Both the position numbers and the translations under genes were made by a program. The notes under the pieces are model-generated. The model searched no databases. It was not told the origin of the DNA and was given only the letters and a program-made list of their open reading frames with translations. Below are positions 1-64,000 of a DNA stretch of 64,000 nucleotides, piece after piece. Origin of the DNA: Octopus sinensis (lineage: Eukaryota); the NCBI RefSeq assembly GCF_006345805.1, contig NC_043019.1, positions 4,897,360-4,961,359 of the forward strand. Reading direction: 5' to 3'. Position 1 is the stretch's first letter; every line of letters starts with the position of its first letter.

Positions 1-2
1 CC

Positions 3-596
3 ATCTCGACCTACCATTACTGTAAGGATGCCATCAGCGATGAACTCTGCAGTGTAGTGAATGCCAACAAAGTTTCCGTCCACGATTGGGCAGTCCACCA
101 GGGAAGCTTGTTCTTCCGCCAGTTATTGTTCAAACCTGACTTTTGCGACATAGAAGTGAACAGTTCTCTCACAGCAGTCCAAAATAGTAACAAGCTCCCC
201 TGTTGGTACAAACAAAAGCTTTATTTTGATTCCTTATCGAATGCTGAGATTACAGAAGCTCTCAACTACGTTGGAAAGCATCTTGACCAGTGGTTTTCAG
301 TTGTGGGTCACGTCGATGATTACTCTGCCTCCGTCAAAATGTTTGAACATGTTTACCGGTTACCATTTTCTAAATGCCACGATTCCTCTCTGACCTTCCA
401 AGAAGAACTTAGCAATAACAACAGGGCCTACACGGTAGATCAAAGCAAAGAAACTTTAGACAAGCAAGAAGTGTTCCTTCTCAAACAGAGCGCCACTGTT
501 CAAAAAGCTTTGCACGCCGACTACAGAATCTATAATGAAGCCAAAAAGTTATACCAAATTCAAAGACAGGTTTTATTTAATCAAATAGGACATTAA
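3..596 (+). CDS. 3' terminal coding exon of a probable sulfotransferase-family protein (Sulfotransfer_2 / HS6ST-like fold); starts before the window
   Basis: Frame is open from position 3 (ISTYHYCKDAIS...) to TAA at 594-596. ISTYHY resembles the end of the 3'-PB motif (R-x-x-S-x-Y-x-Y). HLDQWFSVVGHVDDYSASVKMFEHVYRLPF and DYRIYNEAKKLY resemble conserved late motifs of Golgi sulfotransferases. Family call is by motif recall only. Confidence 0.6.
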   Translation: MSTYHYCKDAISDELCSVVNANKVSVHDWAVHQGSLFFRQLLFKPDFCDIEVNSSLTAVQNSNKLPCWYKQKLYFDSLSNAEITEALNYVGKHLDQWFSVVGHVDDYSASVKMFEHVYRLPFSKCHDSSLTFQEELSNNNRAYTVDQSKETLDKQEVFLLKQSATVQKALHADYRIYNEAKKLYQIQRQVLFNQIGH

Positions 597-1393
597 TGAG
601 GTGTTTGATAATGATCTGATCGTTAATGAAACCTAGCAACAATTTGTATATAGACTGTATTTGTGTATATAAAAATCAACAACTGTACATCTGTATAAAG
701 TATTTAAAAAGATTTTACATTCAAAAATATTTGTTTAGAATTTTTTTAATATTTTGCATTTTCTGTTTTTAATTAAATTCCCTTAAATTCTGTTTTTTTA
801 TTACCCCCCCCCCTTTTTTTTTATCCCTGTTCCTTTAAATTCTTGAAAAGCCAATTTGTCTCTTTAAAAATCCTCGGGATCACTCTAATTTTAGGGTCTT
901 GTCTGTGACAGGGCAAGTTTTCTCAAAGCTAAAGTAATTTCGTGAAATGGGGCAGGAGCAATTTGGGGATGATGCCAAGGTTCAAACTGGGTTCAAAATT
1001 GGGTTTGTGTACTGTGTATAGGGCAACAATTGGTCAAGTCATCAGAGCATCGGATAGAATAATTTGTGGTACTTATTCAACGGTTTGAAACCAACTTTGT
1101 TAATCACCACCACCACCACCATCCATACCAAAAAACAAAAACAAAAGCACAAGTAAAAAAAGCAGTACAGAGCAGTGTGTATTAACAAGTTTGTTAGTGC
1201 ATTGGATCAGATGCCTTGTAGGATCTGTTCTGGCTCTGTGCATTCTGGATCCCAAACTCACCTCTCTACACTAGAAAAGGTGAGACTTCTATCAGGCATT
1301 GACACCCTGTTAGAACAGCAATGTGCAACCGGCAGCCCACGAAACTATTTTGTAATGACTTTCTTTTTTTAATAAATAACTGAAAATTAACAT

Positions 1394-1812
1394 AGGCGCA
1401 GGAGTGGCTGTGTGGTAAGTAGCTTGTTTACCAACCACATGGTTCCGAGTTCAGTCCCACTGCGTGGCACCTTGGGCAAGTGTCTTCCACTATAGCCTCG
1501 GGCTGACCAAAGCCTTGTGAGTGGATTTGGTAGACGGAAACTGAAAAGAAGCCCGTCGTATATATGTATATATATATATCTATGCATGTGTGTTTGTGTG
1601 TCTGTGTTTGTCCCCCTAGCATTGCTTGACAACCGATGCTGGTGTGTTTATGTCCCCATCACTTAGTGGTTCGGCAAAAGAGACCGATAGAATAAGTACT
1701 GGGCTTACAAAGAATAAGTCCCGTGATCGAGTTGCTCGATTAAAGGCGGTGCTCCGGCATGGCCACAGTCAAATGACTGAAACAAGTAAAAGAGTAAAAA
1801 GAGTAAAAGAGT
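1394..1812 (+). mobile_element. tRNA-headed CORE-like SINE family A, full length; other copies at ~2868-3202(-), 3378-3760, 8602-8972(-), 10780-11175, 14905-15300(-), 20690-20990(-), 24035-24400(-), 26920-27325(-), 29785-30177(-), plus fragments
   Basis: A/B-box-like head (TGGTAAG; GTTCAGTCCC), GGCACCTTGGGCAAGTGTCTT core-like segment, internal (TA/TG)n, tail (GAGTAAAA)n. Confidence 0.85.
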
Positions 1813-1876
1813 ATAGCAAAGTGCTTGTACCACAATTAAAAGTTAATGATAGTATTTATTTATTAACTTTTATTAT

Positions 1877-2169
1877 TATTCTGTTGTGTCTGGGGAGAGT
1901 CATTTTCTTTTTGTGCCTTATAATATAACACACTCACTGATAAAAGTTCCACTTTTTTCTTATTTTTATTTTCCTAATATTTTCGTTGCGTCTTGCAACC
2001 TTTTCAATATTTTTCAATAGTTTTGAAGTCAAAACTATTGAAAAGGCTGCAAGACGCAACGAAAATATTAGGAAAATAAACATAAGAAAAAAGAGGAAAT
2101 TTTACCGGTGAGTGTGTTATATAATAAAGGAACAAAATGAAAATGACTTTCCCCAGACACAACAGAATA
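1877..2169. repeat. Diverged fold-back element, ~140-bp arms
   Basis: TATTCTGTTGTGTCTGGGGA... / ...TCCCCAGACACAACAGAATA; centre GTTTTGA-AGT-CAAAAC. Confidence 0.85.
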
Positions 2170-2240
2170 TGCTTCAACACACAAACTCATATAAAGAATC
2201 TTGCAAACCAAATCCAAAAACGAAATATTTTATCATTATA

Positions 2241-2627
2241 CTAGCAGTATTGCTCGGGTTTGTAAGGGAAATAACTATATAAGCATTTTTAGAGAGTTAT
2301 AGCCAAAAATAGCAAAAAAATGCATTAAAAATGGAAAAAAAATGATGGTAAATTTTTTTTTAAATCGTTGACTCATCGTAGACATTTTTAGAGAGTTACT
2401 TCCCTTATATAATAGCGAAAAATGCATTAAAATGGAAAAAAATGATGGTAAATTTTTTTTTTAAATCGTAGACTCATCGTAGACGCGCGCTAATACCCAG
2501 AAGGGCTCGATATGAATCATGACTATAAGATACCCGGTTTTGGTTAAACTGCACCGCAAAATGGTAGAGTAGTTAGGAATCTAAATCGTAGGAGACAGAC
2601 ACACAACCTTACTTTTATATATAAAGA
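2241..2627 (-). mobile_element. Helitron H1, minus strand
   Basis: Starts CTAGCAGTAT..., ends ...ATATATAAAGA; hairpin partly deleted. Confidence 0.8.
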
Positions 2628-5254
2628 TTTCCTTATATTAGTTTTCTTCATGCCTTTATTGAGTAAATTGCCATATCAGTCAAAACACACTCTTTGTTTT
2701 TTTTGTGGAATACAAGATATGAACTTGTTAGTATGCATTTTAAACAATTTTAGGACGTTTGTTGCCTAAAATTTAGTTTGCAGTAGCTCACTGCCTGGCA
2801 TACAAGAAGGTTGTACCTTCTTGTATGCCAGGCATTGCATCGTTCTGTCTCTTCATATGCAAGATATACTCTTTTTTTACTCTTTTTACTTGTTTCAGTC
2901 ATTTGACTGCGGCCATGCTGGAGTACCGCCTTCAATCGAGCAACTCGACCCCGGGACTTATTCTTTTGTAAGCCCAGTACTTATTCTATTGGTCTCTTTT
3001 GCTGAACTGCTAAGTAACGGGGACATAAACACACCAGCATTGGTTGTCAAGCAATGCTAGGGGGACAAACACAGACACACACACACACATATATATATAC
3101 ATATATACGACGGGCTTCTTTCAGTTTCCGTCTACCAAATCCTCTCACAGGGCTTTGGTCGGCCCGAGGCTATAGTAGAAGCTACTTACCACACAGCCAC
3201 TCATGTTGTTATATTTAAGCTATATTCAGAATAGATGTATGCTCCAGCTGGCTGGCAACTCATGAGGTGTGTTGCTAAATAAGATACAAAAGGATGATCA
3301 ACAAGGATAAACAGAGGGTGCTTACTTGTGTAGATATACTGTCTGCAGTAAAATTATTAAAGATATTCTGTTCAAGTAGGCGCAGGAGTGGCTGTGTGGT
3401 AAGTAGCTTGCTTACCAACCACATGGTTCCGGGTTCAGTCCCACTGCGTGGCATCTTTGGCAAGTGTCTTCTTCTATAGCCTCGGGCTGACCAATGCCTT
3501 GTGAGTGGATTTGGTAGATGGAAACTCAAAGAAGCCTGTCGTGTATATGTTTGTGTGTCTGTGTTTGTTCCCTAGCATTGCTGGACAACCGATGCTGGTG
3601 TGTTTACGTCCCCATCACTTAGCGGTTCGGCAAAAGAGTCCGATAGAATAAGTACTGGGCTTACAAAGAATAAGTCCCGGGGTCGATTTGCTCGACTAAA
3701 GGCGGTGCTCCAGCATGGCCGCAGTTAAATGACTGAAACAAGTGAAAGAGTAAAGAGAGTATCCGTTTTCCATGCTGGCATGAGTTGGACGGTTTGACCA
3801 GAGGTGGTCAGCTGGAGAGCTTTGCAAGGCTCCAGTCATGTTTCAGTTTGGTCTCTATGGCTGGATGCCCTCCCTAACGCCAACCTCTTTATAGAGTGTA
3901 CTAGATGCCCTTTGTATGCCAATGGCATGTGTACTCCTTTGTGTGGCACTGGCACTGGCCACAACCACAATTTTACTTAGCCTGATGTCTGTTAAGCTCT
4001 GCAAATCACCAGAAATCTTTCTTCTCTTTTCTTTGTTCCTTCTCGAGCTATGCCTGGCTCATAAGGGCCGGTTTCCTTGGTGTATAGGTTCCCCACCTGG
4101 ACAGGACGCCGGTCCGTCGCAGGTGAGCTGCAAGATGCAGGAGGAAAGAGTGAGAGAGAAAGTTGTGGCAAAACAATCAGCAGAAGTTTTGCCATTACCT
4201 TCTGCCGGAGCCGCATGGAACTTAGGTGTTTCGCTCATAAACACACATATCGCCCGGTCTGAGATTCGAACCCGCGATCCCTCAACCGCAAGTCCGCTGC
4301 TCTAACCACCAGGCCATGTGCCTCCACACACCAGAAATCTTAGTCACTTGTCATCACTTCCATGAGACTCAACAACCATAGATCATATTTCACCACCTCG
4401 TCTACAGGTTTCCTCCACAAACAGGGATCAACACTTGTTTACATGAACTTCTGTACATGACTGATTCCTTATCAAATCCGGAAGGATAAACGGTAAAATT
4501 AACCTTAGCATCATAAGGGACTTTTTTTTTTTTTTTTTTAGTATTTTGTCAGAGTTTCAAGGAAAGTGGGAGTAAGTTATCCTCATTGGAGACCCGGCCT
4601 AAATGCTTGCAACAGCACCCAAGAAGGAAGTGATGATGCTCAACCTGACAGGGGAACTAATTCTGCCACCCAGGAACTCAAAATACACAAAAGAGTCACC
4701 AGATATTTACAAGGTGTAACATATAATATGTTGACCATTCCACCAATCTTCCACCCTTTATCAACCTTGAAAGGCAAAGTTTAACTTCTGTAAGATTTAG
4801 ACTCTGAGCATGGGCAACTGAAACGAATACTGCTGCTATGACTTATTCACCCTTTCGTTACTGTATTTATTTTGAGATGCTCTGTGTTTCTTTCAATTAC
4901 TTTAACTATAACAAAGAATTTAGTAAAATAACTTAGTTATCATTAAGCTGGTGTTAGGAACATAAATTGTGATTAAGGTTTGGTGGAAGATTTTAATTCA
5001 AAACTTTATGAAAACAAGACATTTGTACTCAGAGCCAGAGCCAGTTTCAACCAGGTTGGTAATGAAAGGGTTAAGGAGCTTGTTTCCTAAACCTGTAGTC
5101 ATAATTTCACGGAAGCCAGTTAGCCACTCTGGCAACGATCACATTCGGATGGTGCTCTTAGCGCTCCACTAGCAGTGGATGCCAGTCATCGAATTTGATT
5201 TCAATTTATACAATTCCTAAAATTATTTAATTATAAAAATATAATAGGATTTTT

Positions 5255-5655
5255 GGATCTTTTCGGTTTGAACGGCAGTTTTTAACATAATTTCTAGGTA
5301 ACTAAAAAGTTTTAAAATTCGTATACTAGTAGAATGTGTTTATAAAACATCTTTTTCTCTTGGCTTTATTGAGGCAATTCTATAGTTTGTAAGATATTTG
5401 TTTTTTTCTTCAATTTCAACCAATCACTGACTGACGTCTATTGAGGTAAAAAAACATTGTGTCATATGAATATGTCCCTTGTTTGAGAAACAGATTGGGT
5501 TTATTTACATTTCTGAAGAAATGAAGATACCCTTCCCCCTAACCCTAACCCTAAAACAGATTGAAATGCAATAGATCGATATTAGGGTCATAATTATGGG
5601 TGACAATTTCATATGATACCTCTAGAAAAAACTGCCGGTCAAACCGAAAAGATCC
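5255..5655. mobile_element. Same MITE family, opposite orientation
   Basis: Both TIRs present; TSD not evident. Confidence 0.82.
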
Positions 5656-7798
5656 CTGTATTTTTTAAAACCTCGAATGATTATGAGGATCCATTTGAGT
5701 AAAATAAGAATAAAAGGGGTCCATGGGTAAAGAAATGGTTGAGAATACTGCTTTAACTTTTTTAATACCAACCCACATAAGACCGCTCCTTGTTCTGTGA
5801 TAAAAACTTCTTGCTTTAAAGTTGGTGAAATTAAAACCTTCCATCATAATTTCATGTTCCAAACATCAGGTTAATAATGTTTTCTACTAAAGGCCTGAAA
5901 TTTGTGAGGAAGGAGATAGCCGATTACATCAACTCCAGTGCATAACTGGTACTTATTTTATCAGCCCCCCCTCCCCCCCAAAGGCTGAACTCCGAATGTG
6001 CTGAAAGACAAAATGCCACAAAGCATTTTGCCCACTGTGCTAACGATTCTTATTGACTTTGCCTTTCATCCTTTCGGGGTCGATAAATTAAGTACCTGTT
6101 GCGCACTGGGGTCAATATAATCGACTTAATCCACTTGTTTGTCCCCTCTGTGTTTAGCCCCTTGTGGGTAATAAAGAAATAGGTACTTATTTAATCGACC
6201 CCGAAAGGATGAAAGGCAAAGTTGAACTCGGAACGTAGCAGCAGACGAAATTCCGCTAAGCATTTCACCCGGTGTGCTAACGATTCTACCAGCTTGGCAA
6301 CTTTGCACCAGGTTAATAATGACAAAATTACTTGGCTAAATCTTTCATTATTTTCAAAATTAATTGAAACAAAAGCAGAGCATTTCAGCAGTATTATAGA
6401 AACAAAAGGGTTGAAGGAAATTGTTAGCATTCTGTAGTGTAACCACTAACAATAAATACATAATTGCAGGCGCATGGCTTAGTGGTTAGGGATATTAAGT
6501 GGTACCTTGTGTCCTTGAGCAAGACGCTTTATTTCATTCAGTTCTATATTTAAGAGATGAGGAATTATGTACATTATTTACATTCAACGGATATTTGTCC
6601 TCATCTTGTTTGTTGTTAACTCAATGGATCCTCTCACGGCCGAGGGCATGTCCTGCCCTTTCTGCTACTCTTCTAATTTTATGTGAATGAACCGATGTCA
6701 TTCTATTCAAGCCAGGTGGGATTAGCTTTCAGTCTCTACATCTACACAGGAAAGTCAGATGGTTTGAAAGACGAGCTAGTTTTTGATGGAGTCTCTCTAT
6801 ACGTCTCGTTTGAAGTCTAATGTCGGCTCCATATCGATTAGATAATACAGTTCTATATTTAAGAGATGAGGAATTAAGTACATTATTTACATTGGACGGA
6901 TGTTTGTGTTAACAACTCTCAGAGTGGTTGGCATTAGGAAGGGCAGCCAGCTGTAGAAACTCTGCCAGATCAGATTGGAGGCTGGTTCGCCAGACCTCAG
7001 TCAAATCGTCCAACCCATGCTAGCATGGAGAGTGGACGTTAAATGATGATGATGAAGATGAGGACAAATATCCGTCGATTGTAAATAATGTACTTTATTT
7101 CATGTTGCTCCTGTCCATTCAGTTGGCAAAAATTAGTTGTACCAGTAATTGAAAGGGGACCAGCCTTGTCATATTCTGTCATGCTGAATCGACCTCAGAA
7201 CTACATTATCTGTGTCTGTCAAGTGCTCAACCCATTAAGGCTATATGTATCTGTCAAGTGTAAAGGCGCATGGCTCAGTGGTTAGAGCGTCAAGCTTACG
7301 ATCGTGAGGTTGTGAGCTCGAATCCTGGACCGGGCTGCATGTTGTGTTCTTGAGCAAGACACTTTATTTCACGTTGTTCCAGTTCACTCAGCTGTAGAAA
7401 TGGGTTGCGACGTCACTGGTGCCAAGCTGTATCGGCCCCTTTGCCTTTCCCTTGGATATTATCAGTGGTGTGGAAAGGGGAGGCTGGTATGCATGGGCGA
7501 CTGCTGATCTTCCATAAACAATCTTGCCCTGACTTGTGCCTCGGAAGGTAACTTTCTAGGTGCAATCCCATGGTCATTCATGACCGAGGGGGGTCTCCTC
7601 CTCACTTGCACATTAATTTCATGAGCAGGCTGTTCCGTTAATCAGATCAACTGGAACCCTCATCATTGTAACCAAGGGAGTCCCAGAGAGCAAGGCTTGT
7701 TAATGGGTTTATTATTCTTCAGCTCAAATTCTTTCTTAACTTAACCCATGTGAATACAACTGGTTGTGAACTTCAGTCGTAGCCATTCACCAATAGTA

Positions 7799-8219
7799 TT
7801 GGGTTGTCCGGAAAGTTCGTGCTGATTTATAGTAGCTTACCTTTCGACTTATTTTAAAACATGGTTGAGTCCATAAAATAGGATTTGACTACACCTCCAT
7901 TTAGAGCACAGTTTAAGTTATCTTTTCGTGGAAGAAAGTTTATGTTCCTATAACCTGTGTTAATTCTGTAACCCTTTAAAATGGAAGATAAGAAAGTTCA
8001 TTTTCGGCACTTGATGCTTTGGGAACCAGACAAAAATTGCTGCAGCTCGGCTGGGATGTGTTACCCCACCCTCCATATTCACCAGATATTGCTCCTTCGG
8101 ATTTCCACTTATTCAGGTCTCTGCAGAATAGTCTTAATGGTAAAAATTTCAATTCCTTGGATGATGTAAAAAGATACCTTGATGAATTCTTTGCCATGAA
8201 ACCACCTCAATTCTGGGAA
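7799..8219 (+). mobile_element. Internally deleted mariner (left TIR, ATG, C-terminal YSPD region), 3' truncated
   Basis: TA then TTGGGTTGTCCGGAAAGTTCGTGCTGATT. MEDKKVHFRHLMLWE is fused to RQKLLQLGWDVLPHPPYSPDIAPSDFHLF. Confidence 0.9.
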
Positions 8220-9334
8220 AATATACTTCATGTAAAAATGAAGCAAGTCTTTAAACATCAGCAGATTTTAAACATCAGATCCACTCCAATCTGTCTTGTT
8301 TAAAATTGTACAAAACTTTCAATCAATTTGACGAGAGTTATGTACCTTGCTTATGTAGCAGCATCTTACCTTTAGAAAATCTGTAAATGAACAGCTCAAG
8401 AAGAAAATTGTATTTGAGACAATCAACCCTCCTAGATTTAGCAGTCAATCTCATAAAACCATCAAGCCATTCGTTTGTTGAAGATAACTGTTTGAAGAAA
8501 AATGCGATAGACATGTAATGTCTTTGCACAGCAACCGGTTTAAAATATAGGTACTGCTTTGTTAAATGGGTTTTGAGTAAGACAATGTAGAAAAGACATA
8601 TTCTTTACTCTTTTATTTGTTTCAGTCATTTGACTGCGGCCATGCTGGAGCACCGCCTTTAGTCAAGCAAATCGACCCCGGGACTTATTCTTTGTAAGCC
8701 CAGTACTTATTCTATCGGTCTCTTTTGCCGAACCGCTAAGTTACGGGGACGTAAACACACCAGCATCGGTTGTCAAGCGATGTTGGGGTGACAAACACAG
8801 ACACATATGACAGGCTTCTTTCAGTTTCCATCTACCAAATCCACTCACAAGGCTTTGGTCGGCCCAAGCCTATAGTAGAAGACATTTTCCCAAGGTGCCA
8901 TGCAGTGGGACAGAACCCAGAACCATGTGGTTTGTAAGCAAGCTACTTACCACACAGTCACTCCTGTGCCTATATGCATAATTTTTGGAAGAACTACTTT
9001 GTTCCTGTCTCCCATCAGTAAGATACATGCAGGTTTCCTTCTGGATTATTTGGAAAAAAAGTATTTGTTAATTTGCAAATATGGAGATTTGCTGCACGGA
9101 ACCCCAGCTTTGTTAAATGGGTTTTGAGTAAGACAATGTAGAAAAGACATGGTTTAGGTTATGAGCTTTTTTGAGAGGGACAGCTCTTGAGAAAACACCC
9201 ACTGAATCTGTGTCCCTAATTGATGCCAGTTGATGGAGTTGCAGAGAGAAATCTTCTAAAAGGCTCACTCCACTCTCACTGAGGAATTTTGTTATACAAA
9301 GACACTGGATGCTTATTCACACAGTGAAGTACTA

Positions 9335-9708
9335 TCGGGTTGTCTGGAAAGTTCGTGCTGATTTTTAAAGGAAAGAAAAAGGTCAATAAATACTTGCCAT
9401 TACATTTTTTAATCAACCAAATATGAACCATTTTATTGTACAATGTGTCTTCATCTTTCCTTTAACTTGAAAATACCCTCTTCCCAGAATTGAGGTGGTT
9501 TCATGGCAAAGAATTCATCAAGGTATCTTTTTACATCATCCAAGGAATTGAAATTTTCGGCACTTGATGCTTTGGGAACCAGACAAAAATTGCTGCAGCT
9601 CGGCTGGGATGTGTTACCCCACCCTCCATATTCACCAGATATTGCTCCTTCGGATTTCCACTTATTCAGGTCTCTGCAGAATAGTCTTAATGGTAAAAAT
9701 TTCAATTC
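9335..9708. mobile_element. Rearranged mariner: right TIR + C-terminus on minus strand (9335-9557), then plus-strand copy of the deletion-junction segment (9553-9708)
   Basis: TA then TCGGGTTGTCTGGAAAGTTCGTGCTGATT. Minus strand gives DDVKRYLDEFFAMKPPQFWEEGIFKLKER. Strand switches at ATTTT. Confidence 0.88.
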
Positions 9709-12700
9709 TGGGGCTATAGTAGAAGACACTTGCCCAAGGTGCCACACAGTGGAACTGAACCCGGAACAATGTGGTTGGTAAGCAAGCTACTTACCACACA
9801 GCCACTCCTGCACCTTGATACAAACTTCTTTAAAAAAATGATTCTATGATTCTCATGCATTTCTTAAGTGATAGTTGATGTTTCGCTACTTCTCAACATT
9901 ATTGTGTAGACATATGGTGATAGTTTTCCAACTGTGACCATCCCAGTTAATCAAAAAACAATGTATTCTGAACTATTACTTAACCCTTTCATTATCAACT
10001 CAGCTGAAACCGGCTCTGAGTACAAATGTCTTGTTTTCATAAGTTTTGAATCAAAATCTTCCACCAAACCTTAATCACAATTTATATTCCTAACACCAGC
10101 TCAATGATAACTAAGTTATTTTACTAAATTCTTTGTTATATTTAACCCTTCTGATACCAACCCAGTTGAAACCAGCTCTGGCTCTGTAGTACAAATGTCT
10201 TGTTTTCATAAGTTTTGAATTAAAATCTTTCACCAAACCTTAGTCACAATTTATGTTCCTAACACTAGCTGAATGATAACTAAGTTATTTTACTAAATTC
10301 TTTGTTATATTTAAAGTAATTGAAAGAAACACTGAGCATCTCAAAATAAATGCAGTAACGAAAGGTGTCATGAAATTGTCATCCATAGCGGTGTCATATG
10401 AAATTGTCACCCATAATTATGACCCTAGTATCGATCTATTGCATGTCAATCTATTTTAAGGTTAGGGGTGAGGGGAAGGGTATCTTTTTTTCTTCAGAAA
10501 TGTTAATAAACCCAATCTGTTTCTTAAACGAGGGACATATTCATACGGCACAGAATGTTTTTTACCTCAATAGACGTCAGTGATTGGTTGAAATTGCAGA
10601 AATGGTAGGATTTGGTTTCAAAGAGATTCTATTGCTACTTCTAGCAAGTAGAGTGAAAATGCAGGGGCAACCATCCTTTGCTAGTCAAGATTCTTAGTGA
10701 AGAGTTCAAATGGTCATAACCTAGACTCCTCTACATGCAAGGACATCAACTCTCACTCATTACTGTAAATTCCATAAATAGGCGTAGGAGTGGCTGTGTG
10801 GTAAGTAGCTTGCTTACGAACCACATGGTTCCGGGTTCAGTCCCACTGCGTGGCACCTTGGGTAAGTGTCTTCTACTATAGCCTCAGGCCGACCAAAGCC
10901 TTGTGAGTGTATTTGGTAGACGGAAACTGAAAGAAGCCTGTCATATATATATGTATGTGTGTGCTTGTGTGTCTGTGTTTGTCCCCCCCCCCCAACATCG
11001 CTTGACAACCGATGCTGGTGTGTTTACATCCCCGTAACTTAGCGGTTCGGCAAAAAAGAGACCGATAGAATAAGTACTAGGCTTACAAAGAATAAGTCCC
11101 GGGGTCGATTTGCTCGATTAAAAGGCGGTGCTCCAGCATGGCCACAGTCAAATGACTGAAACAAGTAAACGGGAAAAGGGAAATAATACGCAAAAAAACA
11201 AAAAAACTCAACTTCATACAGTCTTTTACAAGAAAGTAGCAGCAAAAATAAACTGAATTCAGTCCAGTTGGGAACCAAATTTTAGTTACACTTGAAAATA
11301 TTAAATTCTGAAAATAAAATCACCATCATCACTTAACATTATGAATTGGGGGTTTTTTTCTCTCTTTTTTTTTTTAAGTATGGTCATTTCATCATCATCA
11401 TCATCATCATCATCGTTTAGCGTCTGTTTTCTGCGCTAGCGTGGGTTGGACGGTTCGACCGGGGTCTGGGAAGCCAGGGGCTGCACCAGGCTCCAGTCTG
11501 ATCTGGCAGTGTTTCTACAGCTGGATGCCCTTCTTAACGCCAACCACTCCGTGAGTGTAGTGGGTGCTTTTTACATGCCACTGGCACAGGTGCCAGGTGA
11601 GGCTGGCAACGGCCACGATCGGTTGGTGCTTTTTACGTACCACCGACATGGACGCCAGTCAGGCGGCGTGGGCAAGTGCCATGTTCGGATGGTGCTTTTT
11701 ATGTGCCACCGGCACAGAAGCCAGCCAAGGTGGCGCTGGCATCGGCCACGTTCGGATGCTGCTTTTTACGTGCCACCGGCACTGAAGCCAGTCGAGGCGG
11801 CGCTGGCATCGGCCACGTTCGGATGGTGCTTTTTATGTGCCACCGGCACTGAAGCCAGTCGAGGTGGCGCTGGCATCGACCACGTTCGGATGGTGCTTTT
11901 TAGGTGTCACCGGCACAGAAGCCAGTGTCGGTTTTTTTCTCTCCTTTTTTTTTAAGACTGGTCATTTCATATATACAACAAATATTGGTTTCATGGCCAG
12001 CACTTTTAGGTAAGTGGCTTGGTCAATTACATCAACCCCAGCGCTCAACTGGTACTTATTTTATCAACCCTGAAAAGATAAAAGGCAAAGCCAACCTTGG
12101 AGGAATTTGAACTCAGAACATAAAGACGGACAAAATGCAACTAAACATTTTGCCCTGCACATTCATGGTTTTGCCAGCTCACCACTTGGTCTATAACAAA
12201 TATCGGTTTCAGATTTTGGCACAAAGCCTGCAATTTCGGAGAAGGAGTTAAGTCGATTACATCAACCCTAGATTTTATCGACCCCAAAAGGTTGAAAATC
12301 AACCTTGGTGGAATGTGAACTCACAACATAAAGCTGCTAAGTTCACCACCTTCCTTACGTCATCATCATCATCGTTTAACGTCCGTTCTCCATGCTAGCA
12401 TGGGCTGGACAGTTTGACCGGGGATCTGGGAAGCCAGAAGGCTGCACCAGGCTCCAGTCTGATCTGGCAGTGTTTCTACAGCTGGATGCCCTTCCTAACA
12501 CCAACCACTCCGTGAGTGTAGTGGGTGCTTTTTACGTGCCACCTGCACAGGTGCCAGGTGAGGCTGGCAACGGCCACGATCGGATTGGTGTATTTTAAGT
12601 GCCACCGGCTCGGAAGCCAGTCGAGGCGGCACTGGCATCGGCCATGATTCGGATGGTGCTTTTTACGTGCCACCGGCTCAAGGATCACAACTGCAGTTTC

Positions 12701-13479
12701 CATTGATTTTGATGTCGGTGTACTTGACTCAATGGATCTCCTCAAGCACAGGGTCGAATGGTGTTTCTTCACTTGCCACCTGCACAGGAGTCAGTCCAGC
12801 GGTCCTGGCAACTGCAGGGTGCCAGTCATAGGATTGGTTCAATTTCGATTCCGGTTTCGGAATCGAAATTAACGTATAACAAGTATTCATTTCTACTATA
12901 GCACAAAGTTCGAAATTTGGCGGGGAGGAGGTAAGTCGATTACATCGACCTAAGTGTTTTACTGGTACTTAATTTATCGACCCCAAATGCAAGAAAGTCA
13001 AAGTCGACCCCAGCGGCATTCAAACTCAGAACACGAAGACAGACGAAATACCTATTTCTTTACTACCCACAAGGGGCTAAACACAGAAGGGACAAACAAG
13101 GACCAACAAAGGGATTAAGTCGATTATATCGACCCCAGTGCTTATTTAATCGATAAGGCGGCGAGCTGGCAGAAATGGTAGCACGCCGGGTGAAATGCTT
13201 AGCAGTATTTCGTCTGCCGCTACGTTCTGAGTTCAAATTCCGCCAAGGTTGACATTGCCTTTCATCCTTTCGGGGTCGATTAAATAAGTACCAGTTATGC
13301 ACTGGGGTCGATGTAATCGACTTAATCCGTTTGTCTGTCCTTGTTTGTCCTCTCTGTGTTTAGCCCCTTGTGGGTAGTAAAGAAATAGGTACTTATTTAA
13401 TCGACCCTGAAAGGATGAAAGGCGAAGTCGACCTTGGCGGAATTTGAACTCAGAACGTAGCGAATTTTAATCATAAAAT

Positions 13480-13862
13480 AATAATAATAATAATGAAATT
13501 ATTGTATACAGTGCTCAGGTGCACCACAACTTGTCAGAAAGTGCATATAAAGTACATGCAGTAATGTAGAAATGTCTGGAAAGTGAACAGTGTATGAGTC
13601 AGATACACACTTGCGTGTGTATGGAGGGGAGAAAATCAAGTGTAGTATTGGCGAATCTCAGGAAGCATGGAAGTTTTGAAGGATGCAGTGCTCCAACAAC
13701 TAACAACCGATGCCGGCAGTTTGTTCCATGCTTCAGCAACTCTCAGCGTGAAAAAATGTTTCCTGAAGTCATGGGAGCTGTGCTGTTTTCTTACTTTGTA
13801 AATATGTCCACGGGTGTTAGATGGGTGGAGTTTGAAGAGGTGCTCAGAGTTATTGTTTGACA
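13480..13862 (-). mobile_element. CR1-family 3' end, minus strand (same family as 38800 and 55786)
   Basis: Reverse complement of the CR1 tail and C-terminal coding region. Confidence 0.85.
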
Positions 13863-14175
13863 GCTACTCCGATGGCATGATACACAAACAAGAAGTTTGA
13901 AAAACAGGGATTAAAAAAATTATAAATTTAATACGAATTATGTGTTTTAGAATTTAGGATATAATAAACTGACGAAAAATACCGAAAAACAAATGTCTTT
14001 TTAAACGTGACAACTATTCTGAGCTGATAATATCATAAGGAATTGCCATAATAAAGTATATCCTTCCAAGTGGCAGTGGTGTCAGTTACATATGGCTGCT
14101 ATTTCTAGCACACCGATGCTCTCTTGTCTGGCCACACGTTTATAGCGGATAACTGAATGATCATTTGAAATGATA

Positions 14176-14604
14176 GGATCTTTTCGACTTGAACGGTTGT
14201 TTTTTAAAATAATTTCTACGTAACTAAACACTTTTAAACTTCGTATACTGGTAGAATGTGTTTATAAAACATCTTTTTCTCTTGGCTTTATTGAGAAAAT
14301 TCTATAGTTTGTAAGATATTTGTTGTATTTTTCTTCAATTTCGACAATTTCAACCAATCAATGACGTCTATTGAGGTAAAAAAAAACAACATTCTGTGCC
14401 GTATGAATATGTCCCTCGTTTAAGAAACAGATTGGGTTTATTTACATTTGTGAAGAAAAAAAGATTCCTTTCCCCCACCCCTAACCCTAACCCTTAACCC
14501 TAAAACAGATTGAAATGCAATAGATCGATACTAGGGTCATAATTATGGGTGACAATTTCATATGACACCGCTAGAAAAAACTGCCGTTCAAACCGAAAAG
14601 ATCC
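14176..14604. mobile_element. Same MITE family; partial copies also at ~10372-10600 and ~15830-16181
   Basis: Both TIRs present; internal ccctaa repeats. Confidence 0.82.
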
Positions 14605-15303
14605 GAATGAGTAAACCGTAGCAGAAGGTTAAAAAGTATTGACCTTCAACACTTGAAATCTTTAAGGTTGTCGTCTTCCCAGCATTCATTGCATTAGATA
14701 AATTACTAGAAATAAGAGCCTCATGGCTAATCTTTCCGTGTTGTGCTGGCAATAAACCAGTTCATGAAACAATTAAACTATAATGGACAGGTGCTTTAAT
14801 CAGAAACGAACAATACTTCCAACTACCGACTACAAGGAATCGAATGCTCCATAAGTTACTTCCCTTTTACCATTGTAACACATCCCACACACACATTTTA
14901 TTCAGACTCTTTTATTTGTTTCAGTCATTTGACTGCGGCCATGCTGGAGCACCGCCTTTAGTCGAGCAAATCGACACCCAGGACTTATTCTTTGTAAGCC
15001 TAGTACTTATTCTATCGGTCTCTTTTGCCGAACCGCTAAGTTACGGGGACGAAAACACACCACCATCGGTTGTCAAGCGATGTTGGGGGGGGGGCAAGCA
15101 CAGACACAAACACACACACATATATATACATACATACGACGGGCTTCTTTCAGTTTCCGTCAACCAAATCCACTCATAAGGCTTTGGTCGGTCTAAGGCT
15201 ATAGTAGAAGACACTTGCCCAATGTGCCACGCAGTAGGACTGAACCCGGAACTATGTGATTAGTAAGCAAGATACTTATCACACAGCCACTCCTGCGCCT
15301 ATA

Positions 15304-15809
15304 TCTATATATATAAAACTCTAGTTGTGTGAGTGTCTGTCCCCTTCGATTTAGATTCCTAACTCCTCCCACATTTTGCGGTGCAGTTTAACCAAATTCG
15401 GGTATCTTATAGTCATGATTCATATCGAGCCCGTCTGACTATTAGCGCGCGTCAACGATGAGTCTACGATTTTAAAAATAATTTAACATCATTTTTTATT
15501 CCATTTTAATGCATAAAATGCATCGTGTGTCGATGGCGGCGGAGTTGGCGTCCACGCTCACAGCTGCACCTGTTTGCTTCTCCCCCTTCCCTCCCTCGTG
15601 AAGCTGTGGGGAAGGGAGTGTAAAGAAATCAACGTCGTAATGCGTTGTGAAGGAAACCAGCGTTCTTTTAGAACAACGACTTCATGGCTTGAAGACACCA
15701 AAACAAAAATGGCTAAGAAAGCCCGAATTTATAAGGGAAGTAACTCTCTAAAAATGCTTATATAGTTATTTCCCTTACAAACCCGAGCAACGCCGGGCGA
15801 TACTGCTAG
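15304..15809 (+). mobile_element. Helitron H1 variant with ~200 bp extra CpG-rich internal sequence
   Basis: Same 3' end; 5' TCTATATATATAAAA. Confidence 0.8.
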
Positions 15810-16199
15810 TATATATATAAAAACTTTTAAACTTCGTATACGGGTAGAATGTGTTTATAAAACATCTTTTTCTCCTGGCTTTATTGAGAAAAATCTATAG
15901 TTTGTAAGATATTTGTTGTTTTTCTTTTCTTCAATTTCTGCAATTTCAACCAATCAATGACGTCTATTGAGGTAAAAAAAACATTCTGTGCCGTATGAAT
16001 ATGTCCCTCATTTAAGAAACAGATCGGGTTTATTTACATTTGTGAAGAAAAAAGATACCCTTCTCCCCACCCCTAACCCTAAAATAGATTGAAATGCAAT
16101 AGATCGATACTAGGGTCATAATTATGGGTGACAATTTCATATGACACCGCTAGAAAAAACTGCCGTTCAAACCGAAAAGATACTTTTCATGACAACAAA

Positions 16200-16522
16200 A
16201 TGTAGTTAGATTTTATCACAACATTCTCACAGGGCTTAAGAATGAAGCTTGGTTGGAACTAGTGTTTATATTTGATTGCCAATTGAGAAAACATGTCGAC
16301 CAAGCAAGAAATATGGACATCAATGGTTTCTCTAACTACCCCATCACTAGTGGAAAATGTTACAAATACCTTGAAATTGATGAGAATATTTATGTGTTAG
16401 TGTCGTGAGCAAAGCTAGAGTAATAAAAGAATTTCGGAAAATATGGAAGTTAGAACTGTCTGCATTCAATAAAACTATATCCAAAAATGCTTTCGTGATA
16501 TCAGTGCTAGAACCAACATTTA
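16200..16522 (+). mobile_element. Old degenerate R4/Dong RT fragment
   Basis: Reads ...CYKYLEIDENI... then (frameshift) KARVIKEFRKIWKLELSAFNKTISKNAFVISVL, alignable by eye with KIRKECYRRVREVLKSELNARNKVLAINSLAVPV of the element at 61-64 kb. Confidence 0.6.
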
Positions 16523-16525
16523 GGG

Positions 16526-16743
16526 CAGTGCTTTTCAAACTTTTTGCTGGAGCGGAACCCCAAGGAAACATTTCACTGGCTCGGGGAACCCCTGTGCAAT
16601 AATTTAATTGTCTTATGCACACATATCTGCACAGGAGAATTAAAAATTACTGTCGATTTTAGCATTTTTGTAACTTCTTGCGGATCCCTGGACTGTACTG
16701 GCGGAACCCTAAGGTTCCGCGGAATCCTGGTTGAAAACCACTG
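16526..16743. mobile_element. hAT/Charlie-like MITE inserted in the old Dong fragment
   Basis: TIR CAGTGCTTTTCAA / TTGAAAACCACTG; flanks ATTTAGGG / ATATAGAG (6/8, central TA). Confidence 0.7.
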
Positions 16744-18779
16744 ATATAGAGTATTGAACTGGACACTTAAATCCGTAACATGGACAACGGTTGGTAACTT
16801 CTACAGTAAGGGCAACACTAGCAGGATCTACGTAAAACTGATTTTTTATTACCCACAAGGGGCCAACAAAGAGGGGACAATACAATCTGATTTTGGGGTC
16901 AGATGAGCGAATGATTATACAAAAAAAATGATATTAAAAATTTTACAAAAATAAGAAAATATAATAAAATCGAATGGTAGGACAGACCGGAAGATATGAC
17001 GGATGGAATGAGGGCGGGTTTAATTCGGACCCCACGAGCTCCGCCTCGCCACTGATACCTGAGTTACATCCTGCGTCGCATTCATTAGGTTCCATCCACA
17101 CGCAACATCCGTGCTACATTCTTCCATCGGTCTTCAAACATTTTCACAGTCAGGCATTTTCTCTCTAGCCCTATTTTCCTTTTAAGGTGAAAGGTGAAGT
17201 AATCCACCAATTCAGGGCCAGAGATGAAATTGCCTGACTTTAACCCCTTCAGCTTCGTTCTCCAACTTACCTCTCTCGCAATTGCTACTACAATGAGAAA
17301 ACAATTCTTACCTTCTTTCGAAAGGAAATCAGGCGGATCAATTTTTACTATAGACTCAGTGGATCTATGTAAAACAGTGGGATGACAGTTGACACAATAG
17401 CGAGATCTAGCTAGTTCCAAAACACGTGAATATCATGCCCGAGTCATACGGTCTGTCTTGATTTTTAACCAAATAGCTTGCAGCGATATCATGAACACAA
17501 TCTCAAATGTCCTTAAAGTCCACGCACTTTTCTCAATATTAAAACAGTTTCGTATCAATAATAACGGCAGAGGTCTGAGACTTCAACCAGAGACACGAAT
17601 TATCACCCTTCGCCACAAAGAAGCAGAACATAGCCTCCTAGTATGGCAGAAGCAACGCCAAGGTTTTCCTGCTGAATTCCAGCCAGAAGCAGGACCGGCG
17701 CCAGGAAGTGCGGGGACTAATTAGAAAATTGTCAGTGGGGCCCCTCTACTCTACAAGGGCTGAAGTTTGGTGCTTTCTGCTTCGTGTAGTACGCCGGTCC
17801 CAGCCAAGAATCGTTGAGGGCCTGAGGCTCCACACTGAGCCACAATGATATGCTAAAAATCGAAAGCTTATACGAAAGTTTGATGTTTTATTACAAGTCA
17901 AGATAATTACTGACATACTGTTTGTGAGTAGGCCTTCTAAAAACAGGCTTTCCTGGCCTTTCTTTTTATATTTGAGAAGTCTTTCAAAATCATTTCAAAG
18001 TCGATAGTAATTTTCTATAAATAGCGAGTATTTATTTCTTTATTGCCCACAGGGGGCTAAACACAGAGGGGACAAACAAGGACAGACAAACAGATTAAGT
18101 CGATTATATCGACACCAGTCTACATTACTGCATGTACTTTATATGCACTTTCTGACAAGTTGTGGTGCGCCTGAGCACTGTATACAATAATTTCATTATA
18201 TATATATATAAGTAACTGGTACTTAATTTATCGACCCTGAAAGGATGAAAGGCAAAGTCGACCTCAGAGTGTGTCGCATGTTTGCTGTAGTCGAAGGCAT
18301 GTTATGGTTGAGGATAAGGACAGCTAAAAAGAGAAACCAAAACCCACGATACGTAATTGCGATCATGCGTGTGCGCGCTTAATTTTTTCTGCTTATGGCT
18401 GAAAGATACTGTCTGTAGCCTTTATCTTGACTTACTCATTTTGCCCCACTCAAATTTGTCTATTATATGTTCAAAGAGAACAGCGATAATTTTCCGAAAT
18501 AATGATCAGATTATGTTATAATGCTTCCAAAGCATTTAGAGAAAGCCATTTGCTTAGCTGAACAGTTTGTTTAAATATATATATTTTGTCTTAAACTTAA
18601 AATTGCAGTAAAAATAACTCATTTTGCCCCACAGGCATTCAACTATCGACGAGAGAGGTCAGCTAAAATTAATATATTATATTATATTATACACACACAG
18701 ATTATATATATATATATATACATGTATATATATAAAGTATATTATAAATATTTATATTCTATATTGTGTAGTGAGTAAA

Positions 18780-19095
18780 CGTTTCTAAACTTGTGTGTGT
18801 GTGTATTAAATATGAAATCACGTCTTAAATGCTATAATTAATATACTTAATTATTTCTAAAAACAAAAAAAAATACATTTATTAGAAATTTTTGTTCTCC
18901 GTTATGAATAATTCCGAAATTATATTTGGAATTTACTAATTTTCTTGAAAGAAAACCCGAAGACAAAAAGATCCAAGGTAAGTAACGGAATTATAATTTT
19001 AAGGGTTCGAAAAACTGAGGAGGAATGGTATGAGAAACAGAATGAAAGATTAAGCGAATAACAGAATAGTGAAAATACGAAGGTAGCGTTACAAG
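18780..19095 (+). promoter_or_regulatory. Probable VPS11 proximal promoter / 5' UTR
   Basis: SINE-free unique sequence immediately upstream of the ATG exon; TSS not identifiable from sequence. Confidence 0.4.
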
Positions 19096-19113
19096 ATGGC
19101 TTCCTTCTTGCAG
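19096..19113 (+). CDS. VPS11: VPS11 coding exon 1 (MASFLQ)
   Basis: ATGGCTTCCTTCTTGCAG followed by donor gtaggc. Joins in phase 0 to WRRFNFF, giving the conserved VPS11 N-terminus (human MAAYLQWRRFVFF). Confidence 0.9.
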
Positions 19114-19781
19114 GTAGGCGTTTGTTGACATCCTTTATTTTCCTTTTCTGCTTCGTATTTTTCAGCTGATTTCTTTCAACAAATGTCCCAAGAACGATTT
19201 TTCCGATACTTCTATTATTCTTCCATATCAATTTGATTTTTGTGCAACCGTTACTTGTTTTTTTCTCCGTTTTGTAATCAACAATTGTCCATGGCTAAAT
19301 CTGGTTCCTTTTTCCCCTCTTCTCCCTTCTCCGTTGTTTTGCCTTAAAATATCCCTTTTTTTAAAGATTATTCCTAAATATTTAAAAACACAATAGCCAT
19401 AACAATCTATATCTTCTATAACACGAATTAATTACAGTAAAATAAATTACAATTACGAAAAATCCGACTCAAAATCCGGGACTGTCGCTTTTTTCCACTG
19501 ATAAAGTATAACACCCATTTCTCGACCTCTCAGTACTTTTTCACCAAACATTTACAAATATAAGAGGTTGTTGGAGTGGCTTTCATGCCTCTCTCATGGC
19601 CATTGATAAAGATAAAGGTGTAAGTGAGGTGATATACAGTGGGTTTAACAGGGATGTAAATTCTAGTCGCAAACTCGCCTCGACACATTCTCGACCACAT
19701 CTACATTTATAATAGTCTTAATTTGATATAACAAACAATATACATGGTTATTTTTCTCTGCTCTTTTTTTATTTTTCATAA

Positions 19782-19782
<1 letters not shown>

Positions 19783-19861
<79 letters not shown>
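19783..19861. repeat. Compound (CT)n(AT)n microsatellite
   Basis: Directly visible. Confidence 0.9.
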
Positions 19862-19862
<1 letters not shown>

Positions 19863-20995
19863 TTGTATGTGTGTAAATTGTTTGACTCATCGCCACAAAG
19901 TTTCGTGGGTGTGGACAAGCCGAGTTAAATCTGTTATTAAATGCATTTAAGTTCAACTGAATGTATTTAGTGCTACTTTCTTTCGCTTTCTGACTCTTGT
20001 ATGAATTATATATATCTATCTATATATATATGGTACTTTACCAACAGTATATTGGATAAATGATATCCCATAGTGGGTTACACACATAACCCCTATCTTA
20101 CTTTGTACTATATATATATGTATGTATATATATATAATAGAAGTTATTCAAAGCTTGAGTTGCCAAACAGTAATTCATATTCGGCAACGTAAATAGAAGC
20201 AATACTCAATCAACAAACATATAATCCTAAATCTAACCCTAACCACTGGGTTTACGTAATCTCAGTTCCAATAAATAACGTTTTTCTATTCTACCTAATG
20301 GTATCGGACACTTCCTTTTTTATTTTCCTTCTTTTGGGTTGTTGTTTTGTCCGCTTAATTACAATTCACATCAATGTGAAATCGCAATTATATATGAGCC
20401 GTGGGTGAAGAGTATATGTACTCCTGAAGTAACAAATAATTGGCAAGACAGTATTTTCTTTATTTGTAGCTGATTGCACAGCACTAATAATAGGAACAGT
20501 GTGTGTGACTTTTAGCCTCTTACCTGTGTCAAAATTGATACCTTTCATTTAGCAGAAGGCTACAGCACTACAAATGAGGAGTATATTGTGGATTAAGGTA
20601 ATATATTCGGCTGGATTTCAACCCAGGACAGAGTACACAGCTAAATAACTTCAGTGTTAAACACACACACACACACACCTTTTATCTTTTACTGCCTTGG
20701 AGAATTTTAGTTGAATGAATCGACCTCAGTACTTATTTTATTTAAAGCCTAGTACTTATTCTATCGGTCTCTTTTGCTGAACTGCTAAGTTACGAGGATT
20801 TAGACACACCAGTGTCAGTTGTCAAAGGTGAGGGTGGGGACAAACACAGACGCAACACACATACACACACTCCAAATGCATTCGCAAGACTTTGGTCAAC
20901 CTGAGGTGCCGCATTGGAATTGTGGAATTGAACCAAGAACTATATCGTTGGGAAGCAAGTTTCTTACCACATAGCCACGCCTGTGCCTCTCTCTC

Positions 20996-21034
<39 letters not shown>

Positions 21035-21542
21035 CATCATCGTTTAACGTCCGTTTTCCATGCTAGCATGGGTTGGACGGTTCGACTGGAGTCTGGGAAG
21101 CCATGGAGGCTGCACCAGGCTCCAGTCTGATCTGGCAGTGTTTCGACAGCTGGATGCCCTTCCTAACGCCAACCACTCCGTGAGTGTAGTGGATGCTTTT
21201 TATGTGCCACCTGCACAGGTGCCAGGCAAGGCTGGCAACGGCCACGACCGGTTGGTGCTTTTTACGTGCCACCAACACGGACGCCAGTCAGGCGGCGCTG
21301 GCAACTGCCACGTTTGGATGGTGCTTTTTACATGTCACCGGCACGGGTATCTTAACTACAATTTCCATTTAATTTTCATTTTGATGCTGGTGTTGACACA
21401 CTTGACTCATTAGGTCTCCTCATGAACAGCGGGTCACTCTACGATCCAAGGTTAGCACAGCAGGCCGTCCTGCGAGCCATGGACTCACTTCATTTGTCGG
21501 GTCTTTGAAGTCACAGCATATCTCCAGAGTTATATATATATA

Positions 21543-21583
<41 letters not shown>

Positions 21584-22349
21584 TATACACACACATATAT
21601 AGATATAGATAGATAGATAGATAGAAAGAGTGACATACAATGTATAACATTTAGTCAGACAGACACTTTGCTGTTCTTATCCTTTCCATTCAATTCTACT
21701 GTTCAACGCGTCGCCCGGTCCAGGAATCGAAACCATAATCTTACGATCAGGCTGCTGACACCCTAACCACTAAGCCACGCGCCTCCACAAGGCCTGGTGA
21801 GTGTATAGACATACTCTATATAATTAGAAATAATGCCACTTACTTCTGTCTAAACCACAAGTCATCAGTGATTGAGTAGAGTTATAGCCCAAATCATTCC
21901 AATTGTGACCACCATGCCTTGTTTTCAGACTGCAGATATGAGGTGTTTAAGCAGACATATGGCAATCCTAAATTATCAGTCAGAGGGAAGGAAGAAATAC
22001 CCGGAGGCACAGAAAGAGGTGACCAATGCGAAATAAAGTAGGAAGGGCTGATATTGAGACTGGTGGATGGACGTTTAAGGGAGAGCGAACTAGTAACATA
22101 AAGGGGAAGAAATACATGCAGATTCTGCTGTCGTGATCGCAGTAGCTGATTAGTGCCATTGTTAGAAGGGTCATGGAGGGATGAGTGTTACATAGATGAG
22201 GGGTGTGGAAAACTTGATGGGGACAGACTGAGAGCAAGGCAAGGCCTGGTGAGTTGTTTGTTTGTTTGTTCCTTCTCGAGCCATGCCTGGCTCATAAGTG
22301 CTGGTTTCTCGGTTTCCTTGGCATATAGGATTTTCACTTGCCTCAACAG

Positions 22350-22535
22350 GTCTTCACAAGTGGAGTTTTGTGTCCCAAGAAGGAAAGGAATGCTTAAGTG
22401 GGCTGGCTACATCCCAGGTAGAGGCCACGGGATTATGGCCTCACCTGTCCTGCCGGGTCTTCTCACGCATGGCATACTTCCAATGGTCTCGGTCTCTAGT
22501 CATTTCCTCGGTGAGACCTAAAGTTCGAAGGTCGT
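22350..22535 (-). mobile_element. RTE-clade LINE 3' fragment
   Basis: Minus strand DLRTLGLTEEMTRDRDHWKYAMREKTRQ* resembles the RTE ORF C-terminus. Confidence 0.6.
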
Positions 22536-22579
22536 AGAAAATAGGTAGACCAACAAAGGGTCCTGTAGGGGTATATTTC

Positions 22580-22991
22580 AGATCTTTTCGGTTTGAACGG
22601 CAGTTTTTTCTAGCGGTGTCATATGAAATTGTCACCCATAATTATGACCCTAGTATCGATCTATTGCATTTCAATCTGTTTTAGAGTTAGGGTTGGGGGG
22701 AAGGGTATCTTTTTTTCTTCACAAATGTAAATAAACCCAATCTGTTTCTTAAACGAGGGACATATTCATACGGCACAGAATGTTTTTTACCTCAATAGAT
22801 GTCAGTGATTGGTTGAAATTGCAGAAATTGAAGGAAAAAAAGCAACAAATATCTTACAAACTATAGAATTTTCTCAATAAAGCCAAGAGAAAAAGATGTT
22901 TTATAAACACATTCTACCAGTATACGAAGTTTCAAATTTTTTAGTTACCTAGAAATTATTTTAAAAACTGCCGTTCAAACCAAAAAGATCC
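22580..22991. mobile_element. Same MITE family, TSD 7/8 (TATATTTC/TAAATTTC)
   Basis: Both TIRs visible. Confidence 0.82.
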
Positions 22992-24002
22992 TAAATTTCC
23001 TCGAAAGAGGTAGATATATAGTTCATCTAGTACCTACACCTCTTCCTACTGCAGCTGATGATAGTAGTAAAGTTAAAGAAGTGGGGAGAAATCAAAACCT
23101 TATTGACAGTGTACATACATTAATTATGGTACATAGGTGGCTACTTTTAATTAAGTATTATTGCCTCAGTTGTGTGTATCAGGTTTTTATTCGCAGCATC
23201 AGTGAATGTCTTGTTCACTCTTTCCTGCGTCAGAGACAATAAATTCTCATTCGAAGCCCAAAGCTAGCTGTGAATACCTGCCATTGAAAAGTGTCCCCAA
23301 AAGGCTAAAATGCATCAGGTGCTCTCACGGGCCATGCACTTGGACAAATTTTCATCTCTCTGATATTTATTGTGCTTTAACACATCAAGCCTTTAAGAGA
23401 TGTTATCTTAGGACAATTACTACTGCAACTGGCCTATTGACAGCGTATATGCATAAAGTATTGTACATAGATGGCTATTTTGATTAAATATTGTGTATCA
23501 AATCTCCTGCAAGTTAATGTTGGATCCCTTGATAACAAGGTAGCCTTCATTTTACTAAGGTTTCCTCAGCCTGATGAGTAGCTAGCAGAGTACTCCTCAT
23601 TGAGTAATTACTAATTTCTGAGGTTCTACTAGTTAGGAAATATATGTAGCCTGGATTTTACCTACTCCATTCCCTAACTTTGGATTTTTATTTGCATACA
23701 CAGCAACCACCATTGCGAACTGTGGACTATAAAATAACTTTTTTCAATTTATCAAACTTCATCATGAGAAAAATTTGCAACCTTCTATGTCAATAAACTA
23801 CTATTGTTCCTGAAAGTCGTTTTTTTATACCTTCTACAGACAGGCTTCTTTCAGTTTCCGTCTACCAAATCCACTCACAAGGCTTTGGTCAGTCTAAGGC
23901 TATAGTAGAAGACACTTGCCCAAGGTGCCACGCAGTGGGACTGAACCCAGAACTATGTGGTTGGTAAGCAAGCTATTTACCACACAGCCACGCCTGTGTG
24001 TG

Positions 24003-24033
<31 letters not shown>

Positions 24034-24234
24034 TCTTTTTACTTGTTTCAGTCATTTGACTGCGGCCATGCTGGAACACCACCATTAGTCGAGCAAATCG
24101 ACCCCAGGACATTCTTTATAAACTAGTACTTATTCTATCGGTCTCTTTTGCCAAACTAAGTTACAGGAATGTAAACACACCATCAGTTGTCAAGTGATGG
24201 TGGGGGAGGGGGACAAACACAGACACACACACAC

Positions 24235-24280
<46 letters not shown>

Positions 24281-24630
24281 CGGACTTCTTTCAGTTTCCG
24301 TCTACCAAATCCACTCACAAGGCTTTGGTTGGCCCAAAGTGTCATGTAGTGGGACTGAACCTGGAACCACGTGACTGGGAAGCAAGCTTCTTACCATACA
24401 GCCACACGATCGGTTGGTGCCTTTCATGTGCCACCAGCACGGAAGCCAGTCAAGGCGGCGCTGGCATCGGCCACGTACGGATGGTGCTTTTTTAGGTGCC
24501 AGGGTAGGCTTAAGAGAAAAATTGAAATCAAACCCGTTTTTAACCTGATCCAATCCTACTCTGGGTCTGCTATGAAAATATATTGTCCTTCGCAGTTGCT
24601 TTGCAGCCTGTGGAGTTGTAGGAAGTTTAA

Positions 24631-24850
24631 CCCTTTAGTTACTGTATTTATTTTGAGATGCTTTGTGTTCCTTTCGATTACTTTAAATATAATAGAGAAT
24701 TTTGTAAAATAACTTAGTTATCATTCAGCTAGTGTTAGGAACATAAATTGTGACTAAGGCTTGGTGGAAGATTTTAATTCAAAACTTATGAAAACAAGAC
24801 ATTTGTACTCAGAGCCAAAGTCAGTTTCAGCTAGGTTGGTAATGAAAGGG
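24631..24850. mobile_element. piggyBac-like MITE family P1; other copies at 4850-5070, 9984-10365, 37125-37346, 42853-43072
   Basis: TTAA|CCCTTT...AAAGGG|TTAA termini, characteristic of piggyBac. Confidence 0.85.
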
Positions 24851-25373
24851 TTAAGAAGCTTGCTTTCCAGCCACATGGTTTTGGGTTCAATCCCACTGTG
24901 TGGCACCACCTTGGCCAAGTGTCTTCTGCTATAGCCTAGGACCAACCGAAGCCTTGTGATTGAATTTGGTAGGCAGAAGTTACTGTCATGTGTGTGTATA
25001 AGTGCTTGTGGCCCTTAACAGAGAGGGTCAAAGTTTAATTTCATTGTTTCATGTTGCTCTATAAATCAGTTTTGTCCACTTCTGATTTGTTTATTTTGTG
25101 ATACGAGATATTCCAATAAATATTTTCATTTAGATATCAATTATACTAAAACACTAACCCTTACTATATGTACAAGTAGCAATAATCTAACCAAATCTGC
25201 CACCCGGGTTTTGCAATTCAATGCTTATTTGTTGTCGGTGTTGATGTTGGCATTGTTGTTGAGTTCATAGTGTAATTTCAAGACAATCAATAATGTCAAA
25301 ATTTGGAATTAACCAAAAACATTTCTGTTTGCTGCTCCATATCTTCCTGACTAATCTATACTGTTATAAAGTG

Positions 25374-25760
25374 GAGGCGCAATGGCCCAGTGGTTAGGGC
25401 AGCGGACTCGCGGTCATAGGATCGCGGTTTCGATTCCCAGACCGGGCGTTGTGAGTGTTTATTGAGCGAAAACACCTAAAAGCTCCACGAGGCTCCGGCA
25501 GGGGATGGTGGTGATCCCTGCTGTACTCTTTCACCACAACTTTCTCTCACTCTTACTTCCTGTTTCTGTTGTACCTGTATTTCAAAAGGGCTGGCCTTGT
25601 CACTCCCTGTGTCACGCTGAATATCCCCGAGAACTACGTTAGGGGTACACGTGTCTGTGGAGTGCTCAGCCACTTACACGTTAATTTCACGAGCAGGCTG
25701 TTCCGTTGATTCGGATCAACCGGAACCCTCGTCGTCGTAACCGACGGAGTGCTTCCAACT
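25374..25760 (+). mobile_element. tRNA-headed SINE family D; related heads/bodies at 4030-4330(-), 7263-7690, 33444-33745, 43538-43830
   Basis: GGAGGCGCAATGGCCCAGTGGTTAGG...GGTTTCGATTCCC head followed by a non-tRNA body. Confidence 0.8.
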
Positions 25761-26145
25761 GTTATAAAAAAAATTGTACAAAAATAAAATTCCCTCTTTT
25801 TTCCTTTCAGTATTCCTGTGGTGTCTCAAAGCCTACCCTACTCCAAAACACGCCTCATTAAACCTTTTGATCTCTCATCTTCAGAATTGCAGCCCTTCTC
25901 AAGAAATCTCTCCTTACCCACAATTTCCTCAGAGTTTGTTGGGTTTTTGTTTTTTTTCTCAGTTTTCTTTTTAATGCTTAGAGGAAGAAGGAGACCATAC
26001 CCGACCCCCTTTTCAATGCCCCCAAGTATTATTCACTGGCATCCGTGCTAGCAGGGTGCCAAGAGCACCATCCAAGCGTGATCGTTGCCAGAGCAGCAGA
26101 CTGGCTTCTGTACCCGCTCTCTTAATAATTAGTTTTATTAAAGAA

Positions 26146-26449
26146 CTAGCAGTATCGCCCGGCGTTGCTCGGGTTTGTAAGGGAAATAACTATATAAGCA
26201 TTTTTAGAGAGTTACTTCCCTTATATAAACCGAGCAAAAAATCATTAAAAATACGGAAAAATGATGGTAAATTTATTTTTAAATCGTAGACTCATCGTAG
26301 ACACACGCTAATACCCAGAAGGGCTCGATATGAATCACGACTATAAGATACCCGGTTTTGGTTAAACTGCACCGCAAAATGTGAGAGTAGTTAGGAATCT
26401 AAATCGTAGGAGACAGACACACACACAACTTCATTTTTATATATAAAGA
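26146..26449 (-). mobile_element. Helitron H1, minus strand; isolated 31-bp 3' terminus also at 35092-35122
   Basis: CTAGCAGTATCGCCCGGCGTTGCTCGGG...ATATATAAAGA. Confidence 0.85.
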
Positions 26450-27819
26450 TATCCACTGGTTATCTTTGACTGCTATCTAATTGACCAGTGTGCTTATGTC
26501 ATCAAAACCCCTGGTTATTCCATTCTCGGATTCCTTTGTTTCAGTTTCAAATACTTTGGGTAAATTTTGCTTTATCTTAAAATTTAAAATTTTACTTGAT
26601 TCTTTTATTTTCTAGGTATATATACGCATTAAGACCATCTATGCTTCATCAGTCTGTAAAACTGCCAAAGTTATGGTGATAAGAATCAAGGCAATAATTT
26701 TTACTTATTACTTATCAAAATTCCATTATTCATTCACAAAAAGAATTTCTTCCCTTAGCTACTGCGATACACAATCCTGGTGCTGATAGTTGACACATAA
26801 TCAATGACCATAATTCTGGGTTAAGCACCCCGTGTGACCCCTTGAACTTTTTTTTTATTTTTTGGAATTTTAAGAACATTTTTGCAAATTTGTGTTCTAC
26901 ACACGGGAATTCATACGATTACTCTTTACTCTTTTACTTGTTTCAGTCATTTGACTGCGGCCATGCTGGAGCACCACCTTTAGTCGAGCAAATCGACCCC
27001 GGGACTTTTTCTTTGTAAGCCTAGTACTTATTTTATCGGTCTCTTTTGCCGAACCGCTAAGTAATGGGGACGTAAACACACCAGCATCGGTTGTCAAGCA
27101 ATGCTAGGGGGACAAACACGGACACACAAATACACACACATATATACATATACATATATACAAAGGGCTTCTTTCAGTTTCCGTCTACCAAATCCACTCA
27201 CAAGGCATTGGTCGGCTTGGGGCTATAGTAGAAGAGACTTGCCCAAGGTGCCACGCAGTGGAACTGAACCCGGAACCATGTGGTTGGTTAGAAAGCTACT
27301 TACCACATAGCCACTCCTGCGCCTATCTCTTTTATTTTTTAATATTATGTATGATAAAGGAAAGTTGGCTGCTCTTTCTACTAGTTTAAGTCACCATGTA
27401 GAGGCTCTTTCATTTGCTTGTTTGCTGTTTAGCCCCAGTTAGCCCTAACTGAGCAGAGCTATGATCAAAGGGGTTCTAAGTGTGATCATCCAGTCTTTTT
27501 AGAGTTAAATTACCTAATGTGTTCTTTCCTTATTTAAATTAGAATGTAGACCATAGGATGTGCTTTGAGGGAGCACTAGTTTCAGATGTGTGCAATAGTT
27601 ATTCTAAGTTTGCTCCAACTTAATTGCTGCATGTTTGGACAAACCACCTCTGCATCACAAGTAAAAAGTTTTTGATAGTTCATTGTGCTACCTCAATACC
27701 AATAACAGGAACCAGTCACCCATTAGCCTATAAATCCAGCTTATTAGACATAGCAGCTAAATCTTCCTTTATTGTGTCCATCTGGAATAGGATAGAGCAC
27801 ATTAAATAATGTAGTCCTA

Positions 27820-28170
27820 GATGACCTCATTCTTGCTCACAACATCATAAGTGGAAAGTGTAACCTCTCGAAAGAGCTGTTCTTCACTCCTGCTCCAGAG
27901 CATCAGCTGCAGGGTCACTCCGAAAAGCTCTATCTGCGACGATTTCATCTCAATCGAAGGAGAGGGGCTTTCTCCGTCCGGGTTGTGGATCCGTGGAATA
28001 AGCTGCCAGACAAGATAGTGAAGATGCCGACGACCGCTCGGTTCAAAGTCTCCCTTGACCTCAAGTGACCTTAACTCTTTACATGAACACCACCCTGTAC
28101 TTAACTCCATGTCCCCCTACATGGCCTTGCTTTTTGCTTTTTGAGCCAAAAAATTAACTAACTGACTAAC
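27820..28170 (+). mobile_element. Second CR1-like family 3' end with (TAAC)n tail
   Basis: DDLILAHNIISGK...QGHSEKL...FSVRVVDPWNKLP; sister copy at 59176-59535. Confidence 0.82.
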
Positions 28171-28765
28171 TAACTTATAACAAAGATAGGATCGTCATGG
28201 GTAGAATTTGGGACTAAACAACAACATTTTCTCCTTTCCCATTCTTATGTCTTTTAATAATCAGATTTTTCTGCCAAAACAGTTTTCAGATGTAAACCAA
28301 ACAAGCAGTTTTCATTATTTCTTGACAACATAACACCAGATGTCACTTGTATCGTACATATCTTTAGATGCAGTTCCCTTGGGGCTCTGCAGTTGTATGC
28401 CGTCCAGCAACTTCCATTCCGTACAATCAGCAGGGCTACTACCAGGCACAGGATTTTCTACATTAATCCAGTAATCAATAACATCAACCCTGTACTTTAA
28501 TTATATAAAGGTCAAAGGACAAAGTCAACCTTGGTGAGATTTGAACTCAGACTGTAAAAGGCTGTGACTAAATACTGCAAAGCTTTGTGTCTTCTCTTTA
28601 CCAATCTTACTGCATTATGAATTAAGGAGACCATATTCTACTGATAAATTAATATGTGCATGGAAGTATTTTATATTTCACGTAAACTAACAAACTTTTC
28701 TTCATTAAATTCCTATTACCGTTTACTGAATTATCACAATGTCTTCGTTATCTTTCTATTTTCAG

Positions 28766-28840
28766 TGGCGGCGATTTAATTTCTTTGAGAAAGAAAGCAC
28801 TTACTACCCAGATTCCAATGAAATATTTGACAAATTAAAG
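28766..28840 (+). CDS. VPS11: VPS11 exon 2 (WRRFNFFEKESTYYPDSNEIFDKLK)
   Basis: Acceptor ttttcag, donor gtgaga; 75 nt, phase 0/0. Confidence 0.95.
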
Positions 28841-30472
28841 GTGAGAGGCTTATAAATTCCACCCCCTTTTTTTTTTTATTATTTGCTACTTTAAAGCACC
28901 ATCCAATTGTGGCCGTTTGCCAGCCTCATCTGGCACCTGTGCCGGTGGCACGTAAAAAGCACCCACTACACTCACGGAGTGGTTGGCTTTAGGAAGGGCA
29001 TCCAGCTGTAGAAACACTGCCAGATCAAGGCTGGAGCCTGGTGCAGCCTCCTGGCTTTCCAGACTCCGGTTTAACCGTCCAACCCACGCTAGCATGGAAA
29101 ACGGACGTTAAACGATGATGATGATGATTTTGATGAAGATTTACAGAGAAGAAAATCAGAGGAGCTCACATTATAGTATATTGCTATTTGAAATGCAGCA
29201 TTTTATACTCTCATAGGAGCCTCTATGTGCCTGCATTCTCTCTCTTGTACTTGTTTCAGTCATTTGACTGCGGCGATGCTGGAGCACTGCCTTTAGTCGA
29301 GCAAATCGACCCCGGGACTTATTCTTTGTAAGCCCAGTACTTATTCTATCAGTCTCTTTTGCCCAACCGCTAAGTGACGGGGACGTAAACACACCAGCAT
29401 CGGTTGTCAAGCAATGCTAGGGGGACAGACACAGACACATACATATATATATACATATATACGACAGGCTTCTTTCAGTTTCTGTCTACCAAATCCACTC
29501 ACAAGGCATTGGTCGGCTCGGGACTATGGCAGAAGACACTTGCCCAAGGTGCCACTGACAAAACTTCGTGCTGCATCTCTGGAATTTGTTGATGAAGTTT
29601 AGATAATTTTAAAAATTTGACAGTCCCAGATGAGGAATCACTTGAAGGTGTATGTTTCCAGGCAATCATCTCTTTGATTTCATTTCTGTCTGAAGATGGA
29701 GACTTCTACAATAATTCAACTTTCTAGGTGACATTTAGAGCTTACTAACATCTATATATTGTAGTGGGTTATGTGTCACCAACTTGCTATACTCTCTTTT
29801 ACTCTTTTACTTGTTTCAGTCATTTGACTGCGGCCATGCTGGAGCACCGCCTTTAGTCGAGCAAATCGACCCAGGGACTTATTCTTTTGTAAGCCCAGTA
29901 CTTATTCTATTGGTTTCTTTTGCCGAACCGCTAAGTGACGGGGACGTAAACACACCAGCATCGGTTGTCAAGCAATGCTAGGGGGGACAAACACAGACAC
30001 ACACATATATATATACATATATACGACAGGCTTCTTTCAGTTTCCGTCTACCAAATCCACTCACAAGGCTTTGGTCGGCCCGGGGCTATAGCAGAAGACA
30101 CTTGCCCAAGATGCCACGCAGTGGGACTGAACCCAGAACCATGTGGCTGGTTAGCAAGCTAGCCACTCCTGCGCCTATTGTAAATTAATATTGGTTTCGT
30201 ATTTTAGCAGAAGACCAGGAATTGATAAACTGGTGCTTATTTTATCGACCCCAAAAGGATGAAGGGCAAAGTCGACCTCAGCAGAATTTGAAATCAGAAT
30301 GTAAAGACAGCCAAAATGCTACTAAGTATTTGGCCCCTAGCATGCTAACGATTCTTCCACCTGCCGCCTTATTGTAAATCAATATTAAATCTTTCATATT
30401 AAGGATGATGGCTTTGCAGAATCTCTAAGACTGTTTCCAAAATGCACTGTTGTATATACTTGTGAATCTTTG

Positions 30473-30886
30473 GGATCTTTTCGTTTTGAACGGCAGTTTT
30501 TTCTAGCGGTGTCATACGAAATTGTCACCCATAATTATGACCCTAGAATAGATCTATTGCATTTCAATCTCTTTTAAGGTTAGGGGTGGGGGAAGGGTAT
30601 CTTTGTTTTCTTCACAAATGTAAATAAACCCAATCTGTTTCTTAAACGAGGGACATATTCATACGGCACAGAATGTTTTTTTTTACCTCAATAGACGTCA
30701 CTGATTGGTTGAAATTGCCGAAATGCAAGAAATTAAAGACCAAATATCTTACAAACTATAGAATTTTCTCAATAAAGCCGAGAGAAAAAGATGTCTTATA
30801 AACACATTCTACCAGTATACGAGGTTTAAATTTTTTTAGTTACCTAGAAATTATGTTAAAAACTGCCATTCAAACTGAAAAGATCC
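30473..30886. mobile_element. Merlin-like MITE, 9-bp TSD GAATCTTTG
   Basis: TSD at 30464-30472 / 30887-30895. Confidence 0.85.
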
Positions 30887-31085
30887 GAATCTTTGTTCTA
30901 AGTTCAATTCTCACAAAGGTCAACATTACCTGTCATTCATCCAGGATTCATAAAGTAAAGTACCAGTTAAGTACCGGCCTTCTTCTAAATATTGTGACCT
31001 TGTAACTTAAGTTAGAAAACAATATTTAAAGATTTTTTTTTAAAAATTAACATATTGTGTTCTCTTTACCTTCTTGTTTTAAAAG

Positions 31086-31259
31086 GATATTAATATATCT
31101 GCTTGTGCCAGTGGTCGAGGACAAATCATAATTGGTGACCACAATGGATTCCTGCATTTTATCAACCGTAAAATGGAGATCACTGAATTTGAAGCCTACA
31201 AGATCCGTGTGTCACACTTGTTTCAGATGAAGCAACACAATCTTTTAATTTCCATTGGA
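31086..31259 (+). CDS. VPS11: VPS11 exon 3 (DINISACASGRGQIIIGD...FEAYKIRVSHLFQMKQHNLLISIG)
   Basis: Acceptor aaaag, donor gtaagt; 174 nt. Matches human SGRGSLVFGD...FQAYKLRVTHLYQLKQHNILASVG. Confidence 0.97.
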
Positions 31260-31404
31260 GTAAGTTCCCGATCTTCCTGTTTCAAACCAAATCAATAATA
31301 ATTATATCAATGATGAGTCGATGTGTGTGTTTGTATTTTTTAGTAAATTTATCTTGCTACAGGTAGATTCCAGAGAAAAAGTAAGAGTTGGTCACCTGTT
31401 TTAA

Positions 31405-31629
31405 CCCTTTAGCATTTAAACCGGCCATATCCGGCCAAAAATATTCTACCTGTTTTATGTTCAAACTGGCCAGATCTGGTCTCTCGCACCAACCCTACAA
31501 TATCGTTTTGAAAATTAACAGCTACCTCATCAAAATCATATAGCTACAAGATAATTAATGCATGATTAGTTCAAAACAATGTGGATAAAAAAGGATTAAT
31601 TTTGGCAGAATAATGCGAACACTAAAGGG
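31405..31629. mobile_element. piggyBac-like MITE family P2; other copies at 43286-43500, 48180-48665, 55567-55780, ~60352-60546
   Basis: TTAA|CCCTTTAGCATT...CTAAAGGG|TTAA termini. Confidence 0.85.
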
Positions 31630-32068
31630 TTAAAGTGAAGCAGCTTTGAACTTAATCCCTGTTATAGGGCCAGCTTAAGACCCATGGGGGCCCTAAGTAC
31701 TTGAAAGATTTTGATACCCCCATATATATGTAATTCAAAATATAAACAATGATAAACCATAAAATAAATTTTTATTTTTCAAAATGAAACAAAACTAACA
31801 AAAAGATGGAAAATAATGTTCATTTTTGTATAATTCCATATATTTATATAAGAAATACTAAATTTCTAAATCTCTTGTAGAGACATGTACGGTGGTGGGG
31901 CGATAGAATGGTTGTATACTGTCAATCTAACACGAACATGACAGTAGGGGGGTACACCACCGCTGTATAGCCCTAGGAAGCATCGACGCCTCCTGATGGC
32001 TTTGATACATTTTTCCCTGTGTCCTTATATACATTTACGAAGGGGAGACAAACGCCGCCGGAGCTGCA

Positions 32069-32113
32069 TCTAGGGACACGTGTTTCAGGATCATTGTCCT
32101 TCTTCGGCCTAGA
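32069..32113 (-). ncRNA. Minimal type I hammerhead ribozyme motif (Penelope-like), core variant CCGAAGA
   Basis: Minus strand TCTAGG-CCGAAGA-AGGA-CAATGA-TCCT-GAAAC-ACGT-GTC-CCTAGA: 6-bp stem I, 4-bp stem II, GAAA, 2-bp stem III with palindromic loop, GUC cleavage triplet. Confidence 0.72.
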
Positions 32114-32504
32114 GTAGCAGACACCGGTCAGCTGGTGATATTTGTCTCCACTTCGTATTGTATATATCTATAATTCAGTGAAGTCTATTCACTGATTATC
32201 AAAATATATTTATATATTTGTATATATTTATATTTGGAAAGTTTTCTCTTACCTTTTTTAATTGCAAAGTCTTTGATCGGATCCTATATCATTTTTTTGC
32301 ACTCTTGATTGTAAAATTCTGGTTTCCATTCCTGGACTGGGCAATATGTTGTGTTCTTGAGCAAAACACTTCATTTCCAGTTGCTCTGGTCCACTCAGCT
32401 GGTGAAAATGAGTAACGCTGCAACAGACCAGCAGACTTGTGATGATCAAAGACATTCCAGCCATGGCCATCCTGTCTTTCTCTCAGGCATTGTATATCTA
32501 GGAT

Positions 32505-32905
32505 GGATCTTTTCGGTTTGAACAGCAGTTTTTTCTAGCAGTGTCATATGAAATTGTCACCCATAATTATGACCCTAGTATCGATCTATTGCATTTCAAT
32601 CTGTTTTAGGGTTAGGGGTGAGGGGAAGGGTATCTTTTTTTTCTTCAGAAATGTAAATAAACCCAATCTGTTTCTTAAACGAGGGACATATTCATACGGC
32701 ACAGAATATTTTTTTACCTCAATAGACATCATTAATTGGTTGAAATTGCAGAAATTGAAGAAAAAAGACAACAAATATCTTACAAACTATAAAGCCAAGA
32801 GAAAAAGATGTTTTATAAACACATGATAACCAGTATTCGAAGTTTAAAAGTGTTTAGTTACGTGGAAATTATTTTAAAAAACTGCCGGTCAAACCGAAAA
32901 GATCC
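32505..32905. mobile_element. Merlin-like MITE (TIR GGATCTTTTCGGTTTGAACGGCAGTTTT), 8-bp TSD TCTAGGAT
   Basis: Both TIRs and a perfect TSD (32497-32504 / 32906-32913) are visible. Confidence 0.85.
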
Positions 32906-33125
32906 TCTAGGATTACACTATCCATTTTTGTTGTTCTTCTCCTAGGCATTACATATTTAACTCTACATTCCCCAAGTTGTCTCCCCACTTTTCCAAAACG
33001 GCAGGCTTTAATTTGAAGGGGCTTGTACTGATTATTTGTTGGCTTATAGAAAATTAAATAATCGTGGTAAGTTTGTCTCCAAGGAATTTGTGGATGTCTT
33101 ATATAAACCCGTTTTATATTTTCAG

Positions 33126-33176
33126 GAAGATGAACAAGGGGTGAACCCTCTTATTAAAGTATGGAATCTCGATAAA
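33126..33176 (+). CDS. VPS11: VPS11 exon 4 (EDEQGVNPLIKVWNLDK)
   Basis: Acceptor ttttcag, donor gtaagt; 51 nt. Human EDEEGINPLVKIWNLEK. Confidence 0.97.
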
Positions 33177-33743
33177 GTAAGTGTGAAAAGAAATCCTTTT
33201 TTACTCTTTTATATGTTTCAGCCTTGAGGCCGCGGCCATGCTGAAGCACTTATTTGATGAATAGTATTGTGTGGTAAGAAGCCTGCTTCCCAACCACATG
33301 GTTCTGAGTTCAATCCCACTGCATGGCACCTTGGGCAAGTGGCTTCTACTATAGCCTTGGGCTGACCAAAGCTTTGTGAGTGGATTTAGTAGGCAGAAAC
33401 TGAAAGAATCCCATCATATATATTATATATATATGTGTGTGTGGAGGTGCAATGGCCCAGTGGTTAGGACAGCGGACTCGCGGTTGTAGGATTGCGGTTT
33501 CGATTCCCAGACCGGGCATTGTGAGTGTTTATTGAGCGAAAACACCTAAAGCTCCATGAGGCTCAGGTAGGGGGTGGTGGCAAACCCTGCTGTACTCTTT
33601 CACCACAACTTTCTCTCACTCTTTCTTCTGTTGGTCTGCTCGCTTAGCCAGCGGGGTGGCGTCATTTGAAGGCTAAAAACAATGTGAAGCGCATTGTGAC
33701 CAGTGATGTGTAGCAACATCTGATAGCCTGGTCGGTCACGGTG

Positions 33744-33775
<32 letters not shown>

Positions 33776-33849
33776 GTTTATAAACATTCGTAAACAAGGA
33801 GGCAGGGGCTGAAATGTTCCTGGTTTGGGGTAAAAGAAAATACAGGAGA

Positions 33850-33975
33850 ATCAGTTAATTATGATTTTATTCAACATATTCCCCTCTCAGATTCGCACAC
33901 ATATTGCAGCAGTCCTTCAGTTTTTCTGACCCCTGTAAAAGAACTCACAAGGTTGGGCCTCCAACCATGCCTTTC
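33850..33975 (-). mobile_element. Degenerate mariner C-terminal fragment
   Basis: Minus strand ends ...CANLRGEYVE*, typical of mariner transposase ends. Confidence 0.45.
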
Positions 33976-34202
33976 ACATGGCAAATGTTTAATGCTCTGA
34001 ACAGTGCTCTGCTACCTTCTTTCACTTGCGATACACTTAGATTCTTTTCAAAATTCGGCTGCACACCTGAACTAAAGATATAGCTAAAAGTATAGGGGAA
34101 AAAAATTATATTCAGGTTACATTGCGGCACACCAGTTGCAGAGCACTGGTCTGTGCCATAGTTTCTTTTGCCATTTTCTCACCCACCAGCCCACTTTGTC
34201 TT

Positions 34203-34875
34203 CATCATCATCATCATCACCGTCGTTTAACGTCCGTTCTCCATGCTAGCATGGATTGGACGGTTCGACCGGGGATCTCGGAAGCCAGGAGGCTGCACCA
34301 GGCTCCAGTCTGATCCGGCAGTGTTTCTACAGCTGGATGCCCTTCCTAATGCCAACCACTCCGTGAGTGTAGTTGGTGCTTTTTACGTGCCACCGGCAAC
34401 AGGTGCCAGGGGAGGCTGGCAAACGGCCACGATCATTTGGTGCTTTTTACGTGCCACCGGCACAGGGGCCAGAGGAGGCTGGCAAACGGCCACGATCAGA
34501 TTGGTGCTTTTTACTTGCTACCGGCACAGGGGCCGGGGGACGCTGGCAAACGGCCACCATCGGATTGGTGCTTTTTACGTGCCACCGGCACAGAAGCCAG
34601 CGGAGGCTGGCAACGGCCACGATCATTTGGTGCTTTTTACGTGCCACCGGCACAGGGGCCAGGGGAGGCTGGCAAATGGCCATGATCGGATTGGTGCTTT
34701 TTACGTGCCACCAGCACAGGGGCCAGGGGAGGCTGGCAAACGGCCACGATCGGATTGGTGCTTTTTACGTGCCACTGGCACAGAAGCCAGGGGAGGCTGG
34801 CAAACGGCCACGATCGGATTGGTGCTTTTTACGTGCCACCGGCACGGAAGCCAGTCAAGGCGGCGCTGGCATCGT
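34203..34875 (-). mobile_element. SINE family C with (GAT)n tail and internal 62-64-bp tandem array (8 units here); other copies at ~11395-11930, 12358-12680, 21035-21350, 28890-29128(+), 36846-37125, 43955-44320, 49827-50015, 54525-54820(+), 58370-58575, 59890-60233(+)
   Basis: GGTTGGCGTTAGGAAGGGCATCCAGC (Meta-domain-like, from recall); unit starts at 34375, 34439, 34503, 34567, 34629, 34693, 34757, 34821. Confidence 0.85.
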
Positions 34876-34981
34876 GCTACAAAAAGATCAAGAGCACTTT
34901 CCTGTCCACTTCTGAATAAGTAATAAAAAAAAAAGTCATTTTTTAATTAAGCTCAATAAACATTTTTACCTTTCTTTATAG

Positions 34982-35047
34982 ATGGATCGAGGTATTCCAT
35001 TATGTACAAGAATTGCCAGAGCTATTCCTGGGAATAAACCTTCACAC
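34982..35047 (+). CDS. VPS11: VPS11 exon 5 (MDRGIPLCTRIARAIPGNKPSH)
   Basis: Acceptor tttatag, donor gtaagt; 66 nt. Human GNPLCTRIFPAIPG. Confidence 0.95.
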
Positions 35048-35250
35048 GTAAGTCACTTTGTTATAATTTCTGATGTTCCTTTTATTTAGAACTAGCAGTA
35101 TCGCCCGGCGTTGCTCGGGTTTATATCACACCCTGCTGATGTAGCTGTACCCTAGCTATATTATTGAATCATGTAGCATGTATTTCCTAAGTATATCATT
35201 TCTAAATATCTATTAAAAATTGGTTAACTTACAGATTTTATGAATTTCAG

Positions 35251-35348
35251 GTAACCTGTTTGACAGTCCATGAAAACCTCAACTGGATGGCCATTGGATT
35301 TGAATGCGGCAGTGTGGTCCTTTATAAAGGAGATGTCACACGTGATCG
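35251..35348 (+). CDS. VPS11: VPS11 exon 6 (VTCLTVHENLNWMAIGFECGSVVLYKGDVTRD)
   Basis: Acceptor tttcag, donor gtttgt; 98 nt, ends in phase 2. Human VSCLTVHENLNFMAIGF...KGDITRDR. Confidence 0.97.
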
Positions 35349-35501
35349 GTTTGTAAAAAATTTTAGAATTTATTCATTGTAGAGTCACTTAATATTGTTT
35401 CTTTTATGCTTATGTATATGGTTAGTATTACATACGTATTGTAATCAAATATGAGCATTATTAAATCTCTGAATGAGATGTAAACAGTAACCGCTCGACA
35501 A

Positions 35502-35872
35502 TGTAAAGTATAATAGCCATCTCAATATGGCTAACCACAAAGGGTGGGTGTTACTGTAGCTTGTAGCCCCAGGAGATCATCGTCTCCAGCTGGCTTTAGG
35601 CACACTTTCTGTGCTCTTATAGTATTTGCAAAGGAGGCCTCCTTTTGCAAATACCATAAGAGCACAGAAAGTGTGCCTCGTCTCCAGCTGGCTTTAGGCA
35701 CACTTTCTGTGCCCTTATGGTATTTGCAAAGGAGGCCTCCTTTTGCAAATACCATAAGAGCACAGAAAGTGTGCCTAAAGCCAGCTGGAGACGATGATCT
35801 CCTGGGGCTACAAGCTACAGTAACACCCACCCTTTGTGGTTAGCCATATTGAGATCGCTAGTATACTTTACA
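35502..35872. repeat. Spacerless palindrome, ~136-bp arms, with 98-bp tandem duplication of its centre
   Basis: Arms 35502-35637 and 35736-35872 differ at 4 positions; centres GGAGG|CCTCC at 35637 and 35735. Confidence 0.95.
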
Positions 35873-36142
35873 ATAAAATATGAATTAGAGATAAAACCAC
35901 TATTAGGCAACTCAAACAGTGATAGACATAAACCAATACATAAATAACAAATAATATAAATATAATTAATATAATATATATATATAAAATATAAAATTTA
36001 AATTTTTTTAAAAATTTAATTTTATATTTTTATATATATATTATATTATATTATATTATATTATTTGTTATTTATGTATTGGTTTATGTCTATCACTGTT
36101 TGAGTTGCCTAATAGTGGTTTTATCTCTAATTTATATTTTAT
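35873..36142. repeat. Palindrome with 74-bp perfect arms and AT-rich self-complementary centre
   Basis: 35883-35956 is the exact reverse complement of 36059-36132. Confidence 0.95.
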
Positions 36143-36147
36143 ATACA

Positions 36148-36307
36148 ATAAGAGGCTTCCAAATAGGAAAGCGTTGTGCTAGAAAGAGCAGTAGAAATCT
36201 CAAAACCACAAGAAAAATGATAAATTCTCAAATATCCTTTTTCTTGTGGTTTTGAGATTTCTACTGCTCTTTCTAGCACAACGCTTTCCTATTTGGAAGC
36301 CTCTTAT
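36148..36307. repeat. Palindrome with 70-bp perfect arms and 20-nt loop
   Basis: 36148-36217 is the exact reverse complement of 36238-36307. Confidence 0.95.
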
Positions 36308-38062
36308 GAATAATATATAGTCTAATGACTAATTCGTTTTTTGTGCTAGGCCAATGGTAATAATAATTTATTATTGCCCTATGAATTATGTTTAAATATT
36401 GTTTGATAAATTTGTTCCATATTTTATGTATTTATACTGTGAAATTTGATTTAATCCTAAATCTAATTTTTCCCTGTAAGTTTGGAGCCATACTCCCTAA
36501 TATTATTATTATTATACGTATTGTAAAAGAGAAAAAGTCTCTGTCCTTAGACCTTTCGACTTGATAAAGTCAAAAGAGTTAAGGTCCTTCTGCCAGCAGT
36601 ACCTGCATCAACTTTTTCAAGTTCTCACCTGTCCTGATTCCACATAAAAAGCACTCAGTCCACTTTGCGGGGCTGTTTGTGTTAAGAAGGGCATCCAGCC
36701 ATAAAAACCTTGCTGAAACAGACACAGTAGCCTGGTATGGTCTTCTATCTGGCCGGCTCCTATCAAACCTTCCAACCCATGCCAGCATGGAAGGCAGATG
36801 TTAAACAATGATGGTGTGAATGTAGAGGGAGGTGCTGTCCACAAATCATCATCATCATCATCGTTTAACGTCCGTTTTCCATGCTGGCATGGGTTGGACA
36901 GTTCAACTGGGGTCTGGGAAGCCAGAAGGCTGCACCAGGCCCCAGTCTGATCTGGCAGTGTTTCTACGGCTGGATGCCCTTCCTAACGCCAACCACTCCG
37001 TGATTGTAGTGGGTGCTTTTTATGTGCCACCTGCACAGGTGCCAGACGAGGCTGGCAAACGGCCACGATCGGATGGTGCTTTTTATGTGCCACTGGCACG
37101 GGGGCCAGACGAGGCTGGCAACAACCCATTTGTTACTGTATTTCTGTTGAGATGCTCTGTATTTCTGTCAATCAATTTTAAATATAACAAGGAATTTAGT
37201 GAAACAACTTAGTTATCATTAAGCTGGTGCTAGGAACATAAATCGTGACTAAGACTTCGTGGAAGATTTTAATTCAAAACTTATGGAAACAAGACATTTG
37301 TACTACAGGGCTAAAGCCGGTTTCAGCCGAGTTGGTATCAAAAGGGTTAAAAGATAGGTGACAGTGGTAAAGATGGCAGGAGTGGATTGGACCCCTATAA
37401 GCTTGTAAATCAGACAAGGGCAGTTGAAATCAACTAATCCCCCTCCCCTTAAAATTGCTGGCCTTGTGCCACAAACTCATTTCTGAGTTTGAATCCTGCC
37501 ATGTTGAGCTTTGTCTTTCATTCCTCCAGGATCAATAAAATAAGGGGCCAGTCAAGTAATGGAACTGATTTAATCAATTAACTATCCTTGTGTCTATGTT
37601 AACGATAATTATTATTTGGTATTTCTTATGCTTTACCATGTTCTGGGTTCAAATCTCACTTAAATCAACTTCGCCTGTCATCTTGTCAAGCTTGATGAAA
37701 TAGAATACCTATTTCTTTACTACCCACAAGGGGCTAAACACAGAGGGGACAAACAAGGACAGACAAACGGATTGAGTCAATTATATCGACCCCAGTGCGT
37801 AACTGGTACTTATTTAATTGGCCCCGAAAGGATGAAAGGCAAAGTCGACCTCGGCGTAATTTGAACTCAGAACGTAATGACAGACGAAATACGGCTACGC
37901 ATTTCGCCCAGCGTGCTAACGTTTCTGCCAGCTCGCCGTCTTCCAAGCTTGATAAAATAGAATACCAGTCAAGTACTGGGACTTATATAAGTGACTAACT
38001 TCGTCCTCACAAATTTAGGCCATTATGTGTTGTTAAGTCACCTATCTCCTTCGACATTTCAG

Positions 38063-38204
38063 GCACAGCAAGTTTCGTGTTGTTTATGAAAACCAACGAC
38101 CAATCACAGGACTAGGTTTTCGTATATCAGGAAAGAACATAATTTTGTTTGTGGTCACTGAAACCAGTGTTGTGTCCATAAGCATCACCAGTAAGGATCA
38201 AAGG
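38063..38204 (+). CDS. VPS11: VPS11 exon 7 (HSKFRVVYENQRPITGLGFR...SKDQR)
   Basis: Acceptor tttcag, donor gtaagt; 142 nt; phase fits exon 6. Confidence 0.95.
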
Positions 38205-38612
38205 GTAAGTTTTTTGCTGCTGTTTAATCCCAGGTCTGCTCTGTTTGAGTAAACCTATTATGGAAAGTATTCCAACCATGACCATCTTGTCTTTTCTCCT
38301 TGTGTTCTGTTTCTTCAACCCTTGATATATATATATATGATTTCATTTTCTGGTTTTTCAACCTTCCACCTTTTATATACACACACTTCCTTCTTGCCTT
38401 TTCTCACTTTTTCTGTCATCCCATTTTTTAGTTCATTATGCCATGGGGGCAGTGCCTGATGATTGTGCTAGGACACCAGACATGTTAAAAAAACAGCTAG
38501 GAATGTTCTCACCACATGAAACTAATAGTAGCACATAAAAACATATATTGTGTCCACCAAATAATAATTATATACACATATGTATTGTATAATTGTTTCT
38601 TTTTCTTTGTAG

Positions 38613-38702
38613 ATAATTCTTGACCAATTTGGCTGTAAGGCTCGGTGTTCTGTTATGAGTGGTGTGACCCAGGACAATCAGCTTGTGCTTGGAAGATCCG
38701 AT
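38613..38702 (+). CDS. VPS11: VPS11 exon 8 (IILDQFGCKARCSVMSGVTQDNQLVLGRSD)
   Basis: Acceptor ttgtag, donor gtatgt; 90 nt. Human ELDTHGCGLRCSALSD. Confidence 0.93.
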
Positions 38703-38799
38703 GTATGTTTTTTTTTTTTGTTATAGTTTCCTTTGTGTTTTTGTGCCTATGTGTAGATTGTATGTTTTGTGCAGAGACACTGAAATATATTTAACAAGG

Positions 38800-39381
38800 G
38801 TGTCTTGGCATCACTCAGCAAGACTTTTGTTAGCCGCTCTCCAGCCATCTATTTAAAACTGTATACAGCTATGGTACGACCACACTTGGAATTCGCATCA
38901 TCAGTTTGGAACCCCTATCTTGCTCAGAACATTGACCTCCTGGAATCTGTCCAGAGACGTGCAACCAAACGCATACCCTCCATCAGACACCTACCATATT
39001 CTGAGCACCTTGTTTTCCTGGGCATGGATTCACTGAAGCTCTGGCGTCTGGCGACGGACTTGGTAAACACCCACAAAGTTATCAACCACCTCACCAACAA
39101 CAACACTGAACACCTTTTTGATCTCCATGTGTCTAACACACGTGGACATGCCTACAAAGTCAGAAAACAACACAGCTCCCATGACTTTCGGAAATATTTT
39201 TTCACGCTCAGAGTTGCTGAAGCATGGAATAAACTGCCTGCGTCAGTTGTTGACTGCCATGACACTGCATCCTTTAAGGCCCTCATGCTTTCCAAAATCC
39301 GCCGAAACTACACCTGATTATATATACACTTTAGATGAGTTGTAGTGCACCTGAGCACTGTACACAATTATTATTATTATT
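38800..39381 (+). mobile_element. CR1-clade LINE 3' end (ORF2 C-terminus + (ATT)n tail)
   Basis: LYTAMVRPHLEFASSVWNPY...LESVQRRATK...TRGHAYK...FFTLRVAEAWNKLP is a typical CR1 ORF2 C-terminus; ends gtgcacctgagcactgtacacaattattattatt. Confidence 0.92.
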
Positions 39382-40038
39382 AAAACCTGGGAGCTTCTCT
39401 CATCAGTTGCTTATTGGATGCCATCGTTCTGATGCCATGTGTGTGAATGAATAAATAATTAATTTTTGGGTTACTTACTTTTATCCGAGGGTCTATGAAT
39501 ATCAGGTGCACCAACCACTGGCTGACTAAACTATGATGTATATTTGTTTATTTGTTTCAGTCATTTGACTGCGGCCATGCTGGGGCACTGCCTTGAAGAA
39601 TTTTTAGTCAAATGAATCAACTCTGGTACTTATTTTTTAAACCTGATACTTATTCTATCAGACTCTTTTGCTGAACTAAGTTGCAGGGACACAAACACAC
39701 CATCACTGGTTGTCAAGCAGTGGTGGGGACCACACACACACACACACACACACATATACATATGTATCTCTATATATCTTATATAAAATTGGAGTTTTCT
39801 GTGTGTGTGTACAAAAATTTTAATGTACTTCAATAACTTCTACATCTTACATTCAATTTCTTTAAAATTTTATACACACCTGCTTCATTTTTTTTTTTTG
39901 CTGGGGGGTTTGTGGAAAGCATGGGGATGTACCAAAGCAAGATCAACCTATATTAATTGGAACCATAGATTGCGTGTGACTCATAAACCTTCTTGTAACT
40001 TAAACCGTTCAAAGGACAGGTGCGGTTGCTAGTATGTA

Positions 40039-40077
<39 letters not shown>

Positions 40078-40296
40078 CGGGAAGGTTTATGAAAATAAAC
40101 AAAAGACGAAAGCAGGTTTACGAAAAATAAATAAAAGACGAAGGCAGGTGGAGTACAAACAAACAATTGTATTAGTATGGCGCTCAGGAATAGAAATAAA
40201 ACAGGTCTTTTACGTTTCGAGCCTACGCTCTTCGACAGAAAGATACACAGAAAAGAAACAAGGAGAGAAAAAAATTGCGTGTAGGGGCTAACGATT

Positions 40297-40335
<39 letters not shown>

Positions 40336-40568
40336 CACACACACACACACACACACAAGAGAGAGTCAAAAATTATATGCACACTTGTTTTACACAAAAG
40401 CAGGGGATAAACAAGTGCATCATTTTTCTCTATAGTCTCCTTCCTTTTTGATGCACTTGGTCCAGCAGTCCACAGTGAGATTGAACCCAGAACCAAGTGG
40501 TTGGGAAGCAAGCTTCTTACCACACAGCCACGAATTCTTTTTCATACATATATATGCATTATTTGTAG

Positions 40569-40696
40569 GTCGTGTATTTCTATCAACCTGATGGCCGAGG
40601 TCCTTGTCTTGCACTGGAAGGAGAAAAACTGATGCTTGTTTGGTTCCGAGGATATTTAATCACAGTTCGACGTGAGAAACGTTCTTTGCCACCAAT
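40569..40696 (+). CDS. VPS11: VPS11 exon 9 (VVYFYQPDGRGPCLALEGEKLMLVWFRGYLI...)
   Basis: Acceptor ttgtag, donor gtaagt; 128 nt. Human VYLYQPDERGPCFAFEGHKLIAHWFRGYL. Confidence 0.97.
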
Positions 40697-42528
40697 GTAA
40701 GTAAACTTTCCCCTCGAATAATTTTGTTGGTGTTTTTTCTCTCTCTTGATGTTCTTTATTTACAAAAGTTAAATGGCCCAATGGAAAATTTTTTAATTTA
40801 CCTTCAATTTAACATCCAGGAATGTAAGTTTCTTATTTCTTTATTTCCCACAAGGGGCTAAACACAGAGGGGACAAACAAGGACAGACAAAGGGATTAAA
40901 CTGACTACATCGACCCCAGTGCATAACTGGTACTTAATTTATCAACCCCGAAAGGATGAAAGGCAAAGTCGACCTCGGAGGAATTTGAACTCAGAATGTA
41001 AAGATAGACGAAATACCACTAAATATTTCGCCCGGTGTGCTAACATTTCTGCCAGCTTGCTGCCTCCTGGCTTAGTGTAGGACAGTTCATTTTATTGCCC
41101 CTTAGTTCCTTTAGCCAAAAGGAAATAGCTACTAAGATTTCTGGATCGTTTATCTATGGTTGGCTATCATCTAATCCAAGGGTTAAGGGGTTTTAGACTG
41201 GCATGCAACACAACAACCTTCTACACATCTCACACCCAACCTTATGTTATTTCTTTTGCAAAGTTCTTGCTCTCCAAATCAACACTAAATTCTTCCCTGC
41301 TGGTCCTTCATCTGTCTTTACTATTCGTGTCGTCCAGGATGTGTTTGACACATTGATTGACTTTCTTCACCTACACATTCTCATTATTGCCTGAGAATCT
41401 GTCAGGTTTTTGAGATCTTGTCAATGTATGCCAAACTGAGAGAAGAAGTAAATACCTATTTCTTTACTACCCACAAGGGGCTAAACACAGAGGGGACAAA
41501 CAAGGACAGACAAACGGATTAAGTTGATTATATCGACCCCAGTGCGTAACTGGTACTTAATTTATCGACCCCGAAAGGATGAAAGGCAAAGTCAGAAGGT
41601 AATGGCAAAACTTCTGCTGATTCTTTCGCCACGACTTTCTCTCACTCTTTCCTCCTGCATCTTGCAGCTCACCTGCAACGGACTGGCGTCCCATCCAGGT
41701 GGGAAACCTATACGCGGAATTTGAACTCACAACGTAACGGCAGCCGAAATACCGCTAAGCATTTCGCCCGACGTACTAACAATTCTGCCAGCTCGCCGCC
41801 TTATGTAGAAGAAATAAATACCAAATAAATGTCCCCTCAACACACACACACACACACACACATACAGGTGTGTGTGTTCAGAGACATATGGATACATATA
41901 TGGTGGACTACTTTCTTTCAGTTTCCAGCTCCCAAATCCCCTCACAAGGCTTCGGTCAGTCTGGGGCATTTGCCCAAGATACCACAATGTTGGACTGAAC
42001 CCAAACCATCTGGTTGGTAAGCGTCATCATCACCATCATAGGCCCCTGGGCATATGGTGTAGTGGTTAAGAGCGCAGGCTACTAACCCCAAGATTCCGAG
42101 TTTGATTCCAAGCAGTAACCTGAACAATAGCAATTATAATAATAATAATAACAACATTGAAAAATACCTTAGGAATGAGGACCCAGGTTCAAAATTTCCC
42201 CAAGACACCTGAAGAAGGCTAGTCACCTACGTACGTTTTACAGTAAAAGAATATGTTTTAACTGGCAGAATCGTTAGCACACCGGGAGAAATGCTTAGTG
42301 GTATTTCATCTGCGGCTACGTTCCGAGTTCAAATTCCACCAAGGTCAACTTTGCCTTTCAGCCTTTCGGGGTCGATTAAATAAGTACCAGTTACGCACTG
42401 GGGTCGATATAATCGACTTAATCCGTTTGTCTGTCCTTGTCTGTCCCCTCTATGTTTAGCCCGTTGTGGGCAATAAAGAAAAAAATTATTATTATTATTA
42501 TTTTCTTTTATTCCCCTTTTCATTTCAG

Positions 42529-42670
42529 GAGTAACGATGGTCTTGAGATGAATATCGTAACCATTTACGACATTCAAAATAAATTCATAGCTTTCGTTGG
42601 ACCTTTCCCTGAAATCATCGATATTGTTTATGAATGGGGTTCAATATTCATTTTAGCTGGGGACAAAAGG
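42529..42670 (+). CDS. VPS11: VPS11 exon 10 (SNDGLEMNIVTIYDIQNKFIAF...EWGSIFILAGDKR)
   Basis: Acceptor tttcag, donor gtgagt; 142 nt. Human IYDLCNKFIAY...EWGSLYVL. Confidence 0.97.
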
Positions 42671-44549
42671 GTGAGTAGAATATCAAAATATACCTTAATT
42701 GAAATATGTCTACAATTTTGTCCTAATATTCTTTGTCTCCTTTTTTTTCATTGTTTTTCTACCTTCTTTGCATGTTGGTATTATGGTGGTCAAGCAGGAT
42801 TTTCTCAGAAAGTATCTTATATCAAGATATGTGGTTAGTCTTGCTAGTTTAACCATTTCGTTACTGTATTTATTTTGAGATGCTCTGTATTTCTTTGAAT
42901 TACTTTAAATATAACAAAGAATTTAGTAAAATTACTTAGTTATCATTCAGCTAGTGTTAGGAACATAAATTGTGACTAAGGTTTGGTGGAAGATTTTAAT
43001 TCAGAATTTTTGAAAACAAGACATTTGTACTCAGAGCCAGAGCTGGTTTCAGCCGGGTTGGTAATGAAAGGGTTAAAAGGTGACTTCATTGTGCTGGTGC
43101 CATGGAAATAGCACCCAGTACACTCTGAAAGTGGTTGGCGTTTGAAGGCCATTCATAGAAATCATTCAAAAGAATTGGAGCACGATGCAATCATCGGACC
43201 TGTCATTGGACTATCAAATTGTCCAATAATCCATACAAGTTCAGAGGTCAGACATTAAAGGATGATGATGATGATGATGATTTAACCCTTTAGCATTTAA
43301 AATGGTCATATCAGGCCAAAATATTCCGCCTTTTTTATATTCAAACTGGCCAGATTTAGCCCTTCACATCTACCCTACAGTTTCTTTCTAAAAATCTGAA
43401 ATCTGTAAGACAATATATGATTAATTCAAAACAATGTGGATGAGCAATACATTTGGAATACAAGCAATACATTTGATAGACTAATCTGAATGCTAAGGGA
43501 TTAAATCAGACGTCTTCATCCAGTTTCTTTACCCGTGGAGGCACATGGCTTAGTGGTTAGAGCAGCAGACTCACGGTCGAGGGATCGCAGGTTCAAATCT
43601 CAGACCGGACAATGTGTGTGTTTATGAGCGAAAACACCTAAACTTCACGCGGCTCCGGCAGAAGGTAATGGCGAAACTTCTGCTGATTCTTTCGCCACGA
43701 CTTTCTCTCACTCTTTCCTCCTGCATCTTGCTGCTCACCTGTGACGGACCGGCGTCCCATCCAGGTGGGGAACCTATATGCCGAGGAAACCGGAAAACCG
43801 GCCCTTACGAGCCAGGCATGGCTCAAAAAGGAACAAACAACGATTTTCTTTACCTATGGACCCCACTTTGATTCCTGTTTCACTCAGATTGACCCTAATA
43901 ACCATTGGATGTTTAAGAAATCATATTATATATCTTATAATTAAATATTACAATCATCATCATCATCATCATCATCATTTAGCGTCCGCTTTCCATGCTA
44001 GCATGGGTTGGACGGTTCAACTGGGGTCTGTGAAGCCAGAAGGCTGCATCAGGCCCAGTCTGATCTGGCAGTGTTTCTACGGCTGGATGCCCTTCCTAAC
44101 GCCAACCACTCCGTGAGTGTAGTGGGTGCTTTTTACGTGCCACCCGCACAGGTGCCAGACAGAGTTGGCAAACGGCCACAAACGGGTGGTGCTTTTACGT
44201 GCCACTGGCACGGGGCCAGGCGAGGCTGGCAACGGACACGAACAGATGGTGCTTTTACGTGTCACCGGCACGGAGGCCAGTCGGGGCGGCGCTGGCAACG
44301 GCTACGATCGGATGGTTCGCTTAACCACAGCTGCAATTTCTATTGATGCTGATCGACTTCAATTTTGGTTCTGCTTTCTGATATCTGTTAAATTATTTTG
44401 TGTATAACCAATTTATTGTAGGTAGATTTTGATAACAAAATCCCCCCTAAGGGCCAAGAAGAGCTCAAATGATAATCATTGGTTTAAATGAATGCCAAAG
44501 TATCTGATATTTTCAGATCGTTATATTTAATTCTTCTGTTTCTTTACAG

Positions 44550-44629
44550 TTTTATCAACTGATTGAGAAAGATACACAAACAAAATTAGATATTTTATTT
44601 CGTAAGAACCTTTACAACATAGCTATCAA
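44550..44629 (+). CDS. VPS11: VPS11 exon 11 (FYQLIEKDTQTKLDILFRKNLYNIAI)
   Basis: Acceptor ttacag, donor gtaagt; 80 nt. Human LQEKDTQTKLEMLFKKNLFEMAI. Confidence 0.97.
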
Positions 44630-45547
44630 GTAAGTAGGATTTTGCTTTCTTTTGTAAAATTTATATTTTCTTGTTTTTATTATTAGCATGACACAGCTGT
44701 GTGTGTGTGTGTGTGTGTGTGTACACTAGGAAGGGCATCCAGCCGTAGAAACCCTGCCAGAACAAATAATGGAGCCTGGTGCAGCTTCTGGCCTTATCAG
44801 CTCCAGTCAAACCATCCAGCCTATGCCAGCATGAAAAACGAATGTTAAATGATGATGATATTTAAACATTTTTTTCCCCTTAACTTAGTGGTTCAGCAAA
44901 AGAGACTAATAGAATAAGTGCCAGGCTTAACAAAAAATAAGTACTGGGATCGATTCATTCACTTAAAAGTTTTTCAAGGCAGTGCTCCAACATGGCCACA
45001 GTCTAATGACTAAGTAAAAGATACTTGTTTCAGTCATTTGACTGTGGCCATGCTGGAGCACCGCCTTTAGTCGAGCAAATCGACCCCAGGACTTATTCTT
45101 TGTAAGCCTATCATTCTATCGGTCTCTTTTGCCGAACCACTAAGTTACGGGGGCATAAACATACCAGCATCGGTTGTCAAACAATGTTGGGGGGCACAAA
45201 GACAAACACACAAACATATACACATACATCATCATCATCATCATCATCGTTTCCCATCTGCTTTCCATGCTAGCATGGGTTGGACGATTTTGACTGAGGG
45301 CTGGCGAACCAGATGGCTGCACCAGGCTCCAATCTTGATCTGGCAGAGTTTCTACAGCTGGATGCCCTTCCTAACGCCAACCACTCTGAGAGTGTAGTGG
45401 GTGCTTTTTACGTGCCACCGGCACGGGGGCCAGTCAGGCAGTACTGGCAATGACCTCGCTCGAATCTTTTACAATGGAATTCCAGTTCTAATAAAATTAC
45501 ATGTATTTGATTATATTTCTAAACTTTTTTTTTTCAATCTTCTGCAG

Positions 45548-45701
45548 TCTGGCAAAAAGCCAACATTATGACCAAGGTGGCTTGATAGATATCTTCACAC
45601 AGTATGGAGATCATTTATACAGTAAAGGAGACCATGATGGAGCAATTGAGCAATATATTAAAACTATTGGCAAGCTGGAGGCTTCGTATGTAATAAGAAA
45701 G
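45548..45701 (+). CDS. VPS11: VPS11 exon 12 (LAKSQHYDQGGLIDIFTQYGDHLYSKGDHDGAIEQYIKTIGKLEASYVIRK)
   Basis: Acceptor ctgcag, donor gtttgt; 154 nt. Near-identical to the human clathrin-repeat region. Confidence 0.98.
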
Positions 45702-46473
45702 GTTTGTGGCTTTCCACTATTAAGTCGGGAATGAATTATACTGTATAACACGATTTTTGCCCCTGGGTGGCAATTGTTATTCCTTATTTGCTGACCCCTA
45801 GAAAGTATGAAAAACGGCTAATGTTTCCTTCAGATTTTGCTTTTGTTACTTTTATTCAAACCCCAAAGAATCTCTCTCAACACATGGCTATGATGCTCCC
45901 CCACTACACCAGCTCATCAGAGATGCACATATTGTCAGCCACTAGGGGACTTGCTCAAGTGGTTATGGTCAAGCAACTGGTCAGCAAATCTGTAGTATTG
46001 AGCAGAATATTTTCTATAATGATATTTCTGCTTGAGCAACTCAGTGCTGAATCTGTCTGAAACGTAATGGAAAATAGGTCAGTTTGAAAACATTGATGTC
46101 CAGGTCACAAAAGTAAAGTTTAAAAGGAACAGCAGTCATTTCCTTTGATTTCTAGATAGATGCAAATAAAACAACACTTATTGACCAAAGACACAAAAAA
46201 AAAATATTTGTTATACCACTGTATAACAAATATTTTTTCTGCAAAGATTTCTTAATGCAATTATAAGCACCACATTAAGACCGGAATCATCAAAGGACGA
46301 CATTGGCATAATGAACATATTGTTAATGGATGGGGGTTAACATTTAATGTACCGGACAAAAAGATATTTAATCGATTTTAAGTTCTACAATTTGTAAAGA
46401 AAAAAATCCAATTTATTTGAAGATGTACTTACATAGCAAGTGACCTGATCTGAGATCGTGTGCTGGAACGAAA

Positions 46474-46762
46474 ACAATTGCAGCGTGGAAGATGTTTATA
46501 AAGCCATTTAAGAAACACACAAAACCGTTAGATTCACTTCAACATTTAAGTTTAATTTTCCAAAATATTTTCGTCGCTTTGTGACTGCGACCTGTTCACT
46601 GACAAAAACTTTGAGATGCAGCACGAAGTTTTGTCAGTGAACAGGTTGCGGTCTCAAAGCGACGAAAATATTTTGGAAAATTAAATTTAAATGTCGAAGT
46701 GAATCTAACGGTTTTTGTGTGTTTCTTAAATGGCTTATAAACACCTTCCACGCTGCAATTGT
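46474..46762. repeat. Fold-back element, ~136-bp arms (~95% identical), short loop
   Basis: ACAATTGCAGCGTGGAAG...CACTGACAAAA / TTTTGTCAGTG...CTTCCACGCTGCAATTGT; loop sequence recurs at ~29555-29580. Confidence 0.9.
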
Positions 46763-47052
46763 TCAATTTGTTTGTTATAACGATTAAGTGATCGGGGAGG
46801 GGGGAGAAAGCAATGGAGGCAACTTCGAAATCTCTGTTAATTAAAAATTGGAAGGGAACATTGAGTAGGGAGTGAGTTTGACCTTTTGCTGTGTACATAT
46901 GCTTTTTGAAACTGCTATAAAGTTTCAAATTCTTTGGGAGTTAAATTGACAAATAGAATTCAACCTTTCTTTTTGAAACCATTATGTTTATTACCTTTTT
47001 GTATTTGATTATTTAATTATATTTTTATTCTTTTTTTTTCTTTTCATTTCAG

Positions 47053-47199
47053 TTTTTGGATGCTCAAAGAATCCACAATCTTACTCGATATCTCCAAGCC
47101 TTACACAAACAGACTCTGGCCACTGAAGAGCACACCACACTTCTATTAAACTGCTACACTCGATTAAAAGATGTGTCAGAACTTGATAAATTCATTAAG
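47053..47199 (+). CDS. VPS11: VPS11 exon 13 (FLDAQRIHNLTRYLQALH...HTTLLLNCYTRLKD...FIK)
   Basis: Acceptor tttcag, donor gtaaaa; 147 nt. Diagnostic VPS11 motif FLDAQRIHNLT. Confidence 0.98.
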
Positions 47200-47270
47200 G
47201 TAAAATCATTAGAAAGAAGCAGAAACAGAGCTCACCTTGTTCAAATATGTCTCTAAAGTTCCTTCTAGAT

Positions 47271-47455
47271 CAGTGCTCCACAACAGGTGTGCCTCAGCAC
47301 ACTGGTGTGCCATGAGACGAAGCTAGGTGTGCCGCAGTGGAACCTGAATATAATTTCTTTCCCTATACTTTTAGTTGTGTTTTTAGTTCAGGTGTTCTAC
47401 CAAATTTTGAAAAGAATTTAAGTGTACCACAAGAGAAAAAAGGGTGTGGAGACTG
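47271..47455. mobile_element. hAT-like MITE; related fragment at ~34060-34150
   Basis: CAGTGCTCCACA...TGTGGAGACTG; flanks TTCTAGAT / TTCTACGT. Confidence 0.6.
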
Positions 47456-47622
47456 TTCTACGTAATTGCTTAATATGGTGGTGGTGGTGGTGGTGGTACT
47501 TCTGTTTCTTTTTCTTCTTCAACATGGGGTCTACTAAAGGAGCCACTAAGTTGTTGCTTAAACTGTTAGAAATAGCTACCAAATAGGTCTCATCGCATAC
47601 TATTATCTTAAAAAGAAGGACA

Positions 47623-48017
47623 TCTTTATATATAAAAGTGAAGTTGTGTGTCTGTCTCCTACAATTTAGATTCCTAACTACTCCCACATTTTGTGGTGCA
47701 GTTTAACCAAAACCGGGTATCTTATAGTCGTGATTCATATCGAGCCCTTTTGGGTATTAGCGCGCGTCTACGATGAGTCTACGATTTAAAAAAAATTTAC
47801 CATAATTTTTTCCCATTTTTAATGCATTTTTTTTGCTATTATATAAGGGAAGTAACTCGCGTCTACGATGAGTCTACGATTTAAAAAAAAATTTACCATA
47901 ATTTTTCCGCATTTTTAATGCATTTTCGCTCGGTTTATATAAGGGAAGTAGCTCTCTATAAATGCTTATATAGTTATTTCCCTTACAAATCCGAGCAACG
48001 CCGGGCGATACTGCTAG
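47623..48017 (+). mobile_element. Non-autonomous Helitron family H1 with internal ~95-bp tandem duplication
   Basis: A|TC...CCCG/CCGAGCAACGCCGGG hairpin...CTAG|T termini. Confidence 0.85.
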
Positions 48018-48318
48018 TATTATGATAATGTAATCCTAGATCCACTATATCATTGCTGGAATACGTCTGGTAATAGATGTACTCAATAAGAACTGCGCTT
48101 GGTGATTCACAGAATGAGAGCTGCCCCTTGGTGATTAACTGAAGCAGAACTTGTCAAGAACTAGAACAACATCAATTAATCCTTTAGCATTTAAAGTACT
48201 CTTTCAAATATAATAATGCTTGTTTATTCCTGTTGTTTTGAATTAATCCTGCACTATTCTCATTGTTTTGGGATCTCAATGATGTGGTTGATTATTTTTA
48301 GAATGACATCATAGAGTA

Positions 48319-48577
48319 TATAAAAAAAATGTTCCTTCTCGAGCCATGCCAGGCTCATAAGGACTGGTTTCCGGTTTCAGTGGCGTAAAAATTCCCCCAC
48401 CTGGACGGGACACCGGTCCGTCGCAGGATTACTCACTTTTGCCAGCTGAGTGAACTGGAGCAACGTGAAATGAAGTGCTTTGCTCAAGAACACAACGCGT
48501 CGCCCAGTCCAGGAATCGAAACCACAACCTTACGATCATGAGTTCAACAGCCTAACCACTAAGCCACGCGCTTCCAC
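48319..48577 (-). mobile_element. SINE (family D type) nested in a piggyBac MITE with 13-bp TSD ACATCATAGAGTA
   Basis: TSD at 48306-48318 / 48578-48590. Confidence 0.88.
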
Positions 48578-49114
48578 ACATCATAGAGTAGGTGTGAGAG
48601 GCTAGATCTGGCTGGTTTGAACATAAAACAGGTAGAATATTTTGGCTGGCTTGAATGCTAAAGGATTAGACCTTATTCGGAATACATAGAAGATCAACTT
48701 GTCTAGAGAGAGTTTTATCTCATCTGCATGATTCCATAAAACAGAAATAAAGCCTTAGTTTAAAAGACTGATGGACCTTAAAGATACATCTACATTTGTC
48801 TATCTACAGAACATAAATGGGCAGTTTGCTTATGTAGAGTTGATCAGGAACTACAGTGACTGCTTGAGAATGTGTGGGGTTAACAGAGGTGTTAGAAATA
48901 GTAGCTGAATTTCTCTCAGGTGATACACAAACATCTTTAAAAAAGGCAGGGGAACGAATCCATTGGATAGTATAACTTTTAGACATACAAAAATATGGGA
49001 TGGTCACAGGCGGAATGTCTGTTCATTGAGTTGATCTGGGGATTATACTACTACTACTACTGCTACTACTACAAAATCAGCAATTAAATTAAAAGCTTTT
49101 CTTTTTGTTTGCAG

Positions 49115-49306
49115 ACAAAAGACAGGGAAGTTGATTTTGATGTTGAAACTGCCATCAAAGTGTGTCGACAGGCTGGCTATTATGAACATGCCTTATTTCT
49201 GGCTGATAAATACAACATCCACAAATGGTACCTGAAAATCCAGTTGGAAGATATCAAAGATTTCAAGAAAGCACTGGAATACATTGGCAAACTTAGCTTT
49301 GCAGAG
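49115..49306 (+). CDS. VPS11: VPS11 exon 14 (TKDREVDFDVETAIKVCRQAGYY...YIGKLSFAE)
   Basis: Acceptor ttgcag, donor gtaatt; 192 nt. Confidence 0.98.
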
Positions 49307-51505
49307 GTAATTAAGCTGTCATTTTTGCATGCCTTCCATTATAGCAAGACACCTGTTTCTACCTCTCTGTCTCTCTGTCACACTAACCTTTCATCCTCTG
49401 ATACAAGTCCTCTTCCTCAAATGCCCCGGCCCCTCTCATAATTCCTTATCTTGTGAGTTACTTGGTGACCCTGCCAGTGCTGGTACCAAGTAAAAAGCAT
49501 CGAATCCATACTAAAGTGGTTGGCATTTGGAAGGGCATCCAGCTGTAAAAACCATGCTAAAACCAACCTTGCCTGTGCTAGTGCCACATAAAAAGCACTA
49601 TGTCCACCCTGCTGAGTGGTTGGTGTCAGGAAGGGTATCCAGCTGTAAAAACCCTACCAAAACAGACAGTGGTCTAGGGTAGTTTTCTTCCTGGTCGGCT
49701 CCTGTCAACCGTTCTACCCATCCGTGCATGGAAGACGGATGTTAAACAATGACGATGATAAATCTTATCTCCTTTCATCTTCAGTGAATTAACCATTAGT
49801 ATTATTATTTAATGTAAGTTATTAATCATCATCATCATCATCATTTAATGTCTGCTTTCCATGCTGGCATGGGTTGGACAGTTCGACTGGGGTCTGGGCA
49901 GCCAGGAGGCTGCACCAGGCCCAGTCTGATCTGGCAGTGTTTCTACAGCTGGATGCCCTTCCTAACGCCAACCAGTCTGTGAGTGTAGTGGGTGCTTTTT
50001 ACATGCCACTGGCCAAAATCGGTTGTTGCTTATTATTAATAATGATTATAATTAATATTATTAATAAACTAGATTTGTCTTTATATCTTTTCCCTGTTAA
50101 AGATCTTTTTCCCGATCTCCTGTTTTTCTTCTTCAACCTCAGTTTTGGTTTTCATCCTAGTGGCTTATCTCAAACAGAGCCAAGCCAACAATGCAAGGGA
50201 TCGATGAAATTTTTACTCCTACTTTCCTACAACTTGTAGCTCTGTACTGATGTGAGAAATCATCATCATCATCATTGTTAATAAGACAGTGAGCTGGCAG
50301 AATCGTTAGCACGCCAGACAAAATGCTTAGCAGCATTGCATCCATCTTTACGTTTTGAGTTCAAATGCTACTGGGGTCGACTTTGCCTTTCGTCCTATGG
50401 CGGTTTGTTATGCTACCTTAAGCTTTCTCTTACGTTATATTATTTTATTTGGCTTTTTTCTGAGTAAGGAGGAATATAATGATCAAACGTCACTTATACT
50501 TAAGTGTTATCATTATACCTAAAACCCTAACTACAGTATATAACGTCATAGAGACATATACACATGAAACGCTATGAATATTAATGACATGTATGTTGAA
50601 TATTTTCTTCGTGTTCTTTCAACCGCTATAAGAAAATATAAATTAATGATTACAGAAATGCATATTTATTTATACTCAGTTGACAAAACAAATGTGAAGA
50701 GAAACATTTTCTTAATTAGTTTTATTATATAAATATAACATTTTATATTATTTACAGTAGGAAAGAAAGATAACTTTGTTGTGTAGAAGAACGACTATAA
50801 ATTCATTAACTAATTCTAACTAATACATTAATCAACAAATCAAAATAGACTTGTGATTAACTTTAGACATGGCATGTCTCAAAAGAGTGAGTGTTGTGGA
50901 GTTTAGTGACATCCAACAAACACTGAAGTTTTTCCCAAAATCCAGGGTTTTTATAACTGCTCGACTTAAAAGAATCGAAATCCATTACAAATATTCTTTA
51001 CGAAACTTTTAGAATCTTTATATGAGCAGTTATATTAACCAATGGAAAAAAACGAAAATAATAATTCTTCACCAATATGACATTACGTCATATTGCCAAT
51101 TCGCGCCATATTTCAAAATGGCTAAAATGGTTATTGCTACAGTCCTTTCAGGCTCAATAAATTAAGTACCAGTTACGCACTGGGGTCGATGTAATCGACT
51201 GGTTCCCACCTCAAAAATGTCAGGCCTTGTGCCTATAGTAGACAGGATTATTATTATTATTATTAAAAAGGCAAGCTGGCAAGTCATTTAGCGAACCAGG
51301 AAGAATACTAAGCAAACCTTCTGCCTATAGCAGAAAGGATTATTATTATTACCATTTTTAAGCAGCATGCTGGACAAGATGCTTAATGGAATTTCTTCTG
51401 GCTTTAGGTTCTGAGTTCAAATTCTACCAAGGTCAACTTTTCCTTCATTCTTTCAGGATTGGTAAAATAAGTAGCAGTTGAGTACTGAGGTCAATGTAAT
51501 CAACT

Positions 51506-51857
51506 AGCTCACTCACTCACTCCTCACTCACTCACTCTTCACTCACTCACTCTTCACTCACTCACCACTCACTCACTCACTCCTCACTCACTCACTCACC
51601 ACTCACTCACTCCTCACTCATTCCTCACTCACTCACCACTCACTCACTCACTCACTCACTCACTTCTCACTCACTCCTCACTCACTCCTCACTCACTCAC
51701 TCCTCACTCACTCACTCCTCACTCACTCACCACTCACTCACTCACCCCTCACTCACTCCTCACTCACTCACCACTCACTCCTCACTCACTCACTCACTCC
51801 TCACTCACTCACTCCTCACTCTTTCACTCACCACTCACTCACTCACTCCTCACTCAC
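51506..51857. repeat. ~350-bp degenerate (ACTC)n microsatellite inside a family-B SINE
   Basis: Directly visible; ends 36 nt upstream of the exon 15 acceptor. Confidence 0.95.
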
Positions 51858-51893
51858 TGTATCTACAGCAGAAAGAATTATTTGTTATTTTAG

Positions 51894-51999
51894 GCTGAAG
51901 AAAACATGAAAAAATATGGTAAAACCCTAATGAGAGAAGTGCCACAACCCACCACAGAAGTACTGAAGCAGCTCTGTACAGATTATCGTCCTTCTGATC
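51894..51999 (+). CDS. VPS11: VPS11 exon 15 (AEENMKKYGKTLMREVPQPTTEVLKQLCTDYRPSD)
   Basis: Acceptor ttttag, donor gtaagt; 106 nt, ends in phase 1. Confidence 0.97.
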
Positions 52000-52103
52000 G
52001 TAAGTTCCAATCATCCTATCGTTATAATTACTGTCAACTATCTTATAAGATTTCTACACACAGAACCACCATCTCTTTTCTACTGTTATTGCTTGCTTGA
52101 TAA

Positions 52104-52623
52104 TCTCTCTATATATAAACAGCAAAATGTCTGTGTGTGTGTCCTTTATACAAATCCACAGTTTTTCAGTAAGAGGGCTCGCACTCTCTATGGTCATTTA
52201 AAACCGTCCAAGGGTGGTCGTGCACATCTTTACATTTCCCCAGTCACCCCACAAATCTCTATATATATAAACGGCAAAATGTCTGTGTGTGTCTCCTTTA
52301 TACAAATCCACAATTTTTCAGTTAGGGGGCTCACACTTTCTATGGTCATTTAAAACCGTCCAAGGGTGGTCGTGCACATCTTTACATTCCCCTAGCCACC
52401 CCACAAAGCCATTTAAAAGAAATCAATAGCAGTGACTTTTTTGTGAATTTTCTATCCAACACCCAATCAAAATGCAGCGAAACTTGATACACCAATTGAA
52501 TGCCAGCTAGCTGTATGTGGTTGGTCGCAGATTTGGACAGTACTCATGTATAAGTGCGCACGCACGCAGCTGTATATGCATGCACTAGCACTATGACCTG
52601 GCGTTGCCGGGTCATAGTGCTAG
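52104..52623 (+). mobile_element. Helitron-like family H2 with duplicated 5' 152 bp and long terminal hairpin
   Basis: 5' TC...CTATATATAAAC occurs twice (52104, 52256); 3' ACTAGCACTATGACCTGG-CGTTG-CCGGGTCATAGTGCTAGT. Confidence 0.7.
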
Positions 52624-52886
52624 TCATTTTAGTATTTACTTTCTTGTGGTGTGAAATAAGATGAAGGTCCTTTCTCAAGTTAACAGGACAAATGTATGTT
52701 CATAAATAGCACTCTCACAACACACACACACACACATTTTATTTATTTATTTATTTATTTATTTATTAGGCTGACAAAAGGGGAACATTCCAATGACTTG
52801 CAGGATCTTTCAGACTGTTAGGGTCAATGGCGGGTTGATTTTTTTTTTTCTTTCCTCTGTTTTGCTGCTCTTGCAGATTGCCACAA

Positions 52887-53218
52887 CTCTGTCACCATCC
52901 AATTCCATTGTTATGAATTTGAATTGGGATCTTGAATCATAGGGAATCTTTCATTAACTGATTCCACAACCATGGCCACCACCCCTATGGATGCATTTGC
53001 AGCTACTCTTTTGTTAGAGCTTGGTGATCTTGACTATTGATTTCCTAAGATTCCTCTGCTCAGCATCAATGTAAGAAGCACCATTGGCTCGTCTGAGCTC
53101 TTGTGCTACCACTTTACAATTTACAATGCTACAGTCCAATGACTTTGCCATTTATCCCTGGCAGGGTGGCTGAATGGGTCCTATGCCTTGCCAAATGGCA
53201 GCCCCTAACCATGCAGGG
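52887..53218. repeat. Unclassified ~330-bp segment duplicated at 54868-55198
   Basis: Both copies begin CTCTGTCACCATCCAATTCCATTGTTATGAATTTGAATTGGG; roughly 85% identical by eye. Confidence 0.75.
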
Positions 53219-53384
53219 CATAGCTGTCACACTCTATACCTGTATACTTGCATGCGCTGTCCACCAAAATGCTCTGTCCACCAAGATTGCCCTCTCTTAT
53301 TTCTTCTCTGTTTTGGTGCTGGAACTTTTACTGCCAAGATTTGGGGTTTTGGCACATGGGACTGTTGTGTCTTATCATTATTTA

Positions 53385-53782
53385 TCTTTATATATAAAAG
53401 TGAAGTTGTGTGGTGTCTGTCTCCTACAAATTAGATTCCTAACTACTCCCACATTTTGCGGTGCAGTTTAACCAAAACCGGGTATCTTATAGTCGTGATT
53501 CATATCGAGCCCTTCTGGGTATTAGCGCGCGTCTACGATGAGTCTACGATTTTAAAAAAAATTTACCATCATTTTTTTCCATTTTAATGCATTTTTTCGC
53601 TATTATATAAGGGAAGTAACTCTCTAAAAGTTTATTATTAAATCTCAGAGCGTAAAAAGCTACAGTAACCCCCCCCCTTTGTGGTTAGCCATATTGAGAT
53701 GGCTATTATACTTTACATCTCTAAAAATGCTTATATAGTTATTTCCCTTACAAACCCGAGCAACGCCGGGCGATACTGCTAG
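53385..53782 (+). mobile_element. Helitron H1 carrying an 88-bp insertion
   Basis: TC...hairpin...CTAG, inserted at AT. Confidence 0.85.
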
Positions 53783-55197
53783 TTTATTATATAATATTTA
53801 GGTAAATTATGAGATAACAATTACTTATATATAATTAATAATAATACAAGGTCTACAGTTTCCTATTTCTATTTCGTCTGTAAATATGTTTTTATTCACG
53901 AGCAGTGCCTCGTGTTCTATCAATTTACCACTCTAGCAAAACCTTTGTTTTATATTATCACTATACTATACTGTACTATAGTACAGGCATACTGTCACTA
54001 GCATTATTTGCTACTATACTATCTGTCATCTATGCTGTCACTATATTATAGACCCTTCAATTATGAAGTTATCCCAATACTGTCACCAAGGTAACAGAAA
54101 CTATGATCAACATGGAGTAAAGCCCCTCCACAATTCATAAACTTCACTCCCTTTCTTTCATTAACTGCTAATTACTCCTATATATCTAAAGTCTTGTTTC
54201 TTTATTGACCAATCATACCTCTGTCTGCCTACCTACAACTTCCATTCAGGACACATCACTAAGATCTCCACTGTTCCTTTCTTTCATATTAAGCAGCACC
54301 AATTCCTTCATTGAACTGCGATATTGAAGCCTCTCTCCATTTTGGAACTTTGCCTTTTTGATCTTTTTCTCTCTGTATTCCAGACCATAATTCCATGTGT
54401 TTGACATTTTCTATAATCTCTGCAATAAGAACCAAGTCATTAGCATTCCAATTAAGGATAAGCGGTCTTGCATTCATATATCATAACTCTCCCCTGCTCC
54501 CAACATAAATTAGATAAAAGAAGGCCCCGTTTCGTGTCCGTTGCCAGCCTCGCCTGGCCCTCGTGCCGGTGGCACATAAAAAGCACCATCCGTTCGTGGC
54601 CGTTTGCCAGCTCTGTCTGGCACCAGTGCGGGTGGCACGTAAAAAGCACCCACTACACTCACGGAGTGGTTGGCGTTAGGAAGGGCATCCAGCCGTAGAA
54701 ACACTGCCAGATTTGACTGGGCCTGATGAAGCCTTCTGGCTTCACAGACCCCAGTAGAACCGTCCAACCCATGCTAGCATGGAAAGCGGACGCTAAACAA
54801 TGATGATGATGATGATGATGTGACTTCTGATTTTTTTTCCCCCGCTGCTTTCATGGATTCCATGACCCTCTGTCACCATCCAATTCCATTGTTATGAATT
54901 TGAATTGGGAACTTGAATCATAGGGAATCTTCCATTAACTGATTCCACAACCATGGCCACCACCCCTATTGATGCATTTGCAGTTACTCTCTTGACAGAG
55001 CTTGGTGATACTGATTCTTAATCTTCTAGGATTCCTCCGCTCAGCATCAATGTCAGAAGCACCATTGGCTCAGTTGAGCTCGTCCACTCCCTCTTCACAA
55101 TCCACCATGCTGCAGTCCCATCACTTTGCCATATCCCTAGCAGGGTGGCTGAACGGGGTGTTATGCCTTGCCAAAGGGCAACCCATAACTATGCAAG

Positions 55198-55420
55198 GCG
55201 GCGAGCTAGCAGAATCGTTAGCGAAATGCTTAGCGGTATTTCGCCTGGCGCTACATTCTGAGTTCAAATTCCGCCGAGGTTGACTTTGCCTTTCATCCTT
55301 TCGGGGTCAATTAAATAAGTACCAGTTACGCACTGGGGTCGATATAATCGACTTAATCCGTTTGTCTGTCCTTGTTTGTCCTCTCTGTGTTTAGCCCCTT
55401 GTGGGTAGTAAAGAAATAGG
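55198..55420 (+). mobile_element. Deu/Nin-domain-like SINE family B; other copies at ~6040-6300, 13000-13465 (three, mixed orientation), 37715-37945(-), 40833-41070(-), 41455-41790(-), 42262-42480, 50285-51270 (split), 51355-51880
   Basis: GCCTTTCATCCTTTCGGGGTC...AAGTACCAG...GGGGTCGAT(A/G)TAATCGAC body; domain name assigned from recall. Confidence 0.8.
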
Positions 55421-55785
55421 TATGCTCACCACTATGTGAGGTATTTTAAAAATACCCAGATACCTGAAATGAATGGTTGATTCCCAGTTTAAATTTTGAC
55501 AGAGCGGGGAGAAATCAAGCCGGCTGCAGCTCTAGGAAAGAATTGTCTAAGTACTGAACATTTTAACCATTTAGCATTTAAACTGGCCATATCTGGCCAG
55601 AACCTGTTTTATGTTCAGACCAGACAGACCTGGCTTCTCACACTTACCCTACAATGTCATTCTAAGAATACAGAGCCACATGGTCAAACTCTCAAAGGTA
55701 CAAGATAATGCACAATATATTGAAAATGGTGTGATTTAATAAGCATTGATTTTGACAGAATAATCTGAATGCTAAAAGGGTTAAA

Positions 55786-57320
55786 ACATAACAATAACTC
55801 TGAGCACCTTTTCAAACTCCACCTGTCTAACACCCGTGGACATGTTTACAAAGTCAGAAAACAGCACAGCTCCCATAACTTTCGGAAACATTTTTTCATG
55901 CTAAGAGTTGCTGAAGCATGGAACTGACTGCCGGCATCAGTTCTTAGTTGTCGGAGCACTGCATCCATCAAAACTTCCATGCTTCCTGAGATTCGCCAAC
56001 ACTACACCTGATTTTCTCCCCTCCATACACACACTGAAGCATGGAACAGACTGCCGGCATCAGTTGTTAGTTGTCGGAGCACTGCATCCTTCAAAACTTC
56101 CATGCTTCCTGAGATTTGCCAACACTACACCTGATTTTCTCCCCTCCATACACACGCTGATGCATGGAACAAACTGCCGGCATCAGTTGTTAGTTGTCGG
56201 AGCACTGCATCCTTCAAAACTTCCATGCTTCCTGAGATTCGCCAACACTACACCTGATTTTCTCCCCTCCATACACACACAAGCATGTATCTGACTCATA
56301 CACTGTTCCCTTCCCAGACATTTGTACATTACTGCATATGCTTTATACACACTTTCTGACAAGTTGTGAGGCACCTGAGCACTATATACAATAATTTCAT
56401 TATTATTATTCCTGAGATTCGCCAACACTACACCTGATCTTTTCCCCCCTCCATACACACGCAAGCATGTATCTGACTCATACACTGTTCGCTTTCCCAA
56501 CATTTCTACATTACTGCATATGCTTTATACACACTTTTTGACAAGTTGTGGTGCACCTGAGCACTGTATACAATAATTTCATTATTATTATCCCTGAGAT
56601 TCGCCAACACTACACCTGATTTTCTCCCCTCCATACACACGCAAGCATGTATCTGACTCATACACTGTTCCCTTCCCAGACATTTGTACATTACTGCATA
56701 TGCTTTATACACACTTTCTGACAAGTTGTGAGGCACCTGAGCACTATATACAATAATTTCATTATTATTATTCCTGAGATTCGCCAACACTACACCTGAT
56801 TTTCTCCCCTCCATACACACGCAAGCATGTATCTGACTCATACACTGTTCCCTTCCCAGACATTTGTACATTACTGCATATGCTTTATACACACTTTCTG
56901 ACAAGTTGTGAGGCACCTGAGCACTGTATACAATAATTTCATTATTATTATTCCTGAGATTCGCCAACACTACACCTGATCTTTTCCCCCCTCCATACAC
57001 ACGCAAGCATGTATCTGACTCATACACTGTTCACTTTCTCGACATTTGTACATTACTGCATATGCTTTATACACACTTTCTGACAAGTTGTGAGGCACCT
57101 GAGCACTATATACAATAATTTCATTATTATTATTCCTGAGATTCGCCAACACCACACCTGATCTTTTCCCCCCTCCATACACACGCAAGCATGTATCTGA
57201 CTCATACACTGTTCGCTTTCCCAACATTTCTACATTACTGCATATGCTTTATACACACTTTTTGACAAGTTGTGGTGCACCTGAGCACAGTATACAATAA
57301 TTTCATTATTATTATTATTA
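55786..57320 (+). repeat. CR1 3' end amplified in tandem: 3 x 123-bp unit followed by 6 x ~180-bp unit
   Basis: cctgagattcgccaac recurs at 55985, 56108, 56231, 56411, ~56592, 56773, 56953 and 57135. Confidence 0.93.
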
Positions 57321-57775
57321 TAAGTGTCAGAGAAGTCTGACTGGAAGAAAATGCAGTTATAGAGAAGTCTGGAAGAAAATCTCCATTATAGTAGCTGTAG
57401 CAATGGCAGATAGAAAAAAACCCACATTAAAAAACAAATACATGGGCTTGATGTACATGTTTATGGTACCATGTTGTTAGTGGGTGACCAATTAAGCATG
57501 TGGGATCTACATCAATGGCAGATACTAAGTGTGAGCTAAAGGAAAAAACAGAAGATATTTCAAATTTTCAAATTGTGTGATAAATAAAATGAAATATCTG
57601 TTTTAGCTACAGCCAGATAGAGTTGTAAAAATTCCTTAAAAAGAGAATTCAAATCTCAGAATTAATCGGTAAAGATTACTCTAAGGACAACTCCCAATAT
57701 TAGTATTATATAATAATGCTAAAGAATATACTTTTCCTGTGTGTATTTGTGAATCTTGAGGGATATTGTTAATTT

Positions 57776-58194
57776 GGATCTTTTTGCTTTGACCGGCAGA
57801 TTTTAAAAATAATTTCTAGCGGTGTCATATGAAATTGTCACCCATAATTATGACCCTAGTATCGATCTACTACATTTCAATGTTTTAGGGTTAGGGGTGA
57901 GGGGAAGGATATCTTTTTTTCTTCAGAAATGTAAATAAACCCAATCTGTTTCTTAAACAAGGGACATATTCGTACGGCACAGAATGTTTTCACCTCAATA
58001 GACGTCACTGATTGGTTGAAATTGCAGAAATTGAAGAAAAAAAACAACAAATATCTTACAAACTATGGAATTTTCTCAATAAAGCCAAGAGAAAAAGATG
58101 TTTTATAAAGACATTCTACCAGTATAAGAAGTTTAAAAGTGTTTAGTTACATGGAAATTATTTTAAAAATCTGCCAGTCAAAGTGAAAAGATCC
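57776..58194. mobile_element. Merlin-like MITE, 8-bp TSD GTTAATTT
   Basis: TSD at 57768-57775 / 58195-58202. Confidence 0.85.
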
Positions 58195-58297
58195 GTTAAT
58201 TTTTAAGATATTTTATAATGTTATCAGATGATCTCTGTTGTATCATTTAAATTAGTCTTTTTTTAAAAAATGTTTTCCTCTCGTTTCATATTCCCAG

Positions 58298-58327
58298 AGC
58301 CATTAATTGACCAAAATGTTTTGGATG
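58298..58327 (+). CDS. VPS11: VPS11 exon 16, 30-nt microexon (QPLIDQNVLDG)
   Basis: Strong pyrimidine tract ending ttcccag and donor gtaagt; phase 1/1; lies in the variable linker between DYRPS and EEFI. Confidence 0.75.
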
Positions 58328-58579
58328 GTAAGTCAGTCTCTTTCTTCTGACCTGATAATGTTGTTTATATCATCATCATCATCGTTTAACATCCGTTTTC
58401 CATGCTAGCATGGGTTGGATGGTTCGACCGGGGATCTGGGAAGCCAGGAGGCTGCACCAGGCTCCAGTCTGTTCTGGCAGTGTTTCTACAGCTGGATGCC
58501 CTTCCTAACGCCAACCACTCCAAGAGTGTAGTGGGTGCTTTTTACGTGCCACCGGCACAGGTGCCAGGGGAGGCTGAAC

Positions 58580-58900
58580 CATTCTGTGATCATTCTTTTC
58601 TTCCCGAGTATGACATATACTTACTTGTAATTCACCTGGGATGTGTTGAACTGACTTTGACCAACGAGTTCACTACGTCCCTCACAAATGCTGACCACAT
58701 CTCACCATCGGTTACGGTCGAGGCTGTAATGGACACCCACTTTCATTTCCATTGCCAAAGACTGTAGACTTGGAGGCCTGATTCAGCTTCCATGTCTGCC
58801 TTTCCTGTTGCCTGCCATATCTTCAGTTGTCCTCTTGTTCGTTTGCGCCAACCTGGGAGGGAAACCACGTTGAGCTTTTTCATGGAACTCTGAATCTTTT
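58580..58900 (-). mobile_element. Possible degenerate RTE-like C-terminal fragment
   Basis: Minus strand GWRKRTRGQLKIWQATGKADM resembles the RTE R-x-RG-x-x-K-x-W motif; weak. Confidence 0.35.
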
Positions 58901-59175
58901 TGGGAAGAACCAAGGAAATTATTTCCTTATTAGAGACCTAGCCTGATTTTTTGCAACAGAGTTGGATTTCACTAAAGGCATCCAAGGGACAAGTGATGGT
59001 GTTAAGTCTGCCACTAAAAATCCAATGAAATCCACCTGATGGGCTTCCACACAGTTTCCATCTGTCTGATTTCATTCACAAGTTCATAGTAGTAGGTGCC
59101 CAATGTACCATAGAGTTGGATTGAACCTGGAGCCACATGATTGAAAAGCCAAGTTTGTGACCATAAAAACGCCGC

Positions 59176-59535
59176 CGCTGTGGTGATCTCATTCTCACTC
59201 ACAACATCATAAGCAGAAAGTGTAACCTCTCGAAAGAGCTGTTCTTCACTCCTGCTCCAGAGCGTGGGCTGTGGGGTCACTTCGAAAAGCTCTATCTACG
59301 ATGATTTCATCTCAATCGAAGGAGAGGGGCTTTCTCCGTCCAGGTTGCGGATCCGTGGAATAAGCTGCCGTAAGAGATAGTGAAGATGCCGACGACCGCT
59401 CGGTTCAAAGTCTCTCTTGACCAGAAATGGCCTGAACTCTTTGTATGACCACCCTTCCTGTACATAACTCCCTGTCCCCCTACATGGCCTTGCTTTTACT
59501 TTTTGAGCCAATAAAAATTGAATTGAATTGAATAT
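59176..59535 (+). mobile_element. Second CR1-like family 3' end, sister of the 27820 copy
   Basis: High identity to 27820-28150; ends in an aattg repeat. Confidence 0.82.
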
Positions 59536-59691
59536 TTACATTTCATACAATTTATTGAACAGCTGCACTTTGTTGCATCATTGCAAGAGTGTAACAGTTT
59601 GTATTTTTGCTTTTATTCTTAATTTTTCTAGTTAATTTGTTACTCTTTTATTCATTTATTTTTCCCTATCTTTTCTGTTTCCCTTTTCCAG

Positions 59692-59792
59692 GTGGTATCC
59701 CAAAGATCCAGAAAGCACCTGCTGAAGAATTCATTCACATCTTTGTAAGCAGTTCTGCTCGTCTGACTGAGTTTTTAGAACACATGATCAAA
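59692..59792 (+). CDS. VPS11: VPS11 exon 17 (GIPKIQKAPAEEFIHIFVSSSARLTEFLEHMIK); gene continues beyond the window
   Basis: Acceptor ttccag, donor gtaagc; 101 nt. Human EEFIPIF...AFLEHM. Confidence 0.96.
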
Positions 59793-60574
59793 GTAAGCAC
59801 ATTTTGGTAACTTCAGAATCTTTCGTTAACAGTTTAATTATATATCTAAATTTCATTTAGAAAGCACATAAAAAGTCACTATTCAGGTGTGATCGTTACC
59901 AGCGTCACCTTATTGGCACGTGAAAAACATTCGAGCGAGGTCGTTGCCAAGTGCCACAGGACCGGCTCCTGTGCAGGTGGCACATAAAAAGCACCATTTG
60001 AGCATGGCCATCGCCAGAACCGCCTGACTGGCTGACTGGCTCTTGTGTCGGTGGCACGTAAAAGCACCCACTACACTCTCGGAGTGGTTGGCATTAGGAA
60101 GGCCATCCAGCTGTAGAAACTCTGCCAGATCAGATTGGAGCCTGGTGCAGCCATCTGGTTCGCCAGTCCTCAGTCAAATCGTCCAACACATGCCAGCACG
60201 GAAAGCGGACGTTAAACGATGATGGTGGTGATGAAAGCAGGACCCACAGTTCAATCCACCTAAGAAGATATCAAACTACAAATCAAAGGGACCATGGTTC
60301 ATATTTTGTTTTTGCCTCTGCACTGTGTTTCATAGCTTATTCAGGTTACTCTACCAAATGTAAGGCTTATTTATTCACACGGTTTTGAATTAATCATACA
60401 TTATCTCATAGCTTCAGGATTTCTATATGAATGTTTATTTTCAGAATAACATTGTAGGGTAGGTGTGAGAGGTCGGATATAGCCAGTTTGAACAAAAAAC
60501 AGGTAGAATATTAGGGCTGGATATGGCCATTTTAAGTGCTAAAGGGTTAATTCTAAATGGCCCAATGCACATAA

Positions 60575-60942
60575 CTGGAGATAGGTTCACCCTGAGCCCT
60601 CAAGAGACAAGTTGGAAGTTCGTGTTGGTGTTATGCCTAGGGTGCCATATATTTGGTTTTGTACTTAGCGTTGTTCTAGAGAATGTTTAAGAAACCATAA
60701 GAAAATTATGTTTGTTTTAAAACTTGAGATTACATAGAAAGTATTTTGCGTAGGATATGAGCGGTTCCCATGAGCACTATCTTTTGAATTTCTGCCATTT
60801 TGGGGTTTCCTGGTATCTGAGCTGGGTAGCAATCAGCCCCTTTTGCGATCATTCCCAGGGCACCTATGACAACAGGTATTGTTTTAGTCTTCAGGTTCCA
60901 CATTTTGCTAATTTCTATTTCAATATCTTTATACTTGCTCAG
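60575..60942 (-). mobile_element. 5'-truncated R4/Dong element of a second subfamily
   Basis: Minus strand 60942-60730 reads LSKYKDIEIEISKMWNLKTKTIPVVIGALGMIAKG...KIVLMGTAHILRKILSM*, paralogous to the C-terminus of the adjacent element. 3' boundary approximate. Confidence 0.88.
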
Positions 60943-60947
60943 TTTTT

Positions 60948-60995
60948 TATTATTATTATTAATTATTATTATTATTACTATTATTATTATTATTA
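60948..60995. repeat. (TAA/TTA)n microsatellite between the two Dong elements
   Basis: Directly visible; two interruptions. Confidence 0.9.
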
Positions 60996-63900
60996 CTTTA
61001 TTTTTCTTCTTTCAAATTTGCTTTCATTTCTTGCCGAGTGTCTTCCCAACTCCTAGGGCAAAGAAACTCATAGTATACATTGGTAGGCCATTAAACCAAA
61101 CTCAATAGTTCGTTCATTTTTTTTTTTTTAAGTTATATTAAAATACATGAGCAGCAACAGTTCTCACATCGACAATGCTCTTCTCAATACGTGTGATGTA
61201 CCAGTTAAGACAATCTTTTTCACTTCTTGCAGGGATGGTAAGCCAGGGATCATTCTCATATAATTTTCGGTTCCCTTCTTGATCATTCCTAGTGCTCCTA
61301 CGATCACTGGTATTGTAACCGCTTTGAGATGCCACATTTTCTCAATTTCAATGAGTAGGTCTTTATATTTTCTGAGCTTGTCAAACTCTTTCGCTGAGAT
61401 ATTATGATCACAGGGGATGCTCATGTCGATCAATAAGCAAACTTTATTGTTTTGGTCTTTCACAACAATATCTGGTTTATTGGCCTTGATGGTTCGGTCT
61501 GTATGTACTGGAAAGTCCCACAGAATGGTTACATTTTCTCCTTCAGTTACAGCCTCAGGGTGGTGATCATACCACTTGTCGGCAGTTTTGATATTGTAAT
61601 GCCGACTTATGAGCCAGTGGAGATATTGGCCAACTCTGTCATGTCTTAATTTATACTCCACTGGTGCTAAGACTTTACATCCAGAGATTAGGTGGTCCAC
61701 TGTTTCAATCATGTCGTTGCAGAATCGGCATTTTGGGTCTGCTCCATTTTTCATCACATTGGCCTGGTAGTTCCGGGTTAATAGGCTTTGATCTTGAGCA
61801 GCCAGGATGAAACCTTCGCTCTCTGCTTTTAGCCCTGAGCTCCGTAGCCACTGATGGTTAACATCAGCTTGTTTGCTGCGGGCCACATATTTGCCGTGCA
61901 GAGGTTTCTCCTCCCACCTATCAGCCAATTGCTCGTGCGCTTTTTTTGTTGCCATTATTTTCACCTTCTTTGCAACAATAGTTGCCGTACTTCCCTCGGG
62001 TTGTTCAGTTTGGGTATCCTGCACGAGATCAATAGCAAATTTTTTGCTTTCCTTTATGATAGAATGAAGCTTCTTTCGTCTCTCGTGATTTTCCACGAGC
62101 TTTAGCATCCAGTCATTCGTTATATCGAGATATTTGGCCAGTCCAATTGTAGTTGTTTTGTAAGCTAGTTCAAATTGGATCAGGCCTCGACCTCCTTGGG
62201 CTCTGGGAAGGTAAAGGCGATCTACGTCTGCCTTTGGGTGGTGCATCCTATTACAACTCAGCAGCTTGCGTATTTTCCTATCTATATTCTTTACTTCACT
62301 CATGTTCCAGTTCAACACATTGTAGCTATAAGTAACAACTGGAACTGCTAAGGAATTTATAGCTAACACCTTGTTACGTGCATTAAGTTCAGATTTCAGG
62401 ACTTCACGAACTCTCCTATAACATTCCTTCCTGATCTTCTCTTTCATGCTTGCATGCTGAATACCAGAGCCTTCATTTATCCCTAACTATTTGTATGTTT
62501 GTTCTTGCTCAAGCTCTCTTATGACTGTGTCAACATCTAACACGACTGAATTTGTGGTCTTCACTTTCCCTTTCTGGAAAGTGGCCTTGGCACACTTCTC
62601 AAGTCCAAACTCCATCCCGATGTCATCGCTGAATGCTTTCACAGTGCGCAATAGGCCTTCAAGTTCATTATTGTCTTTACCATAAAGTTTTAAGTCATCC
62701 ATATAAAATAGATGGCTTATTTTTTTATTGGCAATTTTATACCCATACCCTGTTCTGTTTAATTCACTTGTAAGGGGTATTAGGGCTATGCAGAATATTA
62801 AAGGTGAAAGTGAGTCACCTTGAAAAATTCCACAGTTGATGTTTATATTTTCTGAGGCAAGTACTCCATTAGAGTGGTATAATTGGAGATTCGTATTCCA
62901 CAACAACATATTGTGCTTCAGGAAGTTTGAAATCACGGGGGAAATTTTGAAGATGTCCAGCGATTTCAAGATCCATGGATGCGGTATACTGTCGAAGGCC
63001 TTTTTATAGTCAATCCATGCGGAGCTGAGATTTCTGCGCTTGTTGTGACAGTTCTCAAGGATCATACGATTAATTAGCAGTTGATCTTTGCATCCGTAAG
63101 AGCCTCGGCGGCACCCTTTTTGTTCAATGGGGAAAATATCGTTCTTCTCCATGAATGCATATGTTTTCTCCGCCAGGATAGATGTTATACATGGTGGATA
63201 GACAGGTTATAGGCCGATAGTTTTTTGGAAGGTTAGTTTCGTTATTCTTTGGGAGTAGGTAAGTAATACCACTTGCTAACCATTCAGGTGTTTTCTTTGG
63301 GTCTCTCATAATTCCATTGAGCAGCTGAACTAGCTTACCGTGTGCGCATGGGAGCGATGCGAGCCAGAAATTCGGCACCCTATCTTTACCGGGGGATTTC
63401 CAATTATGGGCCTTCGTGCGTGCCTTTCTTAGGTCTGCTATTGTGATGTCTTCCCATGCTTGTTGTTGTAAATTTTGGTAGGATCCTTCAGTTTGTATAA
63501 TCCAGTCTGCATTTATGTTGTACGTCTTCTTGTCACTCCAAATCCTTCTCCAAAAGTTTTGAACTTCTTCCATGGGAGGGCGGTCTTTAACGGTTACTTT
63601 CTCCTTCCCTATTTCTCTGTAGAATTTTTTGGCATTGGATGTGAACAGCTTATTTTGCTTGTAAAACTTGTTTCTCTTCTCAAATCTTCGTATTCTTTGG
63701 GCTTTTGCTTGGACTTTTTGTTTCAGCGTTTCTTTTATTGATATCAGTTCTTCTCTTGGTGAGGATCCAAATTTTCTCTTCATCTTTCTTCCTGTTCTGG
63801 ATCTTACATCATTTCCACATATTAGTTCATTTAATATTGATATTTCCCCTCTCATAAATTCAATCTCTTTTTCAATTTTACTTCTCCAGGTTTGATTTCT

Positions 63901-64000
63901 TCCCAGGTTTGGTTTTCTTTGTTTCTTCGGGGGCATACAGCTGGTTTCAATTGCCCTAGCAGAAGCGTAAATAATTTCATTTAACTCAGTAAAATCAGGT
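60996..64000 (-). mobile_element. R4/Dong-clade non-LTR retrotransposon (RT + CCHC finger + restriction-like endonuclease), disabled; runs off the window
   Basis: ORF pieces 63124-63936, 62487-63152, 61164-62447 contain RT motifs (YRPITCL, GIFQGDSLSP, YMDD), CRFC...HLISGC and the RLE motif KPDIVV...IDMSIP. One frameshift near 63170 and one in-frame TAG at 62487. The 3' end abuts a (TAA)n tract. Confidence 0.93.

What the first reader, a model, noticed from the sequence alone, without database searches (positions are those of the whole stretch)
35432..36585. Three unrelated long near-perfect palindromes packed back-to-back in VPS11 intron 6
Seen: P-I 35502-35872 (136-bp arms, no spacer, 4 differences), P-II 35873-36142 (74-bp perfect arms), P-III 36148-36307 (70-bp perfect arms, 20-nt loop), plus smaller hairpins near 36355-36380 and 36545-36585. 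The block starts ~150 nt after the exon 6 donor and is bracketed by a 13-bp direct repeat ATACGTATTGTAA (35432-35444, 36514-36526) preceded on the right by a (TAT)n run. Known: spacerless palindromes extrude cruciforms and are unstable, and long intronic dsRNA is an ADAR substrate (coleoids edit heavily). Inference: a composite of hairpin-type non-autonomous elements that target each other, with arms kept identical by snap-back synthesis or conversion; in pre-mRNA it would form about 280 bp of duplex.
Basis: partly seen in the sequence, partly recalled or inferred. Interest (0 to 1): 0.75.

Follow-up and report, generated by a model that had tools for sequence, protein, structure and literature searches.

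The report
Nested mobile-element hairpins in an intron
Three long DNA palindromes packed together in an intron of the housekeeping gene VPS11 are real, but they look like layered debris of jumping-gene insertions (one of them probably made by a copying enzyme folding back on itself) and show no sign of being a purpose-built structure.

Summary
The three palindromes, the 13-bp direct repeat and the (TAT)n run are all present at the stated coordinates and are far beyond chance. They lie in a 2.7-kb intron of a VPS11 homologue.

- **P-I is part of a larger mobile element.** This 420-bp element, X (35453-35872), sits inside the left arm of P-II and is flanked by a 9-bp target duplication. A second, 88-bp member of the family (53630-53717) interrupts one copy of another repeat. 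Four other copies of that repeat show the empty site, so the family's mobility is demonstrated.
- **With X removed, P-II is a 285-bp palindrome.** Its left arm starts inside the left copy of the 13-bp repeat. Its right arm ends within 3 bp of the base of P-III.
- **The whole block looks like one insertion.** The 13-bp repeat plus the abutting (TAT)5 tail is the signature of a target-primed, retroposon-type insertion spanning 35445-36513.

My best model: one retroposed insert whose 5' 140 nt were duplicated in inverted order by fold-back synthesis (P-II). That synthesis probably stalled at a pre-existing hairpin (P-III). X/P-I landed in it later.

There is no evidence for arm homogenisation, a known RNA family or a host function. 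The genome-wide copy number of each piece could not be tested. The finding is ordinary to modestly interesting.

The parts
35432..35444 (+). Left copy of the 13-bp direct repeat ATACGTATTGTAA. Proposed 5' target-site duplication of insert Z. Its last 7-8 nt (TATTGTA-A) also form the outermost part of the P-II left arm.
35445..36513 (+). Insert Z (1069 bp). Proposed single target-primed insertion that contains P-II, X/P-I, P-III, a 206-bp unique 3' region and a (TAT)n tail.
   Evidence: A perfect 13-bp duplication brackets it exactly, and a simple-repeat tail abuts the right copy. It is the only one of 9 such repeat runs in the window whose downstream flank recurs upstream.
35437..35452 (+). 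Outer 16 bp of the P-II left arm, separated from the rest of the arm by element X. It includes the left copy of X's target duplication.
   Evidence: With X removed, the P-II palindrome runs 35437..36150.
35444..35452 (+). Left 9-bp target-site duplication of X (ATCAAATAT).
   Evidence: It matches 35873-35881 at 8 of 9 positions. The uninterrupted right arm of P-II reads ATAAAATAT once.
35453..35872 (+). Element X (420 bp): a 49-bp non-palindromic left end L (35453-35501) followed by palindrome P-I (35502-35872).
   Evidence: It shares both ends with the 88-bp family member X' at 53630-53717 and has a 9-bp target duplication.
35580..35775 (+). 98-bp tandem duplication (2 copies, 98% identical) at the centre of P-I. 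Each copy is itself a 35-bp-stem hairpin.
35873..35881 (+). Right 9-bp target-site duplication of X (ATAAAATAT).
35882..36150 (+). Remainder of P-II: the rest of the left arm, the AT-rich core (centre about 36008) and the right arm, which ends ...TATACAATA at 36150.
36148..36307 (+). P-III: perfect 70-bp arms and a 20-nt loop, bounded by TA on both sides. Its stem base lies within 3 nt of the end of the P-II right arm.
36308..36500 (+). Unique AT-rich 3' region of insert Z. No other copy exists in the window.
36501..36515 (+). (TAT)5 simple-repeat tail of Z, directly abutting and overlapping by 2 nt the right 13-bp repeat.
36514..36526 (+). Right copy of the 13-bp direct repeat. Proposed 3' target-site duplication of Z.
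53621..53726 (+). Second member of the X family. X' (53630-53717, 88 bp) is flanked by a perfect 9-bp duplication TCTCTAAAA and is inserted in a copy of repeat family Y.
   Evidence: Alignment A1: four other Y copies are uninterrupted at this site.

Best explanation
The block is layered mobile-element debris in an intron, built in at least two and probably three steps.

Step 1 (inferred). A retroposon-type RNA was copied into the intron by target-primed reverse transcription. This left a 13-bp target duplication and a (TAT)n tail (insert Z, 35445-36513). At the far end of the new cDNA, an AT-rich self-complementary stretch folded back and primed synthesis on the cDNA itself. About 140 nt were re-copied in inverted order. 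The new strand stopped at the base of a 70-bp hairpin already present in the insert (P-III). It was then joined to the upstream target end through 7 nt of microhomology (TATTGTA). This made palindrome P-II.

Step 2 (shown). A 420-bp non-autonomous element X then inserted 8 bp inside the left arm of P-II, making a 9-bp target duplication. X consists of a 49-bp left end plus palindrome P-I. X belongs to a family with a second, internally deleted member in the window.

Step 3 (shown as a structure; timing unknown). The centre of P-I carries a 98-bp tandem duplication.

Nothing indicates a host function. As a by-product, the VPS11 pre-mRNA would carry three hairpins with stems of roughly 185, 140 and 70 bp. 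These are plausible substrates for dsRNA-binding enzymes (inferred, untested).
For: Mobility of X:
- X' at 53630-53717 has the same 5' start and the same 3' terminus (...CTTTACA) as X. It is flanked by a perfect 9-bp duplication, and four paralogous copies of the host repeat Y show the empty site.
- At the focal locus, the 9-mers flanking X match at 8 of 9 positions. The right arm of P-II serves as the uninterrupted paralogue. Removing X and one duplicate restores a continuous 285-bp palindrome.
- X is present in one arm only, so it inserted after P-II formed.

Z as a target-primed insertion:
- An exact 13-mer brackets 35445-36513, and the right copy follows directly on (TAT)5.
- Other repeats in the window end in (ATT)n tails.
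- Of 9 such repeat runs, only this one has its downstream flank repeated upstream (13 nt; the others 10 nt or fewer). My rough chance estimate for this is about 1e-3.

P-II as a fold-back product:
- Its left arm begins inside the left duplication (7 perfect nt, then a 1-nt bulge exactly at the junction).
- If the 13-mer is a true target duplication, a later independent insertion of P-II would need its first 6 nt to equal the target by chance.
- Its right arm ends within 3 nt of the P-III stem base.
- No other copy of P-II or P-III exists in 64 kb.
- Precedent: L1 target-primed ends that self-anneal and prime synthesis give inverted duplications and foldbacks (bioRxiv 10.1101/2024.12.14.628481).

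No arm homogenisation: X' agrees with the left arm of P-I at both outer-arm differences.
Against: - The retroposon identity of Z rests on structure alone. Its 3' region matches no LINE or SINE in the window, and no genome-wide search was possible.
- The reported fold-back duplications at L1 insertion sites come from cultured-cell clones and cancer genomes. They are not reported there as germline-fixed events. A 140-nt full overlap is not the classical twin-priming outcome.
- P-II, P-III and a third palindrome at 1877-2169 are all TA-bounded. Four of the five palindromes in the window are 273-293 bp long. Both facts hint at a class of palindromic cut-and-paste elements instead.
- The class of X is unresolved. 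It has a 9-bp duplication, but its two ends are not inverted repeats of each other.
- The order of P-III relative to the fold-back is inferred only from position.
- No reads were available to exclude assembly error.
Confidence: 0.5

Rival explanations
1. Three independent hairpin-type miniature DNA transposons nested by successive cut-and-paste insertions. P-II (TA duplication) came first. X/P-I went into its left arm (9-bp duplication). P-III went into the TA at its right end. The 13-bp repeat and the (TAT)n run are coincidences.
For: P-II, P-III and the 1877-2169 palindrome begin with TA and end with TA. Palindrome sizes cluster at 273-293 bp. Palindromic TA-flanked miniature transposons are well known, e.g. 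Made1 (PMC1784062). Tc1/mariner and hAT elements are abundant in cephalopod genomes, if that is the source (PMC6962438). Three of five hairpin elements lie within 711 bp, which has P about 0.004 under random placement, so some insertion preference would be needed.
Against: TA is self-complementary, so it cannot be told apart from two more palindrome base pairs. No second copy of P-II or P-III exists in the window. This model leaves three things unexplained: an exact 13-mer bracketing the block, a simple-repeat tail abutting its right copy (unique among 9 runs), and the overlap of the left 13-mer with the P-II terminus. P-III landing on the very dinucleotide next to P-II is improbable without targeting.
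Confidence: 0.2
2. Z is a retroposed copy of a source locus that already carried a complete P-II palindrome (a resident miniature transposon). The new copy happened to be 5'-truncated at a 7-8-nt microhomology lying at the outer end of the P-II left arm. No fold-back synthesis was involved.
For: This has the same target duplication and tail evidence as the best model. 5' truncation with junctional microhomology is the common outcome of target-primed insertion (established knowledge of L1).
Against: The truncation point must fall, by chance, within the last 8 bp of a 285-bp palindrome so that the palindrome still looks complete. It does not explain why the right arm ends at the base of P-III.
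Confidence: 0.12
3. The palindromes are a selected RNA-level device: an intronic long-hairpin locus that yields small RNAs, recruits ADAR, or modulates VPS11 splicing.
For: The predicted RNA structure is extremely stable (-678 kcal/mol for 35432-36526; z-scores -28 to -45). The block begins 84 nt after the splice donor. A-to-I editing in animals mainly targets dsRNA from young repeats (PMC9989829).
Against: No Rfam family reaches its threshold. The sub-threshold hits are to dozens of unrelated miRNA models on both strands, which is the generic response to any perfect hairpin (the same caveat appears in PMC6962438). The arms are near-identical because they are young, not because of compensatory conservation. 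The pieces have insertion signatures. No expression or conservation data were available. Being edited would be a consequence, not evidence of a function.
Confidence: 0.05
4. Assembly artefact: fold-back chimeric reads or a consensus error created palindromes that do not exist in the animal.
For: Nothing positive. Reads could not be inspected. P-III has perfectly identical arms.
Against: There are three unrelated palindromes of 160-371 bp, not one read-scale fold-back. The P-I and P-II arms carry substitutions and indels. P-I contains a diverged 98-bp tandem duplication. X has a target duplication and an independent family member elsewhere. The block is embedded between intact exons with proper splice sites.
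Confidence: 0.03

Closest known systems
5' inversions (twin priming) and inverted duplications/foldbacks at LINE-1 target-primed insertion sites
   Same: Both have a target duplication of about 13 bp and a 3' tail abutting it. In both, an inverted segment lies at the 5' end of the insert and is joined to the target through microhomology. Self-annealing of a 3' end that then primes synthesis is the proposed source of inverted duplications (bioRxiv 10.1101/2024.12.14.628481).
   Different: Here the inverted segment fully duplicates about 140 nt of the insert itself, giving a near-spacerless palindrome. Classical twin priming inverts a different segment, with at most small overlaps. The tail is (TAT)n, not poly(A). 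The retroposon family is unidentified. The event sits in a reference assembly of an invertebrate-like genome, not in cancer genomes or cultured-cell clones.
Palindromic miniature inverted-repeat elements such as human Made1 (source of mir-548), Stowaway-like
   Same: The element consists almost entirely of two inverted arms, is TA-bounded, is often intronic, and its transcripts form very stable hairpins (PMC1784062). P-III, and formally P-II, fit this shape.
   Different: Made1 is 80 bp long with thousands of copies and a known autonomous parent (Hsmar1). For P-II and P-III no second copy, no parent and no unambiguous TA duplication could be shown. P-II overlaps a 13-bp target duplication, which a cut-and-paste origin does not explain.
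Foldback / Mutator-like elements with 9-bp target duplications (Drosophila FB; Tm1 of root-knot nematodes)
   Same: X and X' make 9-bp target duplications. X's body is a long palindrome with an internal tandem repeat. Tm1 also has asymmetric outermost motifs and nested inverted-repeat insertions (PMC3169594).
   Different: X has 49 bp of non-palindromic sequence at one end and none at the other. Its two termini show no inverted-repeat relationship. No Mutator/Phantom transposase was found in the window. A retroposon origin for X is not excluded.
Inverted repeat pairs in introns (e.g. inverted Alu) as ADAR substrates
   Same: Both are young repeat-derived intramolecular dsRNA in pre-mRNA, the main class of A-to-I editing target across animals (PMC9989829).
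   Different: Here each duplex comes from a single palindromic unit with a loop of 20 nt or less, not from two separate repeat copies. Editing was not tested.

Membership tests
Non-LTR retroposon insertion by target-primed reverse transcription (insert Z) | Target-site duplication of variable length (typically 7-20 bp) flanking the insert exactly | tested here: met
   The exact 13-mer ATACGTATTGTAA lies at 35432-44 and 36514-26, with no other exact copy in the window.
Non-LTR retroposon insertion by target-primed reverse transcription (insert Z) | Simple-repeat or poly(A) tail at the 3' end, abutting the 3' duplication | tested here: met
   (TAT)5 at 36501-15 runs into the right 13-mer. Other repeats in the window end in (ATT)n. 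This is the only one of 9 runs whose downstream flank recurs upstream.
Non-LTR retroposon insertion by target-primed reverse transcription (insert Z) | Sequence homology of the insert to a LINE or SINE family | tested here: not met
   There is no match for 36308-36513 or for the P-II arms elsewhere in the 64-kb window. A genome-wide test was not possible.
5'-inverted / fold-back retroposed copy | Inverted segment at the 5' end, joined to the upstream target through microhomology | tested here: met
   The left arm of P-II starts with TATTGTA inside the left duplication. A 1-nt bulge lies exactly at the junction.
Miniature inverted-repeat transposon, Tc1/mariner-type (P-II, P-III) | TA target-site duplication | tested here: inconclusive
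   TA is present at both ends of P-II and P-III. But TA is self-complementary and cannot be told apart from palindrome extension.
Miniature inverted-repeat transposon, Tc1/mariner-type (P-II, P-III) | Multiple dispersed copies with unrelated flanks | tested here: not met
   There are no further copies in the window. The source genome is absent from the searchable collections.
Miniature inverted-repeat transposon, Tc1/mariner-type (P-II, P-III) | Terminal repeats matching those of an autonomous transposase-encoding element | not testable with these tools
   No repeat library or source genome is available, and no DNA transposase ORF exists in the window.
Foldback / Mutator-like element (X, X') | 9-bp target-site duplication | tested here: met
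   X' has a perfect TCTCTAAAA duplication and four empty paralogous sites. X has ATCAAATAT / ATAAAATAT, with the right arm of P-II as the empty paralogue.
Foldback / Mutator-like element (X, X') | Long terminal inverted repeats reaching both ends of the element | tested here: not met
   The 49-bp left end L has no significant similarity to the P-I arm in either orientation (shuffle p 0.35-0.8). The palindrome reaches only the right end.
Foldback / Mutator-like element (X, X') | Related autonomous element encoding a Mutator/Phantom-type transposase | not testable with these tools
   None is in the window, and the genome is not searchable.
Known structured RNA family (miRNA precursor etc.) | Score at or above the Rfam gathering threshold | tested here: not met
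   There are 0 matches at gathering thresholds. At E<=1 there are only sub-threshold hits to about 30 unrelated miRNA models on both strands.

The most novel reading that the evidence does not exclude
In this genome, target-primed retroposition itself may manufacture long near-perfect palindromes. The new cDNA would fold back at an AT-rich end and re-copy itself until it stalls at the next stable hairpin. Existing hairpins would then seed new palindromes directly beside them. This would explain the back-to-back packing. It could also account for palindromic units such as P-I and P-III, as products of earlier rounds that were then propagated as part of longer transcripts. It would provide a steady germline source of intronic dsRNA.
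Probability: 0.15. Interest if true: 0.6.

Novelty: new member of a known kind. Interest (0 to 1): 0.35.

Why it matters
If the model holds, this locus is a clean germline example of three things. A retroposition event created a 285-bp palindrome by fold-back synthesis. A resident hairpin fixed where the new palindrome ends. Another element then landed in the fresh palindrome. That links two areas usually treated apart: the origin of long palindromes, which are fragile at the DNA level, and the supply of long intronic dsRNA for editing or RNA-sensing pathways.

If instead all three are ordinary palindromic miniature transposons, the locus is routine repeat annotation. Either way it cautions against reading near-perfect arms as evidence of active homogenisation or of function.

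Tried and rejected
External copies and orthologues. All attempts failed:
- Metagenome scans with a conserved P-I 22-mer and with the abundant Y-repeat 24-mer.
- Scans of bacterial/archaeal genomes and viral contigs.
- A protein-space search with the 99-aa ORF inside P-I.
- An exact look-up of 10 ORFs in and around the block.
- A search with the 179-aa ORF at the window start, meant to identify the organism.
- A VPS11 search, which returned only distant partial proteins (55-61% identity: spider, annelid, sea spider), so no orthologous intron could be fetched.

Ideas rejected:
- The 13-bp repeat extends to 19 bp. This was my own misalignment, withdrawn after re-indexing.
- The right 13-mer belongs to the neighbouring SINE core. 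SINE homology starts only at about 36626.
- L is a degenerate copy of the P-I arm, which would give X true terminal inverted repeats. The similarity is not significant.
- The other two palindromes (1877-2169, 46473-46763) carry the same long-duplication signature. They do not.
- A tRNA-derived SINE origin. No tRNA-like sequence exists in the window.
- miRNA family membership.
- A 206-bp retroposon inserted first and P-II arrived later as a transposon. This would need the first 6 nt of P-II to equal the target by chance, and the displaced target bases are missing on the other side.
Full report
**Observation**

The region was read directly and scanned for repeats. Three long inverted repeats are present.
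- P-I lies at 35502-35872.
- P-II lies at 35873-36142.
- P-III lies at 36148-36307.

Gapped self-alignments and an ungapped hairpin scan give the details.
- P-III has perfect 70-bp arms and a 20-nt loop.
- P-II has a perfect 75-bp stretch in each outer arm, one mismatch at arm position 10, and an AT-rich, microsatellite-like core with five single-base indels.
- P-I is palindromic over all 371 bp. It consists of a 273-bp spacerless palindrome (136-bp arms, four differences) plus a 98-bp tandem duplication at its centre (35580-35677 / 35678-35775, 98% identical).

The arms of the three are unrelated to each other. As RNA they fold at -331, -162 and -126 kcal/mol, with z-scores of -45, -31 and -28. 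The whole block folds at -678 kcal/mol as three giant hairpins.

The 13-mer ATACGTATTGTAA is exact at 35432-44 and 36514-26 and occurs nowhere else in the window. (TAT)5 lies at 36501-15.

**Context**

A tblastn probe with human VPS11, recalled from memory and used only to locate exons, finds a colinear series of exons on the + strand from 28.7 kb to 59.8 kb. A search with the concatenated exons returns VPS11 proteins only. The block lies in the intron 35349-38062, which has GT..AG ends. It follows the fifth coding exon I can find.

No close relative of the protein is in the searchable collections, so the organism could not be confirmed.

**P-I is part of a larger mobile element**

The outer 61 bp of the P-I arm recur once, at 53657-53717 (97% identity), ending at the same terminus ...CTTTACA. 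That copy, X' (53630-53717, 88 bp), is flanked by a perfect 9-bp duplication, TCTCTAAAA. It sits inside a copy of an abundant repeat, which I call Y and which has six copies in the window.

Alignment A1 shows four other Y copies reading straight through the site with a single copy of the 9-mer. This is a paralogous empty site, so X' is a genuine insertion.

The 5' part of X' (ATTATTAAATCTC...GTAAA...CAGTAAC) also occurs immediately left of P-I, at 35457-35489. By analogy the focal element is X = 35453-35872: a 49-bp left end L plus P-I. The 9-mers on either side of X match at 8 of 9 positions (ATCAAATAT at 35444-52, ATAAAATAT at 35873-81).

When X and one 9-mer are removed, P-II becomes a continuous 285-bp palindrome from 35437 to 36150. 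The uninterrupted right arm of P-II therefore acts as the empty-site paralogue. X is thus shown to have inserted into the left arm of an already existing P-II.

X' looks like an internal-deletion derivative of an X-like element. The two ends of X are not inverted repeats of each other, so its class is open. Candidates are a Mutator/Foldback-like element (suggested by the 9-bp duplication) and a tail-less retroposon.

**Arm divergence**

At the two outer-arm positions where the P-I arms differ, X' agrees with the left arm. The right arm has therefore accumulated two uncorrected substitutions. There is no sign of ongoing homogenisation. The arms are similar because they are young.

**The 13-bp repeat and the tail**

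A generic test gave only weak support. About 2% of window positions have some 13-mer or longer in the same geometry, mostly microsatellites.

A sharper test gave clear support. For each of the nine (ATT)n/(AAT)n runs in the window, I asked whether the sequence directly after the run recurs within 7 kb on the other side. Only the run at 36501 does (13 nt); all others give 10 nt or fewer. Other repeats in the window end in ...CACCTGAGCACTGTAYACA...(ATT)n, so such tails are the local norm.

An exact target duplication plus an abutting simple-repeat tail is the hallmark of target-primed insertion. I therefore read 35445-36513 as one insert, Z.

**Origin of P-II**

The left arm of P-II starts inside the left 13-mer. 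TATTGTA (35437-43) pairs with TACAATA (36144-50), followed by a one-base bulge exactly at the junction.

If the 13-mer is a true target duplication, P-II cannot be a later, independent transposon. Its first six bases would have to equal the target by chance, and the displaced target bases are not found on its other side.

Two models remain.
- The source already carried the palindrome, and the copy was truncated by chance at its last 8 bp.
- The palindrome was made during insertion. In this model the cDNA end folded back at the AT-rich, locally self-complementary centre (about 36008) and re-copied about 140 nt. It was then joined to the upstream target end by the 7-nt microhomology.

The second model also explains why the right arm stops within 3 nt of the base of the P-III stem (36148-36150). 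A 70-bp hairpin in a single-stranded template is a natural stalling point. A recent study of L1 reports inverted duplications and foldbacks arising from self-annealed, extended ends at target-primed insertion sites (10.1101/2024.12.14.628481).

These steps are inferred from one locus. They are not shown.

**The rival transposon reading**

P-II, P-III and a further palindrome at 1877-2169 are all TA-bounded. Four of the five hairpin-type palindromes in the window measure 273-293 bp. This fits palindromic TA-targeting miniature transposons such as Made1 (PMC1784062).

However, TA is self-complementary and so proves nothing in a palindrome. No second copy of P-II or P-III exists in the window. 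The model also leaves the 13-mer, the tail and their overlap with P-II unexplained. The other two palindromes lack any long flanking duplication.

The clustering is real. Three of five elements within 711 bp has P about 0.004, and two of four elements landing in or at a 285-bp target has P about 1e-4. The fold-back model removes most of this coincidence.

**Function**

There are no Rfam matches at curated thresholds. A permissive scan gives sub-threshold hits to some thirty unrelated miRNA models on both strands. This is the known response of hairpin models to any inverted repeat (PMC6962438).

A-to-I editing in animals mainly targets dsRNA formed by young repeats (PMC9989829). Editing of these hairpins is therefore plausible, but it would be a consequence and not a purpose. 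It could not be tested.

At the DNA level, the central 98-bp duplication in P-I and the indels in the P-II core are the kind of centre-modifying changes expected for long palindromes. This is inference from general knowledge.

**Limits**

Every route to further copies or to an orthologous intron failed. Copy numbers, the identity of Z's retroposon family, the class of X and the empty allele all remain untested. No reads were available. The diverged arms, the target duplications and the independent family member nevertheless argue strongly against an assembly artefact.

**Verdict**

The interpretation as a composite of mobile hairpins is partly right. The structure is better explained as one retroposed insert with a fold-back 5' end, later hit by a second element. 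It is a new member of known kinds of event. It has modest interest as a tidy natural example, and more if fold-back at retroposition proves to be a general source of palindromes in this genome.

Noticed in passing
window 2240(+), 15797(-), 26145(+), 35091(+, truncated after about 40 bp), 48005(-), 53770(-): Abundant repeat family 'Y' with the conserved 5' end ACTAGCAGTATCGCCCGGCGTTGCTCGGGTTTGTAAGGGAAATAAC. It carries a 12-bp-stem hairpin, and X' inserted in the loop of that hairpin. There are six copies in 64 kb; one lies in the intron just upstream of the exon at 35251. Its class is unknown.
   Followed up: partly
window 1877-2169 and 46473-46763: Two further near-perfect palindromes of 293 and 291 bp, with short or no loops. 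They are weakly related to each other (shared AATATTTTCGTYGC motif; local score 26 against about 10 for unrelated pairs). The first is TA-bounded and the second is not. Neither has a long flanking duplication.
   Followed up: partly
window 34225-34923, 36626-36817(-), 36853-37212 and at least 12 other sites: SINE-like family (core about 190 bp, copies 70-76% identical), often followed by a 64-bp-period minisatellite (e.g. 34373-34845, 7.4 copies). The minisatellite creates long spurious ORFs. Two copies form an inverted pair at 36766-36903, just right of the block.
   Followed up: partly
window about 55900-57320: Tandem array with a spacing of about 181 bp. Each unit contains the 3' end ...CACCTGAGCACTRTATACAATAATTTC(ATT)4, the same 3' end that terminates dispersed copies at 39367 and 13477(-). 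This looks like a satellite built from a retroposon 3' end.
   Followed up: no
window 61164-63936 (-): LINE fragment with a reverse-transcriptase domain (PF00078, E=5e-22) and a weak zf-RVT match. A long (TTA)n/(ATT)n run at 60947-60995 lies at its 3' side.
   Followed up: partly
window 57-596 (+): A 179-aa ORF running in from the window start. It has no Pfam hit and no homologue in the protein collection at E<=1e-10. It may be the last exon of the upstream gene, or it may be spurious.
   Followed up: partly
window 35580-35775: The 98-bp tandem duplication at the centre of P-I turns a spacerless palindrome into a stem carrying two 35-bp sub-hairpins. This may be a centre-modifying rearrangement that stabilises a long palindrome.
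   Followed up: partly
protein collection searches: The best 120 VPS11 hits listed were all shorter than 750 aa, and none was closer than 61% identity. The source clade therefore seems to be missing from the searchable protein and contig collections.
   Followed up: no
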